A stretch of 64,000 bases of DNA from Auanema rhodensis (taxonomy: Eukaryota > Animalia > Nematoda): the NCBI GenBank assembly GCA_964057225.1, contig OZ059898.1:8184001-8248000 (forward strand). The letters are read 5' to 3'. Below are positions 1-64,000 of this stretch, one piece after another. The translations under genes were made by a program, and so were the position numbers. Position 1 is the first letter of the stretch, and the number at the start of each line of letters is the position of its first letter. The notes under the pieces were generated by a model. That model saw only the letters and a program-made list of their open reading frames with translations, searched no databases and was not told the origin of the DNA.

Positions 1-1307
1 TGGCTATTTTGTTGTTAAAAGTCTTATGGTCCACATGAGGATAGAACGTTGTGATTATATAATGGCTCGACTCTGCTCCTCACATTTTTTCTTCTCTTAT
101 TTTTCATTTTTCTGCTTCTCATACTTTTGATCTTACCTTTCCTTCACTGTTATTATTTACTATTATTTCAACCATTGACCTGTCTCGTTATTTCGCCTTC
201 TTTTTCTCTCTATCGCTCTTTTTTTCTTTTTCTTTTTCTCTCTTTCTGTTTCTCCCTCTCTTTCTTATTTTTTTCTGTTTCTCTCTTTTTTTCTGTTTCT
301 CTATTTCCTCTCTCTATCTTGTGATACGATATTGTTTCATAATGAAGATAACTGAGCGAATACTACTTCATTCCCAATGTTCTTTTATATCTTAGCAGTC
401 TTCCGTGATCATGCTAAATTATTCAGAACATTCTATTTGAAGACCGCAATTCAGATTCTCATGATTTTCCCTATTGAGTTTTTAGACCAGGCTCATTTTT
501 CTACGTCAATTATTATACAGATCAGTTTTTTCCAATGAGCTCCTTCCTGCTCAGTTATAGTTCAGACTTTGGTCTTCATTCAACTGGTTGGCCTAAAATA
601 CACTCTAAATATGTAGAAAAGTAAGATTCATTTCTTAGTATTACTTTTAACTTGCAGGCTTGAAGCCAAATCCTCCTAGCTTGGAATTTCAACTAAGTTT
701 ACACTTAGATCTCTCAATTCTGTCATTTTGAGCTTATTTTAGAATTAGCCTGACTTAAGGTTTAAGCAATTCTTGGGTATTTCATCATATCTTGCAAGGT
801 TTCTTATGTAATTCCCTATTATTTTTTTTTGTCGAATTCAATATCCAAACCAATTGATCATATATCTAAAGTACCTTTCCATATGATGATGGATGCCTAT
901 GATTCTACGACGAAACAAATCTAGAATTCATATCTTTCATGAAAGACTTGATGTGTAATTCTATCTTGTGTAGTATAGTTTTGCTCTTCGTCTTTTTTTG
1001 GTAATATAACTTTCTTTCTCATCATATTATCGATATTCATAAAGAGCACAAGGTGAGGGAGGTGGATTAAATTAATCCTTATATTTTCTTTTACAAAACA
1101 CTACAAACAATACTGGCTTATCTAGCGATCAGTACTTGCTGAGGTGACACCTATCTATCTCATCTATATATGCTTCAACGAATATGCATAAATTGCTTCC
1201 AGATATTATTTTTCTTTGACCACATGTACACAATTTTAGCAAATTGTCCACGAATTTCACACTGCTCCTTTCTCACGTTGGATGCTCCAAGCGCTTGCAT
1301 ATTCTTA

Positions 1308-1324
1308 CTCTCTCCCTCTCTCTC

Positions 1325-1395
<71 letters not shown>
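1308..1395. repeat. (CT)n microsatellite
   Basis: Long near-perfect CT dinucleotide run; source of the spurious SLSLSL ORFs in the track. Confidence 0.95.
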
Positions 1396-1397
<2 letters not shown>

Positions 1398-2765
1398 TTC
1401 TCTTTTCGTTCTTCATATATTTTCCAGTCTCCCTCTCCATTTTTTTAACATTTTTTTTGTCGTTTCATTTTTCTTCTTTCAAAAATAAGTTGTCCATGAC
1501 GGTTACTACGAATCTATCATAGAGCGTTATGCTTCTTAATCATGAGCTATATGTTTTGATCCCTTTAATCAAGCTATTTGCGTTGTATATCATCGGCTTG
1601 CATAGGCGACTCACCCTTCGTTATTATTTTTCTGTGTTTTACGACTATCTTTATTTGTTCTACTCATATATTTCATTATTTCATCTGTCTATTATTTCCT
1701 ATTCCTCATTACATTGTGCTAGGGTCCAGTTATTGATGAAAGTATGAATCTTCCTTTTTACCTCTTCCGAAAATTTTTGTGGCTTTTTAGTGTGTTAATT
1801 TTCATAGAAATTCTGAAGGTTCATAGTAGTTTTTGTTTATAGTGTGTGAACCTTGAAAAAAAGGTTTTGTTTTAATGATAGAACAAAGTTTTGCCACCTG
1901 TCGTTATTATATCTGAAGTAGGTAATATTGCCTCAAACGTTCTTCAACGAAGCTTGAAAATTACTAGCTTCGGAACTTTTAAGAGCTGCTTTGATTGATC
2001 TTTATTCCCTAGCTTTCTATTCTTTTTCTTCGTTTATCTCACACGTTTTCTGTGTCATTTGTCTGTTCACCCTTGTTTCTAGTGCTAGAACAAGCCGTGT
2101 CGAAGTAGCAATTCAGCTTTCCATTTCTTCCTTTCCTTCTTTTGGTTCAACTCATAGATGAAGAAGACGACGAAGAAGAGCTGACTAATATGTATGTGCA
2201 TAGCTGGAGAGAAAGAGACCAGGAGGAGAAAAGAGTCACCCGGAAAGGCGAGAGCCTTTAGATAGATGGAGACGGAGAGCGTCAGGGAATTTGGCGCGGG
2301 ATAGCATGTCCATATATGTAGATGACTATGTCTTTCAAACTTGAAGAAAAACTAGAAATCGGCAATAGTAGGCTTAGTTAAAATACTATGGCTATGCTGA
2401 GCCGTTCATTTTTCGAAATATCATTGAATTCCGCTACTTCAATTATAAACTAATTGTTGGAATGTTTATTCGATTAACGTCGAAATGAATGGTATCAATA
2501 AGATTTTACCTAGATTTATGAAGAAGCCGGGTGTGACGGACTCAATGTTTACCAAGAAAAAAGTGATAAGCTTCGGTCATTCTTTTTTCGCATATTATAA
2601 GGTTTAAGATCAGTTGTTGCCCCAATTGTTTAAATTAATAGTTTGGGGGAAAAAGAAGAAGAACTTTTTCAGCTATAGCGTTAAGTTTTAAAATATTGCA
2701 TGGTATGCGCAGTTACTTACCGATACATAGATGCATGCACACATACGGCTATCGCAGCCTCTCCG

Positions 2766-2837
2766 GCAGGCCGAGGCCCCCAAGCCGGGGATCGATTAAT
2801 CAATAGAGCGAGAAACTTGGCTGGGCTCTCGGCCTGC
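2766..2837. other. GC-rich imperfect hairpin, candidate structured RNA
   Basis: GCAGGCCGAG/CTCGGCCTGC (10 bp), GCCC/GGGC and CCAAG/CTTGG arms around a ~31 nt loop, followed by TTTT on +. Confidence 0.45.
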
Positions 2838-5800
2838 TTTTCGTCAACGTTCTCCGAGGTTCCGTCATATTTTATTCACTATTCATAGACTTCTTTTAGT
2901 TATACTGTGTTTAGTCTATTCAGTACGCCTTTGATTCTTCTTTTCCATAGCTCGAGCTAAATCGCATATCGATTTTGAGCTTTCTTCTTGGTATTCGAAA
3001 TAATAACATTCATGCCATTCAATTTATGTCTACTCTCTGTGCAGATTTTACATTTAGAGTTTATTCGCCTTTTAAATATTTCCGTGCTCTTCACAAATTT
3101 AAAGATTTTAGCGCGGATGTTAAATCCGTCACGCACATAAAAAGCAAGTTCCAGCCGCCTGTTCAGCTATGAGATTGTGTGGAACAAAAAGTTCGCTTTG
3201 ATAGTGATATTAACTATTTTAATGTGAAAGAGTGTCCTTTCTTTATGACAAAACTCATTTAATTTTTTTGTTCTTTTTTTTATATCCGGGGGTTAGGGTG
3301 CCATTTGAAGTCGTGAATGGTTTTGTATTACAAACAAGAAGAAATATTATGTTTTCCTTTTCAAGTTTTGCTCATCGTTATGCTAAGGCCAATTGAACAG
3401 AAAGTAAAAAATGACTCTTTTTGAAGTATGACAGCAAATGGCAAGTCTTAGGGTGGATGATGGACTCACTATGTCGTTGCTAATCGAAGGAAAATACAAC
3501 GTGCCCCGAGAATTGAGTTACTATAGTGTTTAACGATCTTTACATTATTTCTTTAGTTGAGTTATTATGACAGTATTTTTATTTTTAAAGTTTAAAAGAA
3601 TCAAAAAATTATATCATCCGTTTAGTTGTCTCTACTTAAACTTTGTTTAATGGGTGGTCTAACTCCAAATTAAACAATTTAATCGTATTCATTTCCCTAA
3701 TTAAGCTTGTTAGTGATTGTGGACCTTCTATCCTCAGTTTAATAGAAGGCAAAATTAATGATGCAATATGTTTTGCAAATACAATCAACAAAAATGGAAC
3801 TAATTTACGATTCTTGTATGTTCATGTAGCTTAGAAGGTGAAGTATTCTTGAGAACTGCTTGAATAGTTCTTTTAGAAGTTTATCGTCTTCTGACTAGTT
3901 GCATTATTTACACGTCCTGACTTGGTGGCTGCTTTGACTACAAGCGGAATCAGATATTCCACTCGAAAATAAAGGAGATTTGGCTTCTCTTTCTTTCATC
4001 ATACCTGTAACCTCGACATCTACCTCGATATATTTTCTATCGTTCATGCATTCTTGACATTTTGTCAGTTCTTTAGCGAAAATCAACAAATTCGTTTTTG
4101 ATTTTGCTACTACCGCTTCTACTTCATCTGTTGTTTCGTTCACTCGCTTCGTCGACTTTTTCGTATCTACTTCTCTCATATCTGGCTTCTTTTCATGTCT
4201 CTATGCTCATCTTTCGTTGTTTTTCATATTTTCTTCAATGTGGGTGGTAGGTCTGTTGTTGGCCACACTATCGTGAAAGTAACATTATGTAAACTTTACA
4301 ACGAGAAAATCTTTTTCGGCTCTGTTAAATATCTGCTCTTTGCTTCGTTTTTGTGAATTTTTGAAATGAGCTTTCTTACTCTACCACCCTCCAAGTAAGG
4401 GGAAACAATTAGAAAGTCTTTTCATCGTTCATTGATTGACATCCGACCACTCGCTTTTCGTGCTGATCATGGCCTACAAGTCTTCACGAGAGTTATTCCG
4501 TTCATTGTTCTCTGAAAAGCTATTCCTTTATAATTTATAATTCTTTACAAGTTTTTTTTTACAATAAAAGGTTCTTTCATAAAGGTGTGATCACTGCAAA
4601 CTATACTTCGTCACCTATTTCTGACCATGTACTTAACCCACCTATTTGTTATGCTTGTAATGTTTTTTATGGCATTCTGCCTATTTTCTGAACTGACTTC
4701 CATATAGTGACTCTACTAATCTTTTATTGTTGTTCTTTCAAAATGTTTTTTTGACAAACAAACAAGTTTGAGCTATTTCCACTGTCAGTCTATATCAGGA
4801 AAAGCGCTGTAGGTTTGCCAGCCGTAGTTGTCGTCTTCAGTATTTTCCACACCCTTTTCTTATTTTATAAGTTTTCTTTTTTTTTCTCACACATACACAG
4901 ACTTCTGATTGCCGTTGTTTGTTTTCCGTACTACTATAATTTTTCATTATGGTATTGTTTTATTTTTAGAATTAATTCTTCGTATTTAATCATTTTTATT
5001 ATTTTATTATACATATCTGACCTCATCTTCAAAACAATTTTGAATATATGAGTTTAGAGATTCATTCTCGCTCATTCTTTTGAGATACGTTATGTTTTAG
5101 AAACTCTTTAAAAACTTTATCTCTGATCCCAAATAGAATATATTTTTATTTGATATTTATCTGATATGATTTTCCTTCTCCTTCTCCTTCTCCTTCGACT
5201 AAGATTTATTTTTATTATCGGTTTGACGATTTTGTCCATACAACAGTCTGTTTTCCACGCATTTTGTCACATTTTTTTGTATATGGCTCAATACTCGTAG
5301 AATAGAAAAGCCTGTTTTTAGTTTCTTTTTTTACTAGAATTTTTTGAATAGGCATGATGTTAAACAGAGAGATGAGCGACAAAATAATTACTTATTAGTT
5401 GTTGCCGTTCTGCAATCTTTTTTCACCTGCACACCTTGACTTTTGAAATGGTGTGCCTGATAATTCCAGTTTTTCAAGAATATATACATAATTATATGTT
5501 TATATTTATCATATATTTAACTTGTTATTAATATAACACTTTATCTTACAACTTCATACTTTTTAGTCACTTTTTTTTAATATTGAACCTTTTTCTACCT
5601 ATGTTCAATATCACCTCTATAATACTATCAAGTTTCGTATCTTCAACAACAGTGCTGTTTCCGTCCTTTCAATGTAGAAATCATACAATTATTACTTTAT
5701 ATCCTGTTACTATTGAAAATGGAGGCAATGACTTAAGGACACAGGCATTATTATTTTGAACAGCCAAAAAATTTGCAATTTAATTTCGCACGAGTCGTGC

Positions 5801-8074
5801 TACCACTGTTATTACTACCCTGCTCGCTTTATCTTGACAGTTTTTCCTACAAATTTGTCATTTATTTTTTTGCACCTGTTAATTTATCCGTCAAGCGAAC
5901 TTTATCGTTTGAAAAAGGTATATTTACTTTCTCCACTTGAAAATTGCTGAGAATATATCTGATGCATACTTTTTGTATTAGAAACTGTTTCAATTTGTTA
6001 TATCTGCACGGTATACTGTCCGAGAGGCTTCTCAGCAATCCTATGTTTTTGGTTGCTTTAGGCTGTTTTTGGAAGCACTCAGAGAAAAGATGATGGGGGG
6101 AAAAGAGGGTAGAGAAAAATAGAGAAAAGAGGAGGCAGTTTGGCAGGCGAGCAGTGGCCTTCTTTGGCAGCTCGATTAGCCCAGCACTTGGCTCAACAAC
6201 GACGAAGAGTCTAGCATCTGCTAGAACCGCTTAGCTCGGGCTGAGCTCATCCGATTTCCGTTTCTTCAGCTGCCCAAAACCTATTGTCTTGACCTGGCTC
6301 ACTATTTTCTGGTTTTAAAACTGACCAAACTACAGCGCTAACTACCATCGTGCTGCTCTCTAATATATCAGATAAGTGTTCTTCGTATGAATAACAAGGG
6401 TGGTATTTTCAAAAGAATTTTTTTTTCTGTTGATTATCACGCACTTGTCTCTCAGTCAGAAAATTGTTCAGTGTGTATACATTCCTTCCTAGACTTGGTT
6501 TAAGAACAGAAAAAAACGTTGCCTACTATACGTTCATATCTATATTTATAGTAGGCAAAATATATACATTTCTTATCGGGGAACCTTTTGTTCAGACCTG
6601 ATAATTTGAAGTTATCCAGCTGCGAAGCCTCATGTTGCAGTCGAATCCATGCCGAGGGCCTCTATTCTGGGCGTCTGTTAGAGCCGTATATCTGCCGGAG
6701 TCCGCTGCAGCCGGAGTCCACTGAAACTTTCCCTCGGGACTTTTAAGAGAAACAGGGAGGGATAGAGGAAAGGGAAAAGCTTGCAATGTGGAGAAAACGG
6801 GAAAGATGAAGCTAAGGCAATGGCACGAGACGAAAACGAAATGCAGCAGTTCAAATATGCAAAGTCTCATTTTTGCTTTAGTTTTATGTTTTGGCTTTCA
6901 AAGCATTTATTCTCAATGCTATTTTGCAGTTTCTTGAAATACTCTTGAAATGAAGATACTGCGCTTTGTAGAAATATTTGTAATATTACGTGCGATGCGT
7001 GATTATGATCGTCATACGCTTACATCACTTATTTGACCTGTGAAAATAAAACCGGTTGTATTCGATGTGAGTTGCATTTCTTCTTAAAAAACGAAGTAAT
7101 ACGTTTTTCGCTGTTTATGTTTAGCTTGGCCTATTTCATTCGGACAGCTTCACATGGCGATATGTTTTGTGCTTGTGCTAGCTTTTGTTCTGAATATCGG
7201 CAGTTTTTGTCTATCCATGCTTTCCTAATTTGTCTTTCCGCTCTCTTTCGGTATTTTTCCGCCTTCCCATTTCGGTCTCCACCTTTTTTTCGTGCTGTTG
7301 CCACAGGAAAGTAGGCTAACCAGCTGTTGCAACAAACTTAAGAAGTATCGACGGAAATTTCGGAAAGTTGCCAAAGGCTGAACTTACATATAACCATTTT
7401 GCTTTTCCTGAATCTAATGAATTGCAGAACATATAAAGTTTATTAGTTTACTATTTTTTTAAGCAAGAACAAATTAATGTTTAATCGTAGTTTTTCAACA
7501 ATTCGTTCTACACGAGGACCTCCTATACCAAGTGTTGATCTTTGCTCTGGACTTACGAAGGCCTTGAGGCTATTCACGGTCCAGCATGAGTAGATTTTAA
7601 TACAGCTTAAGGCTATGCCCTTGAGGAGCTTCATTAACTTGCTTTCTACCTTATCCATTGTACTTTTCACTCGTTTTAAAGATTACTCTTCTTAGTGCTA
7701 TGTTTTCTGTTTTTTTTAGTATAATAATTAATATAGATCACAAGATAAACATTGCTAGGTTCAGTTCAATCCTGAACATCTCTTCATGTGTTCAACCTCC
7801 GTTCTTTTCTTGCTTTGACAAAGCATTCACTACGTCGTTATCCTATTGATTCATCCTTATTTTTCGTTCTCTCATTCTCTCTGAGTTGAGCATTTAGTCT
7901 TCAAGTTTGTTGTCACCTTTTCTCTCAGACAAGTCTCATCTCTGGCACTGGCTTGGTATTTCCCTGCTGTCTCTGCTCGTCTTTAGCTGTATCTCCTGTT
8001 CTTCTTGCATCTCATCAGACTTACAGCCTTTTCTCGCCAGCTCATCTCACGATCGGTTAGCTCCAGTTGGCTTC

Positions 8075-8105
<31 letters not shown>

Positions 8106-8784
8106 ATCTATCTCTTCCCTTTCTAATCTCTATCTAACTGCCGAGGGTCATGTTACAACGACCAAGTCTATAGCTAGGAATATAGGTTTGTCACAGGTCG
8201 ACAATTCTTTTTCGCGAGAACTTTCTGCTGATCTTTATGGATGATGTTTCACTGCATAACCATGTTCGTATTTCTTTTTTCAAACAAATTATTACCAGTA
8301 ATCAATTATATGCTTATCAGTCTCTTTCATTGTTGCTTTATCTCTGAAAGTAATATTATAGCTCTAATATCATTTGTTGCTCGAGCATACATATATGATG
8401 CCGTGATCGATTTTCATTTTTTTCTATTTGTTGCTTACAATGCCAGCAGCCTTGCGCGAGTTGGTGTTTTCCTGTAACTGCGCTATTCAACGTCTTTTGT
8501 TTTGTTTTTCTTTCTATATTTGACTATCTGTCTGTCTATATATGTTTTTATATATATATCATAAGAAAATATGCTCATTACATGTTTAGTCTCCTGTTAT
8601 TCTGTAATTTCAATGATATGTATTGAATATACATTGTTTCCTGTGAACTAAAAGTTTTAATTTTTGACTCACAGATATATTGCATTTGAATTTCGTTGAC
8701 TCAATTAATATATTTCAAAATATATCATTAAAGAATGAACATTAGTTCTTAGTCATTGGCTTGTTCTATTCTCGGGGTAGTTCT

Positions 8785-8792
8785 TGACGTCA
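8785..8792. promoter_or_regulatory. CRE palindrome TGACGTCA upstream of distal mvk first exon
   Basis: Exact TGACGTCA ~170 bp before the acceptor at 8962. Confidence 0.35.
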
Positions 8793-9024
8793 TACGTTTA
8801 CGGATCTTTCACAACGAATGTGATTTCACCCAGACATTCCACGAACCCGATTTCGGCGCAACTGTTATTACCTTGCTAAATGCCGTGTTTCTTGTTGTCA
8901 CATGATCGTCTTTCAATTGCTGTCTTTTTGTTCGATTGGCAATTATTTCGATTTTTTTTCAGGATTCGGGTAGGAGCTCGGTGACCAAGAGTCGTCGCTG
9001 TCAGAATCTTCCTTTGCACTGAGA

Positions 9025-9046
9025 ATGGTCGTCCGAGGAGACCAAG
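9025..9046 (+). CDS. mvk-1: Alternative distal first coding exon of mevalonate kinase (MVVRGDQ, phase 1)
   Basis: TTTTTTTTCAG acceptor ending 8962, ATG 9025, strong AAG|GTATGT donor; phase 1 matches the common exon at 12255. Confidence 0.6.
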
Positions 9047-10583
9047 GTATGTTTAAGTTTTCGATTGCTGCGCTTTCAATTAGTTAAATCATTGAAATGT
9101 TAGCTTTCAAAATAAGTTTAAGAGTAATAATTCTAATGCGTTCTTCCCGATTCCGCCCACAGATCTAGTTAGCTGGAACAGCCTGTATAGGCAAAATAGC
9201 CCGGAGGTGGTCCCTATCAAATTTTAGTTTGAGCAAATAAGACTCTTCCTGTATACTATTACATTACTTTCCTTCAAAGAAACTAGCAACCTCAGATTTT
9301 TCATCTCACTCGTGCATACATCACGTTTGTCGCTTCTAACGCACCATTTTTCAATGCAGTTCGGCTCTCATTCTGCACTTTTGAACATTTCTACCCTTTT
9401 CTATGTTTAGCGTCAATTTTTAGCGTTTAACACATTTTCTTTCACGGATTATGCTAATTCTGGGCCATCAGCTCAGCCAGGCAGTTGATATCTTCATTCA
9501 CAGTTTCTCTCACCCCTTAACTTTCTTTCTCTTTTTCTTTCTTTCATTCTACTTTCGCAATTTTCTTTCGACATCATCAGCAAGAGAAGCGAGAGTTCCA
9601 TCCATTCAATAAGTGTGTGAGTGTATGCTGGAGAAACCAGCTCTATTTTCGTGTCGGAACCTTCGAAGATCGGATATGCTTAGATATAATTCCACCAATT
9701 TTGAAAAAGCTGTAACATATAGTTTGCGTTATTTTGTTTTTATACTAGTATATATTCCATTTTGAAGATTTTTCTTTTTTTTCTCGATTTGAAGCTGAAA
9801 ATGGATTCAACATAAAACGGTTTTTTTTTATTGTTGGTTTTTTTATCCAGAGTCCTGAAGCAGTTTTGCCTTTCTATCTTTCTCCATCCCTCTTTCCTTA
9901 CCTTCCTCTCACTCTCTGCATTAGGCCCACATACTAATTTATAGACCTTTCATGGCTAGTGACTTTTCCCTTAGGCCAAAATGAAGCATTTGCTCAGCTG
10001 GATTTCGAGTTGTCGTGCGTCACTGGAAGAGCTGATAAGCAGCGTATTTCCTAGACATATTCGGAAAAATCGCGGCACCTTTTACGCTATGGTAATCGGA
10101 TCGCTTTTTCAATGTTTCTATTTTACTTTTCCTCTTAATAATTTTGCTGATGCAGTTGCGATTGGTCGATTTTCGTCATCGGAGCTTGATATGTTAAAAA
10201 TGATAAGTTGACAACTGATACCACTCATGATTACTTACATAAGCCGTCGTTTGTTTAAATTTTTTGAAAACAGTTTCAGACAAGAGTATATATCCAAAGT
10301 TCGATTTCAGTAGATGTTTTCTAGAACAATTGCATGATTTTAATTGCATTTGGTCTTTTCGTTCACATTTTCCGTTTCATTCCGCACTTATGTTTGTTTT
10401 ATAGAAAACTATGTAAAATTACGAATTTATTTCTTATCGTAGACTAAATCTTTGCGTTTTTCATAGCCGTCTACACTTTTATATAGCTCAGCGTCTGCAT
10501 TGCTTTACAAAATATTGTTACCTTTTTTATCGATTTGCTATCTTCTATAAGTCTCGATAAGGAACAAGTTAGGTTCTACATCA

Positions 10584-10591
10584 TGACGTCA
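10584..10591. promoter_or_regulatory. CRE palindrome TGACGTCA upstream of proximal mvk first exon
   Basis: Exact TGACGTCA between the two alternative first exons. Confidence 0.3.
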
Positions 10592-11670
10592 GCTCGCCTC
10601 CTTTTTTTAGTTTTCCGTCACTGACTTTTGCTTTCTGTCCGTGTTCGTAGTTTCAAAAGAAAATGAAGGCAGCCACTTTTCATTCTGCTGTTTTCTAACT
10701 AATATATTGTAAAGAATATTCTATTTTTCATTAACATCTTTATATGTTCTATTAATTCTTCCCCTTAGCTTATGCCTTAGCGCGATTCAATAATACTCGT
10801 CGCTCTTCTTACCATTATAGGCATATATGTTTTCGAGTCCGTCATATTTGCAGCTGTTTTATATCTTCTTCTGCTTGCAATGGCTCACTCTTGTTTAGAT
10901 CTCACCTATCTATGGAAATATTTTATATCTCATAAATATGCTTGTATAATCATCTTCTCATAGTCAAGACTCTCTTTTTTCGATTTAGTAAAATGATACT
11001 GCTAGCTCTTCCTCATAAGTCAAGAAAATAGAGAGCAATTGATATTTTCCTTCGTATTCTTCGCTGCTGAATCCCCGAGAAGAATGCAGTAGCAGTCATT
11101 TTGCCAAGGCCGGGGTAAATGTTTTTCATGATTTCTATCGTTTATTGGAGACTCAGAGAGAACGAAGTTGCCTGTGTCTCTATTGCTGCTCCTGCTTTTC
11201 ACGACGTTGTCGTCGTCAAGTGTGTAGTAGTTGCTTCCAACCTCCTCTTACTCTTTTCCTATCTACTCGTTTGTCTTTCTCTCATTCTCTTATGTAAACA
11301 GTTGCTATCATTCATCCCCTTCTTTTCTTTTGCTATCCATTACTGCAAAGACGTCCTCATTCACTCATGAACCTCGACTTTCTATGTCGTTAATATTATG
11401 TTTTTAACTGATCGTTATCGGTATTGGCATAACAGTTGTACAAACTATCCTCTCAATTAGCTGTTCGTTTTCAGGCTAATAGCGTTATTTTAGTATGTAT
11501 TCGTTTTGTGCTTTGTTGTAGCTCTGTGCTACGTTCATGAGCATCACTCATATCTATTTTTTATTTCCGTTTTTCGGTTCGTGTATATGTTTTGTCGTTT
11601 TTATCTTCATCTTCTCGAAGTAAAAGTAAGACCAGGTCCAAATATTCTGTTTATTATACTGTAGACTGTG

Positions 11671-11861
11671 ATGGCTGCTGTCGACAGTCACATGGAAGTT
11701 GATGTGCCACTAAGCATTCTCGATACCAACAATTTGACCGTTGAGACTGCGGGCTTCGTGGATGAGACAGGTATTAGTAATTCACGTCATATTTCCACCT
11801 GTGCGTGTACCTCTCTCTTTCTTTCTCTCTCTCTCTCTCTCACGCTCTCTATATCTCTCAC

Positions 11862-11909
<48 letters not shown>

Positions 11910-14900
11910 CTCAGTACTTTTCACTCTGAGAGCGACAGACATGAAAACCGATTAGTAGGGGAACGAAGTTCCGCCACATTTATGGCTCATTTCCTACCAA
12001 GTGTGTCCCTGAATGATTCCCTTTTTGGCTTGTGTAGCGTGTAAGTTTCCGTCTGGCTCGTTAAGATCTAAGCCTATGGGTGATTAACAATTGCGAGTGC
12101 ACAAGCGTGTTTTCTCGGTTGTTTGGTACACCAATGAAATTTGGCTCATAGATTAATGTTTAATACAGGTCAAACGTTATATACACCTAACTCTCATTTT
12201 TTCAAATCAGCACATATTGGCATGACCGCACCTAAAATAATTTATTCGTTTCAGTGCTGGACTCTCCCGGCGGTAGTTGTTCTCGTGCATCAACGCAGGC
12301 TAGCCCGATGAGGAATATGAGCTCCGCGTCTGGTGGTCTTTACGTCAGTGCTCCCGGAAAAATTATTCTTTTCGGTGAACATGCTGTCGTTTATGGAAAG
12401 GTTAGCTTTCATTTATACTATTCCAATAATCAGTTTTGATTGTAGACCGCCATTGCGGGTTCAATTGATTTAAGAACTTATGTGTCCATGTTCACATCTG
12501 CGGATGGAAGAATATACCTGTCTCTTCCTGATCTTGGCGTTGAGAAGACCTGGTTATTGAAAGATTTGCTCAAGGCTGCTGATCGATTGGCTGGTAATCA
12601 CTTTTGTAATTTGAATTGTTGAGTTCTATGTATACATGTTAAGCCGAACACCCAATTGAAGATGATCAACCACCTTCATTAGAGGTGGTTGTTCCAATCG
12701 CTCGAAAATTGTCGGGAAGTTGTGAGGAGCAATGTGGTGTTCAACATTTAGCTATACTAGCTTTTTGGTATCTGTTGCTCGGTGTTGCTCATAGGAAAAG
12801 GTTTGTATGTTTAAAAATATTCCTGATCTTCGAAATGTATGAGTGAAAATAGATAGAAGTTGCATGCTCATTAACTGTTTGAACAATAATCTTGCTTTCA
12901 CGGTTTTGTTACTCTGGTTCTTAGATGCCTTACTGTTTTTATTTTTTTCAACAAGCATTTTCTGTCGTGAAGTTTTGCGCTCAATTGATGTTGTGTATGA
13001 GGCATAGTCAGTTGGCAGTTTCGTCAAGTTCAACTCACACTTCCGCAACTTATAACTGTGTTTGTATTGCTTGTTTACGTTTAGTGCTATTGCTTCATCT
13101 GGAACAAACGGCAACTTGGCCGATTCTACTGGAGATAATCCGAACAAATCTACGTGGGTATACGCTACAAAATTGTTTTAAATAGTTTTTTAAATTTTTT
13201 TGTTGTTTTACGTTCTTTAATTTATATCAAAAACTTTTTTTAATGTCAACGTTGTATTAAGTTAATTTTCATATTTTAGGGATCTTCTGGCTGTTAAAGC
13301 TACAGTCAGGTTTAAATTACCTAGTTGTGTTGGACTAGGATCTTCGGGTTCGTTCTATATTAAAAAAATGTTTAGAAATTGTTTTATAGGTGCTTATTGT
13401 GTATGCATTGCAACTTCTCTTCTTCAAACAGCAGGCCTCATTCCTTCACCATCCATCGAGGTTTGCTCCAGTTTATTATTTTTTGAAATATCAATATCAA
13501 TAACAAGAATATATATATATATTCTCACAGCTATTCAATTTTTTTCCCAATGTGTGAGACGAAAAAAAAGACAAAACACTAATCATTCGCATGGATATGA
13601 TGCATATTTATGAATAGCCTTTTTGGTTGGATGCGTTGTTATCCTTCTTCAGACAAAAGTCGGCTAAATCAATCCCTTGCTTCAAACGAAAATTACATAG
13701 ATTCTTTTTCATTTATCTTACTTTAGACGGATGAGGATGGAAGTCTTACTTGGGAAGATCAACATTTGGATATGATTCGCAAATGGGCTACTGCTGCAGA
13801 ATCACTGATACACGGACGTGCTAGTGGTTTGGATGCTGCTGTTTGTACATTCGGTGAGTAGTTTCTGCAATTTATTTATGCTGCTCAGTAAAATAATAAT
13901 GGCAGTAGAAATTCAAATATTTTTGGAACTAAGTAAGATAAGACTGTGAATGATGCTTTGCTTCTTATATTGTTGCTTCACGTGGTTTTTTGTTCATATT
14001 TTTGCTAGCTCGCGCGCGGAACAATCTTCGTGTAAATGGGTAGAACAGTCAAATTTACTTTGAGCTGTATAGACGCATTTTTTGCCATGTGATTGATTAT
14101 ATTTATATATGATATGACATGATGATGTTATAACTGATATGGCTGTTTGATTATAATTGTCTAATATGATAATGAGAAATTCATGATAGATATTTTGATT
14201 GGATGACGTTAGTAGAAAGCTCTGACAGATTCGTACCCGTGTGTACTGTTGCATTGACGTGTTGATTCGTGCCCTTCAGAGATCGCCGATCGACTGGCTC
14301 AGTTTTCGCGTTTACTTCTCGCACAATCTTATAGACTTATTTGTGATATTGAGCCGAAGCCATGATGATTTTTTCGGATCTTCAATAATTCTAAAAGATT
14401 CAAGAAATCACTAAATTGTTACTTACTTCCAACATAAAGAAAAAATTTATTAATTTAAATCAATCATGAGATTTGCGTGAAAATTAGAGCTAAGCGATAG
14501 GAATGATCGCATATGGATCGATCGAATTTTAGGTTATCGAGATTATGGATACCAGAGCTTTACGCATTTGGGATATGTAGGATGTTATGGTAATTTATTC
14601 AGCTACGTTAAATGCTTCTTTCCTTTATTCTTTTCATTTTCATGTCAGTTGTTTTGTTTCTCTCCTATCAAATGTGATGTTCTTTTTGGTTCACAGATTG
14701 TCATGAATTTAAATGTAAAAGTGAACAATCCGTGCCTTTGCATCTGGAGGAAACAAACTGTGACAGTTGCTTTTTGAATCCCAAAGCATGCTTAAGGACA
14801 GTTGTAGGCATAATATAGTTGCCAAGTGTTACAGTTGCTTTTTTCTGTTTTTTTTTCTAGCTAACAAGTCTGCGTAATCTGATATACATTCACATAGTTG

Positions 14901-17239
14901 CAATACTATCTGACGTTGAATTAGTTTGTATCAGATGACTTAGCGTCATTTCTAGAAATTATTAACAGCAACTTCATCACAGTTTCTGTCCTGGTATATA
15001 TGTCCCTGGTGCTAATCACAACCTTTTATGGAATGTCTTTCACACTTTCAAAAAGAATGCTAATAATAATTCTTGCAACAGCGTTGCCTTGTGTATCAGC
15101 TCACATCCATTCGATGTTTAAATCACTGTGAATTATATTTTCAACAAGTTGAGATATTCTTTTGTGCTTGTGCATGTGCATTTTGTGTGTCTGATGTACG
15201 ATGAATGATAATTTCTGGATACATTTCTTCAATTATGTTTGCACTGTTTTATGGAGTTTCATGGCTTTTGGCTGCACAGCACCCCTCATTTTTATACCGT
15301 AATATAGGAGGATTATTGTGCCAACCTCGTAGAGTGCTTCCTTATTATTTATTATTTATTTTTTAAATTGCTCAACCTTATTTTGCGTGAATCAAATATT
15401 ATTTTTTCGTTATCATAAGTAATTAAATTTTTCCTCAAAAACGTTGGTAAAAGATCTATAATTCATCAATTAACCCCACAGAAAGTATTTTTTTTATTGG
15501 TGGTATGGAAATGAGGAGTACTGTTCTATCCATTTATTCGTTTCGCAGTTGTGGTGCCTTTTTGTCAAATATCTGTGAGACTGAGAATTTATATTCACAC
15601 ATTTCTCAGCTCCAATTATATATATAAACATTGGTGTTCATAATTCTTATTTGAATATTTTCAGGAGGAGTTGCTAGTTACAAGCCAGGAACACGTATTG
15701 AACATTTAAAGAAGTAAATTCTGAATAGTTCATATTTTACTTACATTTTCTCATTTTAGCCTTCCTGACCTCCGTGTGATTCTTGTCAATTCTAAAGTTG
15801 AACGGAATACGTCTCGAATGGTGCAAACGGTTAAAGAGCGTTTGAAAAAGGTATTTCCTGTTATTTATCTCCTTATTATTATAACGCTTATTCAGTTCCC
15901 AGATGTAGTGGAAGGTATATTTTCAACCATAGATGCTATCTCTAGAGAAGCAGCAAAAATTTTGCATAAACCAGCCGAAGATGGTGGTGAGATTGAAGAA
16001 AAGCATGAAAAACTAGAAAATGGAGGGACTAGTGTTCCCGATTCTGATCATCATTCTCTTCAGGTGCGCACTTATTCTGTTTTCGAGTATCTTTGACTTT
16101 CTTTTTGCTTCTACTTAGTCATCGTTATGCAAGCTTATCAAAACATTTAGCACATAGTCTTTTTTGATTGCCTTATATGTAGTTTCGATATTGCATGATC
16201 AATTTAAACAATATTTGTTTATTATGGATTGATGTGTAATTCGTTTTACTGATGCATCTGAAATTAGAAGTCTATTTCATCTACGCTTTTGTTAGCATTT
16301 TTTCTTTTTTTTTTTGCATTTCTTGGCTTTTCGTACGTTGTGTCAGTTGCAGCCAAATCGTGCCGGTAGTATTCGTTCGCAGTCACTGGCTTCATATGTA
16401 GCCGGAGGAAAACGTGGATCTTCTGCTTCAGCCGTTTCAGCTATGTCTGAAAAAGGGGAACTCATCGACACTTTCAGCAAGCTAAATGTGAGCTTTTAGT
16501 TCTTTCTTTGATCTTTTTTTTGCCTTTTTAGTAAAAAATAAAAAAATAAGGTAGTGTTTTCGTAACAAGTTTGATTATTTTGTTCAATATAGTTTGTTTG
16601 AGATCACTTCTGTAAAAATTGTAAAATATTACGATAGAAGCTTAGATAATAATTAATAGAAAATGTATTTTTTGATTGATGCCATTTTACAATTATTTAA
16701 ACTATAATTATTGAATAGTTTAAATCATCTCCTCATCGCTTGTCATGCTTTCGGCTGTATTGATAAATTCAAGAAATAGTCACATAATCCCTTTTTAATT
16801 AACGAATTTTCTTTTAGGACTTATGTCGTATTAATAATCAACTATTGATTGGTCTAGGAGTTGGACACCCTAAGGTTGATCAGATTTGTACAACCCTAGC
16901 TCGTTATGGCATTCATCCTAAAATGACTGGAGCTGGTGGTGGTGGTTCAGTGTTCGCTTTCTTGAAGCCAGGTATCTTTAAGTAAATTTCTAGCATTGGT
17001 AATTTTGCTGTTGTTCAGACACTCCACAAACGCTGCTCGATATGATGACTGCAGAGTTAGCTAAATTAGGATATGAGGTATGAGGCTTCGATGGTCGTTC
17101 TTACTTTTAATATTTCTTTCAGGTATGGCAGCCTCCATTAGGTGGTGCTGGAGTAGTTGAACACCAAAGACGACCAGATCTCTTTGTAACTGCTCCATCC
17201 ACAAGTTGTAGTACCCCAGCTGCCTCTAGGCATAAATAG
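11671..17239 (+). CDS. mvk-1: Mevalonate kinase (GHMP kinase), multi-exon
   Basis: Exons 11671-11770, 12255-12400, 12446-12593, 12644-12800, (13085-13153 optional), 13280-13347, 13390-13460, 13727-13853, 15665-15713, 15760-15850, 15896-16063, 16347-16487, 16818-16971, 17019-17077, 17123-17239 with consistent phases. Motifs SAPGKIILFGEHAVVYGK, LPSCVGLGSSGA, ESLIHGRASGLDAAVCTFGG, KMTGAGGGG. Confidence 0.95.
11811..11906. repeat. (CT)n microsatellite in mvk intron
   Basis: Interrupted then perfect CT run. Confidence 0.95.
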
Positions 17240-18910
17240 GCGGATTAGGTTTAAGCCCCCCACCCCACCCGAAGCACTTCCATACACTAATTTGCCATGC
17301 GTGTGGTCTTATATTGTTATCTCATTTTCAATGTTTCATAATTAGAGCCTTTGGAATTGCTACCAAATTCTCTTTTTACTTCCTTGAATTTCTTTTTCCT
17401 CTATGTTTTATTACTGGATACAATTTCTCTTCCTTTCTTTATTGTTGCCAGTAACATTATCGTCCAAAATTTTAATTTCTTTCTCTCTCCTTCCCCTCTT
17501 TTTTTCTCCTATTCTTTTGAATCCTATAATATTTATCTCTTACTAGCGCCCACCTCTCCCCCTCTATTTTCTTTTGCTCTCTCAACCTTTTCCTATTTGT
17601 ATCTTCCTCTTGAAAAACGTTGTCATGTCACTCCGTTGTCCTTCTATAAAATGCTGTTCTCAGTTCTCATTCAACTATTTAGCTCATTCTATAACTCTGT
17701 TCAAGAGTTCTGAGTTGATTACTTCCTTATATGACTTCTTCAGTTCTTTTAGACCTATTCCCCCTTGTTTACTCTTTTTCATTATTTTTAACAGATACAC
17801 TATTTACTGTCAGAGTGTTATTATTATAATAATGTTTGATATTATAAGTTTACAGAGTAAAATAAGAGATGTAGCTGTTAGATTGTAAATTAATGAAACA
17901 AAAAATATATATTTATTTATGTTTTTTTTTGTTTCGAATATACTTCCGATGACAAATTTATGAGAAATAAAAATCAATTTTTTAAAAATCGTATATTATT
18001 CTATTCATTCAATATCAATATTAGATTTGAGCGTGATTATTATGTCCAATGTTCGCATAGTAATGGAAACATTTCATTTAACGCTTAGATCAAGAAGATC
18101 CATTTTGAGCGAAGCTTTTGCATTCATTCTGAACTAATCACTTCGCTTCTATAGTTGTATTTTTTTGTGTTTCAATTGTTAGTCATGTGATACTGAAACG
18201 TAATTGTTTAGATGAATAGTTATTGTGATGAGTGAATATGCTGTTTGTTTTCGTTTACAACACATATCTAGTAACGTATTCGGTTATTTTTTGATTTTTA
18301 TATAATACAAATTGGTAAAATATAATAAATTTATTAATAAACAAGAATACTAATCACATATAGTAAGAAATTGAGATAAGCATGTGAACCACGGAGAGGA
18401 CCATTGGCTCACATCATTTTCTTCATGTATCTGCTGTTTGATATAATTGACGATGACACCTGTCAATGACCACCCTGCTTATGCTTACAACTTTTTTTTG
18501 TTCTACAACTTTCGAGTAAAAAAAATAAAAGTTTGATGCGGACCTTTTATAAACTATAGTTTACCATACAAACCCATATTCATAGGTATTTTGTTCGTTC
18601 TTCCAAGGCAGAGCCAAACATTTTTGTATTTGTGTTTGAGTACTGTGGTTAATATGCAATAGAAGTAGGCAGATATTGTTAGCACAGCAGGCTTCATCAT
18701 CAATATCATCATCACCATCATCATCAACATTCGATTTTGTCATTCCATAGCTCACCATAATAATAAACTAAAATCGGCAAAGTTTGTCATTTTTATTTTC
18801 ATCGTTAAATTTCCAAAAAAAAATAATTTAATTCTTAATTCTTGTAATATTTTTGTTTTTAGAATAATAATTATAATATTTTTTCTTCTAGATAAAGTTT
18901 TATTAGTACA

Positions 18911-19568
18911 ATGGAAGATCCTCCAACTCCAACGTCAAAAAAGCCGCTGCCCAAATATACTTCCATAGACTTAGAATCAGAATTACCTGAAATATTTTGG
19001 TTAATCTAATAGTTTAATACTTTTTTTATGATTTTTTCATATTATAGTACTTCTCTTAATCCAAGTTTGCATGATCCAGATCTCACATTATTTTATAGTC
19101 AGCGTGGTCCACCTTTCTATAACTACAAGAAGAGAACAAGCCCACCACCAAGTTATCCATCATCTACTCGATGTAAGTATTTTACATTACTATAACTATT
19201 TTTTTATAACGGAACTCTCACATACACAATACGCAAAAACAAGAAGGAATGAACAATCAGTTTAGATTTTGGGAAACAATTTATTTTGTTTAGCTTTTAC
19301 TCCACCTGCTACATCATTATCAAATCTTGCATCAAACGATAGAAAACGAGTATGGATTGCAGCCATTTTTTGTTTCTTAATCATTTGTCCTTTAATAATA
19401 TTAATAATATTTTCAATATATCCATCACAATATAAACATGTAACTATTTAATAATATTATAAAAGTTATAATTAATATAATTAGTGTAATAATCTTCGGG
19501 TTATGAAACATTTCAATAATCATAGTTATCCTCTGTTATCCTCGATAGAAATGAACAATTTCATTTAA
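18911..19568 (+). CDS. Small (~147 aa) single-pass membrane protein with PPxY motif, unknown family
   Basis: TTCTAG acceptor ~20 nt before ATG; exons 18911-18999, 19048-19172, 19294-19439, 19485-19568 join in frame: MEDPPTPTSKKPLPKY...TSPPPSYPSSTR...RKRVWIAAIFCFLIICPLIILIIFSIYP... Confidence 0.6.
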
Positions 19569-20613
19569 ATTTTAAATTATTTTCTATGAAAATAATATTT
19601 TTTATATAATATACATATGTATTTGTATGTTAAATTGTATTATATTGATGAATATAACATCTATTGTTTTTCCAGTATATGTTGATTGTGGGAATGCGTG
19701 TTTAATTGTAAAACTTATATCTCATAACATTAAACTATTTCATTTCTTCCACAGCTTTTATTTTATTTTTTAAAATGTTTAAATATGGAAAAATGATAAA
19801 GATAGTAATGTTCTAAGAATTCACATACAAATGTTTTTGTTGATTTTTATTTTATGATTTTCTTCAGCAGTGAGCGGTTGTATTCTTTTTAATCAAAACA
19901 AAAAGAAACAAAAGTTCCAGGCTACGAAGTTTATCAGATTTTATTTTAAATTAAACTATGTTTATCAACATATTCTATAGTAAATTGAAAAAAAAAAGTC
20001 TTTATTCAACTATAAAAACAGTGACAGAATTAAGTAATATAATAATACTGTAGATAGTATTAGATAGTATTTCATGAAATGAAAAATATTACGTGGAGAA
20101 AGAAAAGAAGAAATACGTGTGTGTATGTGTATGTTCTTGTTCATATACATACATACATGCACATTGCAGTTTGTTGATATGTTTCTATCATTATTTTTAG
20201 ATAGAACTGTCATGTAAATTAGTTTATGGACATAGTGCAAATAAAATAAAAAGAAAGATATGGCAATACAAATTAATTAATTAATCATTTATTATTGGAC
20301 TACGATAAACGTTGTCGTCAATTTTAGCTACATGTAGAAGTCTGATTTGTAAAGAAATGTACATATGACATTAACAAAGTTATTTTTAACAGAGAGAATG
20401 AAAAAAATGAGAGAAAATAAACTTTTTTTTTCTGTTGCTGCTGCTATTTAGCATCACAGTTTGAACACCGGCCTATTGAAATATAACATTGATTTTGAGA
20501 AAATGAAACATTATGAGAGAAGATGAGAGAGTTTAGTTTAACTTAATTCATTAAAGTATTGGTCTTTTGATTCGAAATGCGGGATAATTCTAAACTTAAT
20601 TGTCTCAGTAGAA

Positions 20614-23600
20614 CTATACCCATTTGGGTCGGCACGTTTGCGGCTTGGTCAGACCTCCTGTAGTGGCCACACTACGTGTTGGTTTCGGTATTATCGATGG
20701 CGTTGGATGAGCTCCTTTCGTACGCTCCGATATCGCAGATAAAGTTTTTTTAAGCGGTTTCGGCTTTTCGACTGCTTCGAGACCCCGTATGTTTGGTCTT
20801 TGGTTTATAGAGCCAGTTTTGATCAGCGCAGGACGTGAGCTTGTTGATACAGATGGAGTTTTGACGTCCATTGAGGAACCACTGCCAGAGGAAGAACCAG
20901 TTGTGCGTGAACTGCTCAAACTAGACAACGATGGACGTGATGTGTTTCCACAATTTGTAACAGCAGCTGATCTTCTGGAAGTTAAAGATAAAGCGATGTA
21001 GTCGCGACAATAAAACTAACCTTAACGTATTCTGCCTTGAGCCTGCCTGTGGTATTCCTGTTCGTTCTGGCTGACTATTTTTACGAAGAAGTTTTGGTGT
21101 TGTTGGTGTTTTTAAGACTGTTGACATGGTTGTAACCGGAGTAGATCTTTGGGAAGCCATACTTGCACGTCTAGCTGAAACCCCAGGCAGAGCTGTGGTT
21201 GATGTAGGTGTTGATATAGCAGATGATGTTGTAGCATTAGTGTTTCGAGCATTAGTATTTACTGTTGTCAGTTTATCAACTAAAGGTGTACGTAGTTTGT
21301 TTGGCAATTTAGCTGTGACTCTGTAAGGATTATTCATCAGAATAATAAGATTCAAATAGCTTACGTCGGCCTAGGCAGCTTTGACCTTTCAGTAGAGAGC
21401 TTAGAAGATGTTTGAGCTATAGGTTTAGCAGATTCAACATCTTTTTGTTTTTGAAGTGGTAAACGACGTGAGTTTGTTGAAGGGACTTGCGGTGAAGATG
21501 TAGTTCCACCTGATTCCGTTGCAGTTTTCGTAGGCAACGAAGTAGTTGTAATAGATATCAGTTTTGGAGGCTACAAACAAGAAACAAAAGGTTTTGTTTT
21601 TTTTTAAATTATGAATACCTTTATAGAATTCAACATTTTTGTAGGTTTTGATGAATCATGCTTCTAAAAAAAGATATAAAAAATGTGAAAAAATACAAAA
21701 TATAACCTTTGTCAACGATACTTTTCTATTTTTCATCGAATCAGAAGGAATAGATTGACAATTTGATGAATTCTGCAAAATATTATTATATTTCCGATTG
21801 TTATTAATATTTTATTCATTACGAGAGGAGATTCTTTATCTTTTTCCGATTCAAAACCTTCATCTGATGCACTCTTTGGTGAGGATCCTGGTGTTGATAC
21901 ACATCCATCTGATATTTAAACATAATTTTGATAAGAGAGTGCCAACGTACCTGATTCATTGGGTATAGTAACTGAAATTTGTTCATCTATCTCTGGTACT
22001 GTGTCCGATTTTGTTGGCGGCTTAGTTGGTGTTACTGAATCCTATAACATAAAATGAAAAATAAAGATAAAAAGAATAGAAAACTACTTGAAGACTCTGA
22101 ATATAATCTGATAAGTTGTTGGTATTCGCATAATGAATTGATGCCCGAGGTCTTCGAATAATTCTAGTAATCTGGAAAATAACTTCAATTTTTCCATAAA
22201 TGTATCAATATTTTACTTCAGGTGATAGTTCTGTATTGGGTTTTGATTCTGCATCTAAAGATGCATCCTCTGATTTCTTATCTTCTCCTTCTGATTCACG
22301 GAACATTCTACGCAACTTTGGTTGTCCTTCTCTTTCTCTGGCAACATCTAAGGCGTTTCGTTGTGAGCTACGGCGACGCCACCTAAACAAAGATATGAAG
22401 TACTGGATATAAACAGCAATAGTAACCATGAATTATTTGAACCAGATTCTAGTGTTTGATAAAGAAGTTGCTGTTGGCCATATGATTCAGATCGTCGGAT
22501 GACATCTGGATTTTCTTTGCCTTCACCTGTCAACTGCTCATCATTGTTATGAGATGTCTGCGCTTTTTTAGCTTCTCTCTCTTCCCGATTTTTATTTTCC
22601 TGAATTTAAGAAAATGTTTGTATCTTTCTAAAAAATGAACAACAAACCTGAACAACAATATGAAGCCGTTGAATAATTATATTGAAAATCTTTAGACAAT
22701 CATCGATTTTGAAGGTGTTTGGATTTTCGCAGAAGTAATTTGCTAATTTTTTCGTTTTGCATGACATTTGATCAAGTAAATGCTCAGCTTGTTCCAATTC
22801 ATTATGAGAGGTAACCTGGAGATAAGAGAGATTATAAAGAATTAGCTATTTGTATATAAGCACTTACATTCAGATATAGAAGAACTTCAACAAAATGTGT
22901 TTCTGTACGACCATCTAATTGTTTTTTCAACTTAATTCCTTGTTCTGATAATTGGCGTAAGTTACATCTCAATTCTTCTGATGAAATTCTATAAAAACAT
23001 TACTGTTATGTTATAATATCAGTTATTAAACATACTGTGCTGCTTTTTGAACATTTGGTAATTCTTTTTCAAGATCTTGCAATAAATCTTTATCAGTCTA
23101 AATTAGTAATTTTTTAGAATTAATGAATGATTATGATTATATACCTTGCTTATAACATGAAATATGGTGGATTGACCTTTTGCAGCTTTTAAATCAATCA
23201 TTCTCCATAGGGAATTGAGTTTAAAACCTGCTGCATTACCTTGTGCTGTGGACCCATTCAGATAGTTTCCAATATTAACTAATATCAAGAAAAGACGACG
23301 TAAAGCTTCAGAATCAGCAATGTCTTAAATGAGTAATAAATCAAAAAATATAGACAGATTATACAATACCATTACAAGTTTTCAAAAGTAAGTTCAATTG
23401 TGGTAATGTTTCATCTATAATTCTTGTAAATTCCAAACGATATAACATACAATCGATGCTAAAAACAAATTATGAATTTAGATATTAAAGTTTTATTGTT
23501 ACCGTAGGCTATAATCGGAAATTGAAAGCATTTGTAAGAAGAAAGCGCATGGAGGGGCAAGCATGCTCACGTCACCGGTATATCTTCCCAAAGCTTCTAC

Positions 23601-26600
23601 CTGCAGTAAAATATATTGAAATTAAGTTGTTTTTAATATTTTACTTCATCCGAATCTGGTAACATTTGTTTCAATGTTCTCAACGTCTCAATATCAAAAG
23701 CTCTATGATGATTTTCACGTAAATTCGAAATCAATCCATCCAAGTTCTAAAAACAGTTTTAATTTTATTCAAGATTTTAATACTCTAATTCAAACCTTAA
23801 AACGTTTTAGTGTAATCGATACATTTTGACTTCGTTTAGGTGATAACAGATCAACGACAGTTTCCTTCTTTTTATTCTAAAAATAATTATTAGAACAACC
23901 GTTTTTCTTGCAACATTGTATTTGAAATAAACATTTTCACGTGATTCACGTAAAATTTATTCTACTAATCGATTACATATTTAACTGATCATTGAAAGAT
24001 ATTACAAGGTTTTTGTAAAAGTAAAACTTGCCAATATTGCGATTTGTTCGACATTGCGTTTAGTACGAGTGGGTAACGAGTACATGCTTTCGAGCATATC
24101 ATAATCCAATGAAACTGTATATTTATAAAATTATATTTTCATTAAAATAAAAATGTATTACCTTGAGATTTATTCCGTAATTGATTCCAGACACTGTCCT
24201 TTCTTTCTGCTATGGCAACATTTGTTGGAATTTTATCCCACTAATACGAAAAATTAATGAAGAATGACAGTAATTAGTACAAACCTGCCAATTTACCATA
24301 TGTAAATTATTATCTCGTATTCGTTTAGGTCTCATTGATTCTGGTAGCTCAATTGGTTTACTTGCACCAAATATTTGTTGAAATTCTAATGGAGGAGGTG
24401 GTGGGATGCCTGGTCCTGCTGAAAATTCATAAATGAATCTGTAAAAGTTGGTAAATATCCTAGCAAATACCTCCATTCAGGAGATGTATAGGAGGTGGTG
24501 GAGGAGGAGCAGGTGGTGTAGCTTGATTAATAGAAGCTTTGAGAAAGGGAGGAGGGGGTGGAGGTGGTGGTATTACTACAGGTAAACTGCCATTCGTTTT
24601 ATCATTATCGCTATTAGAATTTATTTTTACTTGTGAAGAATCAAAATTATCCTGAAAATAAGGATATTTGAATTATTTTATTCAATTAAAATATTATGAT
24701 TTACCTCTATTTTCATAGTATTTGCTTTGCTAAGTAGATCTAGTTTACATAAATCTTCGAATACAGCATAATCACCAGAATCATTCTAAGATAAGTGTAC
24801 AAAATATTAAATCGAGAGACTTGTGCTTATACCATATCCGAATTATCCATTTCTCCAGCGTTTAGAGGTGTCACTGGAGAAATTGACTGACTAAATCTAT
24901 TATCTTGAACCGTATGCCAGATGTTAATCTGACTAATAATTTGTTTGTTGTCTTCAAAACGCAATCTAAACATAAATTAATTAATATATGAATATATATG
25001 TATTAATAATATATAAATAATATAAAATTAAAGTTAATTTAGAATACAATATTTAGAAAATAAATATGAACTAATTGATTCATAAGATATTATTTATTGA
25101 CAAAATTCTTTAATGTCAATTAACTAATAAACTGAATGTATCGATAAATTATCAAAACATGAGTGTATCATGACTGATATCATAGTTCTCAAACAGAAAC
25201 AAAATAAGTGAATTATCAGCATAATTCTTTGAGATTTCTGATATTTAACCTTACAAAACAATTCTTATGAAATGAGGAACTATTAGTGTGTTTAATTACT
25301 ATTTTTATATTTTAAACTGAAAGTTTTCTCTTTTCCTGTCTATTTCTTCTAGAAATTCCATTACTTTTTCAAACAGTTAAAATTTTTGTTTTTTTTTTCT
25401 CATTTCTGAAAAATTAAAGAAATGTTCGTATAAAGCTAAAGACCATTTCATATATATGTATATGCATATTATTATGTTGAAAAATTGAACAGTTTAAAGA
25501 AATGAAAGAATTCTGACGAAAAAGAAAACATAATCAGATGATGTTTTCAACAATTCCAAAGAGACATTTATAAAGATGACACATGATAAAAGTCTTCGTA
25601 GATATAGAAATAACAATACTGTCTCTTTTAACTTTTCTAAATATGAATTGTTTGTTTCGTGAATATGAAATCGTAAATCTTATTTAAAATGTTTTAATAC
25701 TGTTAACAATATCAATTTACACATATTTGTTTGTTATTCTATATATAATCTGATTAAGTTTATTATATTTGAAAATGATGAATAAATACCGAAATTTAAT
25801 TTGTTTGTGAAAGCTTTCGAATATTTCTTAGAATCTTATTATAACTAATTGATGTTATATCATTTTACTTTATGTTTTCAAAAAGAATGTAAAGAAACTT
25901 TGATTATTTAAAGTATATGAATCAGAATTATTAGGAAGTAAAACTTTTTAGTGTCATAGCAAATAATATGAAAAGAGAAGTAGCGACAAGATAAGAGAAA
26001 ATTATGAAATTAAGAGAAATTAGTTTATTAGAAACCAACTTACTCAATATCTTGTAGATGTTTGTCGTAGCGTAATTCTGAAATAAATATAAATAATTAA
26101 GAATATTGTATTATAAATTAATAAGTTTCAAGATACAGAAAAAGGGATACGGTGGATGATCACCTTTAAGACCTGCTCGCATGAAACAGATGATGATAGA
26201 GTATGAAGGATTGTTGACGAAGCTCTTGTATGAAGATATAATAAATAGCCTCAAGCAATTCTCGAAAGCTAGGTGTGGAAAAGAGCATGATATGACGGTC
26301 AAAAGAAAAAAAAACTATTAAAGAGGAAAAATATCATGGAATAGTTTCCACTTCACTTAATATTTATTAGAACGTTCTCCCGATAAAGCAAACGAACAAC
26401 TTGATTTTGGAGGAATCTACTATAGACAGAAAGCTAGAAATTTGTTTTTCTTGTGATGGATATTAAAATAATAGCTTATCATTTAATAAAGTAAATGTAT
26501 ATGTTATATGTAATATATACTATATATTATATTCATATAATATTACATTTAGTTTAGTTGAATGACGTCATTACTGATGATCTTCAACACTTAGAATATG

Positions 26601-27814
26601 CTCATCATTTGGAAGAGACATACGAGAAATAAAGAAGAAGAAGAAGGGAAAGAGATAGAACACTTATGTGACTCAGAAATCAGACTAAAAGACTGTACAC
26701 GTTTAGATGAGAATGAGTAAAAGAAAAGAACATACTCCATCTGAATTTTACAGAAAACAAAGTGTCAACTGTGAGATGAAATAAGAAAGTCTATTATATT
26801 GAATAGTTATGTTTCACATGATATATATCATGTATATGTCAAAGTAAAGTATACAGAAGCCAAATGCAATTATATATTTGAAATTTAGATGAATCAGAAA
26901 TTGTTATGTGTGTATATTGGCCTTCAGGTTTTATGATGATCTAACTCATCAGCATATGAACCGAATACAGTAGGATTAGCCGATTTGTAGATGATAGGTT
27001 TATATGGATAGGATAGTAATGAAGAGTTGCTAGTTAAAGACAGTGAATGAGAGAGTGAGAAAAAGAACTAAAGAGTGGTTGAGAGAAAACTATGTTCAAT
27101 GAGTAATTGAGAGAGTGAAGAAGATACTAAAGAGGGGGCTTAGGTTACTTACCTTGTAAACAGTAAGAAGAGAAGTAATTTAAGGTCAACGAACCTCTTA
27201 AAGATGATGATGTTGATGAAAATAATGTTTACTTCAAAGCATCTAATGTAAAATCAAAAAAGGAAATTGAGATTTGAAAAGGAAAAAAAAGGAAATAAAT
27301 TAAATAATATATAAGATTTTGTTTGACTTTAAAAGGAAAATGTGAAGAAAGAGGCGTAAAAGAATTGTTGGAAAAAAGGTTGAAATCGGGAGAAAAATGA
27401 ATCATGAGAAAAGAAAAAACAACAAAACTCAACAGGAACGGCGGGATAGCAGATGGTTTTCGTATCATTCTGTTCATGATCAAGTAATATTTAGATTTTT
27501 ACCTCGAAGTTCATGTATCATACGGAATATTTTAGATGGATCTGATGATTTGAGTATCAATTCATTGATTAATCTGATAGAAGTTAATACAATATATTCA
27601 TCTTCATGTTCCAAACATTCCAATAGAGGTGAGAATGGTGAACCAGAAGAATCTATAAGATCCTAAAATTTATAAATAATTAGAACTTTTTATATTTTTG
27701 TATGAAACAACTTACTTGCCAAGCTGTAACAAATTCTAAAACAAGTTCATGTCCATCATCTTCAATATCTAATGTAGATTGTAGTAATAATAGAGCTTCA
27801 AGTATTTCTAAATC
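20614..27814 (-). CDS. INF2/EXC-6-like formin (partial DID/FH3, FH1, FH2, DAD-like motif, long Ser/Thr-rich tail); first coding exon not located
   Basis: FH1 polyproline at ~24390-24570; FH2 motifs LLSPKRSQNVSITLKRF, GNYLNGSTAQGNAAGFKLNSL, LANYFCEN; FH3-like exons 27717-27814, 27503-27663, 26043-26077; DAD-like LLYQTLESGS..WRRR; ends CRPKWV*. Confidence 0.9.
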
Positions 27815-30800
27815 TGAAAAATAAAGTTCAGTTTTTGGAACGAAAGTACAGATTTTGTGATGAAAATAAATTTTTTTCTTCCAACATTTCTCAGCTGTTA
27901 ACAGTTGCAAATCATTTTTTCCTTTCTGTATGCTATAAAGGATAAACGATTGTCAAAAGAATTTCAATTTTTTGTTAAAAGCGGATAGAAAAAGAAATTC
28001 TTTGATGATGATGGTGATGATGTTGTATTATTCTTTCTTAAAGGTCTCAAAGTATACTAAACGATTTTTTTTTCGGATAGCTTATTTTCAGTGAAAGATG
28101 AAAAGAGGACGACAAGGCTGAAAAGTGTTAATCTTTTAGAAAATGTTTAAGAAAGAAAAATTATATTAAGCATAAACAGATAGAAATCTTTTTAAAAAAT
28201 ATATATGCTATGTTCATTATATATATAATAAATTTAACTAACCCAAAAGATGTCGGATAAATTGTGATCTGAGAGTAGTATTCATTTGATTTGAATCGAC
28301 ATTTGTCAAAATATCTAAATGAATTAAAATTATTTATATAACTTATATAATTAGAAAGAAAACAAGAATAAAGCGATAGAGGTAGTTCCACTTGCATAAC
28401 CTATTTGAAACGGAAGGAAATAAGATCTAGTTCGAATGTTTGTCCTCAGATACAGAATTTTGACAGCCACGTATGACGTCGTCATTTGAAAGAATTTATA
28501 AAAGATAATCGAACTAATTTAATTTTAAAAGAAAATTATAGAGAAATATAATATGAAACTTGGAAATGAGTTACAGCAGAATTTTGGACTGGTAGAAGCT
28601 TATTATCTAATTGAGCCATATTTTCTTTAACTACGTTTCCGTTGTTGAATTTTCATACATATAGTTTAAAATATATATTCATGGTATTGTTTTCATTGTC
28701 AAAGAAAAATTATCATAGAGAGAAAACAGAGAATTTGTGAAGAGAAAAAGAGAAAAGTTGGGAGGAAATAGAGGGTGATACGGACCGGTTCTATCGTTTT
28801 AGCTGTCAAGTTGTAAAGCTGCAGTGCATTTGCATATAAGGATTGTATGCGATTGTAGCTGCAACGATAGAAAGAAAGTCAAGAGAGTACGAGAGAGATT
28901 AAGAGCGAAAATGACCATAAGAAGAAGCTTGTAGTAGTTTTAGGGCTAAGCATCCCCCATATGATACTTATCTACAACTCCATAAGGAGATGTGATACTA
29001 ACATACAGCGGTTAAGCTTTAAAAGATCTCAATTTGTCGCAAAGATGAAAGACTTTAGTGATCATGAATATGCTAAGTCCAAACCATTGAAAAACGAATT
29101 TTCCGTTTGTTCTCGATGACAATCGAGGTCAAATATAGCTTGATCTATAAACGGTATATATGCATGTACTGGTTAAAGTATTGAAATAAATGTTGATAGA
29201 AAGATCATATAGTTTATAGACTTATTACTAGTCAAAATATAAAAAAATGAAAAAGGTGCTTGAGGTTGAAATTTTGAAAAAAATCAAGAGACTAGAGATG
29301 CTTTGATATTGTATAGAGGGAAAAAATACGAGAAGAGAGGTGGTGATTTTAAGGCAAAAAGAAATAAAGGGAAAAAGAAAAAACTAGAGAGGGAAAGTGA
29401 GAGAGAGAGTATGTCCTAACTACGAATGGAGCATATTGAGATTGAACTGAAACACTTGAAATAGAACTGTGATGTATTTTATGACCAGTATGATACATAC
29501 GAAAACAAACAAAGCTGATCAGAGCGTTAGAACTGAGACTATGTTTCACGTATTACTACAGTACTAAACTGCTACATGTCTCGTGTTTTTTTTTATAAAA
29601 AGATATAGATATGAGTTATATTCTTTTATAATAATTAGATGAGGTTTTTATCTTTAAATTCTAATTTATAAAAATATAGAGGAAATAAAGAAAAAAATAA
29701 TCAGAATATAGTTATAATAATATTAAATATAAATGTATATTATACTAAAATAAATAAGAATATGATAGACAATCACTATTTCTAATTGTATATGTTTATA
29801 ATATACATATTCTATAAATATATAACAAACAAGGAAAATGAATAAAATGATTGACTAAAAAAACTCTTTTGTTGGATATTTTATATGATGTTAATGCCTA
29901 GAAAACATTTTTTATCAATCATAAACTATGGTCATTATTTCGTATAACGAGCAAATACATACTGAACTATGACCTATACGGATTGAAAACTTATCTAAAA
30001 TCATAATGGTTTATTTCCATCTGATTAAATACCAATATTGCCTGTGGCTATATTAGATGAGAAGCAGCGTGCACTTCAACAGAACCAGCAAAAAGACAAG
30101 CTTCATCATCTGTTGAGGACTACGTTGTTGGATATAATATATCATATGGTCATAAATGGTGGTAAAACGAAAATGTTCATCTAGCTCTGATCCCATGGTG
30201 AGAAATATGGCCATAGATGAATGTAATGATTTGATCTCTCCTTAGATTTCGTACGACATCCTCACACCCTCCCTCTCTCGGTTTTCAACGTTTACGTTTT
30301 TTATATGAAGAAGGGATGATGAAAAAAGTAATTAGTAAAAATTAAAAGCTAAAAAGTAATATTGAGTGTGAAAAAAAAAGAAAAAGATGTTGAAGTGTAA
30401 AATAAAATAAAAACAAGATATTTATGTTTTGTCATTAAAGGATTAGAGCATTTCTCAAACGAAAAATTCAAATAAACTCGAACAATGCTGTACAGAAGTA
30501 TACATATGCTACCAAATGATCAAAAGTATTTTTTTTTAATTCAAATGACACCTGCTCTTTTGATCTTTTGAATAAAATAGGAAAATGAACAGATTGAAGA
30601 TTTAGATGAAAAAATTGAAATATTTTACTTACAATACGAAAAAGTTTGTAACAGGTATTACATGATGAAGGGTGTCAAAAGATTTATACAAAGCGATAAA
30701 GAGGTTAGTAATAACTCATTCTAATCTAAGAAAAATATCTTTTGACAGCTATGTCCTAGTTATTACTATGTTATAAACTTTATTTATAACAGTTAAATAT

Positions 30801-33800
30801 ATATTATAACGATATTAATGATAATTAAGGTTCATATTCAACTTCTAATGTGTTCGCATTCTAAGACTATGCGTATATTTATCTGAGGAATTATCGCAAA
30901 TAGGTAGAAATTATAAAAATGAAAACTAATAAAAGCTGAAATTTGATTCATATTAGATCTTTAGGTGAAAAACCGTTTGAGTGCCTAACAGGAAAGCCAA
31001 GCGTTTGAAACGCGTTGGCGTTGTCAACAGACAGGACATCTAAAAGACCGAGAGAGACACAGCTCAAATCTTATTCTCATTAAACCTCATCTTCACTACT
31101 CTTCCTTCATTTCTTGATTCTATGTTACATTACATCTCTAATTCTCTCTGTTTAACCATATAAACATGTTATATTTCGTCTTCTTTTCTTTTCTTGATTC
31201 TACATATTTTCATGTATGGATATACAAAAGATATGGATCGGATTGGCCCGTCACTTGTCGCTATTCTCTCTGTTCTTCTCTCTCTCTTCCATAAATGTAA
31301 GGAGGGTATGGTGTTGAAAATTTGGAATGAGGAGAAGGCTGTTGATTTTCATCTCTACATGGAAAATACTTTTCTCGATTATATTCACGATTTATGAAAA
31401 GATCATCTTTCATTGTCTAAATGACAAACAAGCAATTTCACATTCTCATTTGGTGGTCTTTTTTTTTGTTTTGAAACTTACTAAAAGAAGTTGTAATAAA
31501 TTATTTATTAGATAAAATAAGCTAATGAATATAATATTTATACAAACAACATGAAAAATAAATTAGAAATATTAATATTATTCAAAAATTCTACATAATA
31601 TCTACACTTTTTAGTTTTTCTACTATTTATTGTTCCGAACTGTAGCCTGGCCTCACATTTACCAGCATACTCTATTGGAGCATCTAGCATATGCGAGAAA
31701 CTTAGATCATTCTTTTGGATAAAGAGAAAGTTCAGGACAGAAGAAAAGGGTTTCAAGATACATTGGCGACACGAGTACAAGATTTTGAACTGGATATACA
31801 ACTAAGAAAATTTTCGTTTCCTTGAAATAAAGAAAGAGTCGAGAAAAGTTTCGCCTTTAAAATCAACATTTCAAACATAGCCTTATCAGATAAGATGAGA
31901 AAACGATGAGCTCAAAAAACTGTAACGTTTGATTCGTCTTTGTAAAGCGTTTAGGTGTTGTGAAATGGTAGAGAAATCGTTTTTCTACGAGACATTTATC
32001 TTGTGAAAAACGTTGATGTGTATAGAAAAAGAAGTTGCCCCCCCCCCCTCTCCCCCATCCTTTTTTCTTCTGTCATTTAGATATTTTAGTGATATTTTCA
32101 ATTCTGGAGGTTTTACTAAATGCTGTACAGTAGAAATGTTTTTTAATCGTCAATGAAGTATAGATCAATTATATACATATCATATCATATGTACATCTTT
32201 TCCAAATGATTCAGTAAATTTTCAACAACATTTTTATTATTTTTACTTCATTATTATATGAAAATTCTTTAACGAATTTTAATTAAACTTATAACTTAAT
32301 AATGAACAACTTAATTTAAGTCACACATTAGGTTTTTATCTGTAAACCGATCACAAATCTATCTTATAAACTTATTTTACATAATCAGTCTGACAGAATA
32401 ATTAAGTTTAATTATACAATTGTTTTAAAATGTGATTTTATCATTGCATCAAGATCATGTTCTCTTATTGTCATACAACCCTGAATACGTTAAAGCTAAT
32501 GACCTAGCAGGAAAGGGAAAAATAAGTCCTTGGACGAAATATCAGTTAGTTCCACTCTTCTATTCCTTCTCCAATTAAGCAAATATCTATATCTATATAT
32601 ATTTTTTTTCTAAATAAATATATTTTAATCTTATATATTATTCACTTATAGCTTGCCTCCTACTAACATTTTACTGAAACTCAAAGAAAACCTGTTTAAT
32701 TAAAATGCTACGATGTTCGAAAAAAAAGAGGAACAAACGACATAGAAGAACAAAACTTTTTCAGTATTTGCTTGTTCTTCATGCAATGTGGTTCCACAAA
32801 ACAATGACAGATGTGATACATGCAGTCTTTCTGATTTTCCATCTCCAACATCTGAAAGCTTCATCAACTATTGATTTTTTTCTCAGAAATTAAGGTTAAA
32901 TAGTTATCACAAGTATGTGTATTAGTTCATTTCAAAACCTATTTTTTATATAATTTATTTGAAATATCTTTTTTCTTGCCTTATCAGGTCTAGGACGTCT
33001 TTAATGAAGGTCATATATATCAGGGTCCGATAGGTGACGAACCGAAAGCCACGGCCTATATGGCACCGGCTGATCCGAAGGCCGAAGCATAGACACTCTA
33101 GCATCTGATCTGACCCAACTAGTTGGCACATCATTAGACTTATAACATCTTGATTTATTCTTTCTCTCATAGTTTAAAATTTTTTATTTTATGCATTTTG
33201 CTTAGAATTATTCCAAATTGTATAACTATATGTATTCAGTATTAGACCTAAACTTAATTCTTTTGTTGATACTTATGTTTGCTTGACATTAGTCATCAAA
33301 TTGTTAATATCACTCGTATATACTACATACATAAGTCATGTGAGGACAATAAACATTATTTCCTAAGTATATGCTTATATTCACAACATAAGAAGTTATG
33401 AAATAAATTAGAATCTCATCAATCTTTTGAAGATATTATATATAGAAGCATTTCAATATTAATAATAATTCAAGTTAATTTACATCAAAACGTTACCCCA
33501 TTTCGTGAATAAAATTTCTCTTTCTCTTGATAACAAAGCATTTTAGTTCTTCTTGGACTTTACCATTTACTATTTAATTTTCAAATGTAGATTAGTTATT
33601 TATTTCACATATTATCGAGAAATATCTTCAAAAATATATTTTTAGATTTTGCTTACAATGTAAGAAAGATCTTCAACAACAATATCAATTTTTTTTAATA
33701 TTGACAATATCAATTGTAAAATCTTTTACTAAATATCAAGGTAATTTCACAATTTATCTGATCTTTAAAAAAAATTGTAAATACGCTTTGTAGCTTTAAT

Positions 33801-34259
33801 GGATTATCTTATTACCGAACAGCAATGTGAGTTCTTTTTATACAGTTATGTGATAAAGACTAACTGATTTGCATTGAAATATTATCAGAGCAAAGCAAGC
33901 ATTATCATTATTAAAGCATATATATTTATCTTCTATAATTCAACAAGAAGTGTTTAAGCTGCTTGTATTGAACAGGTTCATCCAAAGTTTGGGGCTGATT
34001 TGTCATTCTTGTGATTCCCAGCATTATCTGTATGAAAGTTTGAGTTATTAATCAATTTAACAGATGCTTTGGTTATTAAAAAAACTGCTGGTGTTATAAT
34101 ATTTATTGTCGTCATACTCCGTAATACCATCAGTGAGATATAGTACGTTTTAATGGTGGGAAGTTGGTAAATCGCATACATACAAACAGTATACAAAAGG
34201 AGATCAGTGGTATAAATAACCGCAAAGTAAAACATAGACGATATTATGGAATGTTACTA

Positions 34260-34827
34260 TTATTTTTGCAGCTCAGAGTTTCTTAGTGCACTGAAATCAG
34301 TGGAGCCATGTTGTGCGTTGGGGTATGCCTATAAAGCTTGGGATTTCACGATTGCTTTGTAGCATGTATATACCTGGGGTTCAAAAGTTTGATTAGAATC
34401 ACTATCAAATGTAGTATGGTCTGGTTCCGAAAATCCAGTATTAGAGTCTTCATTACCACCGAAGAGAGGTGCAATAGGGTTGGTTGAGTCTATAACTCAA
34501 TACGTTTTTTGAACTACTATAATCTACAAACCCTGAGAATTGTCCTCTGCTGACTGAGCAGTATTACTGTTTTCTTCTTCTGTCATTGGCTTAACAGCCT
34601 TTGGAGCTATGCTCATTTGTGCTGTTACTGCACAATAAAATTTTAATTAGCTTAAAGAAGATGATATTACCTGGAACCCATTTTTGAATTTTGATCGAAG
34701 TATCCTTGATGAGAACCCATTTTTTCTCCCATTTTCTCACTTTTTCAATTGAATGTATAACTTTTCTTAACTCATCCTTAGTTCTATTTCTTGTTTCTGC
34801 TCTATGAGTTCTGGTGGCTGAATACAT
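34260..34827 (-). CDS. bcl-7: BCL7 family SWI/SNF subunit
   Basis: N-terminus [29 protein letters not shown]...KWVP is the BCL7 signature; exons 34827-34671, 34627-34532, 34489-34374, 34328-34260. Confidence 0.93.
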
Positions 34828-35147
34828 CTAAAAAAATTTTTTAGTAAAAGTTAATAATATTTAAGAAAAATACTCAATGTTGTTTATTTTTAAAACTATT
34901 GATAATGAATATGAAAACAAAATCCACAACACATAATAAACCAGCTATACTATCTACGGTTTGCATACCGCCGTGGCTTGTACGTTGTTTACAACGTCCC
35001 TTAGTAATGTCGTAGGGGGTAAATATTCAAACTTCAAATTTGGGACGTTATCTTAAATCATGCTGAAAGCTTTAATTAAAAAGTGTTTTTTATATATTAT
35101 AATGAACTATAGTTTATTATTTGTGTTTGATAATTTTTCATTTATAG
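34828..35147. promoter_or_regulatory. Compact bidirectional promoter between bcl-7 and the MPP10 locus
   Basis: 320 bp between divergent ATGs, each directly preceded by a T-rich TAG acceptor; inverted repeat ACGTTGT-tt-ACAACGT (34982-34997) containing TTGTTTAC; TTCAAA motifs. Confidence 0.6.
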
Positions 35148-38100
35148 ATGTCTTCGCGTATTCCGAGGCCAACAGCGGGTAAATCTTCTTCTGAACCAGA
35201 GAGGAGCAATTCTCAAAGTTCGAATGATTCAAGTCGGAGAACTTCGAGCAGATTAGCGGCTAAGGTGTGATAGTTAAATATATATATACAAATTTATTTC
35301 GAGTTATTAAGACTACTTCTCGTATCCCTGAACCAACGCGTACCCTTTCTCAAGCATCGGTCGCCAGCGTGTAAGTAGCCTTATCATATAGATCTATATA
35401 TGTATCCCTTCTATTCTCAGAGAATCAACCTCTTCCCAGGATGATTTTGTGAAACCCAAACGCACAGCTGCAAAAGTTTGTATTTTTCTTTTTAATAATT
35501 AAATTTTATTATTGTGTAGAATTGACTTTACTGGAAGTAAATAGTATACTTTCAAACTTATTCTTTACAAACTGAATTATTCGAAAAGATTGTTTACTAT
35601 CTTATAGGATCATTAGTTTATTTTAGGTCAGCCAGTCCAAAAAGGACGACATTAGTACCGATGATTCAGTTCCGAGGCCAAAAAGTCAAGGATCTACCAC
35701 TAAGGTTTGTCCTAAGCTTTCTTAAATCGAATTTATATTTCTTTAAGGATACTCGATCTTCTGAAGTAATAATTTCACCTGATGACGAAAAACCGATGGG
35801 AAGACCAAGAACACGTAGTTCTTCTAGAGTTTGTTTGCCCATAAAAAATATTACCGTGCGTGAAGTTGTAGGCTACTTCTGCTGCTCCGGAATCAACTGA
35901 TGTGTCTCCCGTATCTATAGGAAGATCACGCCGGTCTACTAGAGTGAGCATTTTATTTTTTGACTTGATATAAAATATTTCACCCATTGATTAATTAGAA
36001 ACAAAACATGCTTTACAAAAAAATATATGTGAATCACACATTGCCCTCCTGCTTTTTTTCTTCAAAGACTAGCATGCAAAGATGTTCATTTCTCTATTTA
36101 AAAAAAATTAAAAATAAATTCAAACTCTTGTACTTGATTGACCAATCACATTTGATGAAGTTTTTATTCTGCTAGATGTAATCTTGTTATGTAGCGTACA
36201 TCAGCTTTTCTTATTATCACATTTGTTTAGGCTAATTCAGTCATATCTGATACTAGCGATATTCCTGAAAATGTTTTTAACACTCCGAAAAAATCATCTT
36301 CAATTGATACACCTAAAAGTTCTCAGAGGAAATCTCGCGGTGCTTGTACGGTAAGACTTAGGTTTCTATAAGCATTTAACGTTTTCTATTTTCAGAATGT
36401 TGTAGAATTAGATGTAATTAATGAAGATGACGATATTGTTATATGTTCTCAAGTAATGTATTGTCAAATCCAGTTAAAGTATTTTTATATTTTAGGCTGA
36501 CTCCAATTTTAAAACTCCTCCAGTTTCTCCATCTCGATCTCGAAAATCTCAGAAAACTCCAACACCTACTAGAATGGTAAATTTCAAGAAATATTTTTAT
36601 AGTTTAAAAATTATTCAGGATTCATCTTCGCGACTTACTCGTTCCATGCGTAAGCGAGGAATTAATACTCCAGAAGATGAGTTCAAACCAGTTGATCCTG
36701 TTATTTGTTTTGAGAGCGACGATGAAGAAAAGGCTTCTAACTCACCCAAGAAAAATGTTGGTTATTTCTTACATAGAAAAAAAGTATTATATTTAAGGAT
36801 AACGATAATGATTCTGATGAAATGATCAAGGATTTTGTTGTAGTTCCTGGGCAATCTGTACCTGCTAAGAGTATTGATAATATAATCATAATTTTTCCTA
36901 ACTTTTTGAAATTAGTTTCACCTGTGAATACTCCAACCAAGAAACGGAACTCAATGCTGGTGAGAAATCTAACTAAAGCTCTCTTCACTCCTTTGGACTC
37001 ACCTAAGCCTCCAACCCAAATCATTGATAAAGCAGGAACTCCTTTGAACAGCAATACAGCTGCTAATGAAAATGATGAAAGCGATGATGCTATGGACTGG
37101 GAGCCTATTGTGAGTTACATCTTCAGCTTGACTTTTCAACTTTTTTCATTTTCAGCCATTAATAGATGAAGAAGTCGATTCAAAGCATAAGGTAGAGTTT
37201 TTTTTAAACTTATTTGCTCAGAAATAGTCATCTCCGCAGATGGCTGTTTCTAGATGCACCTGAAAAGTGTTTTGAAACTGAGAATCTTTTGAGAATGGTG
37301 AAAACGAAAAGAATTCTCTATGCCTTTATCAGTAGAAAGAAAAATTGATAGCCACGTAGTTAAATGCGAGAAATGTCCTCTATCTTAATCTGAATTTTTT
37401 CTATTTCTTTAAGAAGATAGTGTAAGTTTTTCCAAAAAAAAATGTCGCACAGGCTCTGGGTAGTTCTTCGTTCTACATAATGTTATTTGCAGAGTACAGT
37501 TGCTGAGTGTGATGCTGCAACTGTTGCTCCCGAATCGATAGAAAAACAACGACAAGTGACTGCTTCACAGGAAGATAAGCCCTCAAGTCCTGAAGTAGTT
37601 TTATTGAGCTTTCGACGAATTAATAGTTCATGTTTTTTTGCAGAGCGATGTTGAAATTATATCCCGTATTAGTCCTGTGAAATCACCCAGGAAGGAAACT
37701 TCTAAGAAGGAACCCTCCATGAAAAATACTCCTAAGAATGAATCCCTTAAAAAACATACACCTAAGAAGGAATCCCCTAAGAAAGATATTCACGAGTCTT
37801 CTAGGAAGAACGATTTAAAGGAATCTCCAAAAAAACTGTCTCCTAAGAAAGGTGCTGCTAAGGAAGTACATACAATGAATTCCAAAAATTTAGAAACTCT
37901 AGAAAAAGGTGCCTCTAAGATAGAAACACCAAAAAAGGAGACTCCCTTAAAGCAAACACAGAAGAAGGAGACTCCGGCTAAAACGCTAAATATTTCTTCT
38001 ACCTTACAAAGTATATCTACATGTGAAAAGGAAACTATGGTTTCCAAGGATGTTTGTGCCATTGGGGAAAATGGGAATAATGGTGTCCCAGCATCTAGTG

Positions 38101-38396
38101 TTGCTGGGGAGAAAAAGTCAGTACAGGATCAGATCTATGAACCAGATAATGATCATTCCTCAAAGGCCTCTAGCAAACCTTCAATAAATACCGCAGAAGA
38201 TATTAGTAATGAGCCTAATCCAGATCAAGATGATTTATCAGTGACTGAGGAGGTAAGCTGCGACATTTGTCGCAGAATCAATTAAATTTTTAAGAAAAAT
38301 GTGAGAGACAAAAACAAAATAAAGAAGAAGAAAAAGAAGGAGATAGCTTCAGCTGAGCAATCTGAATTGGCTGTTGAGCTTAAGAACGATAAAAAG
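35148..38396 (+). CDS. ~650 aa low-complexity Ser/Thr/Lys-rich region with SxIP and S/T-P-K-K motifs; probable N-terminal extension of MPP10
   Basis: About 16 short exons joined in frame from ATG 35148 (MSSRIPRPT...) through the SPKK-rich exon 37644-38251 to an AAG|GTTTGT donor at 38396, with no in-frame stop. Confidence 0.8.
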
Positions 38397-39138
38397 GTTT
38401 GTTTTGTTTTTCGTATTCCAGTTAATATTTTGTTTTCTCTATTACTTAAGTCTTTCTTAAAAGAATTATCGACTACCATGAGTGTCTGTGCCAGCCTTAT
38501 TGCTTGCTATTAGTATAGCAAGAGAGAGAGCCATTCTGCGTCTCTGCTGCTGCGTATATAGTCTGTCACTCTTGATTTGATACACTCTCTTCCAGTCAGT
38601 CGGCGTTGTCGACTGGGTTCCGCCTCTTGAATTCTCATGTGTTGTGTTGGTATCCTGCAGACTTTTCTTTTAAATTTATTGTATTTCTAATTATCATTTA
38701 GTTAGCCTAATCACCTCATTAGCACACAGAGTAAGACACAAACGCATCAGCTAGACGCGAAAGCAGTGCGTCCTCCATATTTGGCCAGTCCCTATCAAAC
38801 CCTTTCTCTCACGCATACTCACCGACAGACTAACCCAATTGATTTGCACCGTTTACCCCCAACACCATTTGCTTTTCATCTTGGTGTTCCGCGAAATAGG
38901 CTATAGATTATGTATAGTTCCATCGTTTTCTACTTTTTATTATGAGGCGCTTATATTCCATGCGTTTTATAAAATCTCGTACCAATCTATGTCTAATGAA
39001 TTGAGTCTATTCCCCACTCACCATCCTACAAGATCTGGCTGATCACGAAGGAGTGTACAACTGTGTTCCTTCAATTGATTTGCAATAGTTTCATAAAATT
39101 CTTTTCAAGTTATTGAACCGTGAGAAGTATGTACTGTC

Positions 39139-39142
39139 TATA

Positions 39143-39188
<46 letters not shown>
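39139..39188. repeat. (AT)n microsatellite
   Basis: Long AT run within the 2.6 kb intron. Confidence 0.9.
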
Positions 39189-39194
<6 letters not shown>

Positions 39195-40999
39195 TACATC
39201 TACATCTACCTACACATACATTGTGAGTGTGTCCGGTTTTTCAAATTATGTTTTCCTTATTTGCTTACGTTGTTGCTTCTGTCGTTCAGATTTTATGGCG
39301 TACATTCTGCTTTTTTTGAACTTAAGTTTATATGTTCGAATGTGGATCAACTATATCAAGTCATGTTCTACTTTTGCCTAGAATTTATTCGTATTATCCA
39401 TATTGATGATGTTCGTTAGGCTGCATCTGGATTTTTACGTGTGTTCATGACATATTGATAGGTTTATAAGGCATACTAGGTGCGATCCAACTATTTAAAA
39501 GATCGTGCGCGCATGTGGGCGATTTTGTCCTGAGTGCACTCGACCTTTCAACTGAACCGTTTCTACTAAGTTCACGCGAAGTATCACCCCAACTAGTTGG
39601 AATAGATAATGAATGAATAAAAATTAAATAATTTTAGCTAGTGGTACTACATAACTCTTAATCCTATCTTGTTCTAAATTTCTATCCTAGTTGTAAGGAG
39701 GGCTATACAATCGCATTATATATTAGTATGCATATTAATTGTCGATTTGTGGATCTATTTGATTTCTTCTTTATGTTTGTATAGGATTCTCTTGCCAATC
39801 AAAACCATCAACAAATTCAAAAGATTGTGTTGATTATACGTGGTGAAAAGGGATGACCAACAAACTTTCTCTCGTTTTGTATAACATCTGCAAATGTATT
39901 CACTTTTATTCACATGCTTCACGTATGAATCGAAAAGAAGGGGGACTACTACTACGTATGGATTCTAAGCGATTGACAATCAGACAGATTTTGATACGAT
40001 GTGTCAATTGGTGTTCGGGGATTGTTGGTGAGAAAGGGCGCTGCTGTTGCTGCTGTATGGCGGTGATGATGATGGTGGTTGGGGTGCTGGTAGTGTCTAT
40101 CCTTCTGTTTCTCTCTCACTTTCACTCTTACTCTCTGTCTCGCTCGCTCTGTGTGCCTGCTTGAAAACCTGTTGCATTTGCGCGATTTGCTCACCGCGTA
40201 TATACACCCACATCATAGGACACTAATCATATGCCTTCGTTTTCTTCATTTCACGTCGTCCAGCTTTTCTTTCTGATTTCGATCTTTATCGATTAGTATA
40301 TCATGATATATCCGAGAAAAATAAAAGAAGGACAAATAGATTATTCACAAGACCAATTAAACTATTTTTCTTTTGTAGCAATTTACTGAACTTGGTTCAA
40401 GACTATTACAAGCTTCCATGATTTTATACTACTAGGCTTGCGTTGTTTACGAACGTTGAGTAGTAGATCGGAAGAAAAGAAACCGGTTCACTTAGTTATT
40501 CTGCTGCCGTCATAATCGATTAATATTATTGTAGATAATTTTTGGTCCGTTTATGAATTTGGATAGCGCTCTGTTGTCAGCGTTTTTTTATATTCGTTTG
40601 AGTTTTATCATTCATCGTTATCGTTCATTCACTTCGGTGCATGTGCTTTTTCATTTTTCGCTGCTGGTCGAAGGCCTTTCATGTTAGCTTAGGTGCTGAT
40701 TTGATTTGTTCAATCGATTACTATCGTCCAACACTAAAAAAAGTATCTCTAGGCTCTTATGTTGAGAAAAGCTGCTTTGTCAGAATGTTTCTTTGGGTTT
40801 AGCTTTACTTTTAACATGAACTTTCTTAAACGCTTAATATTAATTTTCTGTTTTGACTGGGCACTTGTTCCAGTTAGAGTTGTTCAAAATTTGGGAATTT
40901 GTTCATTTGCATTACTATTTTGATCTGTTTTCTATTTCTATTCTATCGAGAGTTTTCTCTTATTTTTCCCAATTAAATAATTGACATAGTTGTTTCTAG

Positions 41000-43633
41000 G
41001 GTAAGAAAGCTACTGCACTGTCTGTTCAAAGCGGTGACGAAGAAGATCTCGTCGATCCAGCACAGGACGACGAGAAGAAAGATAATGGATTCTATGCGGA
41101 AGTAACTTTCAAAAGTCTCTTCAAGAAGTGAGTTATCAGCTTCTACTCATTTTTCGTTTTTGATCAATAATGTTTTGCAATTCAATTGCTATCTTCTTCA
41201 TTCGTTTGTTTTCACGTTTTATGTGTGTCGTTTTGCAGACCTATTACAACTGAGAAAAAGATTAACCAGACTCTTGCTGAGCTCTATACTTGGACGTGTA
41301 AGCTGAGAAAACGAAAGAATGATCTTTGTGATGTTTTTCTCAATGACCAAACTGAAACAATATGGCAGCAAATCTCTCACAAGAATATACAACTCTTCAA
41401 AACCTACAAAAAATATAATGTTTGTTCATTTTTTTTGCCTTTTTTATTTCACCAATGCCCTTCCATTTTAGTCGCTACTAGACGAAAAGATTGAGTTAAT
41501 CAATCAAGAAGAAAAATGTGAAGACGATGAAGATGAGGAGGATATTGAGGATGAAGAGTTTGTAGATGATGAGGAAGATATGGATGAAGATGAGGAAGAG
41601 GAAGAAGCTGATTTATTCAATTTGAAGTAAGTGTTTGAAAATTTGAATGTATATAAAAGTTTTAATTTACAGAGGTGAAGATCTCGCTGATCTTGAGAAG
41701 AAATTAGAGCAGGGAGAAGATAGCGAAGATGACGATGAATCTTCAAAAGCACCTAAGAAAAAGTTTCCTAAGAGTCCAGTTGATGACAAATTCTTCAAGT
41801 ATACTTTTGATTCAAAATTAAACCTTCTTTATTTTGTTTCAGTCTTGCTGAAATGGATGCTTTCTTGGATGAAGCTGAAAAGCAAACTGATAATGATGAT
41901 GGACTTTTGCTCACTACTGATGTAAGCTTAATAGTGCTTTATATAGTTGTAACATTTGTTGTTTAGGATAATTGGGGTGGACCTGCTGATTACAAGTATG
42001 AAGACTTTTTCGGAAAGTTAGACAATGTAGTAGAAGGCGGATCTAAGAAAGAAAAGAAGCCTAAAAAACGCTCCCGTGAAAATGAAACTGACGAATCTAG
42101 GTAATGCTATTGGCAATAGTTCATAACCTACTTTTGATTATATTTGATATATTTTCTCTGTTCACATAGCAACTTGTTCATTAACCAACTTATTACAGCC
42201 TTCCAAAAAAAAAGAAGTCAGTTCGTTGGATGGACGAGCAGGAAGCGGCCGAAGATGAGGATGAGGACGAAGACGTAGATGATGATGCAGAAGTAGAGGA
42301 TGAAGAAGTTGAAGATGGCCCAGTTTTACTTGGTGAGCAAGCTGAGGAAGATGAGGAGCCAAAGACAAAGCTTAGGCAAAACTTGAAAAAGGTACTCTAT
42401 CCAAAAAGTCATTAAAAAAATTCTGGTATATTTTAGTTGAAAGAAACTATACAAAAGATAGAAGAAGAAAATCTTCAACCTAGATCTTGGGAACTTAGCG
42501 GAGAAGTTTCTGCTGTTCAAAGATCAGAAAATGAGCTTTTGGAAAAACATCTAGATTTTGAACGTGGAATGAAAAAAGGTAAGATACATTCTACTTTGTA
42601 TTGTTGTTTATCTTTATTGTTTTAAAGCTCCTGAAGTGAATGAAGATTTTACTGAAAAATTGGAATCTATCATTCTTCAAAGAATCAAGGACAATGTAAG
42701 TTGTACCATACGCTTTTTTCTGAAACAGTTTGACACTTCCAGGTCTTTGATGATGTTGTTAGAAAGAAGAAGGTCGAAGAACGTGTTGAAGATTATAGAA
42801 ATGAGGCTATCGAAGAAAGAGAAATGGTTAAAAAATCACTTTCTGAAGTCTACGAGAAAGAGTATCAACAAGCTGCTGGGGTTTGTTTAAATGTGTAATA
42901 TCTTTTGAAAAAGTTTTTATAGGAAGTTGAGAAGGATAAGCCTAATGAGCTACATGTCTCGATTAAAAATAGCATCAAAGATCTTTTCCGTCTTATCGAT
43001 GCTCTCTCACATAACGAATACACTCCACCTGAGGTTGGATTAAATTCTTCTAATATAATTTTTAACTTGAACTTTTCAGGTTCGACCAGAAGTTCGTGTT
43101 GTTTCTAATATGGATGCTCTACGAGTCGAAGAAGTCGGTATTATGGCATCTACCGATTCTCAATTGTTAGCACCAGAAGAAGTGAAAAAGAGAGAAAAGG
43201 GCGATATCAAGGTATCAAAATCTTATCAAAATGTTACATTGCATACGTCTGTAGGCTGACGATGAAAGAACAACCACCGACAAGTTGCGTCAAAGACGCA
43301 AAAAGAAAATGAAGCAGAGGTATTTTTCTTTTCCATTTTTTTATCATTTTCTGATCTATCAGAGCTATGGTCATGGTTATGGGAGATACGAAGACGGTTG
43401 ATGAAGGTGAAAAGAAGAAAAAGAAAAAGAATGAGGATGAAGGAGCTAGTCTTAAGAGCAGCAACTTCTTTAATCAATTGCAAGAAACTGTCCAAAAGGT
43501 ATGATTTCGCAACAATAACACAACATTATTCGTTTCTCCTTTTTTTTAGGAATTGAAAGAGAAGACTAGTAAGAAGAAGAAGATGAAGTCAGAAAATGTT
43601 TCTTCCAGTGGCGGATCTAAATTCAAACTATAA
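41000..43633 (+). CDS. MPP10: U3 snoRNP protein MPP10 (MPHOSPH10) core
   Basis: Motifs ETIWQQI, KSPVDDKFF-SLAEMDAFLDE, WELSGEV..QRSENELLEKHLDF, LESIILQRIKD..FDDV, KKSLSEVYEKEY, LIDALSHNEYTP, LLAPEE, C-terminal SKFKL*. Confidence 0.95.
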
Positions 43634-43954
43634 AGCTGGTTAGGTTATTTTGTCCATAATACGTTTAATGTGATGCAATTTGTTATTCGTTTTTGGTATG
43701 CTACAAATTAGCTCAATTTATTGTTTCTTGTTATTGTTATTGTTATATGTTTATCTTGTTGAATTCATGCAAACCTTTTTTCTTTGAATGTTTTACAATT
43801 TGGGTCTTCCAACCCTTGAATACTTTTTGCAACTTGTCATCTCAAGTTGTTTCCGATTTCAATTTTATTTTGTTTTTTACATGCATTTTTTCCAGTTGCA
43901 GGGTTTTGACCAGCTGTGCCCAGTCTTTTTGCTTTTTAATTCTAATAGTGTATA

Positions 43955-46538
43955 ATGTATTCTGGGGCTGGACCCGGACAATATGCTCAACCTCCTATGA
44001 GTGCTGGTATGGGTGGACCTATGGTTCAACAAGGTTCCCAGCCCAATCAGATGCCTCCTCATATGGCAATGCAGCAAAACCATCCTGTTCAGCAGCCAAG
44101 GATGGTATATTGGTCTTTGAACTTGCTCTTTAGTTTATATTCGATTTCCAGATGATGCAACAGCCTCACATGCAGGGTGTTCCTGGTGGAATGAGGCCTC
44201 CTTATGCTCAACCGGCGATGATGGCTCAGCGTAAGTATTATTAAAATAAGTACATTTTAACTTTTTGTGTTATAGATGGCATGGTTAACATGTATGGACA
44301 ACCTCAGATGCCGTCCATGAGAGTTAATCAGAATGAAATGTATGTTTCATGCCGAATATATTTCAATGTACTCTGAATTTGATTAGGTATAATCGTTTTC
44401 CTCATGATTGGAAACAACAAGGACCAATACCTAAGGAAACTGCTCCTGAAAAACGCCATAAGACTATGAACTATGCTAAGGTGCTCTTTCAATTTGTATT
44501 AGTGTAATTCCGGCATGTTTAGATTCAACAACAGCAACAACAGCAGCAGCAGCATCAACAAATAGCTAACCGGGCTATTGGACAACATCCTTGTAAGTTC
44601 AATTTTTAAAGCTCTTTTTTCTACAATATGTTATAGATAACACCCCGCAACATATGATGCCTCCAAACAGAGCTCATCCAATGTATCCAAACCCAGGAAG
44701 TAATATGCAGCAAATGTCTCATCCAAGTGTGCCACTTCATCCGCCGTCTCAACAACCGCATACCATGTAATTTATTAATCAGTTGACTTATAGTTTATTT
44801 TTTATATATAGCACCAACAGGAGAATGATACCTAACTCTATGCATGGAAACATTCCACAGAACCTACAGCCTAGCATGCATACTACAATGGCATCTTCGC
44901 CTTCCGCTCCGGGAGTAGGAATTGCTTCTGGCTCTACTGGCATGCCAACCACTCAATCTACCTCAACTGTTCAAAGACCTATGCCCAGTCCTCAGGTCAC
45001 TGCATTTGCTACGAATACGGCTCCTTCTGGATCGCCAGGTTCAGCTATGAATGCCAACCCTGGGTCTGCACCTTCTCCACAGATTTCACAAAATCTACCA
45101 CTGCATACTCGTAAGTTGTCTCCATTGTTTGTCATTGTGTTATTACTGTCCTTATAGAGCCTGTAATGAAACCGACAGGAGCACCCGACCCAGAGTATGA
45201 ACAGCTAAAAAACGAAATGAAAGAGAAATATTACGAACAGTTAAAGAGAGTGGGAGATAGATGCACTTTAGATAATTGTCCGAAGCCACGTGGTTTCACA
45301 CAACTCATGGAGATCTTCGAAGCGAAGAGGTATCTAAATATATATTATTGAACTATTCGTTATCTTATTCTTATTAAAGGGATGTTAACTTTAAACTTCT
45401 TACTATCGTACGCGAACAACTCATTGGTGTCTTGGAGAAATACTCCTTGTCTTATGATGTTATGAGCGAAGTTAAGAAGATGCATAAGGAAATTTCTGAC
45501 TGCAAGCCAGCCAGTGAGTTTTTGGAATAGAAGTATTTTTCCTAACTCTTATCATAAAGGTGCTCCTGCTTCTATGAATTCTGGAGCACATGATCCTTGG
45601 AAACCTGTTCGGCATAAGTTCATCAAGTGCGTTCTTAATTTAATATTTTTTTTAATTTTTTCCTCAAATAGAGTTCCTGATGATATCATGAAGCTTATTT
45701 CGGATGATGAGACATCTTCTGCAAAAGCTGAAAAACGTCATTTGAATGCTGATTCTGATGACGCTCCTCCGACAAAAGCTGCTAAGATAGAAATAGGTAT
45801 TTTTTCTTCTCAAAGATGTTTTTATTTTTTGTCCTTTCTTAGATGGCGCAGCCACTGTTCACAGCTTTTCTCAATCCGCTAGTGGTATAAATGCTATTCG
45901 TCGCTTTTCTCGTCGAGTGGCCAGCACCGATGATGAAGAAGCTGGAAGTAGATTGTCCTCTGAAGAAGGTGTTAAACAAATTGAAATCGAATGCCTTTTC
46001 GACCAAACTCGTAAATGGGTTATGTCGACGACAGCATCAGCTGAGTTACAACATATCCCTTGGAGAATAGAGAGAGATGCCCTTCCTCCATCTTTCCGTA
46101 GTCCAGACGTTATTTTGTCATTTGATTCCTTAACTGTAAGTGTTTTTGTTAAATTTATCTTTATAACATATATTTTAAGCTTTCTTGTCATCCTCTCCTT
46201 GTACTTGTACCACAAACTTATCCACTCGATTCTCCTGTTATTCAATTTGATAAATCGTTCCCTAGCGGAGCTCCGCTTTCGAAACAACTCTCAATGGTTT
46301 GCTTTCACTGTTTTTTTTATTTATGTATCTCCTCTTCAGATATTCGAGAGGTGTCTCTCTTTGGCTTCTTCGCGGTCTTTAACATGCATATATGAAGCTT
46401 TTCGTTCTGCTTGTGAGGAGTTGGTCAAGCTAAAGGTATGCTTCAACATTTCACTCATATCTTTAAACTTTGCTTTAGGGCGTGCTTAACGGGCACTATA
46501 TACCCAGTAAACACCAGCAAAAACAACTTGTTGCTTAA
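43955..46538 (+). CDS. Q/P/M-rich protein with MED15-like middle and C-terminal domains, no KIX domain
   Basis: Prion-like N-half (QQQQ, MPPH); helical EYEQLKNEMKEKYYEQLKR; C-terminal HPLLVLVPQTYPLDSP and SRSLTCIYEAFRSAC resemble MED15 PPLxLxVPxxYPxxSP and S(V/I)TxxLxxW; ends KQLVA*. Confidence 0.65.
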
Positions 46539-48184
46539 ATGTCGCTTTTGAAAAAAATCCTCCTCTTTCGGTAAACTAAATATTCTGAGAATTATTTTCA
46601 ATTTCTTTGTTTTAGTGCTTGTCCTGCCTTTTACCGGGTTCATCGTTAACGTTGTCTCTCGGTGTGGTTGACCTAGTCTAACCGAATCATTCCTGCTTAA
46701 ATGCAAGCTTACAGCTATTTCAAGCTTTCCAAGTCTGTTGGTTTTTCTGTGTATTTAGATACTAGAGTTGTTTTATCCTTAGTGCTTTTTCGTATCCGAA
46801 CTCCACATTGTAGAGAAGTTTGGATTACAATCAGCAGTGTATCATCCCAGTTTTATATAACACTTAACTCTTAAAGTCTGTATTTCTGAAAATAAAAATG
46901 CAGAATTGTGTCACGTTCCCGCAACTGACCACCCCTTCTTGTCACTATCCGCCTATCTACTCAGCTACCTATAGCGTAATACACTCAAAACAAAAAAATC
47001 ATTGTGCTATGTCATTTTTGTTGGCTTTTGCAATCAGGTACCCCAACCATCTCTTATATTTGAAATCCGCTAGTTGTTTTATCATTTCTTAGACAGCCTT
47101 AGTGCTGCCAATCTAGTGCTGGTCAAATTTCGAGGAACATCCTCGTTGCCCTTGTAGATTCTCATGATCATGGAATGTGCAACAACACTGTTCTTTCTAT
47201 TCCCCTTTTCTCTTCTATTCTTTCGCTTTGATTTCTAAATATAAAACTTTCAAGCGCAACACTTTCTCAGACGTGCTTGTATTCCTCAGCTCAGATTATT
47301 CTTTAGTGCCTTTCCTAGTGGATTCATCGCCTTCTTGCTATTTAAAAAAATGCCTTTTATAGTCTTGACAATAGAGAATTTTAGCTAGGTATAATCTTTC
47401 CCTGGGTTGAATTTTGGCCAGTGCGCTCACAGATTCTCAATTAAAAAAATCCATAAAAAAATATGTATTGTAATTCCTTTATATGATTCCTCTGATAAGT
47501 CGTTTATTCCATGTTTGTCACAATAGTGACCCTCTTTGATCATCGTCTCATTTGCTTCGTTTTCTCTCATATATGATTTATTCGTATGAATTGTCAAAAA
47601 ACTGATTGGAGATTGTCTTTGTAAAGCATTACCTTGCTTCTACATCTTCTAGTGTTCTTATCCCGTTACAAAATAATGTATCTATAGTGATTTCTAAATT
47701 GTCCCATTTCATCCCGTTAACTTGTGATGTTTTTATGTATGGGTAGACTTCTAGGTTGTGTGTTGTGCATATATCTAAAACAAATGTCTATGTGGCTTCA
47801 TATATACATAATAATTTGTTAGCATGTGCCAGCCTGTATATTCCTAAAGTTCTAATGTTGTTTGTGTGGATGTGTAAATCTTAGAAAGATTAGTTGAACA
47901 TGTCTTAATTTGACTTCAAATCTTAGAAGAAATTGCTACTGTTCTTTTTAGAATCTATCGCACTCACTCATTGTATTTGTGTACAACTTCTTGTGATTAC
48001 TTGACTTTTATTGTATGGCTGGGCACAGTATCGTTAATAGAGTATATGTTACGCCCATACCTATCGTTCCATATCAGTACATAGTATTTATTATTTAAAT
48101 GCCTGAATAAAAATATAATTAATATATAAATGTTTCTTGTTATATTCGGTAAAAACATATATGATTGTGCCAGTGCTGTTTTGC

Positions 48185-51086
48185 CTAATGGAGCAGGAAC
48201 GTAATTATTAAGCCCATTATGGATAAGCTTGCTGCCGCGCTCTACAAGCAACAGTAGGTTAAATTTAAGCATCAAATATCTATTTCACGTACGTCTGTCT
48301 GTCCCCAAGGATATTTTTCCTTAATATACTGGCAATTTGCTTTGGACTGTGCTTGATATTTAGGTAAATCCTTCAATACTGGTAGTGGTATATTGTCATA
48401 TATAAAGGCTCTTAAGATAGCGACTATCTATAAGTATAGAGTGTTTATAAATTTGAAGGCAAACAAAGAAAAAGTAAAAACTAGCCTGATAACGAGCATT
48501 AGTGACTGGTGCTGGATCACAACTATTGGGGGTTCTTAAGTCCAAATGATGAGCGGCATATGGAATTTCAAAAGCGTAAATGCCTCTGCTTTGTGACACT
48601 GATTTGCTATTTGAAGCGTATCCTCCACCAGACCATGGGTCTAAGCTTCCTTGTCTAAATACTGACTGGATAAAGAATTTTTAGAACATTGACACTGACG
48701 TCAAAATAATGTTGCTGGCGTCCTTCATACTGAAACCGTAAATTTGGCGCACTGCATCAATATTCCATACTTTATTTGTCCAATTTAAGCTTAAAAGTTA
48801 GAAAATGAGATTTATCAATACATTTGGGTATTACCTCTTAAATATATCCTCACATCCTTCTCTTAGTTGGACAAAATTATCAGTTGAGCATTCATTCATG
48901 AAGAAATCGTTAGGCATCCCCTGAGCACACATGTCCATTATAAGTTCTGAACACTCCTTAAAGTATTATTATTAGTTAAAAGCTATTTAAAATTATAAAA
49001 AACCTGCCATGGCCAACCAAGACTATCTCCTAAACTTCCAGTACCTTGATCTCCACAAATATTTGGATCAATACAGTTTTTTTTTCCAGTGACTAAAATA
49101 ATATAAGTAAATCTTCATACTTAAAGGGAAAGGTGCAGTTTCAACAATAATATAACTCAAAAAAAGATTAACACTTTAAATATTTTTATTTTATTATATA
49201 TTTTATTATAAAAAATAAATAATTACTTACTTGTTGTATTGTAATATACGGAAACTGCTTGACTCATCGCAGTAACAAGTTGCAGATCGGTAAAGTTTGT
49301 TCCATTTTGATTAAGATATGTGCAAGCTTGCTGGAGAAATACACAATTATTAGTTTTTGTATTGGAATAGAAAGTAGTATGTAACGTAAAATAAAACTAA
49401 CAATAACTGGATCTGCAGGTAATGGCATCAAGAATGTAGTTGGATAAGGGTAATCCGTCATAGCCATGTATTCAATACCTTCTCTAAACAATTGAAAATT
49501 CATTTTTATAAAAATTTCTATTTTAGATATTTACCTAACATATGCAATAAGGTTGTCTACAGTATTGCTATCACTTAGTGGAGGATCAAGATTAAACAAA
49601 TCATCAAGTTTCTTTCTACCATCTTCAGTTTTTGACATATTTCTCATTGCATTCCATGAATTAGCAATCATGAAAATATTGCAATTGCTCTTTTGATATG
49701 TTCTATAATGAAAAAATATTCAATTATTATTTTTATAAATTTAAATTTAAATTTATAGTATTAATATTATCGTTCATCTAAATATTTTATAAAATTTTAA
49801 TTTTATATTTTCTGCAATCATACGAACTTCTTTCTCCAAATTTTTCTCAAATTATGGTTATGGAAAACGAAGAGAACTATTCTTTAAATCTCTGCTTGAG
49901 TTTATTTATAATATTTTTGAAAAATATTTTAGTTATTCTAAATATTTTTTTTCCGTTCGAATACTTTCAATCGTTTTCGATTTTCTCTTATCATCTAAGT
50001 TAATTTATTGTTACCTTGTTGTGATGTGATCAAATGCTCCTTCTGGAACATTTGCTCCACGGAAGTATAAAAGTGGAGCCGATGATGCCCATGCCCTGTA
50101 ATAATTAGTGTTCAAATATGAGATCAACGTTGTCAAATGATAAATTAACACTGATAAGAACACAACGAAGTCTAGAAACCAATTTTTGACTTACCCATCG
50201 ACCAAATGTGGATATTTCATTCGCATCCATGCGGAAAGCATACCTCCATATGATCCACCAAAAGCTATAACTTTTGTTTCAGCTGGGAAGGAAATCTTGA
50301 GTGTGTTATTCGGTCTCTACAATAAGATTTTTAAATTCAAAGTAATGCAAAATTTAAAAGTGAATTAATGAAAAAAGATTAAGAATAACCTTGAGTTCGG
50401 TCAAGAATTGAGCATAATCAGCAAGCGCTTGTTGAGAGGTAAGATAACCTAAGTGTGGAATATTCTTAAAAATAGAATATGTAGGAATACTTAGATTGTT
50501 TTAGATCTCTACCTCATAAGATATGGTAGAATTAACAAAAGGTTGGGAAGTTCCATAAAAACGATGTTCAGTAAATACAATAGCAGCATTGAACATTGGA
50601 GCCAAATCAAACATTATACCCTATAAATAATTTTTTTAAATATCATTTTAATTTAAATATCTTCTTAATTACAGTAGCAGCTGCAAATGTTTCAACACTT
50701 CCTTCATTTCCAGTGTAGAAGAAGACTGGCCCTCCACTTTTGTATGAATCCATATTATAAAGATATCTATAAATTAAAGAAAACAAATATTAAAATATAT
50801 AAACAAACTATAACATACTTCATTTTATATGTTGTAGTTTCACTAAAACTAAATTGATCAACTTTAGCATTGAAATAATCAGTTTTATATGGCACAGTAG
50901 CGTCAGAACTGAACACTAAAAATAATTGTAATTGAGAAAATGATGCTCAAGTTTTAATTTTAACTATAACAACTTACTTTTAGGATTAAGTTTTCTATGA
51001 AATTCTCCTTTAACAACAGGATCTCGTAATCCTCGTAAAGCATGACATCCTACCACTAAAGTAAGAAACAGCAAAAGCTTGCTCAT
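48185..51086 (-). CDS. Prolylcarboxypeptidase (peptidase S28, PCP-1-like), signal peptide and GPI-like C-terminal tail
   Basis: [16 protein letters not shown] signal; [28 protein letters not shown], catalytic GGSYGG, GSLDPW, AHHLDLR; last exon [18 protein letters not shown]. Confidence 0.93.
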
Positions 51087-52741
51087 TTCTGAAATAAAAG
51101 AATAAATAGAAGTGGTTATGAAGTTTCTTCCAAATATTTGAGAGCAAAAAAGATATAGTTACAGAACACATCAAAACCAAACGATTCAAATATACGAATA
51201 AAAGTGTGAAGTGAAGGGTTGCACCTTGTGCACCTTTACGCACCAATGAAATGATAATTAACCAAAACCTGATATCAGAAAGTAAGAATAATTCGAAATA
51301 GTACTTTTTGTATTTGAAAAAAAAATTAAAACAGTTTCAGGTACTCAGGAATAAAATTTCATTACGTTGTCTTTAAGAAATATAAAAAAAACATTTTAAA
51401 ATCAAAAAAAAAGGTGTGCTAATAGTTTTTGCCAATACTGTATGTATACTATACTAGCTATATGTATATAGAAATACTCAATCAAAACAGCTTGATGTAA
51501 TAATAAGTGTTTATGGGAGGAATGAAAGACTGATCTTACTAACTAGTCTCTGAACAATTTTAAGTTTTAGACAAATATTAAATATGTTTTATTTTTCAAA
51601 ATGATAACACTTACATTATAAAGCAAAATACTGATTTTAATTCATAGAATGAACTTAGTAATATAAGAACTTAATTATAACTTATTTTTCAATCAAAATA
51701 TAGAAATATATAAAGAATAATTTATAAATAATAGAAAATATTACAGCATACGACTACGCGTTTTAAATGCTTCTATCAAATGATTATTAAAGATGTTACA
51801 AGATTATATATATGGAGCAAGATTCCTCCGCCCATCAGATAATGTTAATGAATCAGAATTATGATTAAGTTGTTCTTCAGCATCTCATGTTTGAAGTACA
51901 AATTTTATCTTATTTATTACGATATTTCGAAATAAATAAAATACTCAATATACAGATGAATCATATTAATCATAAAAATATTATTTTGTATTAAGTTTCT
52001 CAAAAATAAAATTAAATTTGGTAATAAATGAAAGCTAAACTGTAATAAATTGAATTTTCTTCGTGTTCACAAGCTTATCTCAGTATATATGTATGTATAT
52101 ATCAATTGATATCAATGATTCCAAGTAAACGTTAGTTTTAGATATTATGTTCTAATAAAGATTGTTTCAATTCCATTCATCTTTCAAGTTTAATAGGATT
52201 ATACTTTCGAATGTGATAATAGTTTTAACTTATAGTGTCGCTTAAAGTGTAATTTGAACTATTTTATCTTATATTTCTTTAAAAAATATTTTTTCAAGAA
52301 TTAAGAAATTGAAAGTATTATATATTCAGTCGTGTATGGTCGATGCCGAAAAATGAACAAATTCAAAAATACTTTAATTCTGATTTTCCTTCTGTTTTGT
52401 AAGTATCAGGTTTTTCTTTGTTGTGAAGTATTTCATGTTTATATCGCTCGACTGCTACTTAGATACTAAGAATGTCATCTCAACAAGCTTAAAGTAAAGA
52501 AATATGCTACACATGTCATTTGGGTGTGGTATCGATAAAACACACATACCGGACCTTTTTATGAATTGTAATGATTTTACTTCAGCTAGTATTGCTGACT
52601 CAAAAATACTTGTATATATGGTATGAAAAACAAGATGATAAACGATTTATCTATATTGATCTGTACTGTGACGTCTAACATAAGTTAATGAATTGTATTT
52701 CATCATCAGTCATATGTGATGAGAAATTTTGAAAACTTTAT

Positions 52742-53634
52742 GGCTCTTTTTTAATATCCTCCACTCGCTATGCTCCGGACCTTCTGCTAAAACGAGCGCG
52801 GTTTCACTACCTGGAGGCGGAATAAACTCTAAACCACCCTCGCGCACAACTTCCAAACTCCGGGAATCTGGGGGGTATCTGTGGGGAGAAGTAACTTTAA
52901 TAAAATTTTCAAATATAAAAATCAGCTTCATTCTCTCTTGCATAAAAAGTACAATATCTTAAAAAATGGTATCAAATAGGCCTTTCTGATTGTTCCGTCT
53001 CTTCCACATAAATTCGCACAAGTAGGAATCCAACACAACAGCCACATCTTCTTGAACTTCGACTTTGCAACATTCCACATTCCTTGTATTCCATTGGTGT
53101 GCGTTCCTGTGTCCGGGTTCACGAAGCTGTACAACAGTGGCACTATTGTAGGAAGTGTATTCCCACGTTCACGCATATACAAAAGTGATAAACTTTGAAA
53201 ACGGCATACGAGATCCTACATACAAAATAATCACAAATAAAAGACTCAGAACTAACCTTCCAGAAAAGTTCCTTTTCTAATTTGCTCTTCTTTCCTGCAT
53301 ACTTTGGTGGAACATCTTCATCTTTCTCTCTCAAAGGACAGTTTCATTTCTTTTTGACATTCATCACACATTTTAGCCAGAGGAATAACTCCTTTTTCTT
53401 TAAGAAAACCGATAGCATCTTCCTTTTTGGCAACTTGAGCTAGAAGAGCAAGCAATTGTCGTCAAGTAATGATTTTATGTAACATGTTAAAATATGTATA
53501 TGCTATTGTGAAAGCCTTTTACAACCCTTTTAAAACATGTTAACAACCTTTTACTTCTTCCCATTGGGTTCAAACTTTTTCGAGAATCGGTAGAATAGGC
53601 GGAGCCTAGCGAGGGGGGATAATAAAAAAGAACC
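52742..53634 (-). mobile_element. Merlin (IS1595/IS1016-related) DNA transposon, internally deleted and degenerate
   Basis: Imperfect ~36-45 bp TIRs starting GG (GGCTCTTTTTTTAATATCCTCCACTCGCTATGCTCCG vs GGTTCTTTTTTATTATCCCCCCTCGCTAGGCTCCG); perfect 8-bp TSD AACTTTAT at 52734-52741 and 53635-53642; frameshifted transposase remnants FVNPDTGTHTNGIQGMW, LDSYLCEFMWKRR, AIGFLKEKG..CDEC. Confidence 0.92.
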
Positions 53635-53895
53635 AACTTTATTGCTTTTATATAAGCTTTGAAGTAATATGCTTAAAATATAATAATTTATAATACTCAT
53701 TTGGTAAATAAACATCATTTGTTTCTTATACTCTGTAGGCGTTCAACTTTCATCACTTAAGAATGTAATATACATGCATAAGTACTGTATTATATATATA
53801 TAAAAGTACAAAAAAAAGAATAAATAAAGCTAGTAATATTATAATATTACTCATTTATTATATTATTTTTATAAATTTATAAAAATATTACATAA

Positions 53896-56425
53896 TTATG
53901 AATTTGTTAATAATTCTTCTTCAGCATTAATATCTTTTGTTTTATTTTTCTTTCGAGGCATTTCATTGGGTAACGGAACACCTATAAATAGATAGATGTA
54001 TACATATAATTCTATATTATATTCAAGATTTATACCTTTAGTTTCAGGAATAAATACAAGAAATAGAATAATATCAATAAAACATAGCGTAGCCATTACA
54101 AGATAGGGAAAACCATTTATATATTGTGGCTAAAATAAAATAAAATAATAATTCATATGTTAAGAAATACTTACCAAACTAAAAACCATAGGACCAAATA
54201 CATTGCCAATTCGTCCACAGACATTAATATTTGCAACAGCTATGTTACGTACACCTGTTGGAAATAGCTCAGAAGCAACAATTAAAATCTGAAAAATATA
54301 TTATTTTATTAAATATTGGTCACAATTAATTGAATAATTACTTGTAAAAATAATGATCCTGTTGTTCCAAAAGCAAATAATGTAAAGAATTGGATAAGAG
54401 TTCCCATTTTCTTTTCATATCCTATAATAACATTAATTATATTTTAAATATTTAAAGGTCATACCAGATGCATATATTACGAATATCGAAGCCAAGCTTA
54501 CACCAATAATAGCCATTGTGAAGAAATGAAGTCGACGACGTCCAACAACATGAGCGCCAAAATGATCACTGGCAGCAATCTGAAATAAGAAATCCTAAAA
54601 CTTTACTATATTTTATAAATATGTTTCACGTTTCAAATATATAAATTTGTAATTTATGTTTTTTTTGTTTTGTTCGAAAAACCGACCAATGCTCCGACTA
54701 CCCAACGTAGTAGTCCAGAAAAGGCTGTGTTCAAGTATATAGAACCTTTAATTACATCCAAATTAAAAATGAGTCCATATGTAACATAACTCAAAGAAAA
54801 TCTGAAAAATAAAATTATAAATATAATTAATATTGACTATACATACAATGAAAATGAACAAACAATTGTTCGAATTGCTAATTGACCAGTAGAATAAAGA
54901 TGAGTAAACGTATATTTTTTTGCTTTTTTTGTTGTTCCTGATGTATCTGCTTCATTTACCAAAGTCATAATTTTATCATTTGAAACCTATCAATAGTTGA
55001 GTTTGTTTCTTTATTCATAATAGGGCAACGAACTTGATTTTCTGGTCTTTTGAACCGATTCACGTATTGTAATGCTCGCATCGCATCCGTTTTTCGTTTC
55101 TTTTGAACCAAAAACTTTGGGCTTTCTGGCAGCAAACTGAAGTTTCAAACATTTTTTCTGATTATTAGACTATAAAAAACTTACAATGCGCAAACAAAGA
55201 TTGCTATCAAGGTTATAATATTATTAACAAATGCTAATTTTCTCCATGTTCCAGTTACTTTAGCAATGAGTGAGAAAAGTAAATAGTTTGGAGCCCATGT
55301 AATAATAGTACATAACCAAATACGATGATTAGACGGTAACATTTCAACAATATATATTCCACTAACACTAAAATTAAGTTTTAAAAATAATTTTAAAACT
55401 TGTCTATATGTATAATCTTACGTATTTAAACCTCCTCCGGATAAACCAATAAGGAAACGTAAAAGTATAAAGCAATCCATTGATACAGAAAAGGTTGAAG
55501 CAAAAGATGACATGAATATTGCTAAGAGAAATGATAAAGTGATCTGAAAATATAATTTTATATAAATATAATATGTAATTATGTATAATAAATTAAAAAT
55601 ACAAAATAAATTAATAAAGAAAATGCCTTTTTTCTTCCATAAAGATCCGAAAGTTGTCCAGCAATTGCTGATCCTATGATAATTCCAACCATTTGAATGG
55701 TTGTACTAAATTTAGCTTTATTCTCAATTCCCAATGGTAATAGTATAGAATCAAGCCATGTTATATCTTGAGATTGACAATACTGTTCAAACTATAATGA
55801 AAATGAAACATTTCAACTCATAAATTATATAAATTCAACCTCAACAACTGTGGATTTGAACTCATATGATACATTAGGTGTGGTACAGTTTGATTCGAAT
55901 AGCAGTGAACATCGTTCTGCTTTAGTTCCATTGTATATTTCATTTCCACAACCAATAAGTTCAGCTTTTGATGCACCAAATATATTAAAAACCTAAAGAT
56001 ATAATATAGATATGGTAAGTTTATTCAAAAAAACATTATGAAAATAAAAATATTATATCTAACTAGACCAATCAGACAAGTTAATTACACATCTTATCAC
56101 AAGACAAGTCAGCAACACAATAATGTTTCATTGCTTATCTTTATTTACCATTACCACATGTTTTGTGAATTTTTAATTTACCATCAGTTTAGTCATCCAA
56201 AATATTAATATATATACCTTTGTCTGGGTTAAATCTTTTGAATACTAGCTAGACTACATGTTCAGGTTGGAAAGGACAGGACGAAAAACTTTCACAAACC
56301 ATATTTGAAAGCATAGTGTAGATGAGGAATTCATTGAATAATAGTACTATAAGCTGGAACGAATCCAATTCAAAGAAATCATCTACTTTATGAATTTTCA
56401 CTTCTTTTTTTCTTATTAATGGCAT
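53896..56425 (-). CDS. SLC22-like MFS organic cation/anion transporter
   Basis: Motifs GQLSDLYGRKK, LRFLIG, LPESPKFL, ELFPTGVRN, FIPETKG; multiple hydrophobic segments; TTTAG immediately before ATG 56425. Confidence 0.92.
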
Positions 56426-58567
56426 TCTAAAGAGAAAAAAACACAAATAAAATCAACAAATTCTATAAGAATAATATAAATCAAAATATTTTATAAATAT
56501 AAGAAGAGAAATGAAAGAAGATATAGATGATTGAAAATCATTTTGATAACTTATAAGAAGAAACTTTATAGAAGAAATTGAAAAACTTGATTTAATAGAT
56601 ATCATATATATAAGATGTAAACTATATATATATAACTACATGTATTCTATACAATCTAGAATAAAAATATGAAAAAGAAAAGTTTGTTGATAGTTTTATA
56701 TCAAAATAAAGATTCAATTCGGACCTATATATGAGATTTGAGTGGAAAGAATGAAAATCTGTTAACTATAAGTCTTATATCTTATCAAGTATTATATGAC
56801 TATATCATAAAATAATAGATTGAGAAGAAGCAATTGTTGATCAGATATAATCTTCGTTTCACGGTCTTGATGGAAATTTAATTTTTAAATTTTGATAAGA
56901 AGGACAAGCACTGTAAAAATTTTTCGCAATGAATAAGCTTATCAATGTTCAGTGAATATCAGCAAATTAAAAAAAAACTTTTATGTACTAGAATCATAAC
57001 AATATATTAACTATACTGTAGTAACAATATAATTTATATATATATATCTATTCATATGAAAAAATCAAATATATTTCTCATTCTTTTCCAATAGAAGAGT
57101 TTGAAACCGGAAAGTTCAGTAGTAAATGTGCTAAATTCTATTGAATATACAAGAATAATATTACGATATCATATAATACAAATGCTTGTATAAACCTAAT
57201 AAATCAGTAGGTAGACAAGTTCTTATTCAACTCTTCGTCAAGTTTATGAAGAAGACAAAGTTTGTTTTTTTGTTTTCTTATTTTTATAATAATAAATAAA
57301 TACAAACGATGTTGAAAATGAATAAAGAAATAAAATACTTTTGTGTCTACCAGCTATCTTTAATCTTGTTTATTTGGTGTTATCATCCTTATCATAACGT
57401 GAAAACAGATTTGCTTAATGAAGTTTCAAGTTTTATATTTATATTGAACTCCAAATAAATATTTTTAGTCTTTATTACAAAGTTTTAAAATATATTATGT
57501 GACTTGAAATTTTTTTCTCATTCCCTGTTCAACATTTCTAAAAATAATACTTTTAAATCATTCAGAAAACATATTTGTATGATTGATATCATACTTTTAC
57601 ATTTTATTTTTAAATTTTAAGCTTAATTGATTTATATATTTAAATCTAATTTGCATATTTATTCGCCACTATTCCCGTGATATTATCATTTTAAAAGTTC
57701 ATAATGAATAAACGGTTGCTTTTCCATTTTTATGATTATTTCCTGACAATATGTTTTTTATTTAACCATAGCATGTTAATAATATCTTTAATATAATTAA
57801 TAATATAATTATTATAAATATAAAATAATTTTTATTATATGAACATAGTATTCAAATTTACATGTGTTCGGTTTGTAATAGCATCGTTCAAAGTATCATC
57901 GTTATTGAGAAGTCTAAGTTGTTTAAGCAAACAGATGAATGTCCTAATCGAGCAGATAAGTGTTGATGAGAAGAATATAGCAAGAGAATAATATAAAGAG
58001 TTAATTTACAGAGAGAAAGTTAGAATAAGAAAATCATATTGTGATGAGAAGAGTGTACGAAAAAGATTGAGAAAGAAGAAAGGATAGATAGAGTGTTCGA
58101 GAGAATATGAGATAAGGAAAGAGAACTATAACTATATTGCTTTGAGTTTGATTTGCTCTGTATCTCTATGACTCTCACATATGTCCATAATGCTACTTAC
58201 TGGCTACCTCGACTACCTAGACTAACTCTAACAAAATCAACGTTGGTCATCACAAGTGAGCAAACATACAGCTATGGCGATACTCTTTCTATGCGCATCC
58301 TTCGAACTCGTGGTTCTCTTCGCTCGGAAGATAAAGACAGTCAAATGATGAGCAATTGACATAGAGTTATAGAGAAAAAGAAAGGAAAAGAGGCAAGTAT
58401 ATAGAAGAGGAATAAGACTAGATAGGATGTAGATAGCACAAATCTGAAAGAGAAGGAAGCACGTTTTGTTCTTTTCTCCTATTCTTAATTTAGAGATTAA
58501 GGTGTTCCTTGATACAGCTATTAAAATTTCCAATCTTATTCATCCTAGCCTCAGGCACTATACTGCC

Positions 58568-61500
58568 ATGATAACATCTGCTTATTTACTTCATAACTTT
58601 CTAATTTTTTATTTTTTGATTCAATGCTCACATGCTCATGAACTAGGAGGTAAGAAACAACTCTATATTCTTCACTGCATCTTTCGCAGTTTTTTTTCGT
58701 TTCCGTTATTTTGATAAGAATACAGTATTCACATCATCACTTGGCTTTTGCTCTTGCAACACTTAAAAACAAAAAGTTGAAGAAGCTCATCACCTCATTC
58801 ATCTTATGTTGAATTTTTGCACTTCACGGTCTTTCGAATCTATTTTTTTCCCGATTTTAAAGAAGAGTTCATTCAAAAAATATGTAAAAAAAAGAATTAT
58901 TTGAATGGTTTGTTTTCTTTTGAACTTTGAAGTATTGCTTTTTCATAATTTTGTTGAATAAGGACACTTATCGGTTAAATCGACATTTGATCTGCTTGAA
59001 TTGTTCAACAAACACCTTTATATTTTTTTTCAAGAATCAAAAAAGATGGAAAGAAAGATTGAATTTAAAGTGTATATCAAAAATTTTATAATTTAAGGTA
59101 TTTTATGTCGTCAACCAAAAAATGAAGGTTATGAATGTGGAGTATCTTCGCCATATTCAGCATATCATTTTGACGCTGATATTGGTGAGAATTATCATAT
59201 ATAACATACTGATAGATTCTTCATGTTAAGGCGAATGTATTGAATTCATGTTCAAAGCTTGTGGTGGCAATCAAAATCGTTTTCCAACTAAAGAAGATTG
59301 TATGAATGGTTGTCGAAGTTTAAGTAATATTCTTGAGCTAAAATATAAGAAAACATATAATTACATTCAGCTCTGTGTGGCAAAGGAATGCCACTAATGG
59401 ATTTTGCTGGGAATATCAAACGATGTGAAGGAGATAGAATACCATGTCCAGGTTCACATTACTGTGTTGGACATGGAATGCATAGTGTTTGTTGTCAAAA
59501 AGCGGGTAAGCATGAAAAACAAATGTTTTGATTATGAATTATTAATAAACTATATACTTTGCAGATCGTATTTGTCAATCCTCTGTAAGTGCAGGCTCTC
59601 CTTGTGGAGCACCTCCTGTAACCAGGTGATTAACTAATTTTCCACTGAATAATCTATCGAATTTATTCATATGCCTAATCTCAGATATAATAAAGTATTC
59701 TTTCAGATATTATTTCGATGCAGCTTCCAAAACGTGTCGCTCATTTGCTTTCACAGGTTGTGGAGGAAATGAAAATAATTTCAAAACTAAAGGAGATTGC
59801 TTGAAGTTCTGCAGCAGCGAAGGTTATCACATAGTAGCTAGTGTTTGAAAATTGTTTATCTTTAAGTCATTTGTCCTCGTGGTGATCCACATCCTGATCG
59901 CTATTCAATCAATCAAATAGCTTCATGTATGGAAGATAAACATTGTCCCAGAAACTATACTTGTACAGCTCGAGCAGGAAAGAAAGGAGCCTGTTGTCCA
60001 AGCAAAGGTAAAAATTATTAGTTTTTAATTTTTTTCACATATTTTTTAGAATTTGTTTGTGGCACGCCATTAGAAACTAAGCATTCATGCCGTCGTCAAG
60101 GAAATAATGATTTGGAGCCCACATGGACATTTGATTATAGGAAAGGAGCTTGTACGAAAGTAATTAAACCAATTAAGATTTTTTTTAATTTTAACAATGT
60201 TTCTCATATCTCCTTTTGTGTTAAAGTTCAAACATTTTGATTTTAATAACTTCTTACTTTAGGCTCATCAAGGTGTATGTGAAGATCAATGGAATTCTTT
60301 TGCTAATCAAGAACAATGTCTTGATTATTGTGTCGGTAAGATAAATCGAATTGAAGTTTTCATTTTAATTGTATATTTGCTACCAGGAACTTGTCCAAAT
60401 GATTACGAAACTCACATTAATCCTTTAACAAATCAACCACAGTTATGTGATCATGAGAAAAACCTGGGTTGTCCATTAGGTTATGAGTGCATAAAAAGGT
60501 TCGTAGCATTGAAAATACCAATATAAATTAAATTCTCAAGCTCTCCATTCGCTTCAATTTGTTGCAAAACGGAGCCACTCTGCCCAGCAGCGGAATCATT
60601 AATACTGATCAAGGTTGATAACATAAAATTATAAACAACTTTCTAAAATTAAAGGATAATCGAGCTGTTCGTTGTAATTTGAGTAAAACAGATACCTGTC
60701 CCGAACAATATACGTGCCAACAAGCAAAAAATATGGTAAAACTAACTTCTTTTTGTGATAATATCCTATTTACTATTTCTCATAGGAGTCGATATGCTGT
60801 ACTAAACCATTGTCATGTCCTTCCGGTATGCAATCATTAAGGGAAGACGGTAAAATTATACAATATTCGATCTTTAGTTTTTTTTGTTGCTTTTGCGATA
60901 TTTAATATTACTGAAGAGCAATTTAGGTGGTCGTCCAAGAGTGTGTTCAATAGGAGTTGAAGGCGGATGCCCGTCAGATCACATGTGCGTACCAGGTGAA
61001 GGTAGGATAGTAACTCTTTTCACATTTTAATATTTAAGTTAAGTTACAATTGTTAAAAACTAATTTAGGATCGTCATTAGGAGGTGCTCGGCATTTATGC
61101 TGCAAACCGGAACGTAAATGCTTAGTGCCATTCGTAAATTTGGAATCGAAAAGGCCAAAACGATGCTTCCCGGGTATGTAGCTTCTTTTAATACAAACGA
61201 AAGTATCCTTATATAGGAGATGGTACATGTCCACAATCAACGGCTTGCTTGCCTGCGCTAGAAGATAATTCTGCGATCACTAACGCTATTGATGTGATGT
61301 TTTTCTGTTGTCATACAATAGATGTGTTCACTTGTAGTGATGGATCTCAACCTATAATTGATCAGAACTCTCGACGACCAATGACGTTTGTTTAACGTTT
61401 TAATAGTTCACGAACTAAAATATTCTAGATGTGCTCCTTCGAACCCAATGTCTTGCCCTGAAGAAATGACATGTTCACTACTAATGGATGGAACACATTC

Positions 61501-62059
61501 ATGCTGCCCTCATGTTTTAACAACTCAAATTTGTACAGAGGCCCTAGCAGATAATAACGGTCCAATACGATGTCAGGTCAGTTTTCAAGAAGCTTACTCG
61601 CTAAATTTACATTTGAAGAGCTTGGAAGACAACACTTGCCCAGAAGGAAAATGTCGGAAAGCATTAGATGGATTCTATTACTGTTGCAAATCTACTACAG
61701 AAACACCTTATGTCCCACCTGCGGCGACCCAATCTTTAATACAACATTATCCCCATCAGAAAATGAGTCCGCCTCCCAGTTATGAACAAAACAATTGGAA
61801 TATCGTATATGTCCCCGATCAAGCACAGTTGAATCTGTTCAGCCCTCCTCGTTTATTTCAAAAGACTTCTATTAGAAGAAAGCCAATGAAGCCAGTTCAA
61901 TTTAGTACAGAGAGTACTTCAGTTCCTCCCAAAACTACAACATTCCAATCAGCTGTTATGCGGCATCTACAAAACATTCGACAGCAACAGCGGGCGCTAG
62001 GACGTCATCGAAGTCCACCAGATTACCTCAGAGGTTTGAAAAAAAAGGAAAGTATGTAG
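58568..62059 (+). CDS. Secreted Kunitz/BPTI plus nematode Cys-rich (Lustrin/WR1-type) repeat protein
   Basis: Signal peptide in exon 1; Kunitz motifs FMFKACGGNQNRFPTKEDC, YYFDAASKTCRSFAFTGCGGNENNFKTKGDC and a third degenerate copy; many CP.x.C...CC repeats; low-complexity C-tail; AATAAA ~62085. Confidence 0.9.
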
Positions 62060-62154
62060 AAATTTGATTGTATATATATAAATGAATAAAAACAATTTGA
62101 TTAACAACGTTGCACGTGTACAAACAACTAAGAAAAACGGGAGGAATAAGAGAG

Positions 62155-64000
62155 TTAACGGCGCATCTGGAAATAACTTTTTTGTTTAATATATTAAGAT
62201 AACACATACAAAAGGTGATGGTAATGTATAGCTTGGCCTACTTTCTAGTAATGTCATTGGTGCGTTTATCTGAAACGATGAAATGAGAAAATATAATTTA
62301 TAAATAATGGTATCATCCTCACCCTAGTAGCATCTTCATTTTCACTTGTACAGTCACGATTTCTTCTCTAAACCATTTCATATTTATATAAGTTTCATGA
62401 ATTTTAAATTAATACCTGCTCGTCAAATCTTTTCAGTTTCTTTGATTCTGGCGGAGTTGCAAGCAAAGGTTTTCTTTTAGACACTTCGACACAAACACGG
62501 GATGGAGACATAGCTTCTTCTTTTGCTACTTTGCTACTTCCGGAATCAGAAATGTCCTGAAGCAACAAAATAACACTGAAACATTCTATAAAACTTACCA
62601 TGTTAATTTCATCTTTGATACTGGAACTCAGCGATCCAGTAGTAGACCTGGCTTCAACTTGATATGACGACGTATCCATCTTAAAGAAAAATTTTAGCGT
62701 TAAAAAGGAAGAGTGAAACTACTTCCTGTTTCAGTGAGTTGAGGGAACATTGCGAATCTAAGCGAGATCTTGCCGATTTCTCCTTCAAGAAAATGAAATA
62801 ATAACAAAATCAAGGAAGAACTCACAGGAGATTTATGCTTCTTCTTTTTTTTCTCGCTATTAAAGGAAGAAGCTTCCTTACTCGTTTTACTTCTATGTTC
62901 TGTCTCGGACGACTCGCTTACAGAATTATTGAATACCCGTCTTTCCTTGGAATAGCTGCTCTTGCTATTGTTGCTAGCAACTTCCTCGATTGAGGTTTCA
63001 GTTTCTGTATTCACATGAGTACGCTTCTAAAACCACGTAAACATATTAAAATATCATTTTTTTGAAAATTACTACCCCTTGAGACTTTGTTTTCTTTGGA
63101 GTAGAATTACCCTAATTAAATTGTGATTTGTAAAATTTAAATAAAATGAAAAAACAAACCATTGGAGAATCATCTTCCGAGGAAGATGAAGAAGATCGGG
63201 GTCGAAGAGGAGGTGGCGGATTTGACTAAATACTAGCTTAAGAAAAGGAAAATATGCAAACTTTACCTGATATCTACGATCAACAGTGTCTCTCACAATT
63301 GTTCCCATATAATTTATTTTTTCCTTTTCCGTCTACAATACAAAAAATAAGAAAAAGTATTTTAATTTTGAAAACTTTAGAGAAAGCAGGTATTGGGCAA
63401 GGGAATGCTTTCTTTATTACTTTCTCTAGCTTAGAGTTATGAGATCTTTTCTCGTACTCAAACTTATACCTGGAAATATTTTGAAAAAATTAGAAAATTG
63501 TAACATTTAACTAACTTGATAACCGCGTTTTTAATTCCTTTAACGCCATCACGCAGATCATGAACATCCTTCAAAGTAAATGTAATTTTCATAACTTTTA
63601 GATATAAACCTTTAAGTGAGCGTTTGCTCTAAACGCATCTTTGAATAACTCAACGCAATTTGACATAGGGCACGCAATAACATCATTGAAATGAGAACTT
63701 AGCACATGATACCGCCTTAAAAAAAATAACCAAAAAAAATTGAATAGTTGGCAGTGATGAACCTGCTACTAGACGATTTATACATTTTCCCACAATTGGG
63801 AATTTGACATTGGAAATCACTGTAAGGCCACATTGGGAAACACTCTTTCATCTGTAACAATCGTAAAGTAAATACTATCATTAGAAAATAGCACCTTATG
63901 CTCAAGAAGATCTATATAATCATCTTCTTCATGATCAATAGGCATATGATAAAGAGAAACATGGTTTTTTCGAACTTCTAAAGTAACACTTAAAATTAAG
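62155..64000 (-). CDS. C2H2 zinc-finger protein, 3' portion (starts beyond window)
   Basis: Spliced CQIPNCGKMYKSSSSRRYHVLSSH (C-x4-C-x12-H-x4-H), a degenerate second CPMSNC unit, Ser/Lys-rich tail with KKKKKHK; last exon MRR* is inferred. Confidence 0.7.

What the first reader, a model, noticed from the sequence alone, without database searches (positions are those of the whole stretch)
35148..43633. MPP10 appears fused to a ~650-aa disordered SxIP/CDK-site N-terminal extension
Seen: the exon chain from ATG 35148 has no stop up to a phase-0 donor at 38396. The first MPP10 exon (41000, GKKATALSVQ...) is phase 0 and has no ATG, and the first in-frame Met lies after the conserved IWQQ motif, so MPP10 needs an upstream exon. 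Known: yeast and human MPP10 are ~600-700 aa and begin shortly before that motif; MPP10 is an M-phase phosphoprotein of the U3 snoRNP. Inference: a protein of about twice the normal length linking the pre-rRNA processome to mitotic chromatin or microtubules, possibly a Ki-67-like perichromosomal tether.
Basis: partly seen in the sequence, partly recalled or inferred. Interest (0 to 1): 0.75.

Follow-up and report, generated by a model that had tools for sequence, protein, structure and literature searches.

The report
Long-form nematode MPP10 gene
This worm's ribosome-assembly gene MPP10 most likely carries an extra, floppy 673-residue front half, but many other roundworms have gene models with the same long form, so it is the usual nematode layout (missing in the C. 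elegans group), not a one-off fusion.

Summary
Fifteen GT-AG exons from ATG 35148 give 673 open codons that end at a strong phase-0 donor (38396). MPP10 (Pfam PF04006) runs from 41000 to the stop at 43631-43633 in 15 more exons. Its first exon follows an in-frame TAG and has no ATG. The first in-frame Met lies 56 residues after IWQQ. No plausible ATG exon or extra exon lies in the 2,603-bp gap.

Comparative evidence supports it:
- Long MPP10 models (about 900-1,360 aa) exist in hookworms, Trichostrongylus, Haemonchus, Pristionchus, Panagrellus, ascarids, filariae and C. auriculariae.
- In Toxocara and Wuchereria one single exon runs from the disordered extension into the conserved MPP10 start.
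- The window's extension shares three short motifs with these proteins, in the same order, and the BCL7/Med15 neighbours.
- Strongylid orthologues also lack a Met before IWQQ.

Verdict: probably one 1,296-aa protein (about 0.78). It is real but not novel, because it is the ancestral nematode form, truncated in crown Caenorhabditis. The SxIP motifs are not conserved and no Ki-67-like features were found. What the extension does is unknown.

The parts
35148..38396 (+). N-terminal extension: 15 coding exons, 673 codons, disordered Ser/Lys/Pro-rich. Exons: 35148-35264, 35312-35370, 35421-35475, 35627-35704, 35748-35828, 35872-35943, 36231-36350, 36396-36452, 36496-36576, 36619-36756, 36798-37109, 37156-37191, 37493-37594, 37644-38252, 38295-38396
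   Evidence: Open frame across canonical GT-AG introns of 41-301 nt. No Pfam hit. Composition.
35235..35255 (+). Motif RRTSSRL (residues 30-36), shared near the N-terminus of other long nematode MPP10s
   Evidence: Present in 7 of 12 extensions (the window, Pristionchus, Panagrellus, Parascaris, Toxocara, Setaria, Wuchereria). A composition-preserving shuffle gives it in 0.1-0.6% of trials per sequence. The pattern was defined after seeing the data.
35154..35165 (+). First SRIP (SxIP-type) motif; the second is at 35318-35329
   Evidence: Present in the window, but among 12 other extensions only one SxIP-type match was found (SKIP in Necator), so it is not conserved.
36628..36672 (+). Motif SRLTRSMRKRGINTP (residues 244-258)
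   Evidence: Matches (S/A)RITRAMR(K/R)AG..TP in Ancylostoma, Necator, Trichostrongylus and Haemonchus, the close variant SRITRSMTRAG in P0270, and RVTRSM in C. auriculariae.
37092..37103 (+). Motif MDWE (residues 385-388)
   Evidence: Also found in the extensions of A. ceylanicum, P. pacificus and C. auriculariae, in the same relative order.
37671..37982 (+). Block of SPKK/TPKK-type repeats, which are CDK-consensus [ST]Px[KR] sites
   Evidence: The extension has 14 full-consensus sites, 10 of them in this block. Weak BLAST match to the SPKK block of P. pacificus P0034 (E 3e-4 in a small local database).
38253..38294 (+). Intron 14. If retained, the frame stops at 38283-38285. AATAAA lies at 38318-38323, inside the next exon
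   Evidence: This leaves room for an extension-only isoform.
38397..40999 (+). Junction intron, 2,603 nt, the only long intron of 29. It contains a (TA)n tract at 39131-39213
   Evidence: Donor score 11.2 (top of range), acceptor score 5.3 (weakest). No good ATG exon and no phase-0 internal exon inside. Only low-complexity Rfam noise. The homologous intron is 16.8 kb in T. colubriformis and over 11 kb in N. americanus. The splice itself was not observed.
41000..41127 (+). First MPP10 exon (42 codons + 2 nt). Phase 0, no ATG, in-frame TAG immediately upstream
   Evidence: It aligns with the conserved N-terminal block of orthologues. The homologous phase-0 acceptor is present in N. americanus, T. 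colubriformis, C. auriculariae and P. pacificus.
41000..43633 (+). MPP10 part: 15 exons, 623 codons + TAA. Exons: 41000-41127, 41239-41419, 41472-41626, 41673-41798, 41843-41921, 41967-42100, 42199-42391, 42437-42578, 42628-42695, 42743-42880, 42923-43033, 43080-43211, 43255-43319, 43363-43498, 43550-43633
   Evidence: Pfam PF04006 on four exons. BLASTP 48-58% identity to strongylid MPP10 along the whole length.
34591..34827 (-). Neighbour: BCL7 N-terminal exon, head-to-head with ATG 35148, 320 nt away
   Evidence: Pfam BCL_N at 90 bits. The same head-to-head neighbour flanks the long MPP10 gene of P. pacificus.
45190..46447 (+). Neighbour: Med15 (mediator subunit) gene downstream of MPP10
   Evidence: tblastn with the Med15 parts of P0267 and P0007. 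The same order is seen in C. briggsae and N. americanus.

Best explanation
One gene, 35148-43633 on the + strand, has 30 exons and encodes a long-form MPP10 of about 1,296 aa. The first 673 residues are an intrinsically disordered, Ser/Lys/Pro-rich extension. It carries short linear motifs: an N-terminal RRTSSRL, SRLTRSMRKRGINTP, MDWE and a block of SPKK/TPKK CDK-type sites. The donor at 38396 (or the equally good phase-0 donor at 38252) is cis-spliced over a 2.6-kb intron to the acceptor at 41000. That joins the extension to a canonical MPP10, the scaffold of the U3 snoRNP / small-subunit processome.

This is the ancestral layout of chromadorean nematodes. In crown Caenorhabditis the extension is gone, and the mRNA starts at the acceptor that is homologous to the junction acceptor.

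Shown here: both reading frames, the lack of a start codon for a stand-alone MPP10, the shared motifs and synteny, and the single-exon fusion in clade III species.

Inferred: the splice itself in this species, and the function. My best guess for the function (about 0.3) is a phospho-regulated nucleolar or chromatin-association tail. It would concentrate MPP10 at rDNA or on chromosome surfaces, through basic SPKK-type DNA contacts and the arginine-rich N-terminal motif.
For: - Exon chains and phases.
- No in-frame ATG before IWQQ; TAG directly before 41000.
- Donor 38396 scores 11.2, at the top of the range of the 28 donors used to build the scoring matrix (38396 itself was not among them). No competing ATG exon (best 7.8, a hydrophobic nonsense peptide) and no extra internal exon in the gap.
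- Long MPP10 models in 10 or more nematode genera.
- Toxocara exon L007:7626-8642 (339 codons) and Wuchereria exon L008:1877-2536 (220 codons) each run from the extension into the conserved MPP10 N-terminal block, so the fusion there needs no predicted splice.
- The strongylid long forms also have no Met between the junction and IWQQ.
- Three motifs are shared in the same order.
- BCL7(-)/gene(+) synteny with P. pacificus and Med15 downstream.
- The junction acceptor is phase 0 in five species. C. auriculariae has ...|KSKSAN and C. briggsae has MAKSKSKN at the same spot.
- Runs X1-X4 hold 0.34-0.41 of the sampled words of 35100-43700. That is close to the exon share of both halves together (0.45) and above either half alone (about 0.23). 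This is weak and indirect.
Against: - No read or transcript of this species was seen.
- The junction intron is 8.6 times longer than any other intron, and its acceptor is the weakest of all.
- Gene models at this locus are known to over-fuse: MPP10+Med15 in P0007, P0016, P0149 and P0267.
- In P. pacificus the first MPP10 exon starts with ATG right after its acceptor, so a separate short mRNA is possible there.
- Retention of intron 14 would give a stop at 38283, followed by AATAAA at 38318.
- Sequence similarity of the extension outside the short motifs is not significant.
Confidence: 0.78

Rival explanations
1. There are two separate genes. A disordered-protein gene ends near 38285-38513, by read-through of the donor at 38252 or 38396. 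MPP10 is then transcribed from the 2.6-kb gap, with a small ATG exon that was not recognised. The fused models in other species would be annotation artefacts.
For: - The gap is the single long 'intron' and its acceptor is weak.
- A stop at 38283 plus AATAAA at 38318 would appear if intron 14 is kept.
- The gap is even longer in strongylids.
- Short models also exist for hookworms and Nippostrongylus.
- Over-fusion with Med15 shows that gene predictors do merge neighbours here.
- One candidate ATG exon, 40641-40682, has a donor score of 7.8.
Against: - The candidate exon encodes a hydrophobic nonsense peptide, and nothing else in the gap scores well.
- Both donors of the upstream chain are phase 0 and top-scoring, i.e. 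built to splice onward.
- Four strongylid orthologues also lack any Met in the conserved N-terminal block.
- In Toxocara and Wuchereria the two parts are one exon with no stop between them.
- The nematode spliced leader does not supply an AUG (own knowledge; the variant leader noted for this genome ends in GAG).
Confidence: 0.15
2. There is a mixed output. The fused long mRNA exists, but the locus also makes an extension-only isoform (intron 14 retained, poly(A) after 38318). It may also make a leader-trans-spliced RNA starting at 41000, which would be untranslatable or would start at Met 140 of the MPP10 part.
For: - The stop and AATAAA arrangement.
- Acceptors after long introns can be trans-spliced in nematodes (own knowledge).
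- P. pacificus has ATG directly after the homologous acceptor.
- Crown Caenorhabditis uses that acceptor as the 5' end of the mRNA.
Against: No transcript data. A 41000-start RNA has an out-of-frame upstream ATG at 41086 (six codons, then a stop) and would lose the conserved IWQQ block.
Confidence: 0.3
3. The missing start codon reflects an assembly error or a decaying MPP10 copy, not a fusion.
For: None beyond the missing ATG.
Against: All 30 exons are open with canonical splice sites. The MPP10 part is full length and collinear with orthologues right to the C-terminal ...SKFKL. MPP10 is an essential single-copy gene (own knowledge).
Confidence: 0.03

Closest known systems
Predicted long-form MPP10 proteins of other nematodes: Ancylostoma ceylanicum Y032_0021g447 (1,284 aa), Necator americanus RB195_008728 (1,285 aa), Pristionchus pacificus PRIPAC_95008 (1,213 aa), Panagrellus redivivus A0A7E4VF42 (1,226 aa), Parascaris univalens A0A915AP86 (1,314 aa), Toxocara canis VDM39721.1 (1,190 aa), Wuchereria bancrofti VDM10283.1 (925 aa)
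   Same: A disordered extension of 300-740 aa sits in front of a complete MPP10. Total length is nearly identical to the hookworm proteins (1,296 vs 1,284/1,285 aa). The RR[ST]xRL, (S/A)R(L/I)TR(S/A)M and MDWE motifs are shared in the same order. The junction intron is phase 0. BCL7 and Med15 are the neighbours.
   Different: Outside the motifs the extension has diverged beyond detection. The two SRIP motifs are particular to the window. The junction intron is absent in clade III, 174 nt in Pristionchus, 2.6 kb here and over 11 kb in strongylids. None of these proteins has been studied, and I found no paper on them.
Canonical MPP10 / MPHOSPH10 (yeast Mpp10, human MPHOSPH10, crown Caenorhabditis; about 600-700 aa)
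   Same: The C-terminal 623 residues match Pfam PF04006 and align along their whole length, including the IWQQ block, VDDKFF, the PRSWELSGEV region and the basic tail.
   Different: The canonical proteins start 20-80 residues before IWQQ with their own Met. A Caenorhabditis transcript contig has an in-frame stop just before that Met. The window has no such start and has 673 extra residues.
HMGN nucleosome-binding core motif RRSARLSA (recalled from memory, used only as a lead)
   Same: The shared N-terminal motif (RRTSSRL here, RRTSARL in Pristionchus, RRSRRL in filariae) looks like the arginine-anchor core of HMGN proteins.
   Different: No hit to the Pfam HMGN family even at E up to 10, although HMMER's filters drop most matches above about 0.1. 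Seven residues cannot establish homology, and binding was not tested.
Ki-67
   Same: Long, basic and disordered, with many CDK-type sites. Human MPP10 is itself an M-phase phosphoprotein (own knowledge).
   Different: Pfam reported no family at all for the extension (FHA and Ki-67 repeats included); a PP1-docking RVxF motif was not searched for. Net charge and CDK-site density are not conserved among the nematode extensions: pI ranges from 4.8 to 9.4, and there are 2-35 full sites.

Membership tests
MPP10 (Pfam PF04006, U3 snoRNP / SSU processome scaffold) | Match to the Mpp10 profile above the gathering score (29.9 bits) | tested here: met
   Single exons score 53.5, 39.5 and 46.3 bits (plus one at 26.1) at profile positions 297-498.
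MPP10 (Pfam PF04006, U3 snoRNP / SSU processome scaffold) | Full-length collinearity with orthologues, including the N-terminal IWQQ block and the C-terminal basic tail | tested here: met
   BLASTP 54% identity over 607 aa to A. duodenale, E 3e-173; 41-58% to the other nematode proteins in the table. Alignment.
MPP10 (Pfam PF04006, U3 snoRNP / SSU processome scaffold) | Association with U3 snoRNA, Imp3 and Imp4 | not testable with these tools
   Needs biochemistry.
Long-form nematode MPP10 | A disordered N-terminal extension with the shared motifs RR[ST]xRL, (S/A)R(L/I)TR(S/A)M and MDWE, in that order | tested here: met
   Residues 30, 244 and 385 of the window chain. Counterparts are listed; shuffle control.
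Long-form nematode MPP10 | The extension and MPP10 lie in one reading frame of one mRNA | tested here: inconclusive
   The frames are compatible and no alternative start exists, but the splice 38396^41000 was not observed. It is shown within a single exon only for Toxocara and Wuchereria.
Long-form nematode MPP10 | Conserved neighbours (BCL7 head-to-head upstream, Med15 downstream) | tested here: met
Nematode operon (two cistrons, downstream gene trans-spliced) | The upstream cistron ends in a stop and poly(A) signal; the downstream cistron has an acceptor followed by its own ATG | tested here: not met
   There is no in-frame ATG after the acceptor at 41000 for 140 codons, and the first ATG (41086) opens a 6-codon out-of-frame ORF. 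The upstream chain has a stop only if an intron is retained.
SxIP microtubule plus-end tracking proteins | An SxIP motif in a basic Ser-rich context, conserved among orthologues | tested here: inconclusive
   There are two SRIP motifs in the first 45 residues, but 11 of 12 other extensions have none. EB1 binding is not testable here.
HMGN nucleosome-binding domain | Match to the HMGN family profile | tested here: not met
   No hit for ten motif-bearing fragments at E up to 10. Only a 7-residue resemblance remains.
Ki-67-like perichromosomal proteins | FHA domain, PP1-docking site, Ki-67 repeats, C-terminal chromatin-binding region | tested here: not met
   No Pfam family was detected in the window extension exons scanned or in ten orthologous extensions. 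The short PP1-docking motif was not searched for.

The most novel reading that the evidence does not exclude
The extension is an ancestral nematode chromatin or nucleolus anchor for the small-subunit processome. An HMGN-like arginine motif at its tip and SPKK-type DNA contacts would hold MPP10 on rDNA chromatin or on the mitotic chromosome surface, and CDK phosphorylation would release it. The C. elegans lineage lost the extension when the acceptor of the junction intron became the 5' end of the mRNA. That would explain why the module has gone unnoticed in the model worm.
Probability: 0.12. Interest if true: 0.6.

Novelty: new member of a known kind. Interest (0 to 1): 0.33.

Why it matters
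MPP10 is an essential, highly conserved ribosome-assembly factor. Most nematodes, including major parasites, appear to make it with a lineage-specific disordered front half of 300-740 residues that C. elegans lacks. Work in the model worm therefore cannot say what this half does. For annotation, the practical lessons are these. The MPP10 gene of this genome should be modelled from ATG 35148. The short hookworm models with invented one-codon first exons are probably wrong. The MPP10+Med15 fusions are over-predictions. The comparison also gives a clean example of how a nematode gene can be truncated at an intron acceptor.

Tried and rejected
- Read evidence. The look-up of sequencing runs gave four runs from one study. 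After that, no stretch holding those places was sent to any search tool. Only local scripts read the whole window file, for exon mapping and for tblastn with the window as subject.
- Proteins of the window's own species. None turned up in three word searches or in the exhaustive search, so no transcript contig could be fetched.
- Metagenome scans. Scans for the spliced junction and for the start of exon 41000 found nothing. This is uninformative, because the species is not in that collection.
- Alternative start exon or extra exons in the gap. None was convincing.
- RNA genes and repeats in the gap. Only (TA)n noise was found.
- Domains in the extension. Pfam gave nothing, for the window or for ten orthologues, and the HMGN idea was not supported by the profile. 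The ESM Atlas gave nothing.
- Literature. No paper on nematode MPP10 extensions was found.
- Remnants in C. briggsae. Neither remnants of the extension nor BCL7 were found in the 8 kb upstream of C. briggsae MPP10.
- Genomic loci of the long hookworm models P0268 and P0269 were not on record.

Full report
**What is in the window.** The region is nematode genomic DNA, about 35% G+C, with short introns. It has 15 exons with canonical GT-AG borders and 673 codons without a stop, and it ends at the phase-0 donor AAG|GTTTGT at 38396. The product is strongly disordered by composition: S 15.6%, K 11.9%, P 8.3%, almost no aromatic residues, GRAVY -1.08, pI 8.9. It has 26 S/T-P sites, 14 of them full CDK-consensus sites, and two SRIP motifs in the first 45 residues. 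It has no Pfam match.

From 41000 to the TAA at 43631-43633, 15 further exons encode 623 residues of MPP10. Four exons hit Pfam PF04006 at 26-53 bits. The whole protein is 48-58% identical to strongylid MPP10 along its length. Exon 41000 is phase 0, is preceded by an in-frame TAG, and has no ATG. IWQQ is residue 84 of this part and the first in-frame Met is residue 140.

**Is the join real here?** I could not see it. Four runs from one study hold 0.34-0.41 of the sampled words of 35100-43700. That is close to the exon share of both halves together (0.45) and above either half alone, which fits co-expression but proves nothing. I sent no stretch containing those places to any search tool afterwards.

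The species' own proteins are not in the protein collections, and metagenome scans for the junction and for exon 41000 were empty. So the argument rests on sequence logic and comparison.

A splice-site matrix built from the other 28 introns gave these results:
- The donor at 38396 scores 11.2, the top of the range. The donor at 38252, also phase 0, scores the same.
- The acceptor at 41000 scores 5.3, the weakest of all.
- The best alternative ATG exon in the 2,603-bp gap scores 7.8 and encodes a hydrophobic nonsense peptide.
- No internal phase-0 exon passes modest thresholds.

The gap holds only a (TA)n tract and no RNA family. It is the one long intron among 29; the others are 41-301 nt.

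**Relatives.** An exhaustive search with one MPP10 exon, followed by word searches, showed two length classes among nematodes.

Short forms, about 620-650 aa:
- Crown Caenorhabditis. A Logan transcript contig has an in-frame stop just before the ATG.
- Some older strongylid gene models.

Long forms:

| Species | Length (aa) |
|---|---|
| A. ceylanicum | 1,284 |
| N. americanus | 1,285 |
| T. colubriformis | extension + MPP10 + Med15 |
| H. contortus | 996 |
| P. pacificus | 1,213 / 1,235 |
| Panagrellus | 1,226 |
| Parascaris | 1,313-1,361 |
| Toxocara | 1,190 |
| Setaria / Wuchereria / Elaeophora | 910-936 |
| C. auriculariae | extension of about 440 aa |

A tree of the MPP10 part places the window inside clade V, outside both the strongylids and Caenorhabditis.

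**The key comparative result.** I mapped proteins onto their genomic loci.
- In Toxocara, one 1,017-nt exon (L007:7626-8642, 339 codons) runs from the disordered extension straight into the conserved MPP10 N-terminal block.
- In Wuchereria, one 660-nt exon (L008:1877-2536, 220 codons) does the same.

In those species the fusion is a plain uninterrupted reading frame and does not depend on a predicted splice.

In clade V an extra phase-0 intron sits 28-45 codons upstream of a universally conserved intron. Its length is:
- 174 nt in Pristionchus,
- 981 nt in C. auriculariae,
- 2.6 kb in the window,
- 16.8 kb in Trichostrongylus,
- over 11 kb in Necator.

An unusually long junction intron is thus a shared trait of the window and the strongylids, although it is also what two separate genes would look like. 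Against the two-gene reading, the four strongylid long forms, like the window, have no Met anywhere between the junction and IWQQ.

**Orthology of the extension.** Overall similarity is not significant, as expected for disordered sequence. Three short motifs recur in the same order.
- RR[ST]xRL near the N-terminus. It is RRTSSRL at residue 30 in the window, and it is present in 7 of 12 extensions. A composition-preserving shuffle produces it in 0.1-0.6% of trials per sequence. The pattern was defined after seeing the data.
- SRLTRSM(RKRGINTP). Strongylids have (S/A)RITRAMR(K/R)AG..TP and C. auriculariae has RVTRSM.
- MDWE, also present in A. ceylanicum, P. pacificus and C. auriculariae.

Synteny agrees. 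A BCL7 N-terminal exon (Pfam, 90 bits) lies head-to-head 320 nt upstream of ATG 35148, exactly as in the P. pacificus locus. Med15 follows MPP10, as in C. briggsae and N. americanus.

**How Caenorhabditis became short.** C. auriculariae has the junction exon starting ...|KSKSAN. C. briggsae has tttttcag|GGTAAAAA followed by ATG and MAKSKSKN at the same place. The window has tag|GGTAAGAAA at its junction acceptor. The short Caenorhabditis mRNA therefore begins at the acceptor homologous to the junction acceptor. This fits loss of the upstream exons and reuse of that acceptor as the 5' end. No remnant of the extension or of BCL7 lies within 8 kb upstream in C. briggsae.

**Cautions.**
- Gene predictors clearly over-fuse at this locus: MPP10+Med15 in C. 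bovis, C. auriculariae, Necator and Trichostrongylus.
- In P. pacificus the first MPP10 exon begins with ATG just after its acceptor, and the upstream donor, if unspliced, meets a stop after three codons.
- In the window, retention of intron 14 gives a stop at 38283, with AATAAA at 38318.
- A Logan transcript contig that the tree places, with modest support, among clade III nematodes shows an MPP10 ATG 59 nt after the stop of another reading frame.

Extension-only or short isoforms therefore cannot be excluded.

**Function.** Nothing here tests it. SxIP motifs are not conserved: there was one match in the 12 other extensions. CDK-site density varies from 2 to 35 full sites, and pI from 4.8 to 9.4. 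No Pfam family of Ki-67, HMGN or anything else is found, and the ESM Atlas gave nothing. The conserved RR[ST]xRL motif resembles the HMGN nucleosome-binding core as I recall it, which is a lead only. My working guess is a phospho-regulated nucleolar or chromatin-association tail, at about 0.3.

**Verdict.** The fused 1,296-aa reading is probably right (0.78). It is the common nematode form that already sits unremarked in the sequence databases, and I found no paper on it. It is a new member of a known kind, of modest interest.

Noticed in passing
window 34591-34827 (-): A BCL7-family N-terminal exon (Pfam BCL_N, 90 bits) lies head-to-head with the long MPP10 gene, 320 nt from its ATG. The two genes probably share a divergent promoter, and the same arrangement is seen in Pristionchus pacificus (L001).
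   Followed up: partly
window about 43955-46447 (+): A Gln-rich Med15 (mediator subunit) gene follows directly after MPP10. The MPP10-Med15 order is kept in C. briggsae and N. americanus, and several public gene models wrongly merge the two genes (P0007, P0016, P0149, P0267).
   Followed up: partly
window 38283-38323: If intron 14 (38253-38294) is retained, the frame stops at 38283, and an AATAAA lies at 38318 inside the next exon. This could give an extension-only isoform.
   Followed up: no
window 39131-39213: A (TA)n / (CATCTA)n microsatellite in the long intron produces weak hits to several microRNA families, all well below their gathering scores. These are low-complexity artefacts.
   Followed up: yes
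L009:1-200 (Logan contig SRR12141609_6445): An RNA-derived contig, placed by the tree with modest support among clade III nematodes, carries the end of another reading frame (stop at 133-135) only 59 nt before the MPP10 ATG. This may be a polycistronic precursor or a split version of the long gene.
   Followed up: partly
L001:6556-6740 (P. pacificus): The first MPP10 exon of P. pacificus starts with ATG immediately after its acceptor (ttccag|ATG). The upstream donor, if unspliced, meets a stop after three codons. That layout would allow both a fused mRNA and a separate short mRNA.
   Followed up: partly
L003:10001-10003 (N. americanus, older assembly): The older 825-aa Necator model begins with a one-codon exon (ATG|GTAAAA) 1.4 kb upstream of the real first MPP10 exon. 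This looks like a predictor's fix for the missing start codon.
   Followed up: no
They lie in intron 6 of the extension, and nothing in the analysis depends on them.
   Followed up: no
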